From positions 1,568,001 through 1,632,000 of the forward strand of contig OZ244744.1 in NCBI GenBank assembly GCA_965219455.1: a stretch of DNA of 64,000 nucleotides, read 5' to 3'. Made by a program: the position numbers and the translations under genes. The notes under the pieces were generated by a model, which was not told where the DNA came from, searched no databases, and saw only the letters and a program-made list of their open reading frames with translations. This DNA is from Candidatus Latescibacterota bacterium (GTDB taxonomy: Bacteria > Latescibacterota > UBA2968 > GCA-2709665). This document shows positions 1 through 64,000 of this stretch, piece after piece (position 1 is the stretch's first letter; each line of letters starts with the position of its first letter).

Positions 1-1
1 G

Positions 2-793
2 GACGGGAAACCCGACGTCTCCAAGGTGAGCAGCATTGACCTGGAAGCGCTGGCTAAGGAGTACCGGACACAGAAAATCATCTTCGAAACGTCACGGGAT
101 GTCTACGACCAGATGCAAGCGTCGTGGTCGGGAAGCCGGGAGTCACTGATCGCCCAGTTGGTGAAACTGGTCGAGCAGTTCCTCCTGTCGGACAGATTGT
201 CCATCACGCCTCCTTTGTTCTACCAGGACCACACTGCCCGGCGGCTCGTCATTGCGCTCAATATGACCAAGGTGGTGCAACACGTCTGGGACGCTGTTCG
301 TGTCGAGAACACGGAGAGGCTTGAGCCTGTATTTGACCGTGACCATCCTATCCGTTCGACTGCCAACGTGGCGACCTGGTACACCGGCAAGCCGTGCCAC
401 TTCACTGAGCGTAGCCACGTCAACATGTGCGTGTACGACAGCACCTGGGAAGCGTCGGAAGCGTTTGAGCTAGACCACAACCCCGTGGTTGATGCCTGGG
501 TGAAGAACGACCACCTGGGTTTTGAGGTGCTCTACGTATACCGGGGGGTGGTCCGAAAGTATCGTCCTGACTTCATCATCCGTCTTAAGTCAGGGAGTCT
601 GCTGGTTCTGGAGACGAAGGGACAACCCGACGAACAGAGCCGCTCCAAGCGCCGTGCATTGGAACAGTGGACCCAGGCCGTCAACCAGCACGGAGGCTTC
701 GGGTGGTGGTCGTCCGACGTTTCCTATAGCCCTGAGGACATCAAGGATATCCTACGGAAACACGGTAGGGCAGAGGTTGGCAAACTCGGATGA
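2..793 (+). CDS. Type III restriction enzyme Res subunit, C-terminal nuclease part (5' end outside window)
   Basis: Contains 'DSTWE...AWVKNDHLGFEV.Y...KYRPDFIIRL...LVLETKG', the PD-(D/E)xK C-terminus typical of type III Res proteins. The frame is open from the window start. Confidence 0.8.
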   Translation, partial: DGKPDVSKVSSIDLEALAKEYRTQKIIFETSRDVYDQMQASWSGSRESLIAQLVKLVEQFLLSDRLSITPPLFYQDHTARRLVIALNMTKVVQHVWDAVRVENTERLEPVFDRDHPIRSTANVATWYTGKPCHFTERSHVNMCVYDSTWEASEAFELDHNPVVDAWVKNDHLGFEVLYVYRGVVRKYRPDFIIRLKSGSLLVLETKGQPDEQSRSKRRALEQWTQAVNQHGGFGWWSSDVSYSPEDIKDILRKHGRAEVGKLG

Positions 794-1121
794 TGTGCGG
801 TCCAGATAGGCCCTACCCTCTTTGGACGTGATCACCCACCGCATAGTTCGCAGTACATTACGCTCTGGCCCACCAAACTGCACATAATCGAGAACTTTCA
901 AATTGAGGATCGATTTGGACCCGTAGTCAAGCGTGTATCCCGCCTTGTTGTGCGAAAGAGCGTTGCGAGAGAGGAGAGAGCAGGATAGACACTCACGTCC
1001 CCACCTTTTCCGTATCTTCCGGTTTCATACGAGTCATCGCCACCTCGCGGCCTACGGGCGTCGGCCTGTCCTTTGTAAAGACGAAATTGCAGAGATAGGC
1101 GCTGTCGGGTCCCCTTCGTTC

Positions 1122-1694
1122 TCAGACACCCGCTTCAGGGTCGTAGATGAAATTCCTCTCGGCGTCGGCCAGCAGGGGGAGTTCCAGGTCCTTCCCTGAA
1201 AGGATCGGATCGGCAACCGGCCAATCGATGGCGATGGCCGGATCGTCCCATACAATGCCCCGGTCCAGATCCGGTGCGAATTCGGCGGTAACTTTGTACG
1301 CGAACTCGGCCTCGTCGCTCAACACGCAAAACCCGTGCGCAAAACCCTCGGGAATGAAGAACATCCTGAAATTCTCTTCAGACAGCACAACCCCTTCCCA
1401 TTGTCCGAAGGTGGGAGCGTTCCTGCGGATATCGACGGCCACGTCGAACACCTCGCCCTTTACAACCCTGACCAGCTTGGCCTGGGCCTTCGGATGCAAC
1501 TGATAGTGTAACCCCCTCAGAACGCCCCTGACCGAATGGGAATGGATATCCTGGACGAACTTTGTGGAAATTCCGTTCGCCTCGAAATCAGACTTCTTAT
1601 AGGATTCCATCAGAAAACCGCGACTGTCTTTGAAAACCCGGGGCTCGACCAGGATGAGTTCGGGAATTCTCAGCCTTTGAAACCGGAATGGCAT
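1122..1694 (-). CDS. rfbC: dTDP-4-dehydrorhamnose 3,5-epimerase
   Basis: Motifs 'DSRGFLMESY', 'GVLRGLHYQ', 'GEVFDVAVDIR', 'IPEGFAHGF'. Start taken at ATG 1694 (MPFRFQR). Confidence 0.95.
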   Translation of the reverse strand: MPFRFQRLRIPELILVEPRVFKDSRGFLMESYKKSDFEANGISTKFVQDIHSHSVRGVLRGLHYQLHPKAQAKLVRVVKGEVFDVAVDIRRNAPTFGQWEGVVLSEENFRMFFIPEGFAHGFCVLSDEAEFAYKVTAEFAPDLDRGIVWDDPAIAIDWPVADPILSGKDLELPLLADAERNFIYDPEAGV

Positions 1695-1733
1695 CCAACT
1701 TCCTTTCCCGGAGAAATAGACGCGCATTTCGGA

Positions 1734-2768
1734 TCAGGAGTGCCGGGACGACACCTGCGTCCAGCCTTCCTCGTTCACGTCGATCCGCTTCAGGAGGGGT
1801 TCCCACCAGGCGCGATTGTCGGCGTACCAGAGTACCGTTTCTTTGAACCCGAGTTCGAAAGAAATCTCCGGGCGCCATCCGAGTCGGGTACGTAGCTTGT
1901 TCGAGTCCAGAAGGTACCTGCGGTCGTGTCCGGGGCGGTCCGGAACGTAGGACTTGTATGACGCGTCAAACCCGAGTACATTCAGAATCGTGTCTGCAAT
2001 CGTTTCGACGTCCACCTCAACGCCGCTGCCGACATTGTAGGTCTCTCCGACCCGGCCTTGTTTCAGGATCAGGTCGATGGCCCTGCAGTGGTCCAACACA
2101 TGGAGCCACTCCCGTTTGTTCCGGCTGCTCTTGTAGAGCGTCATCTTCTTATGATCCAGAACCTTAGTGACAAAAAGAGGAACCACCTTTTCCGGGAACT
2201 GGTAGGGTCCGTGGTTGTTCGCACAATTGGAAATCGTGACCGGCAGCCCGAATGTCTGATGGTACGCCCGGACCGCCAGGTCGGCCGCCGCTTTGGATGC
2301 GTTGTAGGGCGTACGTGGCTGATAGGGGTCGGTTTCCGAAAAGCTTGCCTCCGAATCGAGCGGCAGGTCCCCGTAGACCTCACAGGTTGAAATATGGTGA
2401 AACCTGGGCACTCCGGCGTCGTGCGCCGCCCGGAGCAGGCGCTGTGTCCCCAGCACGTTCGTCTCGTAGAAAACGTCCGGATTCACGACCGCACGACTGT
2501 TGTGGGACTCGGCGGCGAAGTTCACGATACAATCCGGCCGGTCCCGCTCGAAAAGATCTCGAGTCAACTCATAGTTGCCGATATCTCCTTGAACGAACTC
2601 ATACCTGCCGGGATATGTTTCCGCCACGTCGGAAAGGTTATCGAGGTTTCCCGCATACGTGAGCAAATCGTAGTTTACAACTCTGTCATCCGGATATTTG
2701 GACAACCAGTATCGAACAAAGTTCGAGCCGATAAACCCAGCGCCACCGGTCACAAAAATCTCGGCCAT
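1734..2768 (-). CDS. rfbB: dTDP-glucose 4,6-dehydratase
   Basis: Motifs 'VTGGAGFIGSNF', 'LTYAGNLDNL', 'NFAAESH', 'HISTCEVYG', 'PYNASKA', 'DRPGHDRRY'. Confidence 0.95.
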   Translation of the reverse strand: MAEIFVTGGAGFIGSNFVRYWLSKYPDDRVVNYDLLTYAGNLDNLSDVAETYPGRYEFVQGDIGNYELTRDLFERDRPDCIVNFAAESHNSRAVVNPDVFYETNVLGTQRLLRAAHDAGVPRFHHISTCEVYGDLPLDSEASFSETDPYQPRTPYNASKAAADLAVRAYHQTFGLPVTISNCANNHGPYQFPEKVVPLFVTKVLDHKKMTLYKSSRNKREWLHVLDHCRAIDLILKQGRVGETYNVGSGVEVDVETIADTILNVLGFDASYKSYVPDRPGHDRRYLLDSNKLRTRLGWRPEISFELGFKETVLWYADNRAWWEPLLKRIDVNEEGWTQVSSRHS

Positions 2769-2780
2769 AATGGTCCCCTA

Positions 2781-4483
2781 GCGCGGCTTCGCTTTGCTCA
2801 GCCGCAACCAAATAGGTGGTAGTCAAGAGCAGATTGTTTTTGGGTATGCAAAACGGCGTTCATCCCCTATGATGGTGGTACCCACCGCCATCAATGGAAG
2901 GAGGAACGCCGTGAAAGACTTCGTGGACCAATGTAGTGAAAAAATCACCGGAGTGGTATCCTGTTTTGATCGGGTTCTGTTCAAAGGGTACCTGCCGCTG
3001 GGATTTGGAACTGCGATGGAGCGGTTCATCAGCAATCAGGGTTTGTTGTTGAAGGACTTCAAGCGTTTTGTGATGACGCATTCCGATACGATCAAAGCCC
3101 ACGCGGAGGCGATGGCAAACAAGCACGAGCGCCCGTTCATCTATCTGCAACGCAACACCATCAGGAAAGAGGACGAAGCGCGACGGTTGGCAAAACGCGA
3201 TGGGATCACGCAAGGCCTGGTCTGTGTGTTTCGGGCCCTGGAAGGCTGCCAGAGTTTCAAGCTGGTGCCAGGGGAAGGAAGGCCTCGCCTGATCAACGCA
3301 CAACGGAAATGCCTGTGCTACTACTTCTACTGGATTGACCGGGAGTTTGGACTGATGCATATCCGCATCCAGTCCTGGTTCCCGCTGGTGGTACAGATCT
3401 GTCTCAATGGCCACGAGTTCTTGGCGCGCAAGCTCGACAAACACGGCATCGCCTATGAAAAATTGGACAACGCGTTTGTCTGGATTGCCGATGTGGACCG
3501 GGCGCAACGCTTTGCCGATCGTTTTGTGGGCAAGAATTGGCCGCGCATTCTCTCTGCGTTCGCCCGCAAGGTCAACCCCCTGCTCAACGACCTGCTTTTG
3601 GGCATGGACTACTACTGGGTCGTTGACCAGGCCGAGTTCGCCACCGACGTGATGTTCCAAAACCCCCACGCCCTGAAGGCGCTGTATGAAAACCTGCTCA
3701 GACACACGGTGCTGTGCTTCTCTCCCCAGGACATCTTGACCTTCCTGGGCCGCAAACTCCACGGCAACTTTCAGGGTGAAGTCCTCACGGACTTCAAAAA
3801 CAAACGCCACAAAGGCGCAAGAGTCAAACACCGGATGTGTGAGAACTGGATTAAAATGTACGACAAACACGGGTGCGTACTACGCGTCGAAACAGTGATC
3901 AACCATCCAAGGCAGTTCAAGGTTCGCCGCTGGGGCATACGGCGAGGACAACGCGTGATGGGCTGGTATCCCATGGCCAAAGGCGTGGCCAACCTCTACC
4001 GCTATCGGGAAATCTCGTTGACGGCCAACCAACGCTACTTTCAGGCGCTGTCCGCAGCCCCTGACGCCGCTACCGGACATCAAAGCCTCACCACACTGGC
4101 GCGGCCACGCAGGCACAAGGGACGTACCTATCGGGGCTTTAACCCCGCCGACCTTTACGACCTCGACCTGTTTACCGCTGTGTTGAAAGGCGAACACGCC
4201 CTTATGGGCTTCCGCAACCAGGACATCCGAACACACCTCTTCCAACAACCCGCATCCCTTCTGCAACGCACTCGGCACGCCAATGCCACCAGCCGCCTCC
4301 TCAAACGTCTACACGTCCGCGGCCTGATTGCAAAAATCCCACGGTCCAGACGATGGCGCGTCACACCCGCGGGGCACAAAACACTCGCCTTGTCTTTGAC
4401 CCTTTACCATCAACACCCTACCACTAAACAAGCAGCATGAATAATTATCTACGCATTTTGCGTAGAAGTCACACTGTAAGACT
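2781..4483 (+). mobile_element. Putative insertion element without terminal inverted repeats, flanked by CTA/CTA (TAG on minus strand), with hairpins near both ends
   Basis: Removing 2781-4483 and one CTA restores the minus-strand junction 'TTC TTT TAG gggaccatt ATG' (antiporter stop, RBS, rfbB start). CTA lies at 2778-2780 and 4484-4486. Hairpins at 2783-2805 (gcggct...agccgc) and 4448-4466 (tctacgca-ttt-tgcgtaga). Its single ORF is antisense to the surrounding operon. Confidence 0.8.
2911..4440 (+). CDS. Putative transposase, about 509 aa, with Rep_trans-like motifs and a C-terminal winged HTH
   Basis: GTG start at 2911 preceded by GGAGG. Very basic protein. Motifs 'QAEFATD' and 'IKMYDK....LRVETVIN'. 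The C-terminal 'SRLLKRLHVRGLIAKIPRSRRWRVT' is wHTH-like. It is the only ORF inside the insertion. Confidence 0.7.
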   Translation: MKDFVDQCSEKITGVVSCFDRVLFKGYLPLGFGTAMERFISNQGLLLKDFKRFVMTHSDTIKAHAEAMANKHERPFIYLQRNTIRKEDEARRLAKRDGITQGLVCVFRALEGCQSFKLVPGEGRPRLINAQRKCLCYYFYWIDREFGLMHIRIQSWFPLVVQICLNGHEFLARKLDKHGIAYEKLDNAFVWIADVDRAQRFADRFVGKNWPRILSAFARKVNPLLNDLLLGMDYYWVVDQAEFATDVMFQNPHALKALYENLLRHTVLCFSPQDILTFLGRKLHGNFQGEVLTDFKNKRHKGARVKHRMCENWIKMYDKHGCVLRVETVINHPRQFKVRRWGIRRGQRVMGWYPMAKGVANLYRYREISLTANQRYFQALSAAPDAATGHQSLTTLARPRRHKGRTYRGFNPADLYDLDLFTAVLKGEHALMGFRNQDIRTHLFQQPASLLQRTRHANATSRLLKRLHVRGLIAKIPRSRRWRVTPAGHKTLALSLTLYHQHPTTKQAA

Positions 4484-5461
4484 CTAAAAGAACAATACCC
4501 CCGTTAGAAGCAGATACACCCCGTATACCGCCAAAAGCACGAAACCTTCGATTCGGGTCAGGCGGTGGCCCGTACGCATCATGAAAAGCATCGCCAGCAC
4601 AATCGCCAGCATGGCCGGAAACGAAAAATGGATCACTTTGGTCGACACCACGAGCGGATTCACAACCGCGGATGCCCCGGCGATCCAGCAGATATTCAGG
4701 ATGTCCGCACCCAGAATATTGCCTACCACGATCTCTCCATGTCCCCCCCGCGCGGCCGTCACGCCCGTGGCGATTTCCGGCAACGACGTACCGATGGCAA
4801 CAACCGTAAGCGCAATCACAGCTTCGCTGACGCCCAGAGCCGAGGCGATGGTTACTGCGGATCCCACAATAAAATGACTGGATATCAACACCCCGACCAG
4901 CCCCACGCAGAACCAGAGCAGCAACATCCCCGGACCGCGTCCCTCAATTGACGCCTCGATCTCCTTCAGTTCCTCCAACCGGTTTCCTTCTGCCTCGGAA
5001 GATCGACGACGCGTCACATAGGTAAATACCGTGTACGCCACGAACAGCAGAAGCAGTACCCCTCCCTCGACGCGCCCCAGGCGCCCGTCAAACGCCATCG
5101 CGTAAGCGGCCAGATCCACGACAATCAAAAATATCCCGGTCGTCCGTAACAAATATGGATTGATGAGAATCGGCGTCCCTGCCACGAGGACGCCCAGCGG
5201 CAGCGCAACGCCGTCGTCCACAATCACGGAACCGACGGCATTGCCCAGTGCCATTTCCGGATGCCCCTCAAGTGCGGATAGCACGGACACGGCCAGTTCG
5301 GGCGAGGTTGTCGCCAGGCTCACCAGCACGATGCCGATCAGCATTTTCGGCACGTTCAGATATTCGGCAACCCCCACCGCTCCGTCCACAAACCAGGAAG
5401 CGCACTTGGCAAGAACCAGGAAACACACCGCCAGAACGCCGATCGCAACCGGTATACTCAT
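4484..5461 (-). CDS. Calcium/sodium antiporter (CaCA, YrbG-like)
   Basis: Two alpha-repeats, 'SLATTSPELAVS...GNAVGS' and 'AIGTSLPEIAT...GNILGADILN', with about 10 TM helices. Start at ATG 5461 (MSIPVAIG); the upstream ORF extension overlaps tatC. Confidence 0.9.
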   Translation of the reverse strand: MSIPVAIGVLAVCFLVLAKCASWFVDGAVGVAEYLNVPKMLIGIVLVSLATTSPELAVSVLSALEGHPEMALGNAVGSVIVDDGVALPLGVLVAGTPILINPYLLRTTGIFLIVVDLAAYAMAFDGRLGRVEGGVLLLLFVAYTVFTYVTRRRSSEAEGNRLEELKEIEASIEGRGPGMLLLWFCVGLVGVLISSHFIVGSAVTIASALGVSEAVIALTVVAIGTSLPEIATGVTAARGGHGEIVVGNILGADILNICWIAGASAVVNPLVVSTKVIHFSFPAMLAIVLAMLFMMRTGHRLTRIEGFVLLAVYGVYLLLTGVLFF

Positions 5462-5532
5462 TAAAAACAAGTCCTTGTCAATCCAAATTAGCCAGTCAAT
5501 AGCGATCGGGCGGCCCCCGGCGGGCGCCTGGC

Positions 5533-7854
5533 TCATCTGCCGGCGACTCTGGCCACCCAGATGCTGAATTCGTATAGCAGCACGAGCGGCAGCGCCATCA
5601 TCAGTTGGGAGATCGGATCCGGAGGCGTGAGCAGGGCCGCCAGTATAAAACCGATCACCATCGCATACCGCCTTCCCCGGCGCATTCGATCCGCGGTCAA
5701 CAGGCCAATCCGACTCAGGAAAAACGCCGCTACCGGCAGTTCGAAAACGACACCGAAGGCAACCAGCAGTCTCAATACAAAGCCGATGTAATAACCGATA
5801 TCGAACTGGGGGTCGACGCCGGTGCCCTCGCCGATCATAATCAGGAACCGAAACGACAGCGGCACCACGCTCAGGTAGGCAATGGCGCCTCCCAGAACAA
5901 AACAGATCGACGATGAAAAAACAATAAAAGATACGTACCGCCGCTCCAATGTCAATAAACCCGGCGCAACGAAGATCCACAATTGATACAGGAGAAACGG
6001 CAACGCCAGGATCGCACCGCCCACGAGGGTAATTTGAAGTTTGACGAGAAACATCCCCATCGGCTTCAAATATATAAGCTTGACGGGCGGTTCAACCGGC
6101 GCCACGCCCAACAGCTCCATTACAGGGGTCACGTCCCGAACGGGCAACACGAGCCACCCCAGGATGCGGTCCGAAAATATCCCGCAGATTACGGCTCCGA
6201 CCACAAGGGCCGCCAGCCCCTTCAATATGCGCCACCGGAGTTCCTCCAGATGATCCAGAAAGGGCATTGGCTTGTCGTCGACACCCGCGAACGGTTCGGG
6301 GGCGCGTTCGGCGGGAGTTCCGGCGTCCGGGGGCAGAATCGACGGCGTTGCATCCATCGTGTGCCGTCGGAAGGCCATCGCCACCAGAATTGCGCCAAGA
6401 ACCAGGCAGAGTTGGGAGAATAAGTCTCCGTACCTCGTATAGAGCGTCTTTGCGCTTCGTGGCGCCACCCCCTGTGTCAGCACGGCCGGATGGAAAATTC
6501 CCGTTGTCCCCGACTTCCGTCCATAGGCGTCAATAAACGTGGACACGCCTGTATTCGCGCAGCGTACCACGGCCCGCCGGTTCTCGATGGCGCGAAACAC
6601 CGCCGCCTCGGCATGCTGATAGGGTCCGGAAGTTCGACCGAACCAGCCATCATTGGTAATGATCACCAGAAATTCGGCGCCCAGGTCCACAAAAGCCCGA
6701 ACAAAACCCGGAAAGACCGAATCGTAACAGATCAGCGCGGCGAACCGGGCCTCAGGACCATTGAATACAGTCCGGCTCTCTCCGGAATCCCAGTTGCCCC
6801 CCACGAACCCGCCGCCGGTGAACCGGATCGTCCGCAAAAAAGGCAATATATCCGGGAACGGCGCACGTTCGCCGAACGGCACCAGGCGAGTCTTGTCGTA
6901 GTATCCCGTGATCCCTTTTCCGGGGACGAACAGAAACGAGGAGTTGTACACCTTCACCGGGTCGCCAACCTCCAGTCGGTACGCACCCGTATAAAGGAAG
7001 ATGTCCAGCGAGTCCACCATCGCCTGCACCCGCTCGCGATGGTGCCGGTACAATTCCCCTTTCAGATAGCCGACCGCCGTCTCGGGCCACACCACAAGCT
7101 TCGCCCCCTGCCCTGCGGCCTTTGCGGTCATCGGCTTCAGCTTGCCGAAATTGTAATCGAAACCCCTGTATTCTTTGGCCACCGGGGGCATATCCGGCTG
7201 GACCACGCCCACCGGCACGGCCTGCTCATCCGGATCATTCTTCAACGTCAGATACCCGTTCGCAGCCGGTCCCGCAAAAAGGGCCGCCAGCCCCGCAGCC
7301 CATACCCAGCGCCGTGCCCGGTTCCTCCACAGCATCAGCAAGCTCAGATTGACCACCACAATCCAGAACGAAACCCCGTACACCCCCGTCACTTCAGCAT
7401 ACTGAATCAGCCACAGATACGCCGTCTGCGAATTTCCGAGCACCACCCATGGAAACCCCATATCTCCCAGAGAATTGAAATACTCGAACGCAACCCAGAG
7501 AATGGGCGCGCTCCATATGCCCGCCTCGCCGTACCGCCGCACGACGCGGGCGAACGTCCACAGAAACAGCCCGCGAAACAGGGACATGTAGAAAACCGCC
7601 CCGGCCATGCCCGGCGGCGTGATCGAACCGATCCAGTAGAGTGTCGCTCCGTAGAAAAATATCCCCTGAACGAACCCGGCGCCAAAGGCCTCCCGGCCGC
7701 GCAGCCGTTCCGCCGAAATCAACAGCGGGATAAGCGCCCCGTAAGACAGGAAACCCAGGGGCAGGGGTGGGAACGCCGCGCCCAGGACAAGACCCGAAAC
7801 CGCCGGAAACACCACCATCCATTTCCAGTCTGTGCCCTGCCTCGCCTCCGTCAT
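5533..7854 (-). CDS. lnt-tatC: Fusion of apolipoprotein N-acyltransferase (Lnt) and twin-arginine translocase subunit TatC
   Basis: Lnt motifs 'GFPWVVLGNSQ', 'VVWPET', 'YDKTRLVPFGE', 'ICYDS', 'TNDGWF', 'RAIENRR...ANTGVS' run in frame, through a Pro-rich linker, into TatC motifs 'MPFLDHLEELRWR' (from 6267), 'YQLWIFVAPGL', 'FELP', 'LTPPDPISQ', 'LYE'. Confidence 0.9.
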   Translation of the reverse strand: MTEARQGTDWKWMVVFPAVSGLVLGAAFPPLPLGFLSYGALIPLLISAERLRGREAFGAGFVQGIFFYGATLYWIGSITPPGMAGAVFYMSLFRGLFLWTFARVVRRYGEAGIWSAPILWVAFEYFNSLGDMGFPWVVLGNSQTAYLWLIQYAEVTGVYGVSFWIVVVNLSLLMLWRNRARRWVWAAGLAALFAGPAANGYLTLKNDPDEQAVPVGVVQPDMPPVAKEYRGFDYNFGKLKPMTAKAAGQGAKLVVWPETAVGYLKGELYRHHRERVQAMVDSLDIFLYTGAYRLEVGDPVKVYNSSFLFVPGKGITGYYDKTRLVPFGERAPFPDILPFLRTIRFTGGGFVGGNWDSGESRTVFNGPEARFAALICYDSVFPGFVRAFVDLGAEFLVIITNDGWFGRTSGPYQHAEAAVFRAIENRRAVVRCANTGVSTFIDAYGRKSGTTGIFHPAVLTQGVAPRSAKTLYTRYGDLFSQLCLVLGAILVAMAFRRHTMDATPSILPPDAGTPAERAPEPFAGVDDKPMPFLDHLEELRWRILKGLAALVVGAVICGIFSDRILGWLVLPVRDVTPVMELLGVAPVEPPVKLIYLKPMGMFLVKLQITLVGGAILALPFLLYQLWIFVAPGLLTLERRYVSFIVFSSSICFVLGGAIAYLSVVPLSFRFLIMIGEGTGVDPQFDIGYYIGFVLRLLVAFGVVFELPVAAFFLSRIGLLTADRMRRGRRYAMVIGFILAALLTPPDPISQLMMALPLVLLYEFSIWVARVAGR

Positions 7855-8132
7855 AATTCCGGTTCCTCCAAACCCTTCTGCCGGTTCTTCACCGGCCGCG
7901 TTGCGACCATCCAGGCTGCGGGACAGAAAAACCGGTTGGCCGCAAGCAGTGAGTCCCGCCAACCGGTTGGGTTGAACCCCGCCCCAAAAACCCACTTAGA
8001 ATATAAGCGAATGAACCCTTTTGTCAAACCGGTACCATTCGCCCTCAACCGCTTGACAAGCCATGGGAAATTCCATAATTTCCGTTCACATTTCGCCGCC
8101 TCTCACCCGCATTTACTGACGGTATCCCTCCA

Positions 8133-9296
8133 GTGCTTCCCCATCTCGCCACGGAGCTGGACAATCTGAAAGCCCTCGGGCTGTACCGCAGCCTCCATCT
8201 GGTGGAAGGCGCGCAGGGCCCCAGAGTCCGCATCGACGGCAAAGAACGTCTCCTCTTCTGCTCCAACAACTACCTCGGGCTTGCAAACCACCCCATTCTG
8301 AAAGAAGAAGCGGACGCTGCGCTGCGTACGTACGGGCTCAGCGCGGCGGCCTCCCGGCTCATTTCCGGCAATATGGAACCGCATCGGACACTGGAACGCC
8401 GGCTGGCCCGTTTCCTGGGAACAGACTCGGCCCTCTGCTTTCCCACCGGCTACATGGCGAACCTGGGCGCGGTGAGCGCGCTCGTGGGGCCCCAGGACGC
8501 GATCTTCAGCGACCGCCTGAACCATCGCAGCATCATCGACGCCTGCCGGCTCTCCCGCGCGAAAACCCTTGTCTATCGCCACCGGGACGTCGACCATCTG
8601 GACAAGCTGCTCCGGACCCAACACCCATTCCGCCGGCGCCTGATCGTCACCGACGGGCTGTTCAGCATGGACGGCGACCTTGCCCCCCTGCCCGATCTTG
8701 TGGAGGCTGCGAACCGGCACAGTGCCATGCTTATGGTTGACGATGCCCATGGGACCGGGGTGCTTGGCGCTTCCGGCCGGGGGATCCACGAACACTTCGG
8801 CATTGCCCGGGGCATCGACATTCTGACGACCTCCGGCAGCAAGGCCCTGGGCGCGTACGGCGGATTCGTCGCCGGAGATACGGAACTCATCGACCTGCTG
8901 ATCAATCGTGCCCCGGCCTTCGTATACACTTCCGCCCTGCCACCCGACGCGTGCGCGGCCGCTACGGCCGCGTTGGGACTCATCGAAACCCGGTCGGACC
9001 TGCGAAAAAGCCTCCGGCGAAACGTCCACGCCGTCCGCAGCGCCCTGCACGACATCGGTTTCGATCTCATGGGCTCCCGATCACAGATTGTTCCGATCCT
9101 TATCGGCGACGCGGACCGCACCGTGGCGATTTCTGACCATCTCTTCCAGGAGGGGATCTTTCTGAGCGGCATCCGGCCGCCAACCGTACCCGAGGGCGAG
9201 AGCCGCCTTCGCCTCACGCTCATGGCCGACCACAGCGAGGAGGATATCAACCGTCTCATCCAGGCACTGGCAGATGTCCGCACGGCTTTCTTTTAG
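8133..9296 (+). CDS. bioF: 8-amino-7-oxononanoate synthase
   Basis: Motifs 'FCSNNYLGLA', 'GYMANLG', 'SDRLNHRSIIDA', 'TDGLFSMDGD', 'VDDAHG', 'SKALG', 'IRPPTVP'. Confidence 0.9.
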   Translation: MLPHLATELDNLKALGLYRSLHLVEGAQGPRVRIDGKERLLFCSNNYLGLANHPILKEEADAALRTYGLSAAASRLISGNMEPHRTLERRLARFLGTDSALCFPTGYMANLGAVSALVGPQDAIFSDRLNHRSIIDACRLSRAKTLVYRHRDVDHLDKLLRTQHPFRRRLIVTDGLFSMDGDLAPLPDLVEAANRHSAMLMVDDAHGTGVLGASGRGIHEHFGIARGIDILTTSGSKALGAYGGFVAGDTELIDLLINRAPAFVYTSALPPDACAAATAALGLIETRSDLRKSLRRNVHAVRSALHDIGFDLMGSRSQIVPILIGDADRTVAISDHLFQEGIFLSGIRPPTVPEGESRLRLTLMADHSEEDINRLIQALADVRTAFF

Positions 9297-10488
9297 CATT
9301 CTTGCCGGCGTTTTCGCGCTGAACGTCTTTCAGGCGCCCATGCATTCGGCGACCCTGAACGGCACCGTAAGAGACGGCGCGACGCTGACGCCGTTGCCGT
9401 ACGCAACGGTTGTCCTGCCGGAACTCAAACGCGGGGACCATACGGACCTCTATGGCCGATTCACGGTGGCCGACCTGCCACGGGGTCCCATTCGCGTCCG
9501 GGTTTCATTTGTCGGCTATCGGACGGAACTGCGGGAGATTGTCGTACCCGACACTTCGGAAAGCCGACTGGATATCCTGCTATCCCCGTCTCCAATAACG
9601 CTCAAGGCCCACGTTGACCTGCCACGTCCCTCCCTCAAGGATCTCCTGAAAAACATCGGTCAAAAACCCCGCGAAAACGTCTTTCACACGCGCTACGCGC
9701 ACCTCCGGACCCATCGTTTTGAGTTACGCGGCGTTCAGACCCTCTACGCCGGCAGCGATACCCGTTCGCGCGTCCTTGCCCGAATCGATTACGACGGCCG
9801 GGGGTATTATCGAAATCCCGGGGGGATCGCCCAGGTCGTCACGGCGTACCGGTCTCGCAGCGCGCCGGCCCAGCAATTCGGCATGCATCCCGGCGTCATC
9901 GTAGATATCCGCAGCGGCCGCCTCAACGGCCGCGATTTTGACGTGGGACCTCTACCGTTGGAATCCGACGCCAGAAGAGATTACCGGTATCGTCTGATAG
10001 GTACCGTACAGATGGGCGACGTAGCCGTGCACAAAATTCAAGTCGAGCCCAAAAAAAAAAGAAGCCCCGCACTCGAAGGGGCCATCTGGATTTCCGCAAC
10101 CGACTTCTCGCTGGTGGGCTACGACCTGCGCTTGAACAGGAAAGGCCGAAAATCACTCGGCATCAAGGAACTGCGCACCTACCAGGAAAACGCGCTCTAT
10201 TACGACCGCTATTGGCTGCCCGTACTACAAACCGTACGCGTTACCACCGAGACGGGCGCATTGGCTGAACAGACCACGCGCATTAGCGGCTATACCCTTA
10301 ACCCCGCCCTTCACGACTCCCTTTTCAGCCGGGCCTCGTTTTCAATGCACCCGGACGCAACCCGACTCGGCGCCGCCTATTGGAAAGCCCGCGAGGACAG
10401 CCTGCAGACCGCACAGCGCCAGGCGATGCTGATGCTGCTCGAGACAAATGCCGTGCCTGGAGGGTGGAAACGCTTTTTGAGTCAATAG
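9274..10488 (+). CDS. Exported protein with an N-terminal carboxypeptidase-regulatory-like domain
   Basis: Signal peptide followed by 'GTVRDGATLTPLPYATV...TDLYGRF...VSFVGY'. The C-terminal beta-rich region 'EGAIWIS..DFSLV...YWLP' resembles DUF5686-type proteins. Confidence 0.7.
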   Translation: MSARLSFSILAGVFALNVFQAPMHSATLNGTVRDGATLTPLPYATVVLPELKRGDHTDLYGRFTVADLPRGPIRVRVSFVGYRTELREIVVPDTSESRLDILLSPSPITLKAHVDLPRPSLKDLLKNIGQKPRENVFHTRYAHLRTHRFELRGVQTLYAGSDTRSRVLARIDYDGRGYYRNPGGIAQVVTAYRSRSAPAQQFGMHPGVIVDIRSGRLNGRDFDVGPLPLESDARRDYRYRLIGTVQMGDVAVHKIQVEPKKKRSPALEGAIWISATDFSLVGYDLRLNRKGRKSLGIKELRTYQENALYYDRYWLPVLQTVRVTTETGALAEQTTRISGYTLNPALHDSLFSRASFSMHPDATRLGAAYWKAREDSLQTAQRQAMLMLLETNAVPGGWKRFLSQ

Positions 10489-10590
10489 CGGATAGGTCGG
10501 TTTGGACGGCGCGCCCGCATGACTCGCAATGCCCCGCATCCCGGGACACTAACGTCAGCATTGCACAAAGGGGAAGGCAAGGAGATACAG

Positions 10591-11352
10591 ATGCGTCAAC
10601 AGACGGCTGCACCGAAAGCGCTCAACCGCATTCGTGTTGTCCTTACGGGCACCAAGGAGCCCGGCAACATCGGTGCGGTGGCGCGGGCGATGAAAAACAT
10701 GGGCCTCTCACGGCTCTATCTTGTGGACCCGCCGGACCATACCTGCGGCGACGCGCGAAAAATGGCCCACGGTTCCGGAGACGTGCTCTACGGCGCGACG
10801 GTATGCGAATCGCTTGAAGAGGCCCTGGCCGGCACGGTACTCTCCGTGGGAACGACCCACCGGAAACGCGAGCACCTCGACATCATGTACGGGCCGCGGC
10901 ATGTGGCGGAGAAGCTGGTCTCCCTGCCGCAGGATAACGAAGCCGCCCTCGTATTCGGCCGAGAAGAAAACGGCCTGACCAACGATGAAATGCGGCTCTG
11001 CAGCATGATCGCCAATATCCCGACCGCCCACCGGTATCCCTCCCTGAACCTTTCCCAGGCCGTTCTCATCTTCGGCTTTGAATGCTTCCGCGCGGCATCC
11101 AGGCCCCGCGAATTGCCGGAGCTTGACCTCGCGTCCTTTGAAGAGATGGAATCCCTCTACGCCCACATCGCGTCCGCGATGGACAAGCTGGGCTTCCCCG
11201 CCGACTACATGCCGAAGGCCTTCCCGCGGTCCATCCGCCGCCTCTTCGGGCGCCTCTCCATGGATCGCCGAGACGTTGCCACCATGCACCGGATCTTCCG
11301 CCAGATCGACAAATTCGTCGCCGTACACAAATCGGATGCCGAGTCAGGATGA
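10591..11352 (+). CDS. trmJ: SPOUT tRNA (cytidine/uridine-2'-O) methyltransferase, TrmJ/LasT family
   Basis: Motifs 'PGNIGAVARAMKNMG', 'ALVFGREENGLTNDE', 'YPSLNLSQAV'. GGAG precedes ATG 10591. Confidence 0.85.
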   Translation: MRQQTAAPKALNRIRVVLTGTKEPGNIGAVARAMKNMGLSRLYLVDPPDHTCGDARKMAHGSGDVLYGATVCESLEEALAGTVLSVGTTHRKREHLDIMYGPRHVAEKLVSLPQDNEAALVFGREENGLTNDEMRLCSMIANIPTAHRYPSLNLSQAVLIFGFECFRAASRPRELPELDLASFEEMESLYAHIASAMDKLGFPADYMPKAFPRSIRRLFGRLSMDRRDVATMHRIFRQIDKFVAVHKSDAESG

Positions 11353-11432
11353 CCAGTGGGCGAAGGATTTCGAAGAAAGGGCGGACTTCACGATAGGCGG
11401 CCCCAGCCGCCTTCACCGAAAGAGCATCCCGG

Positions 11433-12611
11433 ATGAGAATGCGCCATTCATTCAGCATTGCCCTGTTGTTGGTTGGCGTCCTGTTCGCGCGGGCCAGCCT
11501 CGCCGGGAAGGAAAACCCCTTCAGCCTTCCGGAAGGCGCTCTCGCCCGCCTGGGCAAAGGTGATATCAGTTTTAATGACAGAGCGGTAGCCTATTCACCG
11601 GACGGCGCGCGCCTGGCGGTGGCAAGCAGCATCGGTATCTGGCTGTACAATGCCCACACCGGCGCCGAAGTGGCCTTGTTCGCGGGGCACACGCGGTATG
11701 TCCTTGCGGTATCGTTCTCCCCGGATGGCGCCACCCTGGCCAGCGGGAGCAATGACAATACGATTCGGTTATGGGATGTTGCCAGCGGTCAGGAGAAAGC
11801 TACCCTGACTGGGCATACGCGCAGGGTCCATTCGGTATCGTTTTCGCCTGACGGATCTGCCTTGGCCAGTGGAAGCAGGGACGGTACGATTCGGCTGTGG
11901 GACGTGGTCAGCCGTCAGGAGAAGACCACGCTGACCGGGCATAAAGGGTCTGTAGCGTCCGTGTCGTTTTCGCCGGACGGGTCCACCATAGCCAGTGGGA
12001 GCTCCGACAAGACGGTACGTTTGTGGGACGTGGTCAGCGGTCAGGAGAAAGCCGCCCTGACAGGGCATGCGAGTAGGGTCCTATCGGTGTCGTTCTCGCC
12101 GGATGGGTCCACACTGGCCAGTGGAAGTGGGGACGAGACGGTACGGTTGTGGGACGTGATCAGCCGTCAGACAAAAGCCACCCTGACAGGGCATGCGAGT
12201 AGGGTCCTATCGGTGTCGTTCTCGCCGGATGGGTCCACACTGGCCAGTACGAGCGAGGACGGGATCGTACGTTTGTGGGATGTGGTCAGCCATAGGGAGA
12301 AAGGCGTCCTGAGGGGGCATATCGAGGTTGCCACGGCCGTGTCGTTCTCCCCGGATGGACTCACCCTGGCCAGTGGGAGCGGAGACGGTACGATTCTGCT
12401 TTGGGACATGTCCCCATACGTCACTCCTTGGATCCCCGATTCCGACTTCGATGGCGACGGTACCGTTAGCTTCACGGACTTTCTACAGTTTGCAGCACAG
12501 TTCGGATTGAGTCAATCCGATGAAGACTACGACGCACGATATGATCTGGACGGCGACGGCACGATCGGGTTTGGCGATTTTCTAATCTTCGCCAACGCAT
12601 TCGGTAGATAA
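11433..12611 (+). CDS. Exported WD40-repeat protein with a C-terminal dockerin/EF-hand-like domain
   Basis: Signal peptide, about 7 repeats of 'GH...V.SVSFSPDG.TLASGS.D.TVRLWD', and a C-terminal 'DFDGDGTVSFTDFLQF...YDLDGDGTIGFGDFLIF'. Confidence 0.9.
   Translation: MRMRHSFSIALLLVGVLFARASLAGKENPFSLPEGALARLGKGDISFNDRAVAYSPDGARLAVASSIGIWLYNAHTGAEVALFAGHTRYVLAVSFSPDGATLASGSNDNTIRLWDVASGQEKATLTGHTRRVHSVSFSPDGSALASGSRDGTIRLWDVVSRQEKTTLTGHKGSVASVSFSPDGSTIASGSSDKTVRLWDVVSGQEKAALTGHASRVLSVSFSPDGSTLASGSGDETVRLWDVISRQTKATLTGHASRVLSVSFSPDGSTLASTSEDGIVRLWDVVSHREKGVLRGHIEVATAVSFSPDGLTLASGSGDGTILLWDMSPYVTPWIPDSDFDGDGTVSFTDFLQFAAQFGLSQSDEDYDARYDLDGDGTIGFGDFLIFANAFGR
12055..12248 (+). repeat. 126-bp-period WD40 coding repeats; 68-bp exact duplication at 12055-12122 and 12181-12248
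   Basis: The sequence 'ccctgacagggcatgcgagtagggtcctatcggtgtcgttctcgccggatgggtccacactggccagt' occurs identically twice, 126 bp apart. Confidence 0.9.
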
Positions 12612-12698
12612 GCGTCGTCCGGTTAACGTCGCGCCTTAAGGTCAAATTGCGCAGTGTCCGCGGCGCACGCACGAATTGCCCGTGTGCATCAATACAAA

Positions 12699-12723
12699 GG
12701 GCAGACAGGAATGTCTGCCCCAC
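12699..12723 (-). repeat. REP-like palindrome (GTGG plus hairpin), possibly also a terminator between convergent genes
   Basis: Perfect 9-bp stem gggcagaca-ggaa-tgtctgccc. The minus strand reads GTGG GGCAGACA TTCC TGTCTGCC. Confidence 0.6.
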
Positions 12724-12953
12724 CTTCAAACCCGCTTCTTCAACGTCGCGACAAGCCATTGTGGGGGGTGGAGATGATTGATTCGCGAATAATGCAGCCT
12801 GAATGTTGCTCATTATTTCCCCACAACTCTGCTGCGCCGTTCCATCAGAACAACGTCCCGCCAGACCCCGTTCAGCCGGCCTAAGCGTTCCTTCGGCTGT
12901 GTTCTCTCCGACTCGCGGTTCCGCCGTCGTGGGGGCCATTGCCTCGCGATTCT

Positions 12954-13526
12954 TCAAAATCCGATCGTTTTCTCCATAACGATGACATCCCGCACCAGAC
13001 CGCATGGGAGTCTGTCGGAAGATCGGCTTACCTCAGTGTATCCGTGAGCGTGGTAGAAGAGAGGAGCCGCGACGTTGTACTCCGTATAGCGCAATCTGGC
13101 GCAGGCATGATCCGCTCTGTGTATCTCCTCCTCGGCCACCTGCAATAGTATGCTACCGATTCCACTTCTCTGGAAGGAGGGATGGACCCACAGATCGGCG
13201 ACTTCGTGACCGTCGGTGCTTGTTAGTCCAAGGATTAGTGACCGGATTGTTGCCACCGTGACCATCGGCCAGATTTCCGGGAATCGTTTGCTCTCGGAAT
13301 CCGCTTCCATCCAATCCCGTACAGCCTGAATCGGGGCGAGTTCGCAGTTTCCGGAGAGCCAGGACCGTTGCGCCAGGTCAACAAGCGCCGGGACGTCTGC
13401 CTCAACCGCACGCCGGGTTGTGATTGCAGGTCTAATCGCGTTTTTGCCAGAGGGATGGAGAATGGGAAACTTCCACGACGATGTTATTCGTAACGGGTCA
13501 GAGGTTGTATTCGCTCCCTTGCGCAA
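12954..13526 (-). CDS. GNAT family N-acetyltransferase (start uncertain, possibly 5'-eroded)
   Basis: Motifs 'VADLWVHPSFQRSGIGSILL' and 'N..APLFYHAHGY'. Confidence 0.75.
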   Translation of the reverse strand: MRKGANTTSDPLRITSSWKFPILHPSGKNAIRPAITTRRAVEADVPALVDLAQRSWLSGNCELAPIQAVRDWMEADSESKRFPEIWPMVTVATIRSLILGLTSTDGHEVADLWVHPSFQRSGIGSILLQVAEEEIHRADHACARLRYTEYNVAAPLFYHAHGYTEVSRSSDRLPCGLVRDVIVMEKTIGF

Positions 13527-13600
13527 TAGCAGACATCACTGCGGTCTTGTCTAAGTCCCGGGGAACATTGATTGAATTAGGCGTCGCGGGAAGCGGCTGG

Positions 13601-13921
13601 TTATGGCCCAACTTGCACGAAAGAGCGTGGTTTCAGCGAAGCAAGGGCTTCTTCAAGCTTGGGCAGGAGCGGCATCAGCGCGTGTAATTCGTTCGAGTGC
13701 GCACGCAGGATCACGACCGCAATGGGGAGGACAAAGAGGTTCTGTTGGTACCGAAGATTCTTGTCAACGGTGATAAACGCATCAAATTCCGACGCCGCAA
13801 GGCTGAGCACATCACCGTTCCTGATACCACCCCATCCCATAGCAACCACTGTCCGCACGGTATGGCCAGGCAGGTATTGCCGCACGCGACGGGGAACGGA
13901 CTCGTCAAGAAGTAGACGCAT
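13601..13921 (-). CDS. DUF5615-type PIN-like toxin
   Basis: Sequence 'MRLLLDESVP...GWGGIRNGDVL..A...FDAFITVDKNL.YQQNL'. Overlaps the upstream DUF433 gene. Confidence 0.85.
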   Translation of the reverse strand: MRLLLDESVPRRVRQYLPGHTVRTVVAMGWGGIRNGDVLSLAASEFDAFITVDKNLRYQQNLFVLPIAVVILRAHSNELHALMPLLPKLEEALASLKPRSFVQVGP

Positions 13922-14123
13922 CGGCGAAAAGGCGTGCTTTCGCGGCTTCGAGCACAGCTACTGCTGCCTTGCGGGAAACAGAGGGAAAGTCCTCCAGGAA
14001 CTCCTCAAGCGATGACGTTCCTTCCAGGTAGTCGAACAGGTTCTGTACTGGCACCCGGGTCCCCTTGAAACAGAGTGCCCCACTCATGATCTCCGGGTCG
14101 CGACTGATGTAAGTTGCTTCCAT
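13905..14123 (-). CDS. DUF433 antitoxin
   Basis: Sequence 'ISRDPEIMSGALCFKGTRVPVQNLFDYLEG..SLEEFLEDFPSV'. GGAGG precedes ATG 14123. Confidence 0.9.
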   Translation of the reverse strand: MEATYISRDPEIMSGALCFKGTRVPVQNLFDYLEGTSSLEEFLEDFPSVSRKAAVAVLEAAKARLFADASTS

Positions 14124-14422
14124 CGATACCTCCGAACTCGAAAACCCTTCAGATTGGCCGAAACCAGGAACACAATTGCCAAAATGATAAGAGCTGCAAA
14201 TCACGATCAAATGCCGCAAGGTGGTTCAGCCTGTCATGACTGGAATTATGGCAATTAACGTCGCAACTTACTCATTAGCAGTGCTTTACCTTAGATTTCG
14301 GCTCGTCCTCTTCGAATGCAATGCGGTTCCGCAAATTCCCCGTATTGAGTTAAAGATAACTCGGTACCGTAATCGCAGCCAAACCAATTCTCTCAGAAGC
14401 TGTTTTTAAATTCCAAACCGCG

Positions 14423-14620
14423 CTAACGTGAGGAGGGTCTGAGCGGCTTCATCGTAACGGTCCAAAGACCCGACATGCCGAAAAGTTCAGCGTCCTCGGG
14501 ATAAACTTTCATCGGCCGTAACTCAAGAATCTCGAAGTAGTGTTTTAGTATGCCTCGCAATCGATCTTCCGAGTAGCCGATACCCGGCGGCATCTTTCCC
14601 GTTTCGTATATCTGCCGGTC
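14423..14620 (-). pseudogene. C-terminal remnant of a probable class I SAM-dependent methyltransferase
   Basis: The minus frame reads DRQIYETGKMPPGIGYSEDRLRGILKHYFEILELRPMK...FGMSGLWTVTMKP, which resembles methyltransferase C-termini. An in-frame TGA lies just upstream and the N-terminal half is missing. Confidence 0.5.
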
Positions 14621-14844
14621 CTGATGCGCCCCAGTTCAAAGTATCTGACCAGATTCTCGTCCGGGACATTCCTCAGAAAAGGTGGGGTCCGCTTGCCCTT
14701 CGTATAAAAGGACTCCCAATCTACCCTTCAGCCAGGGAATGATCAAGACGCTCTGCGTCTTTGACGGTATGGATGTGACTTCGCGAGATATCTTCCATTC
14801 GAAGCACCACATTTGGGGGTGGCGTCGGGCTTTTCAAACCGTCC

Positions 14845-15567
14845 TCAAAAATGAGAATCTCCAAGATGACCCTTCAACTCGAGGTGTAGCGCGTCGGCGA
14901 TTCGTCTTGCGAAGGCGTTTACACCCGGTAGCTCCGAATAGTTGTGCGAATACACCAGCACGTTGACGTTTTTATATTTGGCGTACTCCAGCAGATAGAG
15001 ATTCGTCTCCCCTGTGACGTACAGGTCGATCCCGAAATGCAACGCATCTCGCAGAAAGGTGGTATAGATTCCCGCGCCCGTTACCGTGGCTACCCTTCGC
15101 ACGGTCCGGTTCGCGTCATGTACCCTGCAGGGCTCCTCGCACAGCAGAGACGTGAGGTTTGCGCGCACCGTGGCCAGGCTGGCGGGTTCGGACAGTTTGC
15201 CCACCCTTCCCGCGTTTTCGGCCAGCGTGGCCACAGGCGTACAACCGATTTCCGATAGCAGCATTGCCGAGGTTCCGAAATCCGCCAGGTCGAGCGGGAG
15301 GTGCGCCCAGATGTGCGTGAGTCCGTGCTTCCGTAAGAGAGACCGGACCTCTTCCCTTTGTTCGAACATGAACTCCCAGGCATCGTGATGTGTGACAATG
15401 ACATCCACGTTCCGTTCGACTGCCGCCCGTATCGTCTCCGGCGTAATCGTGGTCGCAAAGCCCACCGAAACGGGATGATGGTCGCAATATCCGGCAATAC
15501 CCCATTCATCCGGGTGAGCATCCAGCAGTTCCCTGGTGAACAGAATGTCCATCATTTCGCGAATCAT
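14845..15567 (-). CDS. Nif3-like dinuclear metal centre protein
   Basis: Motifs 'VDVIVTHH', 'AHLPLD', 'VATVTGAG', 'YVTGE', 'SHNYSE'. Confidence 0.85.
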   Translation of the reverse strand: MIREMMDILFTRELLDAHPDEWGIAGYCDHHPVSVGFATTITPETIRAAVERNVDVIVTHHDAWEFMFEQREEVRSLLRKHGLTHIWAHLPLDLADFGTSAMLLSEIGCTPVATLAENAGRVGKLSEPASLATVRANLTSLLCEEPCRVHDANRTVRRVATVTGAGIYTTFLRDALHFGIDLYVTGETNLYLLEYAKYKNVNVLVYSHNYSELPGVNAFARRIADALHLELKGHLGDSHF

Positions 15568-15682
15568 AAACCCACCTCGCGCCTTCTCGGTTTATCTCCG
15601 CCGATCTGCCGTCAGCGCCAACGGGGCCCGGACGGCGCCGCATACACACACAAGTGTGTATAGGCTCGAGAGGGCCCTTGCG

Positions 15683-16570
15683 TCAAAGGACCATCCACAC
15701 GCCAGTCACACAGAACACCACGCCCGTCACCAGCCGCAGGGTCAGCTTCTCCTTCAGAAAGATGACCGCCATCACCAGCCCCAGAACGGGGGAGACAGAC
15801 GCCAGGGTGGCCATCTTCGCGGGTCCGATCCGGCTGATCGCCATCAAGTACAGCATGGATCCGGCGCCCACGCCGACGATCCCGCTGGCGGCCACAATCG
15901 ACAGCGCCCGCCGTTCGATATCCCGGATGCGCATCACCGGGCCGGTCCATGCCCGGGCCAGGAAGAGCAACGCGGCCGTGATCGGCACGCGGACACTGTT
16001 GGCCTGAACGGCCGTCAAGTGCGTGATCGCCGGTTTGAGCATCACCGTGCTCAGGCCCCATAGCAGGCAGGCGAACAGCGCCAGGGATGTGCCCAGCGCG
16101 AGCCGAACGGGCCGCTCAGCGGAGGGCTGTCGGGACCGGCTTGAAAGAAAAATCACCCCAACGGCCACGAGACAGATCCCAAGGAAGAATCTTTGGCTGA
16201 ACGGATTCTGCAGCAGGGCCCACTCGAAGAAAAACGTGGCGAGCGGGAAGGTTCCGGACAGCGCCATCGCACGCGACACGCCGATCTCCTTGATTGCCGC
16301 CAGGTACATCGTCTCGCCGATGGCCATCCCGATCACCAACCCGCCCACCAGCAGCGCCCACTCCGTTCCGGTGACGTGGGCGTAGCTGGAAAGCGGCGGC
16401 CCGAACGGGAGCAGCGCCCAGAAAATAACCGTGGCCACGGCGCACCGGATGCCGTTCATCATCGCCGGAGGGATCACCTGTGACTGCGTGCGGACCATCA
16501 GGCTGTTCAACGCCCAGACGAGCGAGCACAGCAGTCCGAAGACCTCACCGGGAGAGATCGAAAACCCCAA
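15683..16570 (-). CDS. DMT/EamA family transporter
   Basis: Ten hydrophobic segments in two repeats; C-terminal 'SVSPVLGLVMAVIFLKEKLT'. Confidence 0.85.
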   Translation of the reverse strand: MGFSISPGEVFGLLCSLVWALNSLMVRTQSQVIPPAMMNGIRCAVATVIFWALLPFGPPLSSYAHVTGTEWALLVGGLVIGMAIGETMYLAAIKEIGVSRAMALSGTFPLATFFFEWALLQNPFSQRFFLGICLVAVGVIFLSSRSRQPSAERPVRLALGTSLALFACLLWGLSTVMLKPAITHLTAVQANSVRVPITAALLFLARAWTGPVMRIRDIERRALSIVAASGIVGVGAGSMLYLMAISRIGPAKMATLASVSPVLGLVMAVIFLKEKLTLRLVTGVVFCVTGVWMVL

Positions 16571-16748
16571 TTTGGCTCCCCGAGCGGATTCCAGGAATCA
16601 AGATCTGACGAGAGCGGGAGAGACGATTCCGCGATTCTGGTGCGGGCGCTAACCGTCCCGTTCAGGCGGCGCATACGCGGAACGCGGGGGAAGGGGGCGT
16701 TCGCGTCGAAAAACGACAGCGGGCTGATCGAGCATTGTACCGGGTCGA

Positions 16749-17156
16749 TCAGACCTGGTATTTCTGGCCCGAATCGGGCTCGCCATGCTCGTTGGCGATA
16801 ACGTAGAAGACCAGATCCTCGGATTGGCTGGCATTTCGGATCCGGTGCCGGATGCCCGCCGGTTGCATGAAGCAGTCTCCGGCGACGGCTTCGGTGGAAT
16901 CACCTTCACGATCGACCACGGCGCGGCCGGAGACGACAATGAAGAATTCCCACGTGCGGGCATGCGAATGCACCGGGCATGGGCGTGCGCCCGGGGGCAG
17001 ACGCGTCATTTCAACGTCGAACGGATGGGGCGTTTCCGGGGTGTTTCCCAGGGCGACCGATACATTGCGGCGATAGCGTTCGTAGCTTCCGGTCTTCCAG
17101 GTCCACTTCTGATGAACTTCAGGTACGTCGTCCAGATTGATCTTCCAGGGGTTCAT
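16749..17156 (-). CDS. Cupin domain protein
   Basis: Motifs 'LPPGARPCPVHSH..TWEFFIVVSG' and 'GDCFMQPAGIRHRIRN'. GGAGG precedes ATG 17156. Confidence 0.85.
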   Translation of the reverse strand: MNPWKINLDDVPEVHQKWTWKTGSYERYRRNVSVALGNTPETPHPFDVEMTRLPPGARPCPVHSHARTWEFFIVVSGRAVVDREGDSTEAVAGDCFMQPAGIRHRIRNASQSEDLVFYVIANEHGEPDSGQKYQV

Positions 17157-17438
17157 GATTTGCTGACCTCCGGGATTGGTTTGGGGGTTTGAGTTCCACC
17201 CTGGCTTGAAAGTCCCGGGGGATTTGCCGGGTGGGATGTGGATATAAATCGCGGGGACGGATCTCCCCGTAAACGACATGGAGATTTACAGGCCGGACGT
17301 CGAGCGTATTATTGCGGTTGGAGATGCGGGTTGTTGACGTTGTTGCGTGCGGAGGGTGGGCCGGGAGGTCGTATTTCTGGGAAGTGTCAGCCCATGGTGG
17401 CGAGGTGGTGGCATAGCCGAAAATATCGAGCCTACGGT

Positions 17439-17615
17439 CTACTTTGGCTGACCCGCGTTTTCGGCTCGTTTAGGCGCGAAGCCAATGAAATTCCTCCCGC
17501 TGGTTTTTTCTCGCTCCTTAATGTCTCTATATATGGCATGCAGATCATAGTTGAACTTCCTGGCATGCGCTTCGCGTATCTTCCTTACTTCCTCCACAAC
17601 CGAATCTCGCCTCAT
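17439..17615 (-). CDS. Small conserved hypothetical protein, antitoxin-like ('D.IVEEVRKIRE.HA..FNYDL.AI' type)
   Basis: GGAGG RBS. The pattern resembles small proteins usually found next to PIN toxin genes; this is recall and was not searched. Confidence 0.6.
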   Translation of the reverse strand: MRRDSVVEEVRKIREAHARKFNYDLHAIYRDIKEREKTSGRNFIGFAPKRAENAGQPK

Positions 17616-17662
17616 CACGTCATTCCTCCAGTGGTGCCTGGCCACGGATCTCTGCTTCCCTG

Positions 17663-17899
17663 TCAGCCGCTGATGTGTGAATTCAGGATGGACTCCAAAA
17701 TCTCTGGTGTCATTCCTCGTTCTCGTGCCTTGCGGCTGATCTCGCTCATAATCACTTCAAGAGGCTTTTTCGCCCGTCCCACCTCGCTAAGCTTGAGACT
17801 GAGCAGGGCATTCAACTTGCACTGATCCGATTTGTTGGCTTTCTCATAGGCCTGAGCCGCCTCAGTGCTGACACGAATTCGAATAACTCTTGTTTCCAT
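17663..17899 (-). CDS. Small hypothetical protein, antitoxin-like
   Basis: Sequence 'IRIRVSTEAAQAYEKA...LEVIMSEISRKARERGMTPEILESILN'. GGAG RBS. Resembles partners of PIN toxins. Confidence 0.6.
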   Translation of the reverse strand: METRVIRIRVSTEAAQAYEKANKSDQCKLNALLSLKLSEVGRAKKPLEVIMSEISRKARERGMTPEILESILNSHISG

Positions 17900-18130
17900 A
17901 TCGTTCTCCATTTCAATTTTCAACTAGTCGAATCTCAAAAACACAGTTTGAATTTACCGTTAGCCACCCCGATCAACAAGGCAAATTCCAAGCCAACGGA
18001 TTTTTCCGGTCCATCCAGCACCGACTGCCAGAGTCCGGGCAAAGGGCGCTTTTGCACAGACTCACTCAACGTTTTGCGAAATTCGTATTCGAGAAAACAA
18101 GGTGACGTGCCGCAACCAGGTACGTAGGTG

Positions 18131-18835
18131 TCAGCCAGATTGGACCCTTGAGGACTGTATTCTGTTTAGTTCGGTTAATGACATCCTCCCATCCGGATTT
18201 CGATACAACCACGTACGGAGGTTTTTCTTTACAGCGGGCCACTGGCTATCCAGAAGCGCATACCAGGCGGTGTCTCTGTTTCGACCCTTAATGATCATGT
18301 GCTGACTGAAGATCCCCTCGAACCTGAAACCGAGGCGAATCGCTGCTCTACGGGAACGCTCGTTCAGGGAATCGCACTTCCATTCGACCCGCCGATATTT
18401 GAGCCTGTCGAATGCCTCGCAGAGCATCAGATACACGGCCTCGGTGTTTACGTTCGACCGCTGGGAATCCGGCGAATACCAGATTTGGCCGAGTTCAAGG
18501 CGTCCCATATCGGACGCGATGTTCAGAAAACTCACCATCCCAACCCGCCGCCCCGATTCGCGATGGTGGACGGTAAGGAAGATCGGATCGTTCGACCCTG
18601 CCCCGTCCTCGAGCCAACTTCGCATATCGTCTACGCTTTCAAAGGGACCGTAACCCATGTAGGTCCATATCTGCTCACCCATAGCGGATCCGTGAGAGCA
18701 CTCGTACAGCTCCCCGGCATCGGCCTCCGGGCTGACAGGCGAAAGAGTAATCAACTCGCCGTCGTAGTCCGCCCGACGAGGCATGGCGTCGTGGGCGATG
18801 GGTTCAACGATATCCCCAACAGGAAGGGACGACAT
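18131..18835 (-). CDS. GNAT acetyltransferase, RimJ/RimL-like
   Basis: Motifs 'LELGQIWYSP', 'YRRVEWKCDSLNERSRRAAIRLGFRFEGIF', 'KGRNRDTAWY'. Confidence 0.9.
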   Translation of the reverse strand: MSSLPVGDIVEPIAHDAMPRRADYDGELITLSPVSPEADAGELYECSHGSAMGEQIWTYMGYGPFESVDDMRSWLEDGAGSNDPIFLTVHHRESGRRVGMVSFLNIASDMGRLELGQIWYSPDSQRSNVNTEAVYLMLCEAFDRLKYRRVEWKCDSLNERSRRAAIRLGFRFEGIFSQHMIIKGRNRDTAWYALLDSQWPAVKKNLRTWLYRNPDGRMSLTELNRIQSSRVQSG

Positions 18836-18882
18836 GGCAATTCCTCGTTGTTATGGTAATCGCGTGATGAGAGACGTTCATG

Positions 18883-19065
18883 TTACGAAATTCCGAAATC
18901 CTGGCACGGATCCGATTTCTTCGAACGTGCCCGGTCTACGACTCTGTAGGCATACTCACGCTCTTTTTCGCGGACCATTGCGCCCAGACGGTCCACGTCA
19001 TAATCGTGCTCCCGTGCAATATCCTCTTTGATCTTCCACAAGGCGACGATGACTTCATCCGTCAT
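18883..19065 (-). CDS. Small hypothetical protein, apparently the same family as 17439-17615
   Basis: Sequence 'MTDEVIVALWKIKEDIAREHDYDVDRL'. AGGAGG RBS. Confidence 0.55.
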   Translation of the reverse strand: MTDEVIVALWKIKEDIAREHDYDVDRLGAMVREKEREYAYRVVDRARSKKSDPCQDFGIS

Positions 19066-19163
19066 CGGGCAGACCTCCTACGATCTCCTGTGGGGTGCGG
19101 ATTTCCGGACTGGGATACCCCCATGCTTAAGACAGATTTCTCGAAATCGTGTCTCGCGCGCCT

Positions 19164-19586
19164 TCAATCGGACCGCCCCGCGAACGTCTCCTCGCCCCAT
19201 TGCTCCTGTTTCTGCCTGAGTTCTGCGATTTCTTCGTCTGTCAGACGCTCTCGATCCGTCATGATCGTCTTTTCGATGAATTTCAGTTTCAGTATCCGTC
19301 TGGTCAGCCACTCCCAGCCATCGGCGTTCGCCGGATGCGGATAGATATCATCGGGACCGATCGCCTCGGAAACGGTATAGAGGAATCCCGGTGTGACGCC
19401 ATTGTGCTTCACGTTACATGAGTAGGACAGGGACTCGTCCTGTTTCGACACGGTGACAAGCGTGGGCCTGTGAGAAAACGCTTTCGCCAGATTTCGGATC
19501 TGCGTGATCGAACTTCCGGTGCGAAGTTCCGTCAGCTCTCGCTGAGAGCCATGGTACCAGGTAAGATCGAAGTCGCACTCTGGCAT
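19164..19586 (-). CDS. Hypothetical protein with ADP-ribosyltransferase-like (Arr-like) motifs
   Basis: Motifs 'WYHGS', 'SSIT...LAKAF', 'GFLYTV', 'EWLTRRILK'. Confidence 0.5.
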   Translation of the reverse strand: MPECDFDLTWYHGSQRELTELRTGSSITQIRNLAKAFSHRPTLVTVSKQDESLSYSCNVKHNGVTPGFLYTVSEAIGPDDIYPHPANADGWEWLTRRILKLKFIEKTIMTDRERLTDEEIAELRQKQEQWGEETFAGRSD

Positions 19587-19647
19587 GTTATTACCGGGAG
19601 CAGTAAATTGTCGACATCTATTGCGCCTGCTACGGTGGAGAGGAACT

Positions 19648-19751
19648 TGCCCAAACGGGGACGCTGAGTCTGCCTGCATTGAGCTTGTCGAAATGTCGAA
19701 GCGCCCGCGTTTGGGCACCCTTTTTCCTTCGCCGACCCTTCGACAAGCTCA
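19648..19751. repeat. Interleaved inverted repeats, including the 'tgagcttgtcgaa/ttcgacaagctca' intergenic palindrome family
   Basis: Pair A: tgcccaaacg (19648-19657) and cgtttgggca (19708-19717). Pair B: tgagcttgtcgaa (19680-19692) and ttcgacaagctca (19739-19751). Confidence 0.75.
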
Positions 19752-19855
19752 GGGAGCGGCTCAGGATGCCGGGTCAATGTTGTGTAAAAAAGGCAAACTA
19801 TCGTGTGCTCCCTGTGATAATCCTGACATCCTGATTGGAGATCCAAGAGCGCCGA

Positions 19856-20611
19856 CTATCCCCAGGTCCCGTCCTTCTGCAGCAGAAAGCTTGCGTCTCG
19901 CCGATCCCGACGATAGGTCGTACAGTACAGTATTCTGAAACCCGCCGCAGTCAGTTCTTCTCTATAGCCCTTCAGACTGCGCCCGCGCCCCATTAAGAAT
20001 ACCTTCTTGTCTTTTACGTCCTGCCATCGGCTTCCCTGGCATTTTTGGAGAGGGACGCCCGAAGTGTTCGCGCCCGTCTTTCTGCAGAAGTCAGCGAACG
20101 AATCCACCCGACCTTCATGGGCCTCCGGGTCGTGCGAACCGAACAGGATGAAATATCCTCCGTCCCGCATGACTCTCCTGATGTTTCTCAGGTAGTTTTT
20201 CCGGTGGGCGTCGACGACCAGCATATGGAAACAAAAGCAGTCGACTACAATGTCGAACCCGCCGGCCGGTAACCCATCCGGATCCAGTGCATTCGCTACC
20301 TCGAATCTCGCATCAGCGCCAGCTTCGGCAGACCGCTGTCTCGCGCGTTCGATAGCGGCCTCCGAGATGTCAATGCCCAGGTACCGATATCCCATCCCGG
20401 CCAGGAAGATTCCGACCGTGCCGTCCCCGCATCCCAGGTCCAGTATCCGGGCATCCGTCGGCGAATGCGGGATGCTTCGGAGCATTCCCTCAATACGCTT
20501 AAGAGCTCTCTTCTGAGATGCGCCGTCGCCAAGGTACGTGAATCCTTCCTCATAGGCGACACGATAGTTGTGATCGTACGCCCTATAGTACGATCTGTCG
20601 TCAAACTTCAA
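19856..20611 (-). CDS. Class I SAM-dependent methyltransferase
   Basis: Motifs 'ILDLGCGDG', 'GIDISEAAI', 'FDIVVDCFCFH'. TTG start at 20611 follows GGGAG. Confidence 0.85.
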   Translation of the reverse strand: MKFDDRSYYRAYDHNYRVAYEEGFTYLGDGASQKRALKRIEGMLRSIPHSPTDARILDLGCGDGTVGIFLAGMGYRYLGIDISEAAIERARQRSAEAGADARFEVANALDPDGLPAGGFDIVVDCFCFHMLVVDAHRKNYLRNIRRVMRDGGYFILFGSHDPEAHEGRVDSFADFCRKTGANTSGVPLQKCQGSRWQDVKDKKVFLMGRGRSLKGYREELTAAGFRILYCTTYRRDRRDASFLLQKDGTWG

Positions 20612-20625
20612 CTCAACGCTCCCAT

Positions 20626-20889
20626 CTAATGCGAAACCGACGTGGACACGTTTCCTCTGCCGACAATCGCAGACAGGATTCCGAGGAACAGTGCCAGCTT
20701 CAGGGACGCGAACCATGAAATCTCCCCTGCGATGAGTCCCTGCTCAACGGCGCCGGGGAAGAGATCGGGAATCGTCCACGCCCAGAGGATCTTGATGAGG
20801 AACAGTGCGGCGAAGATGACGCCTGCTGCCAGCAAAAGAAATCCCTGTAGCGCTGCTGCCACGCCCGCTGCGATCCATCCTTTTTTCAT
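20626..20889 (-). CDS. Small membrane protein (2 TM)
   Basis: Sequence 'IKILWAWTIPDLFPGAVEQGLIAGEISWFASLKLALF'. GGAG RBS. Confidence 0.65.
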   Translation of the reverse strand: MKKGWIAAGVAAALQGFLLLAAGVIFAALFLIKILWAWTIPDLFPGAVEQGLIAGEISWFASLKLALFLGILSAIVGRGNVSTSVSH

Positions 20890-21208
20890 ATTCGTCTCCA
20901 ATTGAAATGACATCTGCCGAAATTTACAGCGGCTGACGGCGCCCTCCGGATACGACCGCTTCTATATTCGAGCAACAACGGGACGGACCACCCGCTGCCG
21001 GGACAAACCGGCCACCCGTTCACTCCCGCCAACGGCTGCGCGTCGGTGTCTGCTGATTTCCGCTCTTGTATTATACACAAAAACGACCTCGATTGAGGCC
21101 GCTTTTTTCTTTTAATTATATGTTGGATCCGACCCTGGAAATGGGGCCCAACGGCCCATCATATTCCTCCCGTAACGGAGTCGATTCGCGCCGCCTGACG
21201 TCAGTATC

Positions 21209-24200
21209 CTAAAGCGTGACAGGTTTCAGGGAATGGGATCGGATCTCAAATTCACTGCCGGTGAGCAGCCGGGAAAGTGTGTTGGTCATCCGGACGATGA
21301 TTCGGTTCTTTCCGGGTTTGAGCCATTCGGTTCTCGCCGTCCACTTGTAGGGCGCCCAGGCTCTCGTACCCAGGGTACGGCCGTTTATGGCGACCTCTAC
21401 AATATCGGAGACGTCTTTAAGTTCCTCCTCCAGCGAAAAAACAAACTGTTCGGACTCGGGAGGCTCGCTAAACGTCATATCTTTTGTATACACAACCGTA
21501 CCCGCATAGTAGGGCATTTTCTGGTTGTCGAGTTCACCCGGGAAACCACGGTCAACCGGTGCTATAATTCGGAGATTGTGGTTGAGCCAGCGCCTGACAC
21601 CGAATTTTCCGAAGAGGTAAAAGGCATCGACCAGGCCTTGATCGAGGTGGTCGAGTTCCACGCGGATGGCGAGGACGTTCCTGCCGGTGGTAGCGCGACG
21701 CACAACCGCGCAAGTGACGTTGTTATGGTCGTACCGGAAGGTGGGCCGGAATGCTTTTCCGGGCAGGCGGACACCGTTCAGGTAGATCTGGTAATCACCC
21801 AGAATGGCGCTGCGGTCCATCACCAGGGAGAGCTTGGAAGGCACGACGTCGGCGGAAAATGCCGTTCTGAACCAGCAGACAAGGGGAAATTCGATGCCCG
21901 GACCGGCGGGCTGACCCGGTCCGCCGCTGTTGAACGTGAAGGGCAGACTGGAAAGAGAAGGCAGATCTCTGATCTGTTCAACCATCGGTTTGGGGGTTAC
22001 GGACGTCCAGCGGTTATCCCTGTAGCCCGGTTTGTGCCAACCCTGCTCGATACCCTTTTTCTGCGGATCGAGTTGCATCTGGAACCTGTCCATGCGCAGG
22101 CAGTTATCCTCTTCGGGGTCGACTTTCCACGGGTCGTTCGAGTCGGGACGCAAAATGGCCGGCGTTTCCAATTCCGTCAGCGGCTGGGGTTTGTCTTCCG
22201 ATGCAACAATAAGGTGGGATTGCAAGCGTTCGAAGTTGAGGTCGAGCGTAACCCGATCGCCTTCCCGCTCCGCCATTAATGAGGTCCGCCTGCCGGTCTC
22301 CAGGTCCCACCGTTCCAACTTGCGGCGTTTTGACGGCACCGTTATGGTGATCCGGGATGTAAAGGCGTTTCGATCGGTATTCGTGAAGAAAAACAGATCT
22401 TCCTTTGGCGTTTCTCTCCTCTGAGACAGGATCGCCGAACCGTTCTTTTTGTCGGTTTCAACAATCACGTCAGGCGGAAGGATGCGGTGGAGTAAATCGC
22501 CCAGCATACGCGCGCCGCGGTTTTTTTCGACGGAACCTCCCGTGCGGATGAAATAGAGGTCTCCCCTCTGAATGAGATGTACCCCCAGTTCGTGACCGAT
22601 ATAGTCGCGTCTCATTCTGCCGGGTTCCATATCGGTGAGACGGGAGAATGCCTCGACGACCGATGGACCCTCCTGAATGTCTTCAATCGGCAGCAGGCCG
22701 AGACAGATGACTTTGCCGCCGGCGTTGATAAACTCCCGGATGCGTTCAAACGCGTCTCGCTCCAGGTTTGTGATTGGCGGCAGGATGAGCACATCGTAGC
22801 GAGCTGCGCCAATCTGCAGCCGGTCACCGGCGATACGCGCCGTAGCCAACGTCTCCGGATCCAGGGAGTCGAAATCACGCTGCATCTGGCAAAGGGATTC
22901 TATCAGGTACGCCCAATCCGTGGCGAGGCGCTGGGTAAGCTTGGCCTCATCCTCATCGTAACCTATATATTTCCATCCGAGACCGGGGCTGCCCAGGTGC
23001 GCCCAGAGGCTCGTTGCCGGATCGAGAAGGGCCAGATTAGCCCTTCGACGTCCCTGGCTGAGGACGTACGAGAGGCGGCCCGCGTAGTCCGCGAGAAGCC
23101 GGAAATGTTTCCAGTAGGGGTTCTGGTGAAAAATCGAGGGCGGATTGTGGTGCTTGCGCAGCCCGTCGAGGGTGTAGGACAATCCCCGTGCGTGAAACAG
23201 GTTCGCACCGAGAGCGCCCATCCGGTCGATCGTCCATTTCATATCCTGTAGAGTCAGAGACCAGCCGGTATCCTGGAAACAGGTGTTGAATGTGCGGCCC
23301 CCGTCGTGGACGGATACGGAAAATCTGGGGTTGCGGCGATAAGCCGCGGCATGCGCATCCCCGTCTCTGAACCCGCCAACCTTTTCACCGCCTCCGCTCG
23401 TGCCGGGGATGTGGACGTTGCTCCTGTGGGCGTTCCTGAAAACAGTGACGTCGGCTGCGTGCAGCACTTTGTGTTTCGCACACCACGTCCCGAGGACCTT
23501 ATGGAAGTTATCTCTGAGCATTTCGCTCAGGGTCTGGAAGTAATCGTACCGGATCCGGGCCGTATTCGGGCCGAAATAGGTCATCAGCGCCGGGAGACAG
23601 TTAAGCAGGTCGTACTGGTTGCGCTCCCGAAATACCCTGGGCAATGTCGGAGACCAGGGCCATCTGCCCGGAATGGAAGACGCCTCGGTGGTTATAATGC
23701 CCTGGATCACGCCGCCAAACCTGTTTGCCAGCCCCTTGGCGTACCGTCCGTGGGTGGTCTCAAGAAAACAGGCGACGGCTTCCGCGTTGAAGGGATCGAA
23801 GTGGATTCCGTGAGATTCCGCCGCGTCGCTTTCCCGCTGTAAGAAGACGAGTACTCTCCAGCGTCCCGGCGGCGCCTTCCAGAACAGGCGATGCGTAAGG
23901 TGGCGGGCGAGAAATCGTTTGTTATAGTATGCCGCGTCGCCCGTGTTTTCGTCGTATATCTCGTGGCGCTGATTTGCGCCGATAAAATCCCCGATATCCG
24001 TTACACTTTCCCAGAGGCACCGGTCCCGCTTGAGCGGAACGGCGAGCGCGCGCAATACCGTGCCCCACGGCAGTTCCATGTCGACTTGCTGGCCGCCCTG
24101 AACGGTGATTTCATCGAAGGTGAGGTGCTGGGCACGATACTGCGGGTAACCCAGCGAAACCTGGCCGCCGCTGATGCTGTGGGGGTGGGGGTATTCGCCC

Positions 24201-24451
24201 TGGAGCCAGACCTGAAGCCCGCACTCCCGGGCGGTTTCCACCGCCAGCCGTACACGATCGAACCAGACTTTTGAGAGGTATGGAATCCGAAGCCCGGGCC
24301 CCGCGGAGAGACAGAAACCACCCAGGCCTTTGTCGCTCATCTCCCGGATCTGGCGCACAATCTCGCCTTCTTCGATGGTGCTGTTCCATGACCAGGAAGG
24401 CAGAATGCGAAAGGGGGCGGGGGGATTCAGGAATGTGCTGGTATCCATCAT
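21209..24451 (-). CDS. Large glycoside hydrolase, GH106 (alpha-L-rhamnosidase)-like
   Basis: Motifs 'FLNPPAPFR.LP.WSWN', 'GL.IPYLSKVW', 'THGRY', 'RYDY', 'PPSIFHQNPYW', and C-terminal 'PYYAGTVVY' and 'LGTRAWAPY'. Confidence 0.75.
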   Translation of the reverse strand: MMDTSTFLNPPAPFRILPSWSWNSTIEEGEIVRQIREMSDKGLGGFCLSAGPGLRIPYLSKVWFDRVRLAVETARECGLQVWLQGEYPHPHSISGGQVSLGYPQYRAQHLTFDEITVQGGQQVDMELPWGTVLRALAVPLKRDRCLWESVTDIGDFIGANQRHEIYDENTGDAAYYNKRFLARHLTHRLFWKAPPGRWRVLVFLQRESDAAESHGIHFDPFNAEAVACFLETTHGRYAKGLANRFGGVIQGIITTEASSIPGRWPWSPTLPRVFRERNQYDLLNCLPALMTYFGPNTARIRYDYFQTLSEMLRDNFHKVLGTWCAKHKVLHAADVTVFRNAHRSNVHIPGTSGGGEKVGGFRDGDAHAAAYRRNPRFSVSVHDGGRTFNTCFQDTGWSLTLQDMKWTIDRMGALGANLFHARGLSYTLDGLRKHHNPPSIFHQNPYWKHFRLLADYAGRLSYVLSQGRRRANLALLDPATSLWAHLGSPGLGWKYIGYDEDEAKLTQRLATDWAYLIESLCQMQRDFDSLDPETLATARIAGDRLQIGAARYDVLILPPITNLERDAFERIREFINAGGKVICLGLLPIEDIQEGPSVVEAFSRLTDMEPGRMRRDYIGHELGVHLIQRGDLYFIRTGGSVEKNRGARMLGDLLHRILPPDVIVETDKKNGSAILSQRRETPKEDLFFFTNTDRNAFTSRITITVPSKRRKLERWDLETGRRTSLMAEREGDRVTLDLNFERLQSHLIVASEDKPQPLTELETPAILRPDSNDPWKVDPEEDNCLRMDRFQMQLDPQKKGIEQGWHKPGYRDNRWTSVTPKPMVEQIRDLPSLSSLPFTFNSGGPGQPAGPGIEFPLVCWFRTAFSADVVPSKLSLVMDRSAILGDYQIYLNGVRLPGKAFRPTFRYDHNNVTCAVVRRATTGRNVLAIRVELDHLDQGLVDAFYLFGKFGVRRWLNHNLRIIAPVDRGFPGELDNQKMPYYAGTVVYTKDMTFSEPPESEQFVFSLEEELKDVSDIVEVAINGRTLGTRAWAPYKWTARTEWLKPGKNRIIVRMTNTLSRLLTGSEFEIRSHSLKPVTL

Positions 24452-24593
24452 GTAGCTGGCCGGTTTTAAGTGGGCGCGGCGTCTGAAGGCTGCGGGCGCA
24501 CGCGGGTTGGCGGGGTTTCGCGATGGATCACCCACCGACGACAACCTGTCGACATTCGCTTCGGAGGCCAAGGATCCTGTAGAAGCGCTCCGG

Positions 24594-24827
24594 CTAAGCC
24601 TTCGCCGCGCATGTCTCACAGAGATAGGTTACGGTTCGATAACGTTCCGCGAGGCGTGTGAGCTTGATCCGACCCTCCTTTTGCCTGCAGCGCTCGCAGG
24701 GGCGCTCCAGGGGAGGTTTCGGCCCGGCTTCGCAGACCTCGCAACGATAAGTGATCTGTTTCTCGCCATTGAAAACCCGGGTGGAGACCCGTGTGGCGAG
24801 ACGCTTTTCGCACGTTTCACAGAGCAC
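24594..24827 (-). CDS. Small protein with two tandem McsA-N-terminus-like CxxC...CxxC zinc modules
   Basis: 'LCETCEKRLAT..STRVFNGEK...YRCEVCE' is followed by 'PCERCRQKEG.IKLTRL.....VTYLCETCA', giving 8 Cys in 4 CxxC motifs. Confidence 0.65.
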   Translation of the reverse strand: MLCETCEKRLATRVSTRVFNGEKQITYRCEVCEAGPKPPLERPCERCRQKEGRIKLTRLAERYRTVTYLCETCAAKA

Positions 24828-24879
24828 CTGAAATGACTTCTCCGGAAGCTGAGGATGTGCGGGATTCCAACCCCTGTAA

Positions 24880-25000
24880 ATTTCAAAAAGATGTAATGTA
24901 CTATTTAATAAGGAAAAGTCAAGACAAAGCGTATATTGATGTATTTAATTAATTGTTAATTAATCATTTACGAAAAATAAGAATGATAAATACGAATCGT
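24880..25000. promoter_or_regulatory. AT-rich divergent promoter region
   Basis: Very AT-rich tract (ttaattaattgttaattaatc) between divergent genes in a GC-rich genome. Confidence 0.45.
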
Positions 25001-25176
25001 TCGCATATCGGTCTTTACCGGTGCGCGGTCCGGGTCCGCCCCAGGTGACATGCCTTGAATGGTGGCGATTAAGTATTTGTTTTTAAATGCAGAGCAGCCG
25101 CCTGCACCTGCTTTGTCCGGTCGCCGGTCAGAATTTGTGGTCTCGGTCGATTTTTTTTATTATACTTGATATCCAA

Positions 25177-25773
25177 ATGAAAAGACGCATTTGCGCGCTT
25201 GTGCCGGCCGCCGGTATGTCGACTCGCATGGGGTCTCCCAAACAGCTATTGCCGTTCGGTGGCAAGACGGTGCTTCAGACCGTGGTCGATACGCTGCTGG
25301 AGGCCAATCTGGACGGTATCCTGGTGGTGCTTGGCCACAAGGCAGATACCGTGCGTGGGAGTCTGGCGGAGCGGCCGGTGAAGTTTCACGTGAATCCGGA
25401 TTACCGCAAGGGGATGTTTTCAAGTATCCTGTGCGGGCTTTCCTCGTTGGCGGAGTCGGCCGATGCCGCGCTGATCGCCCTGGGCGATCAGCCGCACATC
25501 CGTTCGAGTGTGGTCAGGAAGGTGGCCGCGGCGTATCACAACGGCAAAAAGGGGATAGTCGTTCCCGTTTACGGGGGCAAACGAGGCCACCCGGCCCTGG
25601 TGGATCTGGGTCGTTATTTTCCGGAAATCCAATCCCTGACCGGCGAATACGGGTTGAAACCCGTAATGCGCGGGTACCCGGACGATACGCTCGAGGTTGA
25701 CGTCGAGGATGAGGGGGTGTTGCGGGATATCGATACGCCGGAGGAATATCGGGCGGAATTGGACAGGCGCTAA
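25177..25773 (+). CDS. mocA: Molybdenum cofactor cytidylyltransferase-like nucleotidyltransferase
   Basis: Motifs 'AAGMSTRMGSPKQLL', 'NPDYRKGMFSSI', 'LGDQP', 'GHP', 'DIDTPEEY'. Confidence 0.8.
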   Translation: MKRRICALVPAAGMSTRMGSPKQLLPFGGKTVLQTVVDTLLEANLDGILVVLGHKADTVRGSLAERPVKFHVNPDYRKGMFSSILCGLSSLAESADAALIALGDQPHIRSSVVRKVAAAYHNGKKGIVVPVYGGKRGHPALVDLGRYFPEIQSLTGEYGLKPVMRGYPDDTLEVDVEDEGVLRDIDTPEEYRAELDRR

Positions 25774-25820
25774 CAGTCCGTTGATACAGGCGCGTCGCCG
25801 TTATCCTGTCCGGTAACGGT

Positions 25821-26648
25821 TTACGACGGCGAAAGCTGCGCTCCCCCGTCGACACGGAGGATCTGGCCGCTCACGAAACTTGCCAGGGGCGAAACGAAGA
25901 ACTGTACGGCCCGCGCGATCTCATCCGGATACGCGTAACGGATCAGCGTGGGCCGGTTCATTGCATTCAGAAGTTCCGGGTCGGCCTGTCCCGTGGCAAC
26001 AAAACGACCGCTGGGGGAATCGCCCGGCGCAACCATGTTCACGGTAATATTGTGTTCCCGGAGTTGATCTGCCATGCAACGGGTATAATGGGTTTGGGCT
26101 GCTTTGGCCGTGGCGTAAACGGGGCCTCCTCCGGGCCGGCCGGTGAAGCTGTCCACCGAGCCTATATTGACGATTCTGCCTCCCCGGCGTTGGATCATGC
26201 CCGGAACGACGGCGCGGCAGCAATGCAGGGTTGTGGCGAAGTTCCTGTTGAATACGGCCTCGACGTCTTCCAGAGGGATGCCCAGGGTATCGTTGGGTTT
26301 TGGTTTTCCGCCCGCCGCGGCAATGTCGCCCCCGGCGTTATTGACCAGAATGTCGATCGGTCCGAGTTCGCTTTCGATCTGTTCAACGGCGGCTTTGACC
26401 TGTTCAGGGTCAGAGACGTCCGCAAATACGGTGATGACGGCGTTGCCCGTTTTTGCGATTTCCCGGGCTACGTGGGTCGTGGACGGGGCCTCGTTGAACT
26501 CCGCCGCCGTCTGGTCGGATCGTCCGTGGACAACCATGGAAGCGCCGCAACGCGCCAGACGTTCCGCAATCGCCCGGCCCAGGCCCCGTGCGGAAGCCGT
26601 GACCCACGCGACTTTGCCTGCCAGGAGTTCGGGATGTACGTATTCCAT
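25821..26648 (-). CDS. SDR family oxidoreductase
   Basis: Motifs 'TASARGLG', 'ILVNNAG', 'IVNIGS', 'YATAK', 'VSGQILRVDGG'. Confidence 0.9.
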   Translation of the reverse strand: MEYVHPELLAGKVAWVTASARGLGRAIAERLARCGASMVVHGRSDQTAAEFNEAPSTTHVAREIAKTGNAVITVFADVSDPEQVKAAVEQIESELGPIDILVNNAGGDIAAAGGKPKPNDTLGIPLEDVEAVFNRNFATTLHCCRAVVPGMIQRRGGRIVNIGSVDSFTGRPGGGPVYATAKAAQTHYTRCMADQLREHNITVNMVAPGDSPSGRFVATGQADPELLNAMNRPTLIRYAYPDEIARAVQFFVSPLASFVSGQILRVDGGAQLSPS

Positions 26649-26867
26649 ATGGTCATGACCTCCGTGGGGGAAGGCGTCTCACGCACCGCAAATCCAAGAA
26701 TTACAAAGCCGAAGTGGCGCTCCTGAGAGGCAGGGGCGGAAGGCTTGGAAAAGATACACCGTCCAGGGCCTTCTTGCAAGTCTGGAAGAATTGGCGGTGA
26801 ATGGTGACATATTTCTGGGACGGGACACTAGCTGCCTGTCGGAGAACCCCAATTTTGGGCGATCATC

Positions 26868-26914
26868 ATACAATATATTGGTTTAATGTTTCTAAATAAC
26901 ACTATATATTGTAT
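26868..26914. promoter_or_regulatory. Candidate operator: perfect 11-bp inverted repeat between the divergent SDR gene and the Gfo operon
   Basis: atacaatatat (26868-26878) and atatattgtat (26904-26914). The left arm overlaps the palindrome caatatattg. Confidence 0.5.
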
Positions 26915-26973
26915 TCCGAGAGATGCTGGCATAGGTATTCCGACAGGCTCCTGGAAACCGGGAGGATTCGTTT

Positions 26974-28017
26974 ATGGGTAATCGGACCGTCGGTTTTGCA
27001 ATGATCGGAAGCGGCGTGGTGGCGGACTATCATATTGGCGCGGTACAGGATACCGAGGGCGCCGAACTGGTCGCCGTATACAGCCGAAGCGAAACGCGCG
27101 CCAGAACCACGGGAGAGGCACACGGCGTGCCCTGGTTTACGGATTACGAAGCCATTCTCCGCCTGCCAGAGGTGGATGTGGTTTGCATCTGCACCCCCAG
27201 CGGCGTGCGCATTCCTATCGTGACGGATGCGGCGGCGGCGGGCAAGCATCTGATTGTGGAAAAACCTCTGGATGTATCGATTCAGAATATGGATCGCATT
27301 ATTCGAGCGGCCGGGGACGCACGCGTGAAACTAATGGGGGTTTTCCAGTTGCGGTACGGGGAGGCGGTCAACAGGGTGCGTGCCGCGGTTCAATCCGGCG
27401 GTCTCGGCAGGATGGTGCTGGGTGACGCCTATATCAAGTGGTTCCGGCCCCAGGCCTACTACGATGCGGACGATTGGCGGGGCAACTGGGCGATGGAGGG
27501 CGGTGGGGCACTGATGACGCAGGGCAGCCACACAGTGGATCTGCTCCAGTGGATTATGGGACCGGTAAAGCGCGTCTACGCCAGGATGGGCACGTTGATT
27601 CACGATATCGAGGTTGAAGATACCGTGGTTGCCACACTGGAATACGAAAATGGAGCGTTCGGGGTGGTTGAAGCGTCTTCCGCCGCGTATCCCGGTTTGC
27701 CGGCACGGATGGAATTTTCCGGAGACCGTGGTACGGTTGTGGTGGAAGCGGACCAGATTACCAAATGGGACGTCGAGGGCAAAAGCGTGGAAGAGACGGC
27801 GGCGGATACAACCGACGTGGCCAGGGCGGCATCCGATTCCACGACCTTCGGCACGGAAGGACACAAGGCGCAGATCGCGGAGATGGTTCGTATTCTGAAT
27901 GAAGGCGGCGATCCGACAATCGATGGTCCGGAGTCGAAGCGGGCCATCGAAATCATCCTGGCGATTTACGAATCGGCGAGGTCGGGCAACCCCGTGGCGC
28001 TGCCGTTCAACGGGTGA
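26974..28017 (+). CDS. Gfo/Idh/MocA oxidoreductase
   Basis: Motifs 'IGSGVVA', 'ICTPSG', 'VEKPL', 'GGGALMTQGSHTVDLL', 'EVEDT'. Confidence 0.9.
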   Translation: MGNRTVGFAMIGSGVVADYHIGAVQDTEGAELVAVYSRSETRARTTGEAHGVPWFTDYEAILRLPEVDVVCICTPSGVRIPIVTDAAAAGKHLIVEKPLDVSIQNMDRIIRAAGDARVKLMGVFQLRYGEAVNRVRAAVQSGGLGRMVLGDAYIKWFRPQAYYDADDWRGNWAMEGGGALMTQGSHTVDLLQWIMGPVKRVYARMGTLIHDIEVEDTVVATLEYENGAFGVVEASSAAYPGLPARMEFSGDRGTVVVEADQITKWDVEGKSVEETAADTTDVARAASDSTTFGTEGHKAQIAEMVRILNEGGDPTIDGPESKRAIEIILAIYESARSGNPVALPFNG

Positions 28018-28047
28018 ACCCGGATCTTCTATTTTTAGGAGCGTTCT

Positions 28048-29049
28048 ATGGAGCCAGTCAAAATTGTGGTGACGGATTATATCGAACCCGACCTGAAATG
28101 GGAAGAGGAGGCGCTCGAAAAATACGGGAATGTCACATTTGAATATCATCAGCTCAAGTTCACGTCGGACGACGAACTGGTCGCAAAGATCGGTGGCGCG
28201 GATATGATTCTGGTGAATATGGTGAAGATGACCGCCGGCGTTATCGATCAACTGGACAGGTGCAGGCTGATCCTGAGGCACGGCGTCGGATACGATAACG
28301 TGGACGTGGCGGCGGCGACGGCAAAGGGTATCCGGGTCGCCTACGAGCCGGACTATTGTTCGGATGAGGTGGCGGAACACGCCATTACGTTGATGCTGTC
28401 CGGCTGGCGCAAGCTGAATGTGGGCCGGAAGATTCTTGAGGCGTCGAGTCGAAACGGGATCTGGGATTTCACTGAGGTATACCCGGTCTATTCCGTCAAG
28501 GGCAAGACCGTGGGCATTATCGGATGTGGCCGCATCGGGAGCCTGACGCTGCAGAAACTGGCCGGTTTTGAAGTAAATATCCTGGTCTGCGATCCGTATC
28601 TTTCCGAAGAGCGCCAGAATGAACTGGGTGTGCGGGTGGTGGACCTGGACACGGTTCTGAAAGAAGCGGATATGATTACGATTCACGCATCGCTCGACGA
28701 GGAATCGTATCATCTCATCGGCGAAGGGGAACTCCGGGCGATGAAATCCCACGCCTATCTGGTGAATACGGCCAGAGGCGGTCTGGTTGACGCGGATGCG
28801 CTTGCCATGGCGCTGCGGGAGGGGTGGATCGCGGGCGCCGCCATCGACGTGTACGAGCAGGAACCGCCCGATCCGGACATGGATTTGTTCAATCTGGAGA
28901 ATGCCCTCCTCGCGCCGCATCTGGCGTGGTATTCCGAAGAGGCGAACTGGAGCATGCGAGAGAAGGTAATGGAGGACTTCGTGCGATTTATAGAGGGGCG
29001 GCCACCGCGGTTCCTGATCAACAAGGAACTGGCACGGGAGGGTGCGTGA
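28048..29049 (+). CDS. D-isomer-specific 2-hydroxyacid dehydrogenase (CtBP-like)
   Basis: Motifs 'RHGVGYDNVD', 'PDYCSDEVAEHA', 'GIIGCGRIG', 'VNTARGGLVD', 'DVYEQEPP', 'PHLAWYSE'. Confidence 0.9.
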   Translation: MEPVKIVVTDYIEPDLKWEEEALEKYGNVTFEYHQLKFTSDDELVAKIGGADMILVNMVKMTAGVIDQLDRCRLILRHGVGYDNVDVAAATAKGIRVAYEPDYCSDEVAEHAITLMLSGWRKLNVGRKILEASSRNGIWDFTEVYPVYSVKGKTVGIIGCGRIGSLTLQKLAGFEVNILVCDPYLSEERQNELGVRVVDLDTVLKEADMITIHASLDEESYHLIGEGELRAMKSHAYLVNTARGGLVDADALAMALREGWIAGAAIDVYEQEPPDPDMDLFNLENALLAPHLAWYSEEANWSMREKVMEDFVRFIEGRPPRFLINKELAREGA

Positions 29050-29072
29050 ATCAACCTGTCGGGAGATCTGAT

Positions 29073-30410
29073 ATGGCGCAGGTCGCAGACGCAATCACGT
29101 TGGAACGGCGGAAGATCCCGGGACCCAGGTCCATTGCGTTGCTGGACGTTTCCAGCCAATACGAACCGCCGTGCATGGCCGATCAGGTGCCGGTGGTGTG
29201 GGACCACGGCGAGGGTGTCTGGGTGTGGGACGTGGACGGCAACCGGTTTCTGGACTTCACCTCCGGAGTGCTGGTGACCAATCTGGGACATTCCCACCCC
29301 CGCCACGTCGAGAGTATCCGGAAACAGGCCGGACGCCTCATGAACTGTTATTCGTTCCCGACGCCGGAGCGGGTGACGCTGTCAAAGCGCCTGACCGATC
29401 TGCTGCCTGAAAATATCGATCAGACATTCCTGCTCACGACGGGGGCCGAGGCGACGGAGGCGGCGATCCGCATTGCGAAACGGTTCACGGGCAAGCACGA
29501 GGTACTGTCATTCTACGGTGGATTTCACGGTCGAACTTACGGCCCTATGAGCGTAGCCGGGAATATGAAGACAAAACGTGCGTTCGGCCCACAGTTGCCA
29601 GGCGGAATTCTGGCGCCGTTTCCCTATTTTTACCGGGATTTCTACAATAGCGAGACGGAAGAGGAATGTGCACAGCGATGCCTCGAAAACCTGGACCGGA
29701 TTATCGACTCGACGTCCACCGGCGACGTGGGCGCCGTGATCACCGAACCCTACCAGGGAGGGGCGGGTTTCATTTTCCCTCCTGCCGGCTGGTTGAAGGG
29801 GCTTGAAAGGTGGGCGCGGGACCGGGGGTTGGTCTTCATTCTGGACGAAGTTCAATCCTCGTTCGGACGTACTGGAAAGTTTTTCGCGCTGGAGTGGGAG
29901 AACCTGCGTCCGAATATGGTCTGCCTTGGCAAGGGCATAGGCAGCGGGATGCCCGCTTCCGCGCTCGCCGGCGAGAGCCGGATATTCGAGTGCATGGGGG
30001 TCGGTGAGATGTCCAGCACCTGCGGGGGCAACCCGCTGGCCAGCGCCGCGTCGCACGCTGTACTGGACGTAATGGAAGACGAGAGACTGCCGGAAAACGC
30101 CCAAAGCGTAGGCGATTATATGATGGCACGGTTTCAGGCGCTCCGGGCGAAATACGAAGTCCTGGGCGACGTGCGAGGGCAAGGGCTGGTGATCGGCCTC
30201 GAGTTCGTAATGGACCCTGACGACAAGACACCCGCGCCGGAACTGACCTCCGATCTCCTGCTGAGGGCGGGGGAGTACGGTCTTCTGCTCGGCAAGGTCG
30301 GATTGTACGGAAATGTCGTACGGATCGCGCCTCCGCTGGTAATTACGGAAGAGGAAGCGGGGATGGGCATAGACATCCTCGACCGTGCGCTGGAAGAACT
30401 CGTCGGGTGA
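29073..30410 (+). CDS. Class III PLP aminotransferase (GabT/ArgD-like)
   Basis: Motifs 'DVDGNRFLDF', 'TGAEATEAA', 'FHGRT', 'EPYQG', 'DEVQSSFGRTG', 'GKGIGSG'. Confidence 0.9.
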   Translation: MAQVADAITLERRKIPGPRSIALLDVSSQYEPPCMADQVPVVWDHGEGVWVWDVDGNRFLDFTSGVLVTNLGHSHPRHVESIRKQAGRLMNCYSFPTPERVTLSKRLTDLLPENIDQTFLLTTGAEATEAAIRIAKRFTGKHEVLSFYGGFHGRTYGPMSVAGNMKTKRAFGPQLPGGILAPFPYFYRDFYNSETEEECAQRCLENLDRIIDSTSTGDVGAVITEPYQGGAGFIFPPAGWLKGLERWARDRGLVFILDEVQSSFGRTGKFFALEWENLRPNMVCLGKGIGSGMPASALAGESRIFECMGVGEMSSTCGGNPLASAASHAVLDVMEDERLPENAQSVGDYMMARFQALRAKYEVLGDVRGQGLVIGLEFVMDPDDKTPAPELTSDLLLRAGEYGLLLGKVGLYGNVVRIAPPLVITEEEAGMGIDILDRALEELVG

Positions 30411-30513
30411 CCCGGCAGGTATCCATCCGGAACCGGGGCGCCGTCGGACCGCCCCGGCAACAGCGGATCCAGCGAAACGCAAACTCACGCGCCGGATCCG
30501 GGGGAGTGCACAC

Positions 30514-31749
30514 TTGAATAATGATTTATTGAAGGCGGCAATCGAGACTCACAAGGAAAATGCGGTCAGGCTGCTCTGCGACCTGATCCGTATCCCGTCC
30601 GTGCGCGGGGACGAAGGAGACGCGATGCGCATGTTGCACGCGCGAATGAAAGACGTGGTGGACGAGCGGGAACTGCTGCCGGTTGCGGACACGATTCAGG
30701 AGGATCCCGACTATTCGTTCAAGCTGCCGGATCTCAGCTACGCTGATCGGCCGAATCTGAGGGTCGTCAGAAAGGGAATTGGCGGCGGACGGTCGTTGAT
30801 TGTGAATACCCACCTGGACGTCGTGCCGGCCTCGTCGGACCAGGATCGGCCGTTCGATGGGCGGGTGGAAGACGGGGTCGTTTTCGGCCGCGGTGCGTGT
30901 GATTGCAAGGGACAGGCGGCCATGTTTTACCTGGCGCTTGCCGCCCTCAGGGAGATGGGGATTGCGCTTAAAGGGGATCTGATCGGGCACCTGGTGATTG
31001 AGGAGGAGTGCGGCGGCAACGGAACGCTGGCCTTTGTCCGTGGAAACGACCGGGCGGATGCGGCCCTGGTGCTGGAGCCCTCCGAAATGAAGATCCTGCC
31101 GTCGATACGCGGCGCGGTATGGTTCACGGTGAACGTATACGGACGGGCAGGCCACAGCGGCCAGGCGGGGCGCACGGTAAGCGCGCTGAAGGAGGCCATG
31201 CGGGCAATTGAGATTCTGGAGGGATATCACGGGAGGTTGTTGACGGAATCCAGGGGACACCCGCTCTACGATGCGTATGACAACCCGATGCCCATCACGT
31301 TCGGAACACTGGAGGCCGGGGACTGGCCGGCAATGGCGCCGAGAAAGGCGACGTTCAAGGGGGTTCTCGGATTTCTGCCGACCCGGACCAAGGAAGAGGT
31401 GATGCGCGAGATGGAGGAGGCGTTGAAAACCGAGGGTGGAGACTGGCTTCCGGACCATTTCGATATGGAGTTCATCTACCGGCACGACTGCAACGAAGTG
31501 CCCCCCGATCATCCCATCGTGAAGACGCTGGAACGGGCCTGCAGTGCAAGCGGACAGGCCACTGAGGTCGCGGCGATGCCGGCGTCGTGCGACGCGTGGT
31601 TTTACTCGAATCTGATCGGCGTTCCCGCCGTAGTGATCGGCGCGGGAACGCTGGGCGTGGCCCACTCCAGCCAGGAGCAGATCCCCGTGCAGGGCCTGGC
31701 TGACGGGGCCGAGGTACTCGCGCGCGCCATCATGGATTGGTGTGGGTAA
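30514..31749 (+). CDS. M20 metallo-amidohydrolase (ArgE/DapE-like)
   Basis: Motifs 'NTHLDVVP', 'GRGACDCKG', 'EEECGGNG', 'EPS', 'AHSSQE'. TTG start at 30514. Confidence 0.88.
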   Translation: MNNDLLKAAIETHKENAVRLLCDLIRIPSVRGDEGDAMRMLHARMKDVVDERELLPVADTIQEDPDYSFKLPDLSYADRPNLRVVRKGIGGGRSLIVNTHLDVVPASSDQDRPFDGRVEDGVVFGRGACDCKGQAAMFYLALAALREMGIALKGDLIGHLVIEEECGGNGTLAFVRGNDRADAALVLEPSEMKILPSIRGAVWFTVNVYGRAGHSGQAGRTVSALKEAMRAIEILEGYHGRLLTESRGHPLYDAYDNPMPITFGTLEAGDWPAMAPRKATFKGVLGFLPTRTKEEVMREMEEALKTEGGDWLPDHFDMEFIYRHDCNEVPPDHPIVKTLERACSASGQATEVAAMPASCDAWFYSNLIGVPAVVIGAGTLGVAHSSQEQIPVQGLADGAEVLARAIMDWCG

Positions 31750-31813
31750 ACGCACATCGCCGGAAAGCGCGGACAGGAAGGCGCGCCCGGCCGACAGCGG
31801 AGAATACGATTCG

Positions 31814-32887
31814 ATGAAGATGCTTGGGGTTGGGATCATCGGATTCCACCACCTTCATTCCCTGGATTATCTTCCACATTTCGAAGCCATCGTCCAGACG
31901 GAGGTGCGGGCTGTCGCCGAGGCGGATCCGGTGTATCTCAAGCAGGTGTGCGGGCGGACCGGGATTGATGGATACGTGGATTACAACGCGCTTCTGGCGC
32001 GTGAGGATATCGGCCTGGTGGCGATCCTGCTGCCGCATTCGGAGTGCCCGGAGGCGGTGGAACGGGCGGCGGCGGCCGGTAAGCACGTGATTGTCGAGAA
32101 GCCGATGGCGGATACGTCCGAGGGCATCCGGCGCATGATCTCGGCCACGGGAGAGGCGGGCGTCGCGCTGTCTTCACCCTACTGCTGGCGCGCGCATCCG
32201 GCCTCCAGGAAGATCAAGGAACTCGTCGATGGGGGCCTGCTGGGGCAGATTGTCGCGCTCGAGGGGCGATGCGCGGCGGGTTCACCCCTGCGTTACCTGG
32301 AAAACGGGATTTCACCCTGGCTGAATCAAAGGGGGGTTGCGGGCGGCGGCCCGATGCACAATCTGGGTACGCACTGGATCGATCTGTTTCGGTGGATCTT
32401 GCAAGACGAGGTCCGGCTGGCGACCGGCATGGTGAGCCACCTGCAACATCACCTGGATATCGAAGACAACAGTTTCGGTATTGTAAGATTCAGGAGCGGC
32501 GCGACGGCGACGCTGGATATCAGTTACTCCGTACCGAAGGCCTATCCCGCCGGCAGAGATCTTTTCATTGGCCTTCGTGGAACTCTGGGTTCGGCGTCGT
32601 GGAGTCCGGCCTGGGGAGGAACAGCGGACGAAGTCTTTGTGGTGAGCGACCATCCCGATTTCTCGGGTGGACCACAGACGACGCTGCGGATCGCTTCTCA
32701 GGCGACAGACGGTTACGGCGGTGTTTCGGGCCGGGTGTACTTGAACGAGACGGTCGACGCCATACTTGACGGGAGAACTCCCGGAATCACGGGAATGGAC
32801 GGGCTGAGGGCGGTAGAGGTGGTCGAAGCGATTTATGCCTCTGCGGAAACGGGTAGGATCGTAACCGTGGGAGATTGCGGCGCTTGA
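31814..32887 (+). CDS. Gfo/Idh/MocA oxidoreductase
   Basis: Motifs 'GKHVIVEKPMA', 'GGGPMHNLGTHWIDL', 'IEDN'. Alternative GTG start at 31742. Confidence 0.88.
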   Translation: MKMLGVGIIGFHHLHSLDYLPHFEAIVQTEVRAVAEADPVYLKQVCGRTGIDGYVDYNALLAREDIGLVAILLPHSECPEAVERAAAAGKHVIVEKPMADTSEGIRRMISATGEAGVALSSPYCWRAHPASRKIKELVDGGLLGQIVALEGRCAAGSPLRYLENGISPWLNQRGVAGGGPMHNLGTHWIDLFRWILQDEVRLATGMVSHLQHHLDIEDNSFGIVRFRSGATATLDISYSVPKAYPAGRDLFIGLRGTLGSASWSPAWGGTADEVFVVSDHPDFSGGPQTTLRIASQATDGYGGVSGRVYLNETVDAILDGRTPGITGMDGLRAVEVVEAIYASAETGRIVTVGDCGA

Positions 32888-33032
32888 AGACGCCGGACAT
32901 CAGGCAAAACAATAAGGAACAGCTGGCATTCGATCCACAACCGGCTGTTCCTTTTGTAACGTGCACAACGATTTCCGCGCCCGACCGGATGCCGCCTGGC
33001 CGAGATCCGCGGTGTTCTCAAAAGACTGGCGT

Positions 33033-34100
33033 CTACCACGCGTCCATTACGATTTCCCGCCCGGACAGGGAGGATTCGTAGATGGCCAGGATCAGGTCTA
33101 CGGACTTCCGGGCGGACTCGCCCGGGATATAGGGGTCGCGGTCGTCCAATACGGCGCGGGTGATGTCGTTCACGAGCCAGCCGTGTCCGGGCGCGACGGC
33201 GCTGGCGGCGCCCACGTTGCCGGCCGCAGCGATCTGCCGTGGGGGAAATGCGTCGACGGCGCGTCCGTCTTCCTCGGTGGTGGTGGCCCAGCGGGTGATC
33301 CGGGTGCCGCTCATGTTGATGGTCCCGGACTCACCGTGAAGTTCAATCCGGGACGCCTCGCCGGGGTTGCAGGACGTGGTGCCGATGAGCGTTCCGAACG
33401 CCCCGCTCTTGTATTTGATGGTGGCGACCGCGGTGTCTTCCACTTCGATGTCGCGCACCTTGTGCTCGGCGCGCGCGAACACGGATTCGACCTCGTCGTC
33501 TATCAGCCACAGCAGAAGGTCCACGCCGTGCACCCCCTGGTTCATCAGCGCGCCGCCGCCGTCGTCCTGCCACGTGCCTCGCCAGCCGGCGCTGTTATAG
33601 TACGCCTGAGAGCGGTGGTTCTTCATCAGGGCGTCGGCCAGCACCAGTTTTCCTAAATCGCCGTCTTTGATGGCGTTCCGCACTCTGATGGCTTCATCGC
33701 TGGTTCGACTTTGAAAAATGCAGCCGAGTTTGACGCCGACATCCCGGCATGCATCGATCATCCGGTTCATTTTCTCGCGCGTGACGTCCAGTGGTTTCTC
33801 ACACAGGGAATGCACACCGGCCCTTGCGGCCGCGATAACGTTGTCGGCGTGCATGCCGGAGGGAGTGCAGATACCGGCGATGTGCACGTCCGGATCGGCG
33901 ACCATATCCTGATAGTTCTTATAATATCTGATGCCGCCGGACTCGGCCGCGAATTGCTTTCCCTTATCTTCGTTGTAATTGCAGGCGGCAACCAGTTCCG
34001 CGTCGGGGCAGGCTTCGATTCCCGATCGGAAATGACCTGCAATCATGCCGGCGCCAATGATGCCCCAGCCGAGTTTGCTGTTTTTAGCCATTGTGTGCAT
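33033..34100 (-). CDS. Gfo/Idh/MocA oxidoreductase (paralog of the adjacent gene)
   Basis: Motifs 'GIIGAGMIA', 'CEKPL', 'GGGALMNQGVHGVDLL'. Confidence 0.9.
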   Translation of the reverse strand: MHTMAKNSKLGWGIIGAGMIAGHFRSGIEACPDAELVAACNYNEDKGKQFAAESGGIRYYKNYQDMVADPDVHIAGICTPSGMHADNVIAAARAGVHSLCEKPLDVTREKMNRMIDACRDVGVKLGCIFQSRTSDEAIRVRNAIKDGDLGKLVLADALMKNHRSQAYYNSAGWRGTWQDDGGGALMNQGVHGVDLLLWLIDDEVESVFARAEHKVRDIEVEDTAVATIKYKSGAFGTLIGTTSCNPGEASRIELHGESGTINMSGTRITRWATTTEEDGRAVDAFPPRQIAAAGNVGAASAVAPGHGWLVNDITRAVLDDRDPYIPGESARKSVDLILAIYESSLSGREIVMDAW

Positions 34101-34151
34101 CGTTCCTCTTGGGAGTTAAAGCGCGGCATACCGCGCGAGGACCGGATGGGT

Positions 34152-35225
34152 TCAGCCGGCGTGCCGGACCTCGACTTCCATGCCCGATCGGGCGGATTCG
34201 TAGATCGCCAGAATGAGGTCTACGGCGCCCCGTGCGGATTCACCGGTAACGTAGGGATCGCGGTCGTCCTGTATTGCCCGGATAAGGTCATCCACCAGGA
34301 AGACGTGGCTGGCAGATCCGATGGCCTTGGGATCGGCCACCGCCCCCTGAATTTCGATTTCTCTCGGCGGCTCGCTGTCTTCGGCGCGGCCGTCTTCTTC
34401 GAGGGTGTTCGCCCAGCGGGAGATCGAACTGCCGCTTACCGTGATGGTGCCGCGATTTCCGTGCAACTCGATGCGGCGGGCCTCGCCGGGGTTGCACGAG
34501 GTGGTGCCGATGAGCGCGCCGAACGCGCCGTTCTTGAATTTCAGATTGGCCACGGCTGTGTCTTCCACTTCGATGTCGCGCACTTTATGTTCGGCCCGCG
34601 CGAATACGGATTCGACGGGGCTGCCCATAAGCCAGAGGAGAAGGTCCACGCCATGTACGCCCTGGTTCATGAGGGCGCCGCCGCCGTCCAACGCCCAGGT
34701 GCCCCGCCAGCCCGCGCTCCTGTAATAGGCCTGGGAACGGTAATCCTTGAGGTAGGCGTCGGCCAGTACCATCTGACCCAGCAGGCCGTCCTGAATGGCT
34801 TTGCGTGCTCTGATCATGTCCGGACTGGTGCGGCTCTGGAAGACGCAGCCGAGTTTCACCCCGGCTTCGCGACATGCCACTGTCATTTCGGTCATGCGGC
34901 CGGCATCGATCTCGAGGGGCTTCTCGCACAGTACGTGCTTGCCGGCCCCTGCGGCCGCGGTCACGCCTTCGTGGTGCAAACCGGAGGGCGTGCAGACGCT
35001 GACGATGTCTACGCTTCCGTCTTGCACCAGTTCTTTATAGTCTGAATAAATACGGATGTTCGCAACGCCACTATCCATACCGGCAAGAAATGACCTGATC
35101 TGAGTCTCGTCGGTGTCGCAGACCGCCACCAGTTCGGCCTCGTCGCATGCGTCAATGGCCAGGCGATGGGTCGGCGCGATCACGCCGCAGCCAATGATGC
35201 CGAAACCGAATTTCCCGTTTTTCAT
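34152..35225 (-). CDS. Gfo/Idh/MocA oxidoreductase
   Basis: Motifs 'GIIGCGVIA', 'GKHVLCEKPL', 'GGGALMNQGVHGVDLL'. Confidence 0.9.
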   Translation of the reverse strand: MKNGKFGFGIIGCGVIAPTHRLAIDACDEAELVAVCDTDETQIRSFLAGMDSGVANIRIYSDYKELVQDGSVDIVSVCTPSGLHHEGVTAAAGAGKHVLCEKPLEIDAGRMTEMTVACREAGVKLGCVFQSRTSPDMIRARKAIQDGLLGQMVLADAYLKDYRSQAYYRSAGWRGTWALDGGGALMNQGVHGVDLLLWLMGSPVESVFARAEHKVRDIEVEDTAVANLKFKNGAFGALIGTTSCNPGEARRIELHGNRGTITVSGSSISRWANTLEEDGRAEDSEPPREIEIQGAVADPKAIGSASHVFLVDDLIRAIQDDRDPYVTGESARGAVDLILAIYESARSGMEVEVRHAG

Positions 35226-35451
35226 TCACTGCCTCCGTGTTCGCGCAACCCCGGCGGACGCAACGGTTATTGTGACACCGGACCGCGAGAAAAAAGAATT
35301 CGAGTCGGGTGAAATGTAGGATATGGCCGGCAGGTTGTCAATGAGCATTTTACGCTTTTCCGAAGGCGGGGCGGGCATATCTTAAGTGGTTGGCGAATCG
35401 CAGATAATCGGAGGTGCGGACATGGACATGAGGGAACCATCCGGCACGAGG

Positions 35452-35879
35452 ATGCAAAGAATCGGACTGATCGCGGGACCCGTTCTTGCGATCCTTCTAC
35501 TCTTGTTCTTTGATCTGGAACCGGGGCGGCCGGCCGTGACCAGGACGGCTGCCGTGGCCCTAATGATGATGGTGCCGATCGTGCTGGCGGTGGTGTTGAA
35601 GCTGGAGGAAGCAACGGCGCGGGGACGTCTTGCTACGGGTCTGTTTCTCGGTGTGGCTTACAGCGCATCCATCGGCGGCGCGGCAACGCTGGTGGGCACG
35701 CCACCGAATCTCTCGTTCGCATCGTGTTCGGAACGGACCGCGTTCGGATGACGGATATGGCCCGTGTGGGGTTGATTTTGAATCTGATAGGGGTCGCGAT
35801 CGTCGCGGGCGCCATTTATACGCTGGGCGGGTCGGCTTTGGGAATCGAGTTAACGGGGTTACCGGACTGGGCGAAGTAA
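35452..35879 (+). pseudogene. Internally deleted DASS/SLC13 sodium:anion symporter remnant
   Basis: The N-terminus (MQRIGLIAGP...RTAAVAL) is joined to a mid segment (MMMVPIV...AYSASIGGAATLVGTPPNLSF). After a frameshift at about 35720 comes the C-terminus (IVFGTDRVRMTDMARVGLILNL...LPDWAK*). Total about 140 codons versus 450-550 aa for intact members. Confidence 0.8.
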
Positions 35880-35895
35880 TCCGACGAGGAATGCT

Positions 35896-36894
35896 ATGTA
35901 CGAAGCTATTGACACGATCAGGCTCAAGTCGGGCGAAGCGGTGGAAGTGGGGGTTGTGAAAGGGCCGGACCCGGTCTGGGCAGAACGGATTGAGGCGCTG
36001 CTGGAGCACAAAGCCGAGATCTGGCGCTGGGGAAACACGATGGTGCTTCGGGAGCGACTGGAGGTCGAGGCGTACTTTTATATTCTGCATCGGGACGGGA
36101 TTCCGTTTGCCAATATGACCACGGTCGAAACGCGGGGGGTGGGGATTTTCGGGCACGTATATACAAAACCGGAGGACAGGCGAAAGCGGGCGGCGATGAA
36201 ACTGATGCGCTTGATGATGGATCATTTCAGAACGCGGGGCGGGCAGGCGCTCTACCTCGGGACAGGTTACGACTCGCACCCCTTTCACATCTATCGGGCG
36301 CACGGATTTGAAGGCCTCGAACCGCACAGCGGCTATATGGATTACTATACGACTTCAAAGGAAGCGTTCGAGACGGATTTTTTCTCGAAAGGACCGGCAG
36401 ATGTGGCGGGGCTGGACTGGCGGGACTGGCCTGCGTCGACGGCCCTGTTTTCGGGCGATTTTCCGGGTGTGACGCGGTGTGCGGGCATGCGAATATTCGG
36501 GCGGCGGTCTACCGAAAGCCCGCTGTTGCCGTTCATTCGGGACGCCGTGGCGCGACGGGCGGATGGCAAGCCGGCGCGCGTGAAGGTGTTGCGGCAGCGG
36601 GAGACGACGGCCGTGGCGGGCCTGGCGATGTGGTCGTTCGACCGTCTATGGCCCGGTAGCTGTGTGGTGGACGTGTATTGCCATCCGAATTTCTGGGACC
36701 GCTCCCGCGACCTGTTGGGTGCGTTGCCGCTACCTGAAGCGGACCGGTACCTGGCCTATTGCGACGCGGGGTTCGAACCGAAAGCAAAGGCGCTTTCGCA
36801 GGTTGGATTCCACCCGGCTGCCATCTACAAACAGCGAGCCGCCCGCGACAGAGCCGGAACGGCATACGTGGACGTGACGGTGTGGGAGAAATGA
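35896..36894 (+). CDS. GNAT-domain protein
   Basis: Sequence 'FGHVYTKPEDRRKRAAMKLM...ALYLGT....FHIYRAHGF'. Confidence 0.7.
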   Translation: MYEAIDTIRLKSGEAVEVGVVKGPDPVWAERIEALLEHKAEIWRWGNTMVLRERLEVEAYFYILHRDGIPFANMTTVETRGVGIFGHVYTKPEDRRKRAAMKLMRLMMDHFRTRGGQALYLGTGYDSHPFHIYRAHGFEGLEPHSGYMDYYTTSKEAFETDFFSKGPADVAGLDWRDWPASTALFSGDFPGVTRCAGMRIFGRRSTESPLLPFIRDAVARRADGKPARVKVLRQRETTAVAGLAMWSFDRLWPGSCVVDVYCHPNFWDRSRDLLGALPLPEADRYLAYCDAGFEPKAKALSQVGFHPAAIYKQRAARDRAGTAYVDVTVWEK

Positions 36895-36978
36895 GTGCGA
36901 ACCGGTGACCGGCGGCGACCGGAGGGAGGTTATACCGCGGCCAAAACACGGGGCGATCCGATGGATTGCCCCGTGTTT

Positions 36979-38742
36979 TCAATCGGCGGCGTTTTCCCGG
37001 GCCCGGGGAATACGCCACCCACTGGAGATCTCCTGCATGCGCACCATGCGTGCATAAAGGCCATCCTGGTCCATCAGATTCGCGTGGGCGCCGGATTCGA
37101 CAATACGTCCGCCGTTGCAAACGAGAATCTTGTCCGCATTGCGCACGGTGGAAAGCCGGTGGGCGATCACAATCGTGGTGCGATGGCGCGTAAGGCGGGC
37201 GATGGCTTCCTGGATGAGGATTTCGGTCTCGGCGTCCACCGATGAGGTGGCTTCGTCCAGGATGAGAACAGGGGCGTCTTTCAGCACGGCACGGGCGATG
37301 GAGAGCCGCTGCTTCTGGCCGCCGGAAAGCCGGACTCCGCGCTCCCCGACGAGCGTGTCGTACCCTTCCGGCAGATCCAGGATGAAGTCTTCCGCGTTGG
37401 CCGCCCTGGCCGCGTCACGGACCTGTCGATCCGTAGCGTCGGGACGGCCGAAGAGCAGGTTCTCGCGCACGGTGGCGTGAAAGAGGAAAACATCCTGGAA
37501 CACGGTAGCGACCTGCGAGCGCAGATAGGCCAGCGGAAGGGTACGGACGTCGTGCCCGCCAATGAATACGCCGCCTCGCTGCGGATCGTAAAAACGGGGG
37601 ATCAGATTGGCAACGGTGGTCTTGCCGGCGCCGGTGGGGCCTACAAGGGCGATAATTTCGCCGGCGTCGGCATCAAAGTCGACGCCGTGAAGCACGGGAT
37701 TCTTGTGATCGTATCCGAAGGTGACATTCTGAAAACGGATGTTCCAGGTCATGGCTTGCGGCGTTCGGGCTTCGGGGGCGTCATTGATGTCCGATTCGAC
37801 GTCAAGAAGCTCGAAAACACGGTCGGTGCTTGCCGCGGCCTTCTGCAGAATGTCGTTAATCGAGGCGAGTTGGAGAAAAGGCTGGTAAATGTGCCCCATG
37901 TAGACGATAAAAACGAAGAGGTCCGCAACGGAAATTACACCTTCCAGTGCCATTTTGCCGCCGCTCCAGATCACCAGGACGATGCCTATTCCCCCCGCGG
38001 CCTCGATGATGCCGGCCGGTAGAATGGAGATGCGGTTGGCTGTTACGCTGCCGTCTCTGAATTTAAGGCTCTGGGCTTCGATAAGGCGGGCGCGCCGGTG
38101 TTCCTGAGCGAAGGACTTGATTACCGGGATGCCGGAGAAGCTGTCCTGGACCAGCGCGATCAGGTCCGACAGGTGCGCGCGCACGGCGGCCCAAAGGGCG
38201 CGGACTTTGGAGACGTAACGGTATACCAGCAGGGCCGTCAGCGGAATCGGGATCAGGGTGATGAGCGCGAGTTCGGGGTTCAGGCTGAACAGCACAACGA
38301 TCATTGAAACGGGTATGATCGCGGCCAGCGCGGTCTCCGGGATGCCGTGGGCGACAAAGTCTTCAAGGGCTTCGACGTCGTTGACTGAACGTGCGATAAG
38401 GTTGCCGGTCCGCTGCTTGTTGAAAAAGCGATGGGGCAGGTTCTGAAGGTGTCGATATATCTTCACCATCAGGTCGTGCATCAGACGATAGGCGGCAATA
38501 TGAGAAAAGAAACCGTAACCGTATCTGGCCGCGCCCCGAAAGAGGTAGACTCCTATCAGCAGCAGGCTGGTCCGAGTCAGATCGGCGGAATCGGCGCCTT
38601 CCGTCAGCCAGCGGATGAGTTCTCGGATGAGCAACGGGGGTAAAAGGTTGGCGGCGGCAAACAGCAGCCCACATGCGACGGTGAGGGCGATGAGACGTCG
38701 TTTACCCTCCAGAATACGGTAGAATTGGACGAGAAAGTACAT
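36979..38742 (-). CDS. ABC exporter, fused permease and ATPase (MsbA/Sav1866-like)
   Basis: TM domain plus 'GPTGAGKTT', 'LSGGQKQR', 'ILDEATS', 'IAHRLST'. Confidence 0.92.
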   Translation of the reverse strand: MYFLVQFYRILEGKRRLIALTVACGLLFAAANLLPPLLIRELIRWLTEGADSADLTRTSLLLIGVYLFRGAARYGYGFFSHIAAYRLMHDLMVKIYRHLQNLPHRFFNKQRTGNLIARSVNDVEALEDFVAHGIPETALAAIIPVSMIVVLFSLNPELALITLIPIPLTALLVYRYVSKVRALWAAVRAHLSDLIALVQDSFSGIPVIKSFAQEHRRARLIEAQSLKFRDGSVTANRISILPAGIIEAAGGIGIVLVIWSGGKMALEGVISVADLFVFIVYMGHIYQPFLQLASINDILQKAAASTDRVFELLDVESDINDAPEARTPQAMTWNIRFQNVTFGYDHKNPVLHGVDFDADAGEIIALVGPTGAGKTTVANLIPRFYDPQRGGVFIGGHDVRTLPLAYLRSQVATVFQDVFLFHATVRENLLFGRPDATDRQVRDAARAANAEDFILDLPEGYDTLVGERGVRLSGGQKQRLSIARAVLKDAPVLILDEATSSVDAETEILIQEAIARLTRHRTTIVIAHRLSTVRNADKILVCNGGRIVESGAHANLMDQDGLYARMVRMQEISSGWRIPRARENAAD

Positions 38743-39174
38743 GGTTGAAATACAGTTCCCGCGGGAAAGAGTGATCTTGTGTTAACCCCCGGGCCCGAGG
38801 CCGGGTTTTTCGGGTACGCCGCAATTGACGTATCGGACCTTAAACGTAGGTTTCTGCGGGAGTAAAGTCAACTCTTTTGACCCGCGAAGCCTGTGCACTC
38901 GAATTTTCGGTTGTGTAAGAAGGACTTACGCTCTATATTGTAGTCTGGTGTACAAAAATTTAGCTATCTTAATACCAGAATGCACTAAATTAAAATATCT
39001 ACTTATGTAATTCCGGCCGTCGAAGACAAAGGATTTCGTATCGAAGGAATGGGTGCAGCGGCTTCCGTCGGCTAACATCTTCGGCGGCAAAATGCCTCGA
39101 TCGCGCCGGTGGCCAATCGACGAGCGGGTCGGGGTGCGTGCGTGTGTCCACCCAGTGAGGGAGCGTCGAACGAG

Positions 39175-40200
39175 ATGTCGAAGTTTACCATTGATCCAAT
39201 CGAGAACGAAACTGCGCTGGTCGATCAGATGACTGAACCGATTCCAGAGGTCGCGGATGCGGTATCCGGAATCGACGGCGAGGTGATGATACTGGGCATC
39301 GCCGGAAAAATGGGACTGACACTGGGCGAACTTCTGGTGCGTTCCGGCGCAAGGGGCGTCATCGGGGTCTCGCGGTTTTCCAATCCGGGTGACCGGGACT
39401 ACCTGGAATCCAGGGGGATAAGGACCGAACGGTGCGACCTGATCGACGACGATTCGTTGCGCAGTCTGCCGGACGTGGGCCACATTATCCTGCTGGCCGG
39501 CCACAAATTCGGTTCAACCGGGAATGAGCCCCTCACCTGGGCAATGAACGCGCTGCTTCCCGGAAAGGTGATGCAGCGGTTTCCCGATTCCCGAATCGTT
39601 TATGTGTCCTCGGGGAACGTCTACCGGTTTGTCTCTCCGGAATCGGGCGGCTCGGTGGAGTCGTCGCCGTTGGACCCGGTCGGGGAATATGCGCAGTCCC
39701 GCCTGGGGGGCGAGCGGCTGGCGGCATACTACGCGGAGCGGAACGGCACGCCGCTCGCGATTATCCGGTTGTTCTACGCAACGGAGTTGCGCTACGGCGT
39801 GTTTCTGGATATCGCCCAGCGAGTGTGGAGCGGGCAACCGATCGATCTGACCATGGGATATGTTAACCAGATCTGGCAGGGCGATGCGAATGCCTATCTT
39901 GCGCGTAGCTTTCCGCTCTGTGAAAGCCCCCCGCGGGTGCTCAACCTCACCGGGTGCGATCTGCTGGAAGTCCGAGACGTTGCGCTGAAGCTCGGCGAAC
40001 TGATGGGGCGGGCGCCTGTTTTCGAGGGCGAGGAGAGTCAGACGGCCCTGTTGGGCAATGCGGGGGCGTTATTCGACCTTATGGGACTGCCCCGGGTCTC
40101 GTCCGGGGGAATGATGGAATGGGTGGCCGCGTGGGTGATGCACGGGGGACCGACCCTGGGCAAGCCGACAAAGTACGAAGCACGGAACGGCAAATTTTAG
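39175..40200 (+). CDS. NAD-dependent epimerase/dehydratase
   Basis: Motifs 'ILGIAGKMG', 'SSGNVY', 'GEYAQSRLGGE', 'VNQIWQGDAN'. Confidence 0.85.
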   Translation: MSKFTIDPIENETALVDQMTEPIPEVADAVSGIDGEVMILGIAGKMGLTLGELLVRSGARGVIGVSRFSNPGDRDYLESRGIRTERCDLIDDDSLRSLPDVGHIILLAGHKFGSTGNEPLTWAMNALLPGKVMQRFPDSRIVYVSSGNVYRFVSPESGGSVESSPLDPVGEYAQSRLGGERLAAYYAERNGTPLAIIRLFYATELRYGVFLDIAQRVWSGQPIDLTMGYVNQIWQGDANAYLARSFPLCESPPRVLNLTGCDLLEVRDVALKLGELMGRAPVFEGEESQTALLGNAGALFDLMGLPRVSSGGMMEWVAAWVMHGGPTLGKPTKYEARNGKF

Positions 40201-40262
40201 GTTGAGAAAAAGCCAGACCACCGCTGGATGGGCGGTCTGCATTATCGGGTTGGGAGATTCCG

Positions 40263-41582
40263 GTGACGGACGAACTGAAGGCCGGCGTTGCCGAGGTCAA
40301 TATTACGCCGCCAATCGGCGTTTCGCTGTGTGGATTCGGTAACCGGAAGGGGCCTGCCGAAACGGTTTTCGACGATCTGTTCGCGCGCGCTTTGGTACTT
40401 GAAGACGGCCAGACGCGGCTGGCGATCGTAACGTCGGATCTCATCTCATTTGCGCCCGACCTCGTGGAGCGTATACGGGATCTGGTTGAACACGCGGCGG
40501 GCATACCGGGCGCATGCCTGTTGTTGAACGGTTCCCACTCTCATTCCGGTCCCACAGTGATGTCGTTTCGCAGCATGGGCCAGCGGGACGGAGCATACGA
40601 GGACGTGCTTTGCCGGCAGGTCGCGGGCGCCGTCCGGATGGCGGCGGACCGGCTGGAGGCCGTTTCGCTTCGCGCGGGCCGCGCGCCTGTCAGGATTGCC
40701 CATAACCGGCGCGCCCGTCGTAACGGACGGATGACGATCGGACACAACCCGGAGGGCCCCGAAGCCCCCTGGGTGGACGTGCTTGGCATCGACCGTCGTT
40801 CGGGTTCCACGTTGGGGCTTCTTTATGTAACGGCGGCCCACCCCGTCAACCTGGGGGGCCTGGCGTTCAGTGCGGAATTTCCGGGATATGCGGCACGGTC
40901 TATCCGGCGCGAGTTAGACGGTGTGCTGCCGATGTTTGCGCAGGGCTGTTGCGGCGACATCAACTGTACGCCGATGGACGGCACGTTGCAGACAACGATA
41001 AGTCACGGTGAATTGCTGGGCAACGCGGCTGTGACTGCTGCCCGGCACGCTGAGCCATTGCGGTCGCATCGCCTGGGGGTGGCGCGCCAGGTGATCCATC
41101 TGCCCACCAGAATCCCTTCGGTGGATGAGGCGGAACGCGGGCTCGAAGAGCAGAAAACCCGAGTGAGGCAGGCAGAGCAGGACCCCGAGGCGACCGACTA
41201 CCTGATTCGTCAGTACCGGGGGCAGATCGAATGGGCGGAAGACTATCTGCGGGCCGCACGGAGCCGCCACCCCAGGCCGGAGGCGTTCGAGATTCAGGCG
41301 ATGCGCATTGGCGAGACGGCCCTGGTGGCCTACCCGGGCGAGATGTTCGTGGATTATCAACTGGAAATGGATCGGGCGTCGCCATTCAAGAAGACGTTCA
41401 CGCTGGGGTATAGCAACGGATGCATCGGATATGTGCCGACGGCGGAGGCATTTCCGGAGGGCGGGTACGAGGTCGACCACGCGTTCCGATACTATGGTAC
41501 GCTGATGATTACGTCGACCTGTGAACGAATGATCAAATCTGCTACGCTGGAAATGCTGCACGGGTTGAATCGCAACGAATGA
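40263..41582 (+). CDS. Neutral/alkaline ceramidase-like amidohydrolase
   Basis: Motifs 'AGVAEVNITPP', 'DDLFARALVL', 'SHSHSGP', 'AAHP', 'QGCCGDIN', 'PGEMF', 'GYVPT...GGYE'. Confidence 0.8.
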   Translation: MTDELKAGVAEVNITPPIGVSLCGFGNRKGPAETVFDDLFARALVLEDGQTRLAIVTSDLISFAPDLVERIRDLVEHAAGIPGACLLLNGSHSHSGPTVMSFRSMGQRDGAYEDVLCRQVAGAVRMAADRLEAVSLRAGRAPVRIAHNRRARRNGRMTIGHNPEGPEAPWVDVLGIDRRSGSTLGLLYVTAAHPVNLGGLAFSAEFPGYAARSIRRELDGVLPMFAQGCCGDINCTPMDGTLQTTISHGELLGNAAVTAARHAEPLRSHRLGVARQVIHLPTRIPSVDEAERGLEEQKTRVRQAEQDPEATDYLIRQYRGQIEWAEDYLRAARSRHPRPEAFEIQAMRIGETALVAYPGEMFVDYQLEMDRASPFKKTFTLGYSNGCIGYVPTAEAFPEGGYEVDHAFRYYGTLMITSTCERMIKSATLEMLHGLNRNE

Positions 41583-42562
41583 AACGTGAGGCGTGTGTGC
41601 GCTTTTTGCTTTTGTGCGGGCTATTGTGCATCGGGGCGACGCCATCCGGGGGCGGGGAGATAAAGAAAGAGTCTTTCGCCAAAGGGACGAATTCGGCGGC
41701 GGCGGCCTTTGCACGGTATCGCCCGAAACGGATAGGTCTCATCGTATTGGCGTCGGACAGGGACCCGGATATCGGACTCCGGTACGCCGGGCGGGTTTTG
41801 CTGGGCTTCAGCCGTCAACTGGAGGGGGACCCATTTCGGATGCTGCCCAGGTACGAACTCCGTCTGTACGAAGCGATCCGCACGGCACTTCAAGACAGGG
41901 GATACGAGGTAAAATACCAGGGCGGCTGGAGCGGATTGCGGCTGGGAGAGGTGATTGAACGGGCGCCGGACGTGGACGCCGTGTGTGTGGCACATTACTA
42001 TATAAAGCGCAACCACAGGATCGGCAACTTCGACGGCTTCAGCTGGTCGTCCCCTTTCGAGGGTATGCATCTGAATCTCCGGGCGGAGTTCTTCCACGCC
42101 GATAGTAAGGAATCGCTTTACCGGCTGGAAGCAACGTCGGTAGGTACAGAGGAACTTTACGCCAAACTCGGAAAAATGGTGACCGAGGAACCGCTTTATC
42201 CCGACGGTTACGACGAGCATGGGAGTCCCAATGCCTACAGGATTGCAGTATACCAGACCTCACTTCGAGACTTGAAACTGGCCGAGCATCCGGTCCCGAT
42301 TATTCGCACGGCGGAGGGATCACTCGATATCACGTACGACGGTGGATGGGTCCGTAAAGGAACGGTACGATTAAGAAACGTGATGGGACGACTCAATATT
42401 CCCATCCCGGAGGAAGTTGCCAAACGGAACAGCGTATTGGCCAGGATGCTCGAATACGTACCATTTCGCCCCAGAGACGACGATCGAGAATATTTCGATC
42501 TTCTGGGTGTCGCTCAAATCGCCCGTTTGCTTCAACAGAGAATTCCCGAACGAGGTCCGTAG
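41579..42562 (+). CDS. Hypothetical exported protein
   Basis: Its start overlaps the upstream stop (ATGA). N-terminal hydrophobic signal. No family recognised. Confidence 0.6.
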   Translation: MKREACVRFLLLCGLLCIGATPSGGGEIKKESFAKGTNSAAAAFARYRPKRIGLIVLASDRDPDIGLRYAGRVLLGFSRQLEGDPFRMLPRYELRLYEAIRTALQDRGYEVKYQGGWSGLRLGEVIERAPDVDAVCVAHYYIKRNHRIGNFDGFSWSSPFEGMHLNLRAEFFHADSKESLYRLEATSVGTEELYAKLGKMVTEEPLYPDGYDEHGSPNAYRIAVYQTSLRDLKLAEHPVPIIRTAEGSLDITYDGGWVRKGTVRLRNVMGRLNIPIPEEVAKRNSVLARMLEYVPFRPRDDDREYFDLLGVAQIARLLQQRIPERGP

Positions 42563-42667
42563 GAGGATTCGTGGAACGGTACTGCTGCGCAATACGTCAG
42601 CATAGAGCGTTCGCGAGCATAATGTCCGGCCGTTCGGTCCTTATTCAGAAGAAAAGGATACGAATAC

Positions 42668-43663
42668 ATGGCTAAATTAAAGCTGGAAGAGGTGAGTCTG
42701 ACGCCGGAAATCTCGGCAATAAAGCTGGACACCGATTTTTTCTCCCTCGTTGTCGTGCCCGAACTGGGCGGGAAGATAACCTCTCTTGTCAATAAGTCGA
42801 CCGGCCGCGAATGTCTTTCGCGCACCAATATACCGTACAGAAGCCGGACCTATGGGGATCGCTTCGAGAATTACGAACGCGACGGGGCCGACGAGTGTTT
42901 TCCCACCGTCGAAGCGTGTCCGTATCCGGTCTTTCCCTGGGAAGGGGTGCAGGTTCCGGACCATGGAGAGGTCTGGACGCTTCCATGGCAGTACGAAGTC
43001 AAACAGGAACGCCTGCAGATGTGGGTCAGAAGCGTGCGGTTTCCGTATGTGTTTAAACGTGACATCCGCTTCGAGACATTGGCGCGCGGCAAAAAACCCT
43101 ATATCCGGTTTTCCTACACAGTCGAGAATGAGAGCCCGTTTGACATGCCGTTCGTCTATGCGTTCCACCCACTTTTCAAGGCGGAAACCCGCGCACGTAT
43201 CCTGATGCCTTCCGGCACGGATGTGGTTTCGTACCTGAGTACAGAAGACCGTCTGGGGCCGCCAATGACACGGCATGTCTGGCCCAAAGTTACGGATCTG
43301 ACCCTGGACAAGGCCTATAACCGTTCTTCGATTCGATCCAGCCGTACCAAAGAGGCCGAGAAGCTTTTTTCCACGCCTCTGGAGCAGGGCCGCTGCGCGC
43401 TGGTCTACCCCAGCGGGGAGTTTATCGGTTTTCTGTTTCCGGCCAAAAAACTTCCGCATCTGGGCTTGTGGATAAATGAGGGCGGCTGGAACAACCTCCA
43501 CCACGTGGCTCTGGAGCCCTCTACGTCGCAGGTCGACCGCCTGGATACGGCGTGGGGGCTGAAAGCTTGTGGGATGGTGCCGGCAAACGGCCAAGCCGAA
43601 TGGGATATCAGCCTGATTCTGGGCGAAGGCGACGAACGTCAGGAATTGCTCGGGGAATTTTGA
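42668..43663 (+). CDS. Galactose mutarotase/aldose epimerase-like protein
   Basis: Motifs 'VPELGGKITSL', 'GADECFPT', 'PDHGEVW', 'YAFHP', 'VALEP'. Confidence 0.75.
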   Translation: MAKLKLEEVSLTPEISAIKLDTDFFSLVVVPELGGKITSLVNKSTGRECLSRTNIPYRSRTYGDRFENYERDGADECFPTVEACPYPVFPWEGVQVPDHGEVWTLPWQYEVKQERLQMWVRSVRFPYVFKRDIRFETLARGKKPYIRFSYTVENESPFDMPFVYAFHPLFKAETRARILMPSGTDVVSYLSTEDRLGPPMTRHVWPKVTDLTLDKAYNRSSIRSSRTKEAEKLFSTPLEQGRCALVYPSGEFIGFLFPAKKLPHLGLWINEGGWNNLHHVALEPSTSQVDRLDTAWGLKACGMVPANGQAEWDISLILGEGDERQELLGEF

Positions 43664-43671
43664 GGTGCGAC

Positions 43672-43736
43672 TGTTCTGTCCCGGAAATAGATTGCCGAAA
43701 TTCGGCCGTCGAGTCGCCCGGCTGGCAACGCGCCTG
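43672..43736 (+). repeat. Dispersed intergenic repeat, copy 1 (MITE-like)
   Basis: 65 bp, 54 of 65 positions identical by eye to 53475-53539. Confidence 0.75.
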
Positions 43737-43804
43737 TGCGTGGCGACCTGGGCAAGGTCGGCCAGCGATGGCAACGCATCGAGACGGGATGAATCGGCGG
43801 GAGA

Positions 43805-45199
43805 ATGGTGACATATTTTTGGAACAGGGCAGTACGTCTCGCGATAGCAATTTCGATTGGATTCATCCCGGCAGCGATTCCTGCTCAGTCGCGGGGAGAA
43901 GAAATGGTTTTGGTGCAGACCGGGCAGAAACGGTTTTACATGAGCAGGCACGAGGTGACGGTCGAACAGATGAAGGCATTCGATCCGGACTATCACCCGG
44001 CGTACACCTATTTCAGTGATGCGAAAATGCCTGCCACCGCAATCCCGTTCACACAGGCGAAAGCGTTCTGCGAAGCGCAGAGCAAACGGCTGCCTACATT
44101 CGAAGAATGGGTCGTGGCCTGCGGCGGTCTGGAGGGATCGGCGTACTCCTACGGAAACAATTACGACCCCAATCTGGCACGGGCGGGACGGAGAAACTGG
44201 ACCGACGGACCCAAAGCGGTAATGAGTTTCGAGAAAAACGGGGTAGGGCTGTACGACATGTCTGGAAATGTGTGGGAGTGGGTGGACGACGGCGACGGCG
44301 AGATGCAGAAGGTGTACGGCGGTTCGTGGACGGATGGTCCCAGGTCGACACGGTGCGTTTCCGCGAGGCGGGCGAAAGTCGACCTGAAATCGATCAATTA
44401 CGGATTTCGGTGCGCCCGATCGCTGACGGACGCCGATCGGATTCGATTGGCAGAGGCGGAGGCAGAGGCACGGCGCAGAGTTCAGGCGCGCGTACGCAGG
44501 GAAGCCGCCCGCCGCAAGGCCGCGACTAAGGCCGTAGAGGCAGCCCGGATGGCCAAGATTGAAGCAAAGGCAAAAACTGCGCGGGATGCCGAACTTGCGG
44601 AAGAACAGGCCCGGGCGGCCGAGGCGGAGCGGAAAGCAGCTGCTTTTGCTGAAAAGGTCAAAGGCATGCTGAAAATCGAGACCTCTGCTTTCCAGACTTT
44701 CTATATAGATCCGCACGAAGTCAGCGTCGAGGCGTATCGGGCGTTCGGTGCGTCTTACAGGCCGGATGAATTTTCGGACGCGCCGAGAATGCCGGCCACG
44801 GGACTAACGTACGAACAGGCGCAGGCCTACTGCGGCTCACTCGGGAAGAGGCTGCCTACGTCGGAAGAATGGGTCGCGGCCTGTGTGGGAGAGACGGGGA
44901 ATATCTATTCCTACGGCAAGCGTTACGATTCCTCCAAGGGCCGGACCGGTCTGGCCTGGGACGCGGGGGCCGCGGAAGTGGCAAAAGGAGCCCCCAACGA
45001 TTATGGCGTTCAGGATATGGTGGGAAATGTGTGGGAGTGGGTGGACGGATGGTACGGCAAAAACAGAGAACTCCGTGCCATATACGGCGGATCGTGGCTG
45101 GACGACGAAAAACGGGCGAAATGTACCGGCGCGGGTTGGGCCGAACCCGATGAAAAACGGTCCGATGTCGGGTTTCGCTGTGCCGCGGGAGCTGAATAG
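43805..45199 (+). CDS. Exported protein with two FGE-sulfatase (SUMF1)-type domains joined by an Ala/Glu/Lys/Arg-rich helical linker
   Basis: Two copies of 'HEV.V..', 'KRLPT.EEW..AC', 'GNVWEWV', 'YGGSW', 'GFRCA'. The FGE catalytic Cys pair is absent. Confidence 0.85.
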   Translation: MVTYFWNRAVRLAIAISIGFIPAAIPAQSRGEEMVLVQTGQKRFYMSRHEVTVEQMKAFDPDYHPAYTYFSDAKMPATAIPFTQAKAFCEAQSKRLPTFEEWVVACGGLEGSAYSYGNNYDPNLARAGRRNWTDGPKAVMSFEKNGVGLYDMSGNVWEWVDDGDGEMQKVYGGSWTDGPRSTRCVSARRAKVDLKSINYGFRCARSLTDADRIRLAEAEAEARRRVQARVRREAARRKAATKAVEAARMAKIEAKAKTARDAELAEEQARAAEAERKAAAFAEKVKGMLKIETSAFQTFYIDPHEVSVEAYRAFGASYRPDEFSDAPRMPATGLTYEQAQAYCGSLGKRLPTSEEWVAACVGETGNIYSYGKRYDSSKGRTGLAWDAGAAEVAKGAPNDYGVQDMVGNVWEWVDGWYGKNRELRAIYGGSWLDDEKRAKCTGAGWAEPDEKRSDVGFRCAAGAE

Positions 45200-45201
45200 G
45201 G

Positions 45202-46683
45202 ATGTGTATGCCTATGCACGGGAGCGTGCGGCCGGGTTCGCGATGTGTGTGGATGCTTCTGTTCTGCGTTGCGGCGTGGAGTTGCGGCGTTAGCCGGCAG
45301 GACGTGGATCTGGCCGAAAACGACGCGTTAAACACATTGCGCGGTCTTGTTCACAACGGTGAACTGGACGGCGCCCTCGTTGCGGAAGCGGTAACGGTGC
45401 TGGGGGGATTGGACGGCGCGGACGTGGGAGCGGCATTTACCGGCCTGTTGAACCATCCGGATGAGATCGTGGTCCTGCGAGCGGTCGAGGCGATGGGTAA
45501 GCGGCACGTTCCGGAGGCCGTTGACGCTCTCCAGGGACTGTTCGAAAGAACCGGGAGCGCTTTCGTGAAAGTGGAGGCAGCGGCGGCGCTTGAACGCCTG
45601 AATCCCGGGACAATGATTCCGTGGCTGTCCGAGAAGCTCCGGAATGGCGAATTTAGCATGGCCCGTTCCAATGCCGCCGCCGCGCTCGGTAAACTGGGCA
45701 ACGGGGAGAACGCCCCGGTGCTTCGAGTGGCTTTTGGAGACGATAAGGACCCGGTTGTGCGGTCCGCAGCGGCTTTGGCGCTTGCAGGACTGTCAGACGT
45801 GCAAAGCCTGCCCGCAATTTCGGATACATTGATAGCGACGAAACAGCTCTCAACGGCACTGGTCATGGTGGAGGCTCTGGAGACGTTCGGGACGGCGGAA
45901 GCGAGGGCCCACCTGGAGGCGGTGGCGAAACAGAGCACCTGGCAACAGTCCCTGCGTATCCGCTGTTTCGAAGCGCTGGGGGGACGGTCCGCCAGGTCGA
46001 TTGGCGCCTATCTCAAGGAACGGTTGCTGGAGGAGGGAGACGCACTCGACCGGGCGCTGGCTGCGGAGGGATTGGGATGGATTCAGGATTCAACGGCCGT
46101 GGACCTCCTGCGGTCCGCATTTTACAGCCCCGAGAATCAACCGTTCCGGCTCAGCGCGGCGTGGTCCCTGGCGAGGCTCGGCCACGGGGCCGAGATTTCA
46201 GAGGAACTGGAAGACGATTTACAGAGTGTGTACCATTCGGTTCGACGGCGGGCGGCTGAGATCCTGGGAATCATCGGTGATGCAAGGCGGATCCCAGCCC
46301 TGAAAAATGCGTTCTCCCAGAACAAGGAATTTTCCGTTCGGCGGGCGATTGTGCAGGCTCTGGGCAAAATCAACGATGCGGAGTCGGTTGCAGCACTGAC
46401 GTGGGCGTTTCATCAGGACGTGACTCTGGAAATCAGAGAAACCATCGTTGAAGCGTTTGGACAGATAACGCTCAGGGTGGCGTCCAGGGCGCTGAAGGAG
46501 GTCCTTGAACAAAGCGAAGAAGCGATCCTTCAGGCAGCGGCTTTGAGAGGCTTGGTCCAGTCGCGGGATTTGAAACAGGTGGAGACGCTTCGATCGTACC
46601 TTAAGAACGCAGAACCGGGCATACGCCTTGAAGCCGCCAGGGGAATCTTTGAACTCGCCCGAACGGGAGACCAACCCGGTTGA
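45202..46683 (+). CDS. HEAT-repeat protein, probable lipoprotein
   Basis: Lipobox-like 'AAWSC' and repeated 'VR.AAA.ALG' units. Confidence 0.8.
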   Translation: MCMPMHGSVRPGSRCVWMLLFCVAAWSCGVSRQDVDLAENDALNTLRGLVHNGELDGALVAEAVTVLGGLDGADVGAAFTGLLNHPDEIVVLRAVEAMGKRHVPEAVDALQGLFERTGSAFVKVEAAAALERLNPGTMIPWLSEKLRNGEFSMARSNAAAALGKLGNGENAPVLRVAFGDDKDPVVRSAAALALAGLSDVQSLPAISDTLIATKQLSTALVMVEALETFGTAEARAHLEAVAKQSTWQQSLRIRCFEALGGRSARSIGAYLKERLLEEGDALDRALAAEGLGWIQDSTAVDLLRSAFYSPENQPFRLSAAWSLARLGHGAEISEELEDDLQSVYHSVRRRAAEILGIIGDARRIPALKNAFSQNKEFSVRRAIVQALGKINDAESVAALTWAFHQDVTLEIRETIVEAFGQITLRVASRALKEVLEQSEEAILQAAALRGLVQSRDLKQVETLRSYLKNAEPGIRLEAARGIFELARTGDQPG

Positions 46684-46735
46684 TTCCGGAGTCGCTTAAT
46701 CCACGTATCGTGCGGTTTTCGAATGTGAACGACAG

Positions 46736-47926
46736 ATGCGTATCCGTTTAAAATTACTGTCCTGGGTGTTCTCGGTCGGTGTTCTGATATCGACCGCATT
46801 GGCGCAGTCCGTTCCCGATATCGATTTCGACGATAACGACGTGATCGACTTCGGGGACTTTGTCCTCCTGGCGCAGGCGTTCGGCACAGGGGATACACGG
46901 TTTGATCTCAACGGTGACGGCTCCGTCGATCTGCAGGATTTCCTGATCTTCGCGCGCCTGTACGACAAAGCCCAACATACGGTGATACATTCTCAGGTAG
47001 ATGGGGAACTCGCTGTAGGGTCCGTGGATGTCTATTCGGTGCCAACGCCGGGAAGCCAGCCCCAGGATATCGTCGTGGACGTCATGGGCCGCGTCTGGTT
47101 CACGCAGATGGGCGCAAACCAGATCGGCCGGCTCGATCCTGCAACCGAATCATTCGCTGAATATCCGTTGCCGACCCCCGGCGGCCAGCCGGCCCGCCTT
47201 GCCGTTGACGGCCGCGGGATCGTCTGGTTCACGGATATCGCCGCGAACGCAATCGGGCGCCTCGATCCGATTTCGGAAGAGATCCGGACATATACCGTAC
47301 CCACGCCGGGAAGCCGCCCAAGCGGTCTCGTCTTCGACCGCAAGGGGTATCTCTGGTTCACACAGGAATCCGGCAACCAGATTGGCCGTTTCGATCCCTA
47401 TCGCGGTACTTTCGATGAGTATACTGTTTTCAGCCCCTCAGCAGGTCTGGACGAGATTCTTATCGATGGTGACGGCGTGCTGGTATTCGTGGAACGCACC
47501 GCCGGGAAATTCGGCCGTATGAATCCGGAAACGCAGGAGATCGTGGAGATTGCGGTACCCGTCCAGGATTTGACCATAAGACGGTTCGTATTGGATGCCG
47601 GGGGACAGATGTGGTTTTCTGCGAATTCCTATCAGCTGCACGTGTGGGACCTCCAGGCGACCGGGAATTTCGCAAGCTATATCCTGCCTGAAGATGGACC
47701 CGATCCACTCTTCCTGGCCGTCGACCTGAACGGACGCATCTGGTATGCCAGTGATGAGTCCAGATATGTCGCGCGATTCGATCCCGAGTCGTCCAGCGTC
47801 CGGATTCTTGAGTTGCCGTCTTCGGTCTCAGGCGTCGGACGGCTGACAGTTGATCGGCTCGGACGGATCTGGTTTACCGATCCTTCCGGAAACAGGATCG
47901 GAAGAGTGGAGGATATCGGCCCCTGA
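46736..47926 (+). CDS. Exported Vgb (streptogramin lyase)-like beta-propeller with an N-terminal dockerin/EF-hand-like domain
   Basis: Signal peptide, then 'DIDFDDNDVIDFGDFVLL...FDLNGDGSVDLQDFLIF', then repeats of 'PTPGS.P..I.VD..G.VWFT....NQIGRLDP'. Confidence 0.85.
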   Translation: MRIRLKLLSWVFSVGVLISTALAQSVPDIDFDDNDVIDFGDFVLLAQAFGTGDTRFDLNGDGSVDLQDFLIFARLYDKAQHTVIHSQVDGELAVGSVDVYSVPTPGSQPQDIVVDVMGRVWFTQMGANQIGRLDPATESFAEYPLPTPGGQPARLAVDGRGIVWFTDIAANAIGRLDPISEEIRTYTVPTPGSRPSGLVFDRKGYLWFTQESGNQIGRFDPYRGTFDEYTVFSPSAGLDEILIDGDGVLVFVERTAGKFGRMNPETQEIVEIAVPVQDLTIRRFVLDAGGQMWFSANSYQLHVWDLQATGNFASYILPEDGPDPLFLAVDLNGRIWYASDESRYVARFDPESSSVRILELPSSVSGVGRLTVDRLGRIWFTDPSGNRIGRVEDIGP

Positions 47927-48092
47927 ATCGTCTTCCTCATTGTCGGGCGCACGCGTCTCAGTCCTGCGGATTGGGACGTTTTTTTTTGGTGTGCGCAAAA
48001 CCGGAAGACGATAAAAAGAAATTGACAAGGATGGGGGGCTTCGGTACCATTCCGACCGGTGTTGGAGAAAAGAAATAAACATCTGAATCGAT

Positions 48093-49673
48093 ATGCGTGG
48101 ACCAGCCGTGAAGTTCCGAATTCTACCCTTGATTTGCCTATGCGCCCTCAATCCCGTCTCTACTCCTGCGGTGACGGATCGGCTGGTGTTAATCTCGCCG
48201 CATCCGGACGGTGTACAGAATGAATTTGAGACGGCCTTCAAATCTCACTATTCCCGGCTGACCGGTCGGGAGATCGTCCTGGAATGGCTCGACGTCGGGG
48301 GCGGCACCAGCTCGATTCTGAGATATATCAAATCCGAGTTCAATCGCGCGCCGGGTGGAATCGGTATCGATATTTTCTTCGGCGGAGGCATGGATCCGTT
48401 TATGGAACTTGCCGATATGGGCCTCTGCTCGGCTCATCGCCTTCCGGACGATCTACTGGATCGATTACCACAAAAGATCGGCGGCGTACCGCTATACGAT
48501 CCCGATTGCCGCTGGTACGGCGCTACCCTGGCGGGTTTCGGCATTGTGTACAACCGGGCCGTACTCAAGCTTGTGAATCTGCCGGTACCGCGAACCTGGG
48601 CCGATCTGGGAGATCCGAGGTTGTTTTCGTGGGTGGGGTCGGGAGATCCCAGAAGCAGCGGTAGTGTGCATATGGCCTATGAGTTGATGCTGCAGGCATA
48701 CGGTTGGGAGCGAGGCTGGGAGGTCATCACGACACTGGGGGCCAATGTGCGCAACTTCGCCTCCGGCGGCTCCCAGGCGCCCAAGGATGTTGCTGCTGGC
48801 GAGGTTGCCTACGGTCTTTCTATCGACTTCTATGCCTGGGCCCAGGTCAGCCAGGTCGGAGAAGAATACATCGGATTCACGATGCCCGACAATCTGACCA
48901 TCGTCAATCCTGACGGGGTGGCCATCCTTAAGGGCGCGCCCAATCTGAAGGCGGCGCGAAAATTCGTCGAATTTGTCATGTCGAATGCGGGCCAGAAAAT
49001 CTGGTTTCTGAAAAAAGGCGTTTCGGGCGGCCCCGTGGAAACCGCGTTGAACCGGTTTACGGTATTGCCCGATCTCTATCGTCGGTATAGCAATGAAGCC
49101 GCCGTTTCGTTGAACCCGTTTGAGTGGACATCGGATCTCGTCTATGACTCGGAAAAGGCGTCTGCCCGGTGGCGCGTATTAAACGATCTGATCGGAGTTA
49201 TGTTGATCGATTCCCACCTACAGCTTCAAAACGCCTGGAAAATGGCGATTCGAGAAGGAATTACGCCCGAGCGTGTTCGACGGCTCTCTGCTGTACCCGT
49301 CAGCGAGGAAGCCTGCGCCCGCCTGGGTGCCCGTTGGCGAGACTCGGAACTGCGCAACAAGACCCTGGCGTCCTGGACGGATTTCGCCCGCAACAAATAC
49401 GGCCATACGCACTCTCCGTTTCAAACGCGTCTCCTGGACTGGCTGACGCTCCTGTTTCCGTTGGGCCTTGCAGGCGCGATAGTACTCTACCTCGGGAAGA
49501 TCTCGCCTCGAACGGTTCGTCGGTGCATCATCCCGACGGTATTCGGCGTCGTAATTCTACTGATGGCCCTTGACATCTTTAGCGTTCCAACACCGATTCT
49601 GGTGCTGTTAATCATTTCGTGCGCATCTGTCATGTATTGGTGGGAGTTCCGTTGCCGATCCTCCGGTTCCTGA
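48093..49673 (+). CDS. ABC transporter substrate-binding protein (Fe3+/AfuA-like) with a C-terminal membrane extension
   Basis: Motifs 'LISPH', 'DIFFGGG', 'GFGIVYN', 'DPRSSGS', 'IDFY', 'NPDGVAILKGAPN'. The last ~80 aa are strongly hydrophobic. Confidence 0.85.
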   Translation: MRGPAVKFRILPLICLCALNPVSTPAVTDRLVLISPHPDGVQNEFETAFKSHYSRLTGREIVLEWLDVGGGTSSILRYIKSEFNRAPGGIGIDIFFGGGMDPFMELADMGLCSAHRLPDDLLDRLPQKIGGVPLYDPDCRWYGATLAGFGIVYNRAVLKLVNLPVPRTWADLGDPRLFSWVGSGDPRSSGSVHMAYELMLQAYGWERGWEVITTLGANVRNFASGGSQAPKDVAAGEVAYGLSIDFYAWAQVSQVGEEYIGFTMPDNLTIVNPDGVAILKGAPNLKAARKFVEFVMSNAGQKIWFLKKGVSGGPVETALNRFTVLPDLYRRYSNEAAVSLNPFEWTSDLVYDSEKASARWRVLNDLIGVMLIDSHLQLQNAWKMAIREGITPERVRRLSAVPVSEEACARLGARWRDSELRNKTLASWTDFARNKYGHTHSPFQTRLLDWLTLLFPLGLAGAIVLYLGKISPRTVRRCIIPTVFGVVILLMALDIFSVPTPILVLLIISCASVMYWWEFRCRSSGS

Positions 49674-49749
49674 GAAAGACGGATTTCGGCCCGCCGGCAA
49701 CAGTCCGCCAATGGAGGGACTCCGGCAATTCCGGACTTGAGGGCAAACC

Positions 49750-50841
49750 ATGGTTCGTGTTCGTCTGAAGGATGTCTCCAAACAATTCGGCAGTGTCGTC
49801 GCCGTGGAACGCGTCGATCTGGAAATCGAAAAAGGCGAGTTTTTCTTTCTGCTGGGACCCTCCGGTTGCGGAAAAACCACGTTGCTGAGATTGATCGCCG
49901 GGTTCTACAGACCGGAACCTGGCCGCGTGTGTTTTGACGACCGGGACGTTACCAACGTACCGCCCGAAAAGCGGAACACGGGAATGGTCTTCCAGAACTA
50001 CGCGCTATGGCCGCACATGACGGTCTGGCAGAACGTGGAATACGGCCTTTCCATGCGCAACATTGCCCCCCAAAAACGCGCCGAACGGGTCGGGTGCGCG
50101 TTACAAATGGTACAAATGGAAGCCTACAGGGATCGGTCCCCCAACCAATTGTCGGGCGGACAGCAACAGCGGGTCGCGCTGGCGCGGGCCCTGGTGATCG
50201 AACCCGACGTGGTGCTGTTGGACGAACCGCTTTCCAATCTCGATGCCCGTTTGCGACTGGAGATGCGCGAACAGATTCAGGCACTCCATCGAAGCCTCGG
50301 CGTCACCATGATTTATGTGACGCACGATCAGAAGGAAGCGCTTGCGATGGCAAACCGTGTCGCCGTGATGAAGGCGGGGCGGGTGGTGCAAACGGGTGCT
50401 CCAAGGACGTTGTATTCGCGGCCGGCCAACCGATTTGTGGCGGATTTCATCGGTGAAATCAATCTGCTTTCGGGCAAGGTGGTCCGATTGGGGGAAAAAA
50501 TCGGGGTAGAGACGCCAGTGGGGATTCTGTATGGCCGGCCGGGCTGTGACGGCATCAGGAAAGACGACCGCGTGTTATGCGCCATTCGGCCTGAAGCCAT
50601 GGAATTCCTCGCGGGGCGGCCAGGCGAAACAGATCACGTCGTATCCGGGACGATCCGCAACACAATCTATTTGGGCGAGATGGAACAGTATATTGTGGAC
50701 CTGCCAGACGGGACGCAGGTGAAACTGGTGGAAAGCCATCCGCTTGTTCAGAAAGCGTTCCCGGGCGATCGGGTAAACATCCGGTTCGCTCAGGACGCGA
50801 TTTCCATACTACAGGACGAAGGTGAAAACAGCACTGCTTGA
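49750..50841 (+). CDS. ABC transporter ATP-binding subunit (PotA/FbpC-like)
   Basis: Motifs 'GPSGCGKTT', 'LSGGQQQR', '[10 protein letters not shown]', plus a TOBE-like tail. Confidence 0.93.
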
Positions 50842-52519
50842 TCGATACGATTTGAACTCGTCCAGGATCCTATTTCTGGCCGGATTGTTTGCCTTTTTTG
50901 TTTGTTTTCTGTTCTATCCGCTCTGGTATGCTTTTGTGCAAGCCCTGTGGGTGAACGGAGAAATCTCGCTCGTGTATTTTGAGCTGATGGCAGGCAATCC
51001 GGTCTATCGGGAGATGATCCTGAACAGTTTCCGCCTGGGCATGTTCACCACGATTGCAACGACACTCCTGAGCCTGCCCATCGCATTATTGCTGGTACGG
51101 TACGACTTCAGAGGAAAAAACATCCTCAATGGTCTGATCCTTGTGCCCATGGTCCTCCCGCCGTTCGTGGGCGCGATCGGGATGAAACAGATGTTCGCCC
51201 GATTCGGATCCATCAACCTGTTGTTGCTCAAACTGGGAATCGTCGATCAGCCGATCGATTGGTTCGGTAGCGGGTTTACGGGTGTGGTCATTCTGCAGGT
51301 ATTGCACCTCTATCCCATCATGTTCCTTAACGTGGCGGCGGCCCTGTCGAATGTCGATCCGAGCCTCGAAGAGGCTGGCCGCAATATGGGCGCCAGCGGT
51401 TTCAGGCTGTTTCGAACCGTAACCTTTCCGCTGATGTTACCAGGCTATTTTGCCGGCGCGACTATTGTCTTTATCTGGGCGTTTACCGACCTGGGAACAC
51501 CGCTGATTTTCAACTATCGGCAGGTGGTCATGGTCGAGATATTCAACGCCATTTCAGACATAAACGAAAATCCCATGGCATACGCGCTCGTGGTTTTCCT
51601 GTTATTGCTGACTATGCTGTTTTTCTACCTGTCCAAAATGCTGCTGGGCAAGAAACGGTACGAAATGGTGGCGCGGGGACACGTGGGATCCACAACGCGT
51701 CGCGCTTCGACCAGGACGACCGCACTAATCTACACGATTATGATTTCGTTGACGGCCATCGCGCTGATCCCTCACATGAGCGTTTTTCTGACCTCGATTT
51801 CCGAGCGCTGGTTCATGTCGATTTGGCCCCAGGAAATCACAGGCAAGTACTATCCGCTGGTATATCGGCACCCGATCGCCGGCCCCAGTATTACAATGAG
51901 CCTGATGTTGAGTACGTTAAGCACGATTTGCGATGTGACACTTGGCATCGCCATTGCCTATCTGCTTGCCCGCACCCATGTCCCCTTCAGGGGCGCGCTG
52001 GATGCGGTTGCGATGTTGCCGCTGGCACTGCCGGGTCCGGTGCTGGCCTTCGGATATCTGGCGGGATTTTCGGGCACCTTCCTGGATGCAAGACACAATC
52101 CCGTGCCACTGCTTGTGATCGCATACGCGGTGAGACGGCTGCCATATATGGTTAGATCGGCCTACGCCGGGTTCCAGCAAACCAGTGTCGCCCTCGAGGA
52201 AGCCGCCCGGAATATGGGCGCTTCACCCTTTCGGACGACCTTACAGATTACCTTTCCGCTCATTCTGGCCAATCTGGTCGCTGGGGCCATTCTCTGTTTT
52301 TCTTTCGCCATGCTGGAGGTCAGCGATAGCCTGATACTTGCGTTGAAGGCGCAATATTACCCCATCACAAAAGCAATCTACGCGCTGATGGGCAGGATCG
52401 CGGATGGTCCATATATTGCCAGCGCAATGGGCATGCTGGGAATGCTGCTTCTTATGCTCAGCCTTTTTTTGGCCGGACGGTTCCTGGGCCGGCGAATGGG
52501 AGAGCTTTTCCGCGCTTAG
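50822..52519 (+). CDS. ABC transporter permease, duplicated (FbpB-like)
   Basis: Two EAA loops, 'SLEEAGRNMGAS' and 'ALEEAARNMGAS'. Confidence 0.92.
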   Translation: MKTALLDRYDLNSSRILFLAGLFAFFVCFLFYPLWYAFVQALWVNGEISLVYFELMAGNPVYREMILNSFRLGMFTTIATTLLSLPIALLLVRYDFRGKNILNGLILVPMVLPPFVGAIGMKQMFARFGSINLLLLKLGIVDQPIDWFGSGFTGVVILQVLHLYPIMFLNVAAALSNVDPSLEEAGRNMGASGFRLFRTVTFPLMLPGYFAGATIVFIWAFTDLGTPLIFNYRQVVMVEIFNAISDINENPMAYALVVFLLLLTMLFFYLSKMLLGKKRYEMVARGHVGSTTRRASTRTTALIYTIMISLTAIALIPHMSVFLTSISERWFMSIWPQEITGKYYPLVYRHPIAGPSITMSLMLSTLSTICDVTLGIAIAYLLARTHVPFRGALDAVAMLPLALPGPVLAFGYLAGFSGTFLDARHNPVPLLVIAYAVRRLPYMVRSAYAGFQQTSVALEEAARNMGASPFRTTLQITFPLILANLVAGAILCFSFAMLEVSDSLILALKAQYYPITKAIYALMGRIADGPYIASAMGMLGMLLLMLSLFLAGRFLGRRMGELFRA

Positions 52520-52538
52520 GAAAAGGAGATTGCCGAAG

Positions 52539-53474
52539 ATGGTCTATGTCGTTTTGATTGTTCTCTTGATTCTCGTGGTTATTTTCCGTCTGACGCGTGG
52601 AAAGGGTTTGAGAAGCGAGGTACATCCTGAGGGCGACGAAGCACTGGCGGCAGAAGTGGCAGATATGGTGATCGATGGGCGGCAGGAATACCTGCCCGCC
52701 GCAAGCCATCCTATATTGGGTGGCGTGCTACGCGAATTGCTTGGCCGCCTCGGGACAGACGCGGAACAGGTACTGGTCAGACGGGGATTTACACACGACG
52801 CCGGGGCAATGCGCACCAATGAAGAAAAATCCCGGAATCTGAGAGTGTTTGATCCGGCGGAAAACATGATGCAGATTGTCGAGCGGGCGTTGCTGGTGGG
52901 AATTCAGGTGGCGCGTGTGGACGACGACTACGCCGGTGTGGGCGATGACCACCTGGACCTGGAGGCACTGGCACGCAAAGCCGAAGCCATTGAATTGGAT
53001 CTGTTCGGAGAGGGGAAGCGCGATCGTTACGGTTTTTACGGCAAGGCTGCGCTGGTGCTCCAGGATATGCTTCAAGATGAAAAAGAAGCATCTCGCAGGG
53101 AGGTCCTTCGAGGGATGCTGGAGATGGTCGACGACCGGATCGATGCCTTCCAGACGGAACTGGACAGGTCGATGGCGTACATCCCCGAGCCGGATACGTT
53201 GAGGTGGGGAGACAAGAGAGATCGGCAGTTATATTACTTCAAGATGGGCGTAACGAATTCGCTGCGACGAAGCGGACAGTTGGACAGCCTGGGCCATCTC
53301 TATCGGTACAGGGGGGTAAATTACGATGTCCTGGAAGCATACGATCTGGCTGCCCAGGAATGTCCGCAACTCTTCGCGGCCGATGTGATTGGGATCGACG
53401 GGTTGCTTCAGATGGGGTCCGGTGAGGTCCGGACGCTGGCCCGGCAGGCCCTGCCGGAGGGCGGGAGAACCTAG
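52539..53474 (+). CDS. Hypothetical protein with an N-terminal membrane anchor
   Basis: AGGAG RBS. 'MVYVVLIVLLILVVIFRL' is followed by a soluble helical region. Confidence 0.65.
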   Translation: MVYVVLIVLLILVVIFRLTRGKGLRSEVHPEGDEALAAEVADMVIDGRQEYLPAASHPILGGVLRELLGRLGTDAEQVLVRRGFTHDAGAMRTNEEKSRNLRVFDPAENMMQIVERALLVGIQVARVDDDYAGVGDDHLDLEALARKAEAIELDLFGEGKRDRYGFYGKAALVLQDMLQDEKEASRREVLRGMLEMVDDRIDAFQTELDRSMAYIPEPDTLRWGDKRDRQLYYFKMGVTNSLRRSGQLDSLGHLYRYRGVNYDVLEAYDLAAQECPQLFAADVIGIDGLLQMGSGEVRTLARQALPEGGRT

Positions 53475-53539
53475 TGTTCCGACCCGGAAACAGATTGCCC
53501 GATTTCGGACGCCGGGTCGCCCGGCTCGCAAGGCGCCTG
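53475..53539 (+). repeat. Dispersed intergenic repeat, copy 2
   Basis: Matches 43672-43736 and begins immediately after the TAG stop at 53472-53474. Confidence 0.75.
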
Positions 53540-53646
53540 ATGAAGGACGGAGTGGATAAAATGTCACGGTTGTCGATTGAGCCCGGGGAGATCGAATGCG
53601 AGGTTCTGTTTGACAGGATCTGACGACCGGCAACGGGGGGCCGAAT

Positions 53647-53681
53647 TCGAGGGGACGTAAATCGAGGGGACGTAAATCGAG
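53647..53681. repeat. 15-bp tandem repeat, (tcgaggggacgtaaa)x2 plus a partial copy
   Basis: Read directly from the sequence. Confidence 0.85.
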
Positions 53682-53720
53682 AGATGGGAGATGAAGGCTT
53701 CTCTTGCAGACTAACGAGCG

Positions 53721-53749
53721 AAGCCGCCACGCAGCGCGTGGCGGCTTTT
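53721..53749. terminator. Intrinsic terminator hairpin between convergent genes
   Basis: Perfect 12-bp stem aagccgccacgc-agc-gcgtggcggctt with a short T run. It lies 9 nt after the stop of the minus-strand 53756-54034 gene. Confidence 0.75.
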
Positions 53750-53755
53750 GTATTC

Positions 53756-54034
53756 CTATTTCCCCCCTCGGGACTTTTCGAAATAGGGGCGGACGCGTAC
53801 GATGACGTCCTCATCCAGTTTGCATTGTGACACGATTTGCGTGAACTTTTCCGCCGGCAAGCCGAGTTCCTCCAGGAACTTCCGGTCGGCGGGTCAGGGG
53901 TAGATATAGTCGCCGATGTTGTTCCGCAGCATCGCCCGGGCTTTGTCCGTAATCCGCGGCAGCCAGGGGATACCGCCCATGGCAAGCGTTCGCCCGCGGG
54001 GACGGAATTCAATGGACTCGTTCATGGCATCCAT
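53756..54034 (-). CDS. DUF5069-like small protein with in-frame TGA (codon 47); candidate selenoprotein
   Basis: AAGGAG lies 8 nt before ATG 54034. The frame reads MDAMNESIEFRPRGRTLAMGGIPWLPRITDKARAMLRNNIGDYIYP-TGA-PADRKFLEELGLPAEKFTQIVSQCKLDEDVIVRVRPYFEKSRGGK-TAG. TGA occupies the Cys position of the 'YIY.CP.D..FL..LG' motif and is followed by a SECIS-like hairpin. Confidence 0.8.
53851..53893 (-). promoter_or_regulatory. Bacterial SECIS-like hairpin
   Basis: After UGA the mRNA reads c-ccgccg-a-ccg-ga-aguucc-UGGA-ggaacu-cgg-cuugc-cggcgg. The apical loop begins 19 nt after UGA and has G at position 2. Confidence 0.7.
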
Positions 54035-54121
54035 CTGGTCGGCTCCTTTCCGTATAGGGGTTGAATGTCAAAAAATACACTTAACAGCGTACGAAAGCAA
54101 ATGGATATTGCGATCAGAAGC

Positions 54122-54703
54122 TTAATCGCCTCGGCCCACGTTCTGGTAAATGGATAACGAATTGCCTCCGTAGGTCTTCCGTATGCGCAACGAAAGGTGC
54201 CGGGTGGCGGCGGGTAACTCCAGGTCTGCGAAGTGTTGAATGAGGATATGGCCCGACGGAGCAACGAGCGCGGATCCGCTCAGACGGGTGAGCATCGCGA
54301 GGGCGAACGGAACGTCGTCCAGTTGAAGTTGGTATGGCGGATCCACGTATATGACGTCAAAAAGCCGTTGTTCCGCCTCCAGCAGCGGCAGGAGTCTTTC
54401 GGCGGGCTGATTCAGCAGGCGGATCTGTTTTTCCGCCCCCCAGTCCTTCAGCAGCATTGAAATAAAGCGGTGCCTGCGACGATTCGGTTCGTTCAGCAAC
54501 ACCCGGGCGCCCCGGCTGTACGCCTCGAGACCGATCTGACCTGAACAGGAAAAGAGGTCGAGAAAGTGGAGATGGTCGAGTCTGGTACCCAGAATCGTAA
54601 ATGCGGACTCTTTGATCCTTCCCGGCGTTACGCGGGCGTTGCCGTGTTTTCTGACGTCAAAGGGAATGGTCCTGCCTTTGAGTTTGCCCGTGATGATACG
54701 CAT
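54122..54703 (-). CDS. rsmD: 16S rRNA m2G966 methyltransferase (RsmD family)
   Basis: Motifs 'MRIITGKLKGR', 'KESAF', 'FLDLFSCSGQIGLEAYSRGA', 'FDVIYVDPPY'. Confidence 0.88.
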   Translation of the reverse strand: MRIITGKLKGRTIPFDVRKHGNARVTPGRIKESAFTILGTRLDHLHFLDLFSCSGQIGLEAYSRGARVLLNEPNRRRHRFISMLLKDWGAEKQIRLLNQPAERLLPLLEAEQRLFDVIYVDPPYQLQLDDVPFALAMLTRLSGSALVAPSGHILIQHFADLELPAATRHLSLRIRKTYGGNSLSIYQNVGRGD

Positions 54704-54850
54704 GAGAACAAAAGGAGAAGTTAAAGAGCCGTTCGGCGTTGGCGCCCCGGCGACTGAATGACGCGGCACGGCGGACGCGATCGAATTCAGGACGAGGCTG
54801 AAGAAATTCAGGAGCGAATCAATCGGACGAATGCGCAGCCTGTTTCCGCG

Positions 54851-57847
54851 TCAATACCCCTCCAGCCGGCTCAGGTCGGCAATGCCGTCCGCAAGTGAGG
54901 CGATACGCTGAACCAGAGCAAGACGGGCCCCGCGAAGCACAGGATCTTCGTCCATTACCAGGACCTCCTCGAAGAAGCTGTTAATGGGGCCGCGCAGGTC
55001 GGCCAGCACATTTTCCAGGGTATCGATCTTATCTTCGGAACGGTCCATCGTGCAGCGGGCGTCCCTCCAATTCTGATGTAATCTACGTGAGGAAGGGGTT
55101 GGATCCGCGTCCGGATTCAATGGATGGATTTCATCGAGGTTCCGTACAATACGCTTGCACCGCGCGTATGCATGAAGCCTTTCCGTCCAGTTTTCCGAAC
55201 GAACCATCTGATCGAGGCCTTCCACAATGGTGCGGAGCCCGAATGGGTCGTCGCATCCACCGGCAAGGGCGGCCTCGACCACGTCGTGGCGAAAACCCTC
55301 CTCTTTCAGTTGTACGCCCAGACGGCGCAGGATGAACGTATAAGCGTCGATCAATCGATCGGCATCGATTCGGATAGGCAGCTCCGTTGCCGCGGCCTCC
55401 AGGCCTTTCTTCAGGGAGAAGTGACAGCGTTTCCCGATAAGCAGTGCCAGAAGGCCCAGCGCGTCTCGACGCAGCCCATAGGGGTCGGCGGTCGACCGGG
55501 GCTTGATTCCAGCGCAGAACAGCCCGGCCAGGCTGTCCAGCCGGTCGGCTACCGAGACCGCAAATCCGGATTCGCTTGCCGGCAGCATATCGCCGGGAAA
55601 CCGGGGAAGGTAGTGTTCCTGGATGGCCATAGCCACTGCGTCGGTCTCCTTGGACATCAAGGCGTAGTAGCGGCCCATCACGCCCTGAAGGGTCGTCATC
55701 TCGACGACCATACCGGTGGCCAGATCCGCTTTGCTAAGCCGGGCCGCTCTTTTCGCTGTTTTCGTACCGCCTTCCGTCAAACCCAGATCGGGGGCGACCA
55801 CGGTGAGCAGTCGCTCGATTCGCTCGCTCTTGTCCCTAACGGATCCCAGTTCGTCCTGGTAGGTGAGCGTATCCAACCTCGGCAGGTAGGCTTCCAGGGG
55901 CTTTCGGCCATCTTCCCGGTAGAAGAAGGCGGCGTCTGCATATCTGGCGCGAACGACATTCTCGTTCCCGCGAATGACGGGGCCTGGATCGGCCGGCCGG
56001 CCATTGGAAACGGCCACGAAATAGGGCAGCAGCAGGCCTGTCTGCGGGTGTACTACGGGGAAGTAGCGCTGGTATTTCTTGAGTACGGTGACCAGAACTT
56101 CCTGCGGTAGTTCAAGATGGACTTCATCGAAACCGCCGCGCAACGCGAAGGGCGCTTCGACCAGATCGGTAACTTCGTCCAGCAGATCCGGATCTTCCTG
56201 TACGCTACCGCCCACCACCCGAGCCTGTTCGAGAACCTGTTTCCAGATGGTTTCTCTTCGCCGATCGCGGTTGACGATCAGACCGCGTTCCTCCATTTGT
56301 AGATGATAGGTGTCGGCGGATTCCAGCTGGACGGGCGGAGCACCCTCGGGCCTCGATCCATGGCTGGTACGTCCACTCCGGATCCGGGCGAAGGGGAACG
56401 GGATAATCTGGTTTCCAAAAAGGGCGACAATCCAGCGGAGAGGACGGGGATACGCGAAACCGTCGGAGTCCCAGCGCATGGTTTTCGGGAAGTTCAAGCC
56501 CGCGATCAGTTCGGGAAGGAGTTTCGTCAGGATTTCCTGTGTTTCGAGTCCGGACTCGTGGCGCCGGGCGTAGACGTATTCAATGCCCTTGTCGTCTTTC
56601 CTGTGTTCCACTGAACCTGGAGAGACGCCCTGACCGCGACAGAATCCTTCAAGGGCGCGTGTGGGTTTTCCCTCGCCGTCGTAGGCGGCCTTGACGGCCG
56701 GTCCGCGCACTTCGCGTTCCCGGTCCGTCTGCCGGCCCTCGAGGTTCCGGACGCTGGCGACAAGCCGTCTGGGTGTACCCGTTATTTCGACGCCGTCATA
56801 TCCGAGCCTCTGCTCTCGAAGAAGCTCGGGCAGGCGACTCTCGAGCTGTTCGATGCCCGACCGCACGTCGTGGGGCGGAAGTTCTTCGGATCCGATCTCC
56901 AGAAGGAGGTCGGCCCGATCGCAGGATTTAAAGTCCCGTCCAGGTTCCGGGGCAGCTGCGTCCCCGGTTTTCCTGATCAGGGGGTGGCCGGACGCCTCAC
57001 GCTGTCTGACAAAGCGTTCGGCGACCTGTCTGGCGAGATCGCGGATCTGCGCGAAGTACCGCGCACGTTCGGTAACGCCTATGGCCCCCCGTGTGTCCAG
57101 CAGGTTGAAGGTGTGGGAGCACCGCAACACGTAGTCATGGGCGGGAATAACGAGATCGCGGTCTATGGCGGCTCCGGCTTCTTCGAGAAAGAGATTGAAC
57201 ATGGTCTGCAGGCGCTTGACGTTTGCGTAGTAAAACTCGTAATTGCAATACTCCACTTCCTGCTGCCTGAGAATGTCGCCGTAGGTGACCTGCTCATTCC
57301 AGCGTAGCTGCCAGACTTCGCGCACATCCTGAACATACATGGCAATTCGTTCCATGCCGTAGGTGATTTCCACGGGAACGGGGTCGAGCGGCAGGCCTCC
57401 AGCCTGCTGGAAGTAGGTGAACTGGGTGATTTCCAGGCCATCGAGCCAGACCTCCCAGCCCAGGCCCCACGCGCCCAGCGCGGGCGATTCCCAGTTGTCT
57501 TCCACGAAACGGATGTCGTGCTGCCGGCGATTCAGACCCAACGCTTCCAGGCTGTCCAGGTAGAGTTCCTGGGGGTTGCCCGGCTCGGGTTTGAGAACAA
57601 CCTGGTACTGCGTGTGCATTTGCATCCGGTTCGGGTTCTCGCCGAACCGGCCGTCGTCGGGGCGGAAGCTGGGTTCAACGTAGGCTACGTTCCAGGGCTC
57701 GGGTCCCAGCACGCGAAGCGCGGTGCTCGGGTTCAGCGTACCCGCGCCCACCTTTTCGCTAAGCGGCTGCCAGATGATACACCCGTTATCCGCCCAGAAT
57801 CGTTCAAGACGAAGAATGAGTTCCTGGAAGGTAGATGTGGCGTTCAC
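54851..57847 (-). CDS. glyQS: Glycine-tRNA ligase, fused alpha and beta subunits
   Basis: Alpha part: 'TFQELILRL', 'GAGT', '[11 protein letters not shown]', '[21 protein letters not shown]', 'EITYG'. Beta part: '[11 protein letters not shown]', 'GTPRRL', 'FPKTMRW', 'KADL', 'DPYGLRR'. Confidence 0.95.
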
Positions 57848-57954
57848 GAACGGTATCCTTTCGTTGTTTACGGCAGACGAACTGCCGTGACCCTCGGCAG
57901 GGGCGGCAAACCCGTATCCTGAACCGGTTTTTCGGACGCCGTTATCCGGCCACC

Positions 57955-59157
57955 TTAGCCGGCATCGGAAAGCCTCTTGATGGGCGTCCGGGAAACTCTG
58001 GATTTTACGTTCTTTTGAATCTGCTTGATAGACCGTTCCACGTTCCGGACCTTTTTTCTGCTGTCGTGGACGGCAACCGTAAGGTCCATTCGGCGGGTCT
58101 GGCCGGGGTCGAGCCTGGCCACGCGGCCCTGTTTGCGCTCGAACGGCTTGGGGTTGGGGTAGTTGGTAGCGGGTTCCAGGCCGGTGACGTATCCGTCTTC
58201 GGTTGCCGCCGTGTTTTTCCAGAGCGTAAAACAGGGCAACTGGTTGAGCGAACAGTGCAAGCTGGACCCCAGGTTTCCTTTGGCGTTCTTGAGCAGGACC
58301 GCCGTTTGCCCGCTTCCCCTCTTTCCGGCCAGTTCGTAAAAAAAGACCTGTTCCACAAAACCGGGTTCCGGCGCCTCGAATCTGTTATGGGCTTCCGCAC
58401 CCTCCTGCGCGCGGGTATCCCTGGGTGAAACGGATTTGAAGGGTGCAACCAGAGTGCTGCCACCTTCCAGAAACGGAGAGCCATAGTTGCAGTGATATAG
58501 CAGCTGCATTTCCGCGGGCTTTTGATTGAGGTTGCTAACACGATCCGAAATATTGAAGCTGTTGGCGCCGGGTTCCGTGGAGATAAAGGTGGTCAATCGC
58601 AGCGCGGGTCCGAACATCATGGTTTCGTCGACAACTCCCATCACGGTGATGCGATGCGGTGGCGCGAGGTCGATGCGGACTTCGACATGCCTCGCGGGAA
58701 TATTGGCGATCTTTCCATGAAGCGGGAGAAAAACCGCGGCCTCATTGCCGTTGTTGTCGATCACCACGTCGTTCGTCGGCGCGCCATTGCTCTCCAGACC
58801 GCAGCGAACGATCCATTCGTTGAAGCCCTTAAGCCAGCCGAGCCCACCCCGATCGTTGGCGTCTACATACGCCGGATGAACCAGGTCGCGGACCGGCGAT
58901 TCCCAGCCGACCGGAATATCCCCGTAGACGCCTTTCCAGATCCCCATGCCGCGGGTCGGCACAATGGAGAAGGAGAAGGCGCCGTTGTCCACTTCAATGA
59001 GGTCGATGCCCGCCTGGAGGCCGCCCTGAAGGGTTTTCTTTTTCACGCTCCACCCACGTCCGGTCCCCAGGGTCAGGGTTTCCTCATCTACACGCCAGGA
59101 TTCGGCCCAGAGCGCCCGTTCCACGTCGGTGAGCACGTGACGAAACATGCCGCCCAT
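57955..59157 (-). CDS. Aldose 1-epimerase-like protein (DUF4432 family)
   Basis: Motifs 'VPTRGMGIW', 'GWESPV', 'RCGL', 'LHGKIAN', 'LLYHCNYG', 'YVTGLEPAT'. Start at ATG 59157 after GGAG. Confidence 0.85.
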
Positions 59158-59566
59158 GTAGAACTCCTTGTATAATAGGAGGTTGTAATACGAAATTTGC
59201 TTCAGAATAAGAAGCGGAAATATACTGTACACCCGGCAGCGTGTCAATGGAAGAAGCCCCACGATTCCCATGAAGGAACTGCCGGCAGAAGCGCTTTCCG
59301 TTTTGACGCGCACACCACTCCGCGTTCCGCGTATAAGAACGCCGGGCAGGCGCGGTCTCTGCTTTGCGGAAGATATCGTCGACAGGTCTCGATGAATCTG
59401 TTCGGCAGCCCGGGTGGTCCGCGGGTTCCCGGCTGGCCGCAGTACGACTGTGGTCGATCTTCGGCTCGCCGATGTCCGTCGATTTTCTTGTACGCTTGAC
59501 AATCCGAGCATTGGTCTTTAGTATGGAGTCCGTGTGCATTGTGGTTGAACGGAGAAAGGAGCGGAC

Positions 59567-60931
59567 GTGGCGGCCGGGAAGACGGTCTTTTTCTGCGGGA
59601 TCGGCGGGAGCGGTATGAGCGCGCTGGCGCACGTGTTGCGGCATCACGGGCATGCGGTGCGCGGTTCCGACCGCAGCTGGGACCACGGACAGAACCGCAG
59701 GCTTTTCGAGCAGTTCCAGGCGCGGGGCATCTCGCTGTTTCGGCAGGATGGTTCGGGCGTGGACGACAGTGTGGACGAACTGGTCGTGTCGGCAGCGGTG
59801 GAGGAACACATCCCGGATGTGCGCGCCGCGTTGCGTCGGCAGATTCCCGTACGGAAGCGCGCGGAGGTGCTGGCGGAGCTATTCAACCGTGCGGAGGGAG
59901 TTGCGGTTGGGGGTACGAGCGGCAAGACCACGGTGGCAGGCATGATCGGTCACATCCTGAAGATGACGGGCAGAGACCCTACCGTAATCCTGGGAGGCGC
60001 GCTCCTGAATGAGTCGCCATCGCTTACGGGCAACGCAATCTGTGGCGATCCGAACCTCCCCGTGATCGAGGCGGATGAGAGCGACGGCACGATTGTCTTG
60101 TACGAGCCTTCAATTTCGGTGTTGACCAATATCTCGCAGGACCACAAGCCGCTTGAGGTCCTGTGCGGAATGTTCCGGGAATTTGTGCAAAAAGCCCGGC
60201 AGGCGGCTGTAATCAACGTGGACTGCGAGTCGTCCGTGGCCCTGGGCGTGGGTGGCATTGGCTTTGGAGTCGAAAATAACCGGGCGCAGATCTGCGCCGA
60301 GAAAATTCAACCGCTGGCAGACGGTGTGGCGTTTGAAGTCAACCGGGTCGGGTTTCGCCTGATGGTTCCGGGCCGGCACAATGTTTCCAACGCCGCCGCG
60401 GCCGTGGCCGCCTGCTCGTTGTCAGGCGTCACGGTCGGGCAATCGGCGGATGCGCTGGCTGATTTTGCGGGTATCCGGCGGCGCCTGCAGGTTCTGGGTA
60501 CAGCCGGCGGCGTGACGGTGATCGATGACTTCGCCCACAATCCCGACAAGATTTCGGCGTCTCTCGCGACACTCAAGGAACAGCCGGGGCGGTTGCTGGT
60601 GATGTTTCAGCCAACCGGATTCGCTCCAACGCGGTTTCTCAAGGACGGGCTGATTGCCGCTTTTGCGGATGGACTGGAGATACGGGACGTGCTTGCGATG
60701 CCTGAGATTTATTACGCGGGCGGATCAGCGGTGCGCGATATTTCCTCTCGAAATTTGATCGAAGCGATTTCCGGGCGGGGTATTCAGACAGCGTTTTTCA
60801 ACCAGCGCGAAGACATCTCGCGTTGGTTTTCCGAAACGGCGCGACCCGGCGACCGGGTGGTGATCATGGGAGCGCGTGACGACACGTTGACCGATTTCGC
60901 AACCGGGATATTGGAGTCGTTCGCGTCCTGA
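59567..60931 (+). CDS. Mur ligase, MurC/Mpl-like UDP-MurNAc ligase
   Basis: Motifs 'FFCGIGGSGMSALA', 'GTSGKTT', 'IEADESDG', 'GRHNVSN', 'GIRRRL', 'DDFAHNP', 'MGA'. Confidence 0.88.
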   Translation: MAAGKTVFFCGIGGSGMSALAHVLRHHGHAVRGSDRSWDHGQNRRLFEQFQARGISLFRQDGSGVDDSVDELVVSAAVEEHIPDVRAALRRQIPVRKRAEVLAELFNRAEGVAVGGTSGKTTVAGMIGHILKMTGRDPTVILGGALLNESPSLTGNAICGDPNLPVIEADESDGTIVLYEPSISVLTNISQDHKPLEVLCGMFREFVQKARQAAVINVDCESSVALGVGGIGFGVENNRAQICAEKIQPLADGVAFEVNRVGFRLMVPGRHNVSNAAAAVAACSLSGVTVGQSADALADFAGIRRRLQVLGTAGGVTVIDDFAHNPDKISASLATLKEQPGRLLVMFQPTGFAPTRFLKDGLIAAFADGLEIRDVLAMPEIYYAGGSAVRDISSRNLIEAISGRGIQTAFFNQREDISRWFSETARPGDRVVIMGARDDTLTDFATGILESFAS

Positions 60932-60988
60932 CGACCGACGCCGGTTGTCCGCCAGCGTAGTCGCGAGATTTGGAGATGGGAAAGTCTA

Positions 60989-61894
60989 TTGGTTGTTCCA
61001 CCGTACATTCGACGTGGCGATCTGATCGGGATCGTGTCGCCTTCGGGATCGTTTGAACCGGAACGATTGCGTCCGGGCCTGGCGTACCTGCGGGATCGGG
61101 GCTACCGCGTGCGGGTCGGGTCGGCGGTTTACGATCGGAATCGGTACCTGGCGGGACAGGATCCCGCCAGGGCGGCGGATTTGAACGCTATGTTCGCCGA
61201 CCCCGAGGTCCGGGCTGTCTTTGCGACCCGCGGTGGTTTCGGGGCCGCGCGTGTATTGGAATTTCTGGACTACGGTTCCATCCGGAAATATCCGAAGCCC
61301 CTTGTGGGGTTCAGCGATACGACCGCGCTGCAACTGGGGATTTACGGTCGTACCGGGATGGTGAGTTATTCGGGCGTGACGCTGTCCGGAGACGTTACGG
61401 TGTCCGGTATGCCGGAAACAACGGAAACATCTCTGTGGAACGCGCTCACCTCGGGGCGTTTTGACGCGATTGGCGGTATCATGGCGCTGCGGGGACGAAC
61501 CGCGGAAGGGAGGCTGTTGGGCGGTTGCCTTTCTGTGATCTCGTCGCTCTCGGGTACTGGATATTTGCCGGATACCGGGGGTGCTTTGCTGTTTCTTGAA
61601 GACGTGAACGAAGCCCCCTACCGGGTGGACCGCATGCTGACCCAACTCCGAATGGCGGGTGTGTTCGACCGCGTCGCCGGTGTTGTATTCGGGCAGTTCG
61701 AGGGCTGCGAGCCGGAAAGGGAGGAGGAGGGCACCGTGGACGACGTTCTCCGTGATTTTTCGACTTCAGTTGCCGCTCCGGTATTCTGTGGACTTCCGTA
61801 TGGGCACGGAGCGGGACGGCAGGTGCTGCCGATCGGACTTCCGGCTACCGTGAACGGAAGCCGGGGCACGCTGCAAATCGAGACCGGCGGGTAG
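60989..61894 (+). CDS. ldcA: LD-carboxypeptidase (peptidase S66)
   Basis: Motifs 'IGIVSPS', 'RGGFGA', 'VGFSDTT', 'FLEDVNE.PYRVDRML', 'YGH'. Confidence 0.9.
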   Translation: MVVPPYIRRGDLIGIVSPSGSFEPERLRPGLAYLRDRGYRVRVGSAVYDRNRYLAGQDPARAADLNAMFADPEVRAVFATRGGFGAARVLEFLDYGSIRKYPKPLVGFSDTTALQLGIYGRTGMVSYSGVTLSGDVTVSGMPETTETSLWNALTSGRFDAIGGIMALRGRTAEGRLLGGCLSVISSLSGTGYLPDTGGALLFLEDVNEAPYRVDRMLTQLRMAGVFDRVAGVVFGQFEGCEPEREEEGTVDDVLRDFSTSVAAPVFCGLPYGHGAGRQVLPIGLPATVNGSRGTLQIETGG

Positions 61895-62057
61895 CGGTCC
61901 GTCTCACGTGGAATTGGTGAGGGCGCCCTTCAGTGGGTAACGACCGGTATCAGGCGTTGGTCTGGTAGTACCATTAATATGCAGTGCGAAGCGTTACTGG
62001 CTGGCTCGTTCGGATTCAGGTAACAGCCAGCCGGCAGTCGGACCGTAGTGAGAGGCT

Positions 62058-62930
62058 ATGCTGGCGATGTCGAAAATGTCTGACTTGCGTGGGTTGATAA
62101 CTGTCTGCCTGGCAGGATCAATTGTGTCCTGCGCGGCGGTGAGCCAGTTCAATATATTGAGTACGGAGCAGGAAGTCGAAATCGGCCGGGAGGCGGCGCG
62201 TGAAGTTGAGCGGGAACTCAGACTCTATAACGACCCCGCCGTCGCGGCGTACATCAACAGCCTGGGCCAGACCCTCGCACGGCATTCACGGCGATCGGAC
62301 CTGACCTATTATTTCAGAGTGGTGGATACGGATGAAGTAAACGCATTTGCGCTGCCGGGCGGCTGGCTTTACGTCAACCGTGGGCTGATAACAACTGCGG
62401 AGAACGAGTCGCAACTGGCAGCGGTCATCGGTCATGAAATCGGGCACGTGGATGGCAAACACGGCGCGGAGGCAATCAGCAGGCAGCTTGGCGCCGCCTT
62501 TGTTCTGGAGATGACTCTGGGAGGAAAGGACGCTACCTCGCGCCGCCGGACTGGAAGGCAGATCGCCGCTTTCTTCATCGGGATGAAACAGTTGAGTTAT
62601 GGTCGGGATGCCGAGCGGGAAGCAGACCGGTTTGCCGTGGAAGCAACATACGCGGCGGGGATCGATCCGGAAGGTACGGCCACCTTTTTCGAAAAGCTGA
62701 TGGCGATGCAGAAGAAAGAACCTGGACGGCTGGAGGTCCTGTTTTCCACCCATCCCCCCAGTCGGGAGCGGGTCAACAACGCGCGCGGGCAGATAGGTGG
62801 ATTGCCCCCCAAAACGGGCTTGACAATGGATTCCCGCCGGTTTCGCGAGGTAAAGAAAAGAATTCTGGAACGGGAGCGGGCGCGACGAGGAAAAAAAGCC
62901 ACAGGGGAGGGAAGACGGCGGAGACGATAA
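62058..62930 (+). CDS. M48 family zinc metallopeptidase, probable lipoprotein
   Basis: Lipobox-like 'IVSC'; motifs 'NAFALPGG', 'HEIGH', 'EREAD', 'STHP'. Confidence 0.9.
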   Translation: MLAMSKMSDLRGLITVCLAGSIVSCAAVSQFNILSTEQEVEIGREAAREVERELRLYNDPAVAAYINSLGQTLARHSRRSDLTYYFRVVDTDEVNAFALPGGWLYVNRGLITTAENESQLAAVIGHEIGHVDGKHGAEAISRQLGAAFVLEMTLGGKDATSRRRTGRQIAAFFIGMKQLSYGRDAEREADRFAVEATYAAGIDPEGTATFFEKLMAMQKKEPGRLEVLFSTHPPSRERVNNARGQIGGLPPKTGLTMDSRRFREVKKRILERERARRGKKATGEGRRRRR

Positions 62931-62956
62931 AAGCCGATTCGACCTGTGCGCCGGTT

Positions 62957-64000
62957 CTATCTCTGCAACGCGTCCAGGCACTGAAAGTACGAGGGAAAGG
63001 TTTTGTTAACGCAGGCCGGATCCCGTATTGCGATACCCGGCGCTTTCAGGCCGATCAACGCCATGCTCATGGCCATGCGGTGATCGTCGTACGTATCGAG
63101 TTCGGCCGGGCGGAAGCGCGCGGCGGGATGAACCGTCAGTGCGTCGGGCCGGGCGTCAACGCGTACCCCCAGTTTGGTCAGTTCAGCCGTGACCGCGGCG
63201 ATGCGGTCGGTCTCCTTGATGCGCAGGTTGGCGATATTTCGCATGGTGACCGGCTCCGAGGCGAACGGGGCAAGTGCACAGAGGGTCTGAACCACGTCCG
63301 GCATTGTGTTCATATCGACATCGACGCCGGAGAGCCGTTCAGGGCCGCGGACCTCGATACCGTCCGACCGGATGCGCACGGCGCAACCCATACGTTCCAG
63401 GACGTCCACGAAACGAACGTCACCCTGCGCGGAATCCGCAGAAAGGTCTCGGACCTTGATCCGACCGCCTGTAAGCGCCGCTGCTGCAAAAAAATACGAG
63501 GCGTTGGATGCGTCCGGTTCGATAGCGTATTCGGCAGGCGTGTAGCGTTGCCCTGCTTTTACCATGAAGACGTTACCGTCTACTACGGCGACGTTGACGC
63601 CAAAATCGTGCATGATGCGAACGGTCATGTCGATGTAGGGCCTGGAAACCAGGTCGCCGGTAACGCGGATCTCGACGTCCTTTCGCGCATAAGGCGCAAC
63701 CAGGAGGAGAGCCGTGAGATACTGGCTGCTTCGGTCTCCCGGAATGTGCGTGCGCCCGCCTTCAAGGCCGGACGCGTCGACGACAACCGGAGGACAGCCG
63801 TTGCCCTCCACGCTGCGGGCGTGAACCCCGAGGGGACGAAGGCTGTCGATCAGATCCTGGATCGGGCGTTCTCTCATTCGAGGGACGCCGTCCAGCGTGT
63901 AGGTGCCGTTGCCCAGGCCGAAATAAGCGGTGAGGAACCGGCATGTGGTACCTGAGTTGCCCACGAAGAGTTTGGCGTTCGAGACGGGTATACGGCCTCC
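62957..64000 (-). CDS. aroA: 3-phosphoshikimate 1-carboxyvinyltransferase (5' end outside window)
   Basis: Motifs 'GNSGTTCRFL', 'SSQY', 'SRPYIDMT', 'LRIKETDR', 'DDHRMAM', 'KTFP'. Confidence 0.95.
   Translation of the reverse strand, partial: GGRIPVSNAKLFVGNSGTTCRFLTAYFGLGNGTYTLDGVPRMRERPIQDLIDSLRPLGVHARSVEGNGCPPVVVDASGLEGGRTHIPGDRSSQYLTALLLVAPYARKDVEIRVTGDLVSRPYIDMTVRIMHDFGVNVAVVDGNVFMVKAGQRYTPAEYAIEPDASNASYFFAAAALTGGRIKVRDLSADSAQGDVRFVDVLERMGCAVRIRSDGIEVRGPERLSGVDVDMNTMPDVVQTLCALAPFASEPVTMRNIANLRIKETDRIAAVTAELTKLGVRVDARPDALTVHPAARFRPAELDTYDDHRMAMSMALIGLKAPGIAIRDPACVNKTFPSYFQCLDALQR

Follow-up and report, generated by a model that had tools for sequence, protein, structure and literature searches.

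A candidate selenoprotein of the DUF5069 family in Latescibacterota and its conserved SECIS-like hairpin

Bacterial selenoprotein genes with an intragenic SECIS element, for which fdhF of E. coli is the model, have a UGA at the column of a Cys and an adjacent 3' hairpin within the coding sequence. The hairpin has a small apical loop with a G in its first two positions, and the genes go together with selA, selB, selC and selD. All of these features are shared by the DUF5069 gene described here. The consensus model of the bacterial element (bSECIS) is that of Zhang and Gladyshev, as quoted in excerpts of the review PMC13188914; according to these (Fig. 2 legend), the apical loop has 3-9 nt, the upper stem has 4-16 bp, the UGA is 16-37 nt from the apical loop, and the minimum free energy is <= -7.5 kcal/mol. 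The same excerpts describe bacterial SECIS elements as generally unlike each other in sequence. Table 1 of the review also includes DUF3179, DUF166, DUF1573, DUF1858 and DUF523, which, like DUF5069, are small bacterial families of unknown function with Sec/Cys pairs and a SECIS element; they are single-Sec proteins that lack a thioredoxin fold.

The window analysed here is a stretch of 64,000 nucleotides from a Candidatus Latescibacterota bacterium. On its minus strand, the gene at 54034..53756 very probably encodes a single-domain DUF5069 protein of 92 residues (M1-K92), in which, judging from sequence comparison, the UGA of codon 47 (53894..53896, minus strand) would be decoded as selenocysteine (Sec). 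The start codon ATG (54034-54032) opens 46 codons up to the TGA, and 45 more codons follow before the stop codon TAG (53758-53756). A Shine-Dalgarno sequence (AAGGAG, 54043..54048, minus strand) was read 8 nt 5' of the ATG, and gaaaggag stands at a constant distance from the start codon in 15 of 15 sequences of the genus (its own and 14 others). The ribosome-binding site and all of these codons lie where the initial annotation had placed them. Nine nucleotides past the stop is a GC-rich hairpin with a 12-bp stem (53721..53747, minus strand), which is likely a terminator without a canonical U tract; the 59-nt stretch that holds it has a folding energy of -25.1 kcal/mol. The terminator hairpin proposed earlier therefore stands as a hairpin, whereas the terminator consensus scan called no site, this one included, because a run of 5 T is absent.

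The read-through protein matched the Pfam family DUF5069 (PF16798) with 53.3 bits (E = 4.1e-14), above the Pfam gathering threshold of 27 bits for this family. Residues 12-82 were aligned to positions 4-74 of the 133 profile positions, across the TGA. By this alignment, the 92-residue protein is a predicted short form of DUF5069 without the C-terminal part of the profile. The NCBIfam models gave no match to the protein at E <= 1. The motif around the Sec is Y-P-U-(P/G/S/A)-x-D in the orthologs, and the family motif given in the initial annotation agrees with the consensus of the wider-family alignment (A2).

The homologs were compared at the column of the UGA. An ortholog was present in 53 of the 61 related genomes (42-99% identity); the column was TGA in 50 of these and Cys (TGC or TGT) in 3, counts that overstate independence since the genomes are kin. 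Named genome records contributed 80 retained loci, 67 with TGA and 13 with Cys; the TGA forms include 25 of the 28 Poribacteria-labelled loci as well as 3 labelled Gemmatimonadota. The 133 orthologous loci that were fetched, from metagenome-assembled genomes (MAGs) labelled Latescibacterota, Poribacteria, Gemmatimonadota and Verrucomicrobiota, reduce to 90 distinct gene cores, of which 76 have Sec and 14 have Cys at the one column. Six Sec/Cys changes suffice on the tree, three of them being forced by well-supported branches. Near-full-length metagenome homologs with Cys at the column have YPCPAD in all cases (19/19), and a Cys is also found there in the crystal structure PDB 3OMD. In alignment A2, Cys occupies the column in 80 of 90 rows, one of which is the query written with C for U; Ser is found in 7 of the rows, and Cys is thus not universal in DUF5069. 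Sec/Cys pairs with conservation on both flanks were therefore found, and the two comparisons proposed in the initial annotation gave positive results: Cys homologs align at the UGA (the 19 metagenome forms, 3OMD and A2), and TGA recurs at the same column in many other genomes (76 distinct Sec cores). Two further matches in relatives were of another kind. A tandem three-domain DUF5069 paralog in G060 was rejected as a Sec protein, having its TGA on a Gly column, no hairpin of this type and no Cys at the Sec column; the DUF5069 match of G043 has one TGA and one TAA, and the motif search there gave nothing.

The genome encodes the machinery for Sec. The selA gene (562 bits), selB (366.6 bits) and tRNA-Sec (73.6 bits) are clustered at G000:C1:4374106-4377628. 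The selD gene (359.8 bits) has one in-frame TGA with a hairpin of its own after it, AGUCC[GGUC]GGACU, and is itself a selenoprotein gene. The full set named in the initial annotation (selA, selB, selC and selD) is present, each scoring over its curated cut-off. The search for selA was positive in 49 of the 50 genomes that carry the Sec form, the exception (G018) being 80% complete.

The whole SECIS-like structure (53851..53892, minus strand) is composed of the lower stems ccgccg/cggcgg and ccg/cgg and the apical stem-loop AGUUCC[UGGA]GGAACU (53865..53880, minus strand), the latter obtained with both RNAfold and RNAalifold. Its apical loop UGGA (53871-53874, minus strand) starts 19 nt past the UGA. 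The RNAfold minimum of 65 nt (53899 to 53835) is this three-stem structure at -20.6 kcal/mol, exactly the stems, loop and spacing claimed beforehand. The fold energy is no better than that of shuffles (z = -0.72; 42 of 200 shuffles of this GC-rich sequence fold equally well), and the single-sequence energy was dropped as evidence; the support for the hairpin is the comparison with orthologs. The register of the lower stems differs between lineages, so that the comparison supports only the apical part.

RNAalifold analysis of 54 distinct sequences gave the identical 6 apical pairs, and the UGGA loop is unchanged in all 54. Pair 21-34 is GC in 48, CG in 5 and AU in 1, and is never broken; pair 20-35 is AU in 40, GU in 10, UA in 2 and GC in 1, and is broken in 1. 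The covariation score of the flanking pairs was 0.160 as against 0.062 in shuffles (0 of 500 as high), and it was at most 0.079 after the 3' partners were slid by 1 to 3 columns; 92.1% of the cells pair. A conserved hairpin with compensatory changes, which the initial annotation had suggested looking for, is thus present, the flanking pairs being G-C, C-G or A-U. The hairpin is kept in 76 of 76 Sec cores; 75 of them fit the pattern UUCCUGGAGG(A/G)A, and the remaining one (L176) is one base off with a U.G pair kept. In two loci (L173 and L186) a 3-nt insertion shifts the hairpin along, giving a spacing of 22 nt. The 12-nt core is absent from 13 of the 14 Cys cores, and the remaining one (L083) is without the flanking G-C pair. 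Synonymous changes that break the stem occur naturally in L082 (GAG to GAA) and L083 (AAG to AAA).

The hairpin falls within all four limits of the bSECIS model as excerpted from PMC13188914. Both lengths are in range, with 4 nt in the loop and 6 bp in the upper stem, or 7 bp for some lineages; U-G-G-A has a G within its first two positions, as in bacterial SECIS elements; and the spacing of 19 nt is combined with energies of -20.6 kcal/mol here and -10 to -22 kcal/mol in the orthologs. A scan of the whole window with Rfam at gathering thresholds gave no match. To our knowledge Rfam has no general bacterial SECIS model, and this null result therefore counts neither way.

The locus shows a recoding signature, made up of the Sec/Cys pairs, the hairpin with its conservation, the Sec machinery of the genome and the purifying selection on codons past the TGA, and this signature supports the initial claim of a Sec-containing member of DUF5069. 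We infer that Sec is actually inserted. The hairpin in the coding sequence would act as a bacterial SECIS element by the known bacterial mechanism; SelB with Sec-tRNA(Sec) would bind it and deliver Sec to the ribosome instead of termination. The machinery would come from the selA-selB-tRNA(Sec) cluster of the genome together with its selenoprotein-gene selD.

Another reading is that the TGA is decoded as Trp, Gly or Cys without selenium, either by a changed code or by near-cognate read-through stimulated by the hairpin. A stable hairpin 3' of a stop codon can promote read-through, and a single public gene call, P0009, gives W for the Sec column. This reading is nevertheless very unlikely, since TGA is the stop of 28 of the 53 ORFs of at least 250 aa in the window (the Pfam-verified glyQS included) and 7 of the orthologs themselves terminate with TGA, as expected from the earlier claim that it is a normal stop elsewhere. 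Moreover, the homologs have Cys at the column, neither Trp nor Gly; the Sec machinery of the genome is complete; and the hairpin fits the bSECIS model. The sole genus in which selA was not found (g14, 0 of 2 genomes) has an ortholog with Cys (G059). Decoding as Sec is therefore preferred.

The hairpin core might also be explained at another level, with the conserved UUCCUGGAGGAA stretch fixed by protein-level or codon-usage constraint on F-L-E-E rather than by RNA structure. F and L at these positions are indeed common in the Cys forms too; however, the Cys forms read FLEK, FLER, FLQK, FLDE or FLDQ, and the wider family varies freely at position 55 (E 24, A 14, D 12, R 12) and at position 56 (F 27, E 14, R 10, A 8). 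Codons +6 to +9 (TTC CTG GAG GAA) do not differ by a single nucleotide among the 50 Sec forms of the relatives' set, whereas 19 of 19 other invariant degenerate amino-acid columns use at least two codons (Phe +17, for example, is TTC in 25 and TTT in 25). Likewise, pS is 0 in these codons versus 0.35 (genus) to 0.65 (all 50) elsewhere. The synonymous sites are frozen in these four codons only, and in the Sec forms only, while adjoining codons swap the amino acid (K to R, L to V) with base pairing preserved. A constraint on the protein or on codon usage is thus extremely unlikely to account for the stretch, and RNA structure remains the preferred explanation. Between them, the near-invariant core and the decay of the hairpin after natural Sec-to-Cys reversion provide a clean natural experiment in SECIS constraint on coding sequence; the core is also a simple 12-nt probe for more family members.

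Selection and independent contigs bear on the integrity of the gene. Within the genus, pN/pS was 0.03 upstream of the TGA and 0.19 downstream, the opposite of the relaxed downstream selection that the initial annotation had named as a refuting case; by these estimates the codons 3' of the UGA are under purifying selection and would be translated. Contigs from two RNA-Seq libraries, over 53767-54027 and 53786-54035, showed no differences; they may stem from contaminating DNA and bear on the sequence, not on decoding. The RNA libraries with this gene carry the label sponge metagenome. DNA contigs from two other studies retained the TGA, and no change at the TGA was seen in the contigs of 4 public runs from 3 studies. 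A nonsense mutation or assembly error at the TGA, which would leave a pseudogene or a truncated 46-residue product, has a next to negligible probability: gene callers treat the gene as truncated at the TGA, the ORF list breaks it into two pieces there, 4 of 25 homologs span just half of the query and end right before the UGA column, and nine cluster representatives terminate exactly at query residue 46, but this is already contradicted by conservation, the column being TGA in 76 distinct cores under several phylum labels, by downstream codons that do not appear neutral (pN/pS = 0.19), and by the lack of variation at the TGA in the above contigs. Apart from the one that reads Trp, public gene calls begin or end at the TGA. 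The gene is thus systematically mis-annotated, and therefore the selenoproteomes of Latescibacterota and Poribacteria, all records of which in this analysis are MAGs, are under-counted.

The AlphaFold2 model of the protein (pLDDT 89.4) is composed of four helices and a short strand pair. The Sec is predicted to lie between two prolines, just ahead of helix 48-57, at the conserved Cys of the family. Foldseek returned PDB 3OMD as the only match with E <= 0.001 (TM-score 0.80 on the query), and found no relative of known function for the predicted structure. No UxxC or CxxU motif was found in the protein, and a second conserved Cys is absent from the relatives' alignment and from A2; the combination of fold and UxxC/CxxU motif that marks thioredoxin-fold oxidoreductases was not found. 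The initial annotation had put forward a possible redox or metal-binding role for the Y-P-U-P site. The short DUF5069 protein is thus predicted to be an orphan helical fold, unlike thioredoxin. This fold, and the position of the Sec between prolines before a helix at the conserved Cys, suggest that Sec47 is most likely a catalytic nucleophile or redox centre. Sec is almost always the mark of a catalytic residue, and its occurrence at the single conserved Cys of DUF5069 would therefore pinpoint the active site of the family. DUF5069 has a solved structure (3OMD) and no known function; the Sec may now mark its active site, and points to nucleophilic or redox chemistry outside the thioredoxin fold.

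The neighbouring genes were considered as clues to function and rejected, being housekeeping genes or too sparse. In the window, rsmD and glyQS are upstream of the DUF5069 gene, the immediate neighbour being an RsmD-type methyltransferase (54122..54769, minus strand; Pfam Cons_hypoth95, E = 7.6e-31). In most of the Latescibacterota loci covered by the tblastn search a match to it was found upstream, and L157-L193 gave no such match; this neighbour is probably genomic context, not function. Among the Poribacteria loci, 23 have pheA on the downstream side and 17 have UPF0182 on the upstream side. A fusion of glutaredoxin and pyridine nucleotide-disulphide oxidoreductase is upstream in 3 Poribacteria loci, which is a weak redox hint.

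In 11 loci the gene immediately upstream encodes an uncharacterised APH-like kinase. It co-occurs with the DUF5069 gene across genomes, and in several lineages the two genes overlap or lie very close together; in L168 the partner is a Cys form. Residues K55, E74, D216, N221 and D242 are invariant in the kinase-like family. The neighbour had no match in Pfam, NCBIfam or PDB, and the leads to its identity are the Atlas (APH) and precomputed PF01636 matches on part of the homologs. A Sec in the kinase-like orthologs ('1 TGA') was rejected: in G009 and G004, both loci with a printed translation, it is a natural stop read through by the profile alignment. Complex prediction for the kinase-like protein (alignment A4) and DUF5069 (alignment A5) scored 0.00 in both runs, which counts neither way. 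It is possible, if doubtful, that the short DUF5069 protein is a Sec- or Cys-dependent partner of an apparently active APH-like kinase, the two genes being gained and lost together. In that case the two proteins might constitute a new enzyme system of two components: a selenol nucleophile in an Arg/Lys-rich pocket would act on a phosphorylated intermediate or substrate. The system would then be so old that a single SECIS core would have travelled with it into Latescibacterota, Poribacteria and Gemmatimonadota-labelled symbiont lineages. Such a link, if true, would be the first functional handle on both orphan families.

In comparison with the catalogued bacterial selenoproteins, PF16798 is outside the 119 families or subfamilies in Table 1 of the 2026 review PMC13188914, in which DUF5069 has no entry; PF16798 does not occur in the text of this review, and no mention of DUF5069 was found in the literature searched. 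DUF5069 thus appears to be a selenoprotein family absent from that catalogue, although the 'hypothetical protein GOS_A' of PMC2398784 (Dataset S2) or the candidate lists in Deng et al. 2026 might include it; the initial annotation had likewise not known it as a described selenoprotein family, and its absence from the 2026 catalogue agrees with this. Unlike the DUF-type single-Sec families named above, DUF5069 belongs to another Pfam family and fold, and has no UxxC, CxxU or UGC motif. The closest structure, 3OMD ('unknown function protein from Leptospirillum rubarum', DUF5069), matches in sequence with E = 1.4e-11 (residues 12-89) and has its Cys in the motif YNCPLD at the Sec column; it has 145 residues and a Cys, whereas the window protein has 92 residues and a Sec, and covers profile positions 4-74 of 133 only. 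Finally, the SECIS core of DUF5069 is unusually constant across phylum labels, in contrast to the general dissimilarity of bacterial SECIS elements described in the excerpts of PMC13188914.

The minus-strand gene at 54034..53756 of the window is very probably a real selenoprotein gene. Its layout agreed with the initial annotation: a Shine-Dalgarno sequence AAGGAG (54043-54048) precedes the ATG at 54034, and 46 sense codons are followed by an in-frame TGA (53896-53894), 45 further sense codons and the stop codon TAG (53758-53756), all read on the minus strand. Of the terminator hairpin proposed 3' of the gene, the fold was recovered as a GC-rich 12-bp hairpin at 53721-53747 (minus strand); the consensus terminator scan made no call there because the hairpin has no U tract. 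Just past this terminator-like hairpin, at about 53640-53690 on the same strand, lies a direct repeat of ctcgatttacgtcccc in two copies, followed by a degenerate third copy. Two genes upstream of the selenoprotein gene is a fused glyQS that ends in TGA, a 998-residue ORF (54851-57847, minus strand) with the Pfam domains tRNA-synt_2e and then tRNA_synt_2f (alpha and beta glycyl-tRNA synthetase). Upstream of glyQS is a 518-residue protein (57955-59511, minus strand) with a strong DUF4432 match (E = 1.4e-102).

The read-through protein matched the Pfam family DUF5069 (E = 4.1e-14) across the TGA, and was searched in 61 genomes, the window's own and 60 relatives from genus to class. Clear orthologs were found in 53 of them (42-99% identity); the search marked a single internal TGA in 50 and no internal stop in the other 3. 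All 53 were read in frame: the 50 TGA forms (Sec forms) all carry (D/E)-Y-(V/I)-(Y/F)-P-U-(P/G/S)-A-D with the TGA at U, and TGC or TGT stands at this column in G022, G034 and G059 (Cys forms). The true stop is TGA in 7 orthologs. Scanning of named genome records gave 168 relatives, and the 80 loci kept, whose record labels include Latescibacterota, Poribacteria, Gemmatimonadota and Opitutales, comprise 67 TGA and 13 Cys forms; TGA forms occur in 25 of the 28 Poribacteria-labelled loci. Removing duplicates from 133 loci left 90 distinct gene cores, of which 76 are Sec and 14 are Cys; TGA at the same column recurs in other genomes. Cys homologs aligned at the UGA were also obtained, as anticipated: all 19 near-full-length Cys homologs in the protein databases read YPCPAD, the DUF5069 structure 3OMD in the PDB aligns over residues 12-89 with Cys at this column, and 90 diverse family members have Cys in 80 rows (one being the query itself, with U written as C) and Ser in 7. 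Some database entries are affected by the TGA: four contain only half of the protein, truncated there, and one has W at the Sec column, a result of the code chosen by the gene caller. Nine cluster representatives also stop precisely at query residue 46.

A misread Cys codon finds no echo in assembled contigs, which keep the TGA. Two metatranscriptome libraries of one study yielded contigs (53767-54027 and 53786-54035) that bridge the TGA with 0 differences; as such libraries may also contain DNA, these contigs are a hint of expression, not proof. Two further studies supplied DNA contigs that span the entire stretch; they show 9 and 27 differences, and 53894-53896 is unchanged in both. In four of four runs, an additional contig that belongs to another organism matches only 53866-53917 (52 nt with the UGA and the SECIS) with 6 differences, which shows conservation of this segment among co-occurring relatives.

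One alternative is a nonsense mutation with relaxed selection downstream, and some other DUF5069 copies do contain internal stops. The window's genome has three tandem DUF5069 domains in a 435-residue ORF (G000:C1:2958476-2959714, plus strand; L057-L059), and three tandem matches also occur in 14/14 genomes of the same genus. In the class-level relative G060, the tandem protein has Gly, Asn or Ser, not Cys, at the Sec column; one domain (L194, G060:C1:2154300-2157000, minus strand) contains an in-frame TGA (EFL-U-IDVD), where the sister domains have Gly, and no SECIS-like core follows it. This TGA is probably a nonsense mutation or sequencing error. Another match, L039 (G043:C1:5573015-5573323), contains both TGA and TAA and is therefore probably a decayed copy. 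For the window's gene, relaxed selection was not observed: pN/pS within the genus is 0.19 downstream of the UGA and 0.03 upstream, and the downstream codons are under purifying selection. A tree of 75 distinct proteins, for which the Sec/Cys column was masked, shows two clades, one of Poribacteria and one of Latescibacterota and others, with Sec forms in both. The tree requires 6 switches between Sec and Cys, and well-supported branches force at least 3 of these; many forks are not resolved because the alignment has only 74 columns.

The selenocysteine reading also agrees with the gene content of the genome. The window sits in a single 5.84-Mb contig, which carries selA, selB and the tRNA-Sec gene (selC) side by side (4374106-4377628), all above curated cut-offs. 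The same contig has selD (G000:C1:3407174-3408097, minus strand; L015), also above its cut-off and itself a selenoprotein gene with one in-frame TGA. Downstream of the selD UGA is a hairpin of its own, AGUCC[GGUC]GGACU, with the loop GGUC where the DUF5069 gene has UGGA. With these four genes present, the genome is predicted to be capable of making selenoproteins. TGA also serves as a normal stop, as proposed: it is the commonest stop in the window, ending 28 of 53 ORFs of at least 250 aa, glyQS included. A search for selA detected it in 57 of the 61 genomes; of the 50 with the Sec form, 49 have it, and the lone exception (G018) is 80% complete. Neither genome of genus g14 yielded selA, and the ortholog from this genus (G059) is a Cys form; so are those of G022 and G034, although selA is present in these two genomes.

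The structure drawn in the initial annotation, which includes the candidate SECIS hairpin AGUUCC[UGGA]GGAACU, is recovered as the minimum-energy fold (-20.6 kcal/mol) of a 65-nt segment that begins immediately 5' of the UGA; the loop starts 19 nt after the UGA. Such an energy is usual for a sequence of this composition (z = -0.72), so a single-sequence fold proves nothing. Comparison among orthologs is more informative. In 50/50 Sec forms the codons at +6 to +9 from the UGA read TTC CTG GAG GAA; all 19 other invariant degenerate amino-acid columns use at least two codons, and Phe at +17 is TTC in 25 and TTT in 25. The proportion of synonymous differences (pS) is 0 in codons +6 to +9, whereas elsewhere it is 0.35 within the genus and reaches 0.65 overall. 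RNAalifold independently predicts the same six pairs from 54 distinct sequences, a set that leaves out 15 Poribacteria loci; 92.1% of cells in the named structure are paired. The pair adjoining the invariant core is GC in 48, CG in 5 and AU in 1, with none broken; the next pair outward is AU in 40, GU in 10, UA in 2 and GC in 1, with one broken. The C-G variant arises through Lys to Arg and Leu to Val changes, with pairing kept. The expected compensatory changes are thus found in the flanking pairs, whose covariation score (0.160) exceeds that of shuffles (0.062; 0/500 reach the observed value); shifting the 3' partners by 1 to 3 columns lowers it to 0.079 or less.

The hairpin is kept in 76/76 Sec cores, in L176 with a U.G pair; in L173 and L186 a one-codon insertion puts it intact three bases farther from the UGA. 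The 12-nt core is lost in 13 of 14 Cys cores. Two Cys forms nested in an otherwise Sec-bearing genus each have a single pair-breaking substitution (GAG to GAA in L082, AAG to AAA in L083), as expected if selection on the hairpin is relaxed once Sec has been replaced by Cys. In the protein alignment, positions 55-56 are free in the DUF5069 family at large, so FLEE in the Sec forms reflects an RNA constraint and not one on the protein.

The Pfam match covers profile positions 4-74 of 133 only, and the protein is therefore a short form of the domain; no NCBIfam model matched it. The AlphaFold2 model (90-row alignment) is confident (mean pLDDT 89.4); it comprises four helices (residues 25-36, 48-57, 61-70 and 74-89) and a short pair of strands. 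Sec47 lies between Pro46 and Pro48, directly ahead of the second helix. The sole Foldseek match in the PDB is 3OMD (E = 1.2e-4, TM-score 0.80 on the query), with nothing else better than E = 2, and the predicted fold is thus an orphan, not thioredoxin-like. In the wider family D30, K31 and D50 are invariant, and P12, R13, L25, R27, R33 and D74 nearly so. A nucleophile at a helix N-terminus with a cluster of Arg, Lys and Asp residues suggests a putative catalytic selenol in an anion-binding site.

One gene family lies directly upstream of the short DUF5069 gene on the same strand in 11 of 37 loci (L157-L163, L168, L174, L175 and L180, among L157-L193), at about 1400-3010 in each. These loci include Sec and Cys forms labelled Latescibacterota, Gemmatimonadota and Opitutales, and the spacing ranges from overlapping stop/start codons to a 139-nt gap. 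The family (about 345-375 residues) had no match in Pfam, NCBIfam or the PDB; the language-model Atlas puts it beside APH phosphotransferase clusters, and part of its homologs have precomputed PF01636 matches. Its invariant residues are a Lys (K55), a Glu (E74), an Asp-x4-Asn (D216, N221) and a later Asp (D242). Among the 61 genomes, 50 have both this kinase-like gene and short DUF5069, three only short DUF5069 (80%, 88% and 95% complete), two only the kinase-like gene, and six neither; the last group includes both genomes of genus g3, in whose family most others have both. The window's genome has the kinase-like gene elsewhere (G000:C1:1183201-1184133, L195), directly followed by an AIR-synthase-superfamily gene (L195:2653-3666 = G000:C1:1184353-1185366, plus strand). 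The latter scored below every curated cut-off (HypE 118 bits, SelD 93.5 bits, ThiL 91.2 bits), and is thus a PurM-like enzyme without assigned function. A functional partnership of the two families is possible, if rather unlikely, and unproven. In three Poribacteria loci, a fusion of glutaredoxin and pyridine nucleotide-disulphide oxidoreductase lies immediately upstream of the Sec form (L166:1756-2982, L169:1752-2978 and L172:1753-2982, plus strand), a weak hint of a redox context.

The term 'DUF5069' did not occur in the papers and preprints searched, and titles and abstract openings on selenoproteins or selenocysteine with Latescibacteria or Poribacteria held nothing relevant. Among published selenoprotein lists, Table 1 of a May 2026 review (PMC13188914) assigns a domain ID to each of its 119 families or subfamilies; DUF5069 is absent from the whole table and PF16798 from the review text. 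The bacterial families listed with NCBIfam IDs cannot be this family, since no NCBIfam model matches the protein. The nine new families in the available part of the deep-Sep paper are also different. 'Hypothetical protein GOS_A' of the 2008 GOS paper has two Sec sequences and no domain. To the extent of the searches made, the family is new relative to the literature, in a comparison that leaves aside the GOS_A sequences and the groundwater candidates of Deng et al. 2026. Selenocysteine here would mark the active residue of an orphan fold, and this reading would correct the annotation across two candidate phyla. The hairpin agrees on all four criteria with the published bacterial SECIS model (quoted in PMC13188914, Fig. 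2 legend): it has a 4-nt loop with G as the second base, a 6-bp stem, a spacing of 19 nt and an energy under the limit of -7.5 kcal/mol. The recoding mechanism is of a known kind, with an unusually constant SECIS core, in a protein family not found described as a selenoprotein in the literature searched.
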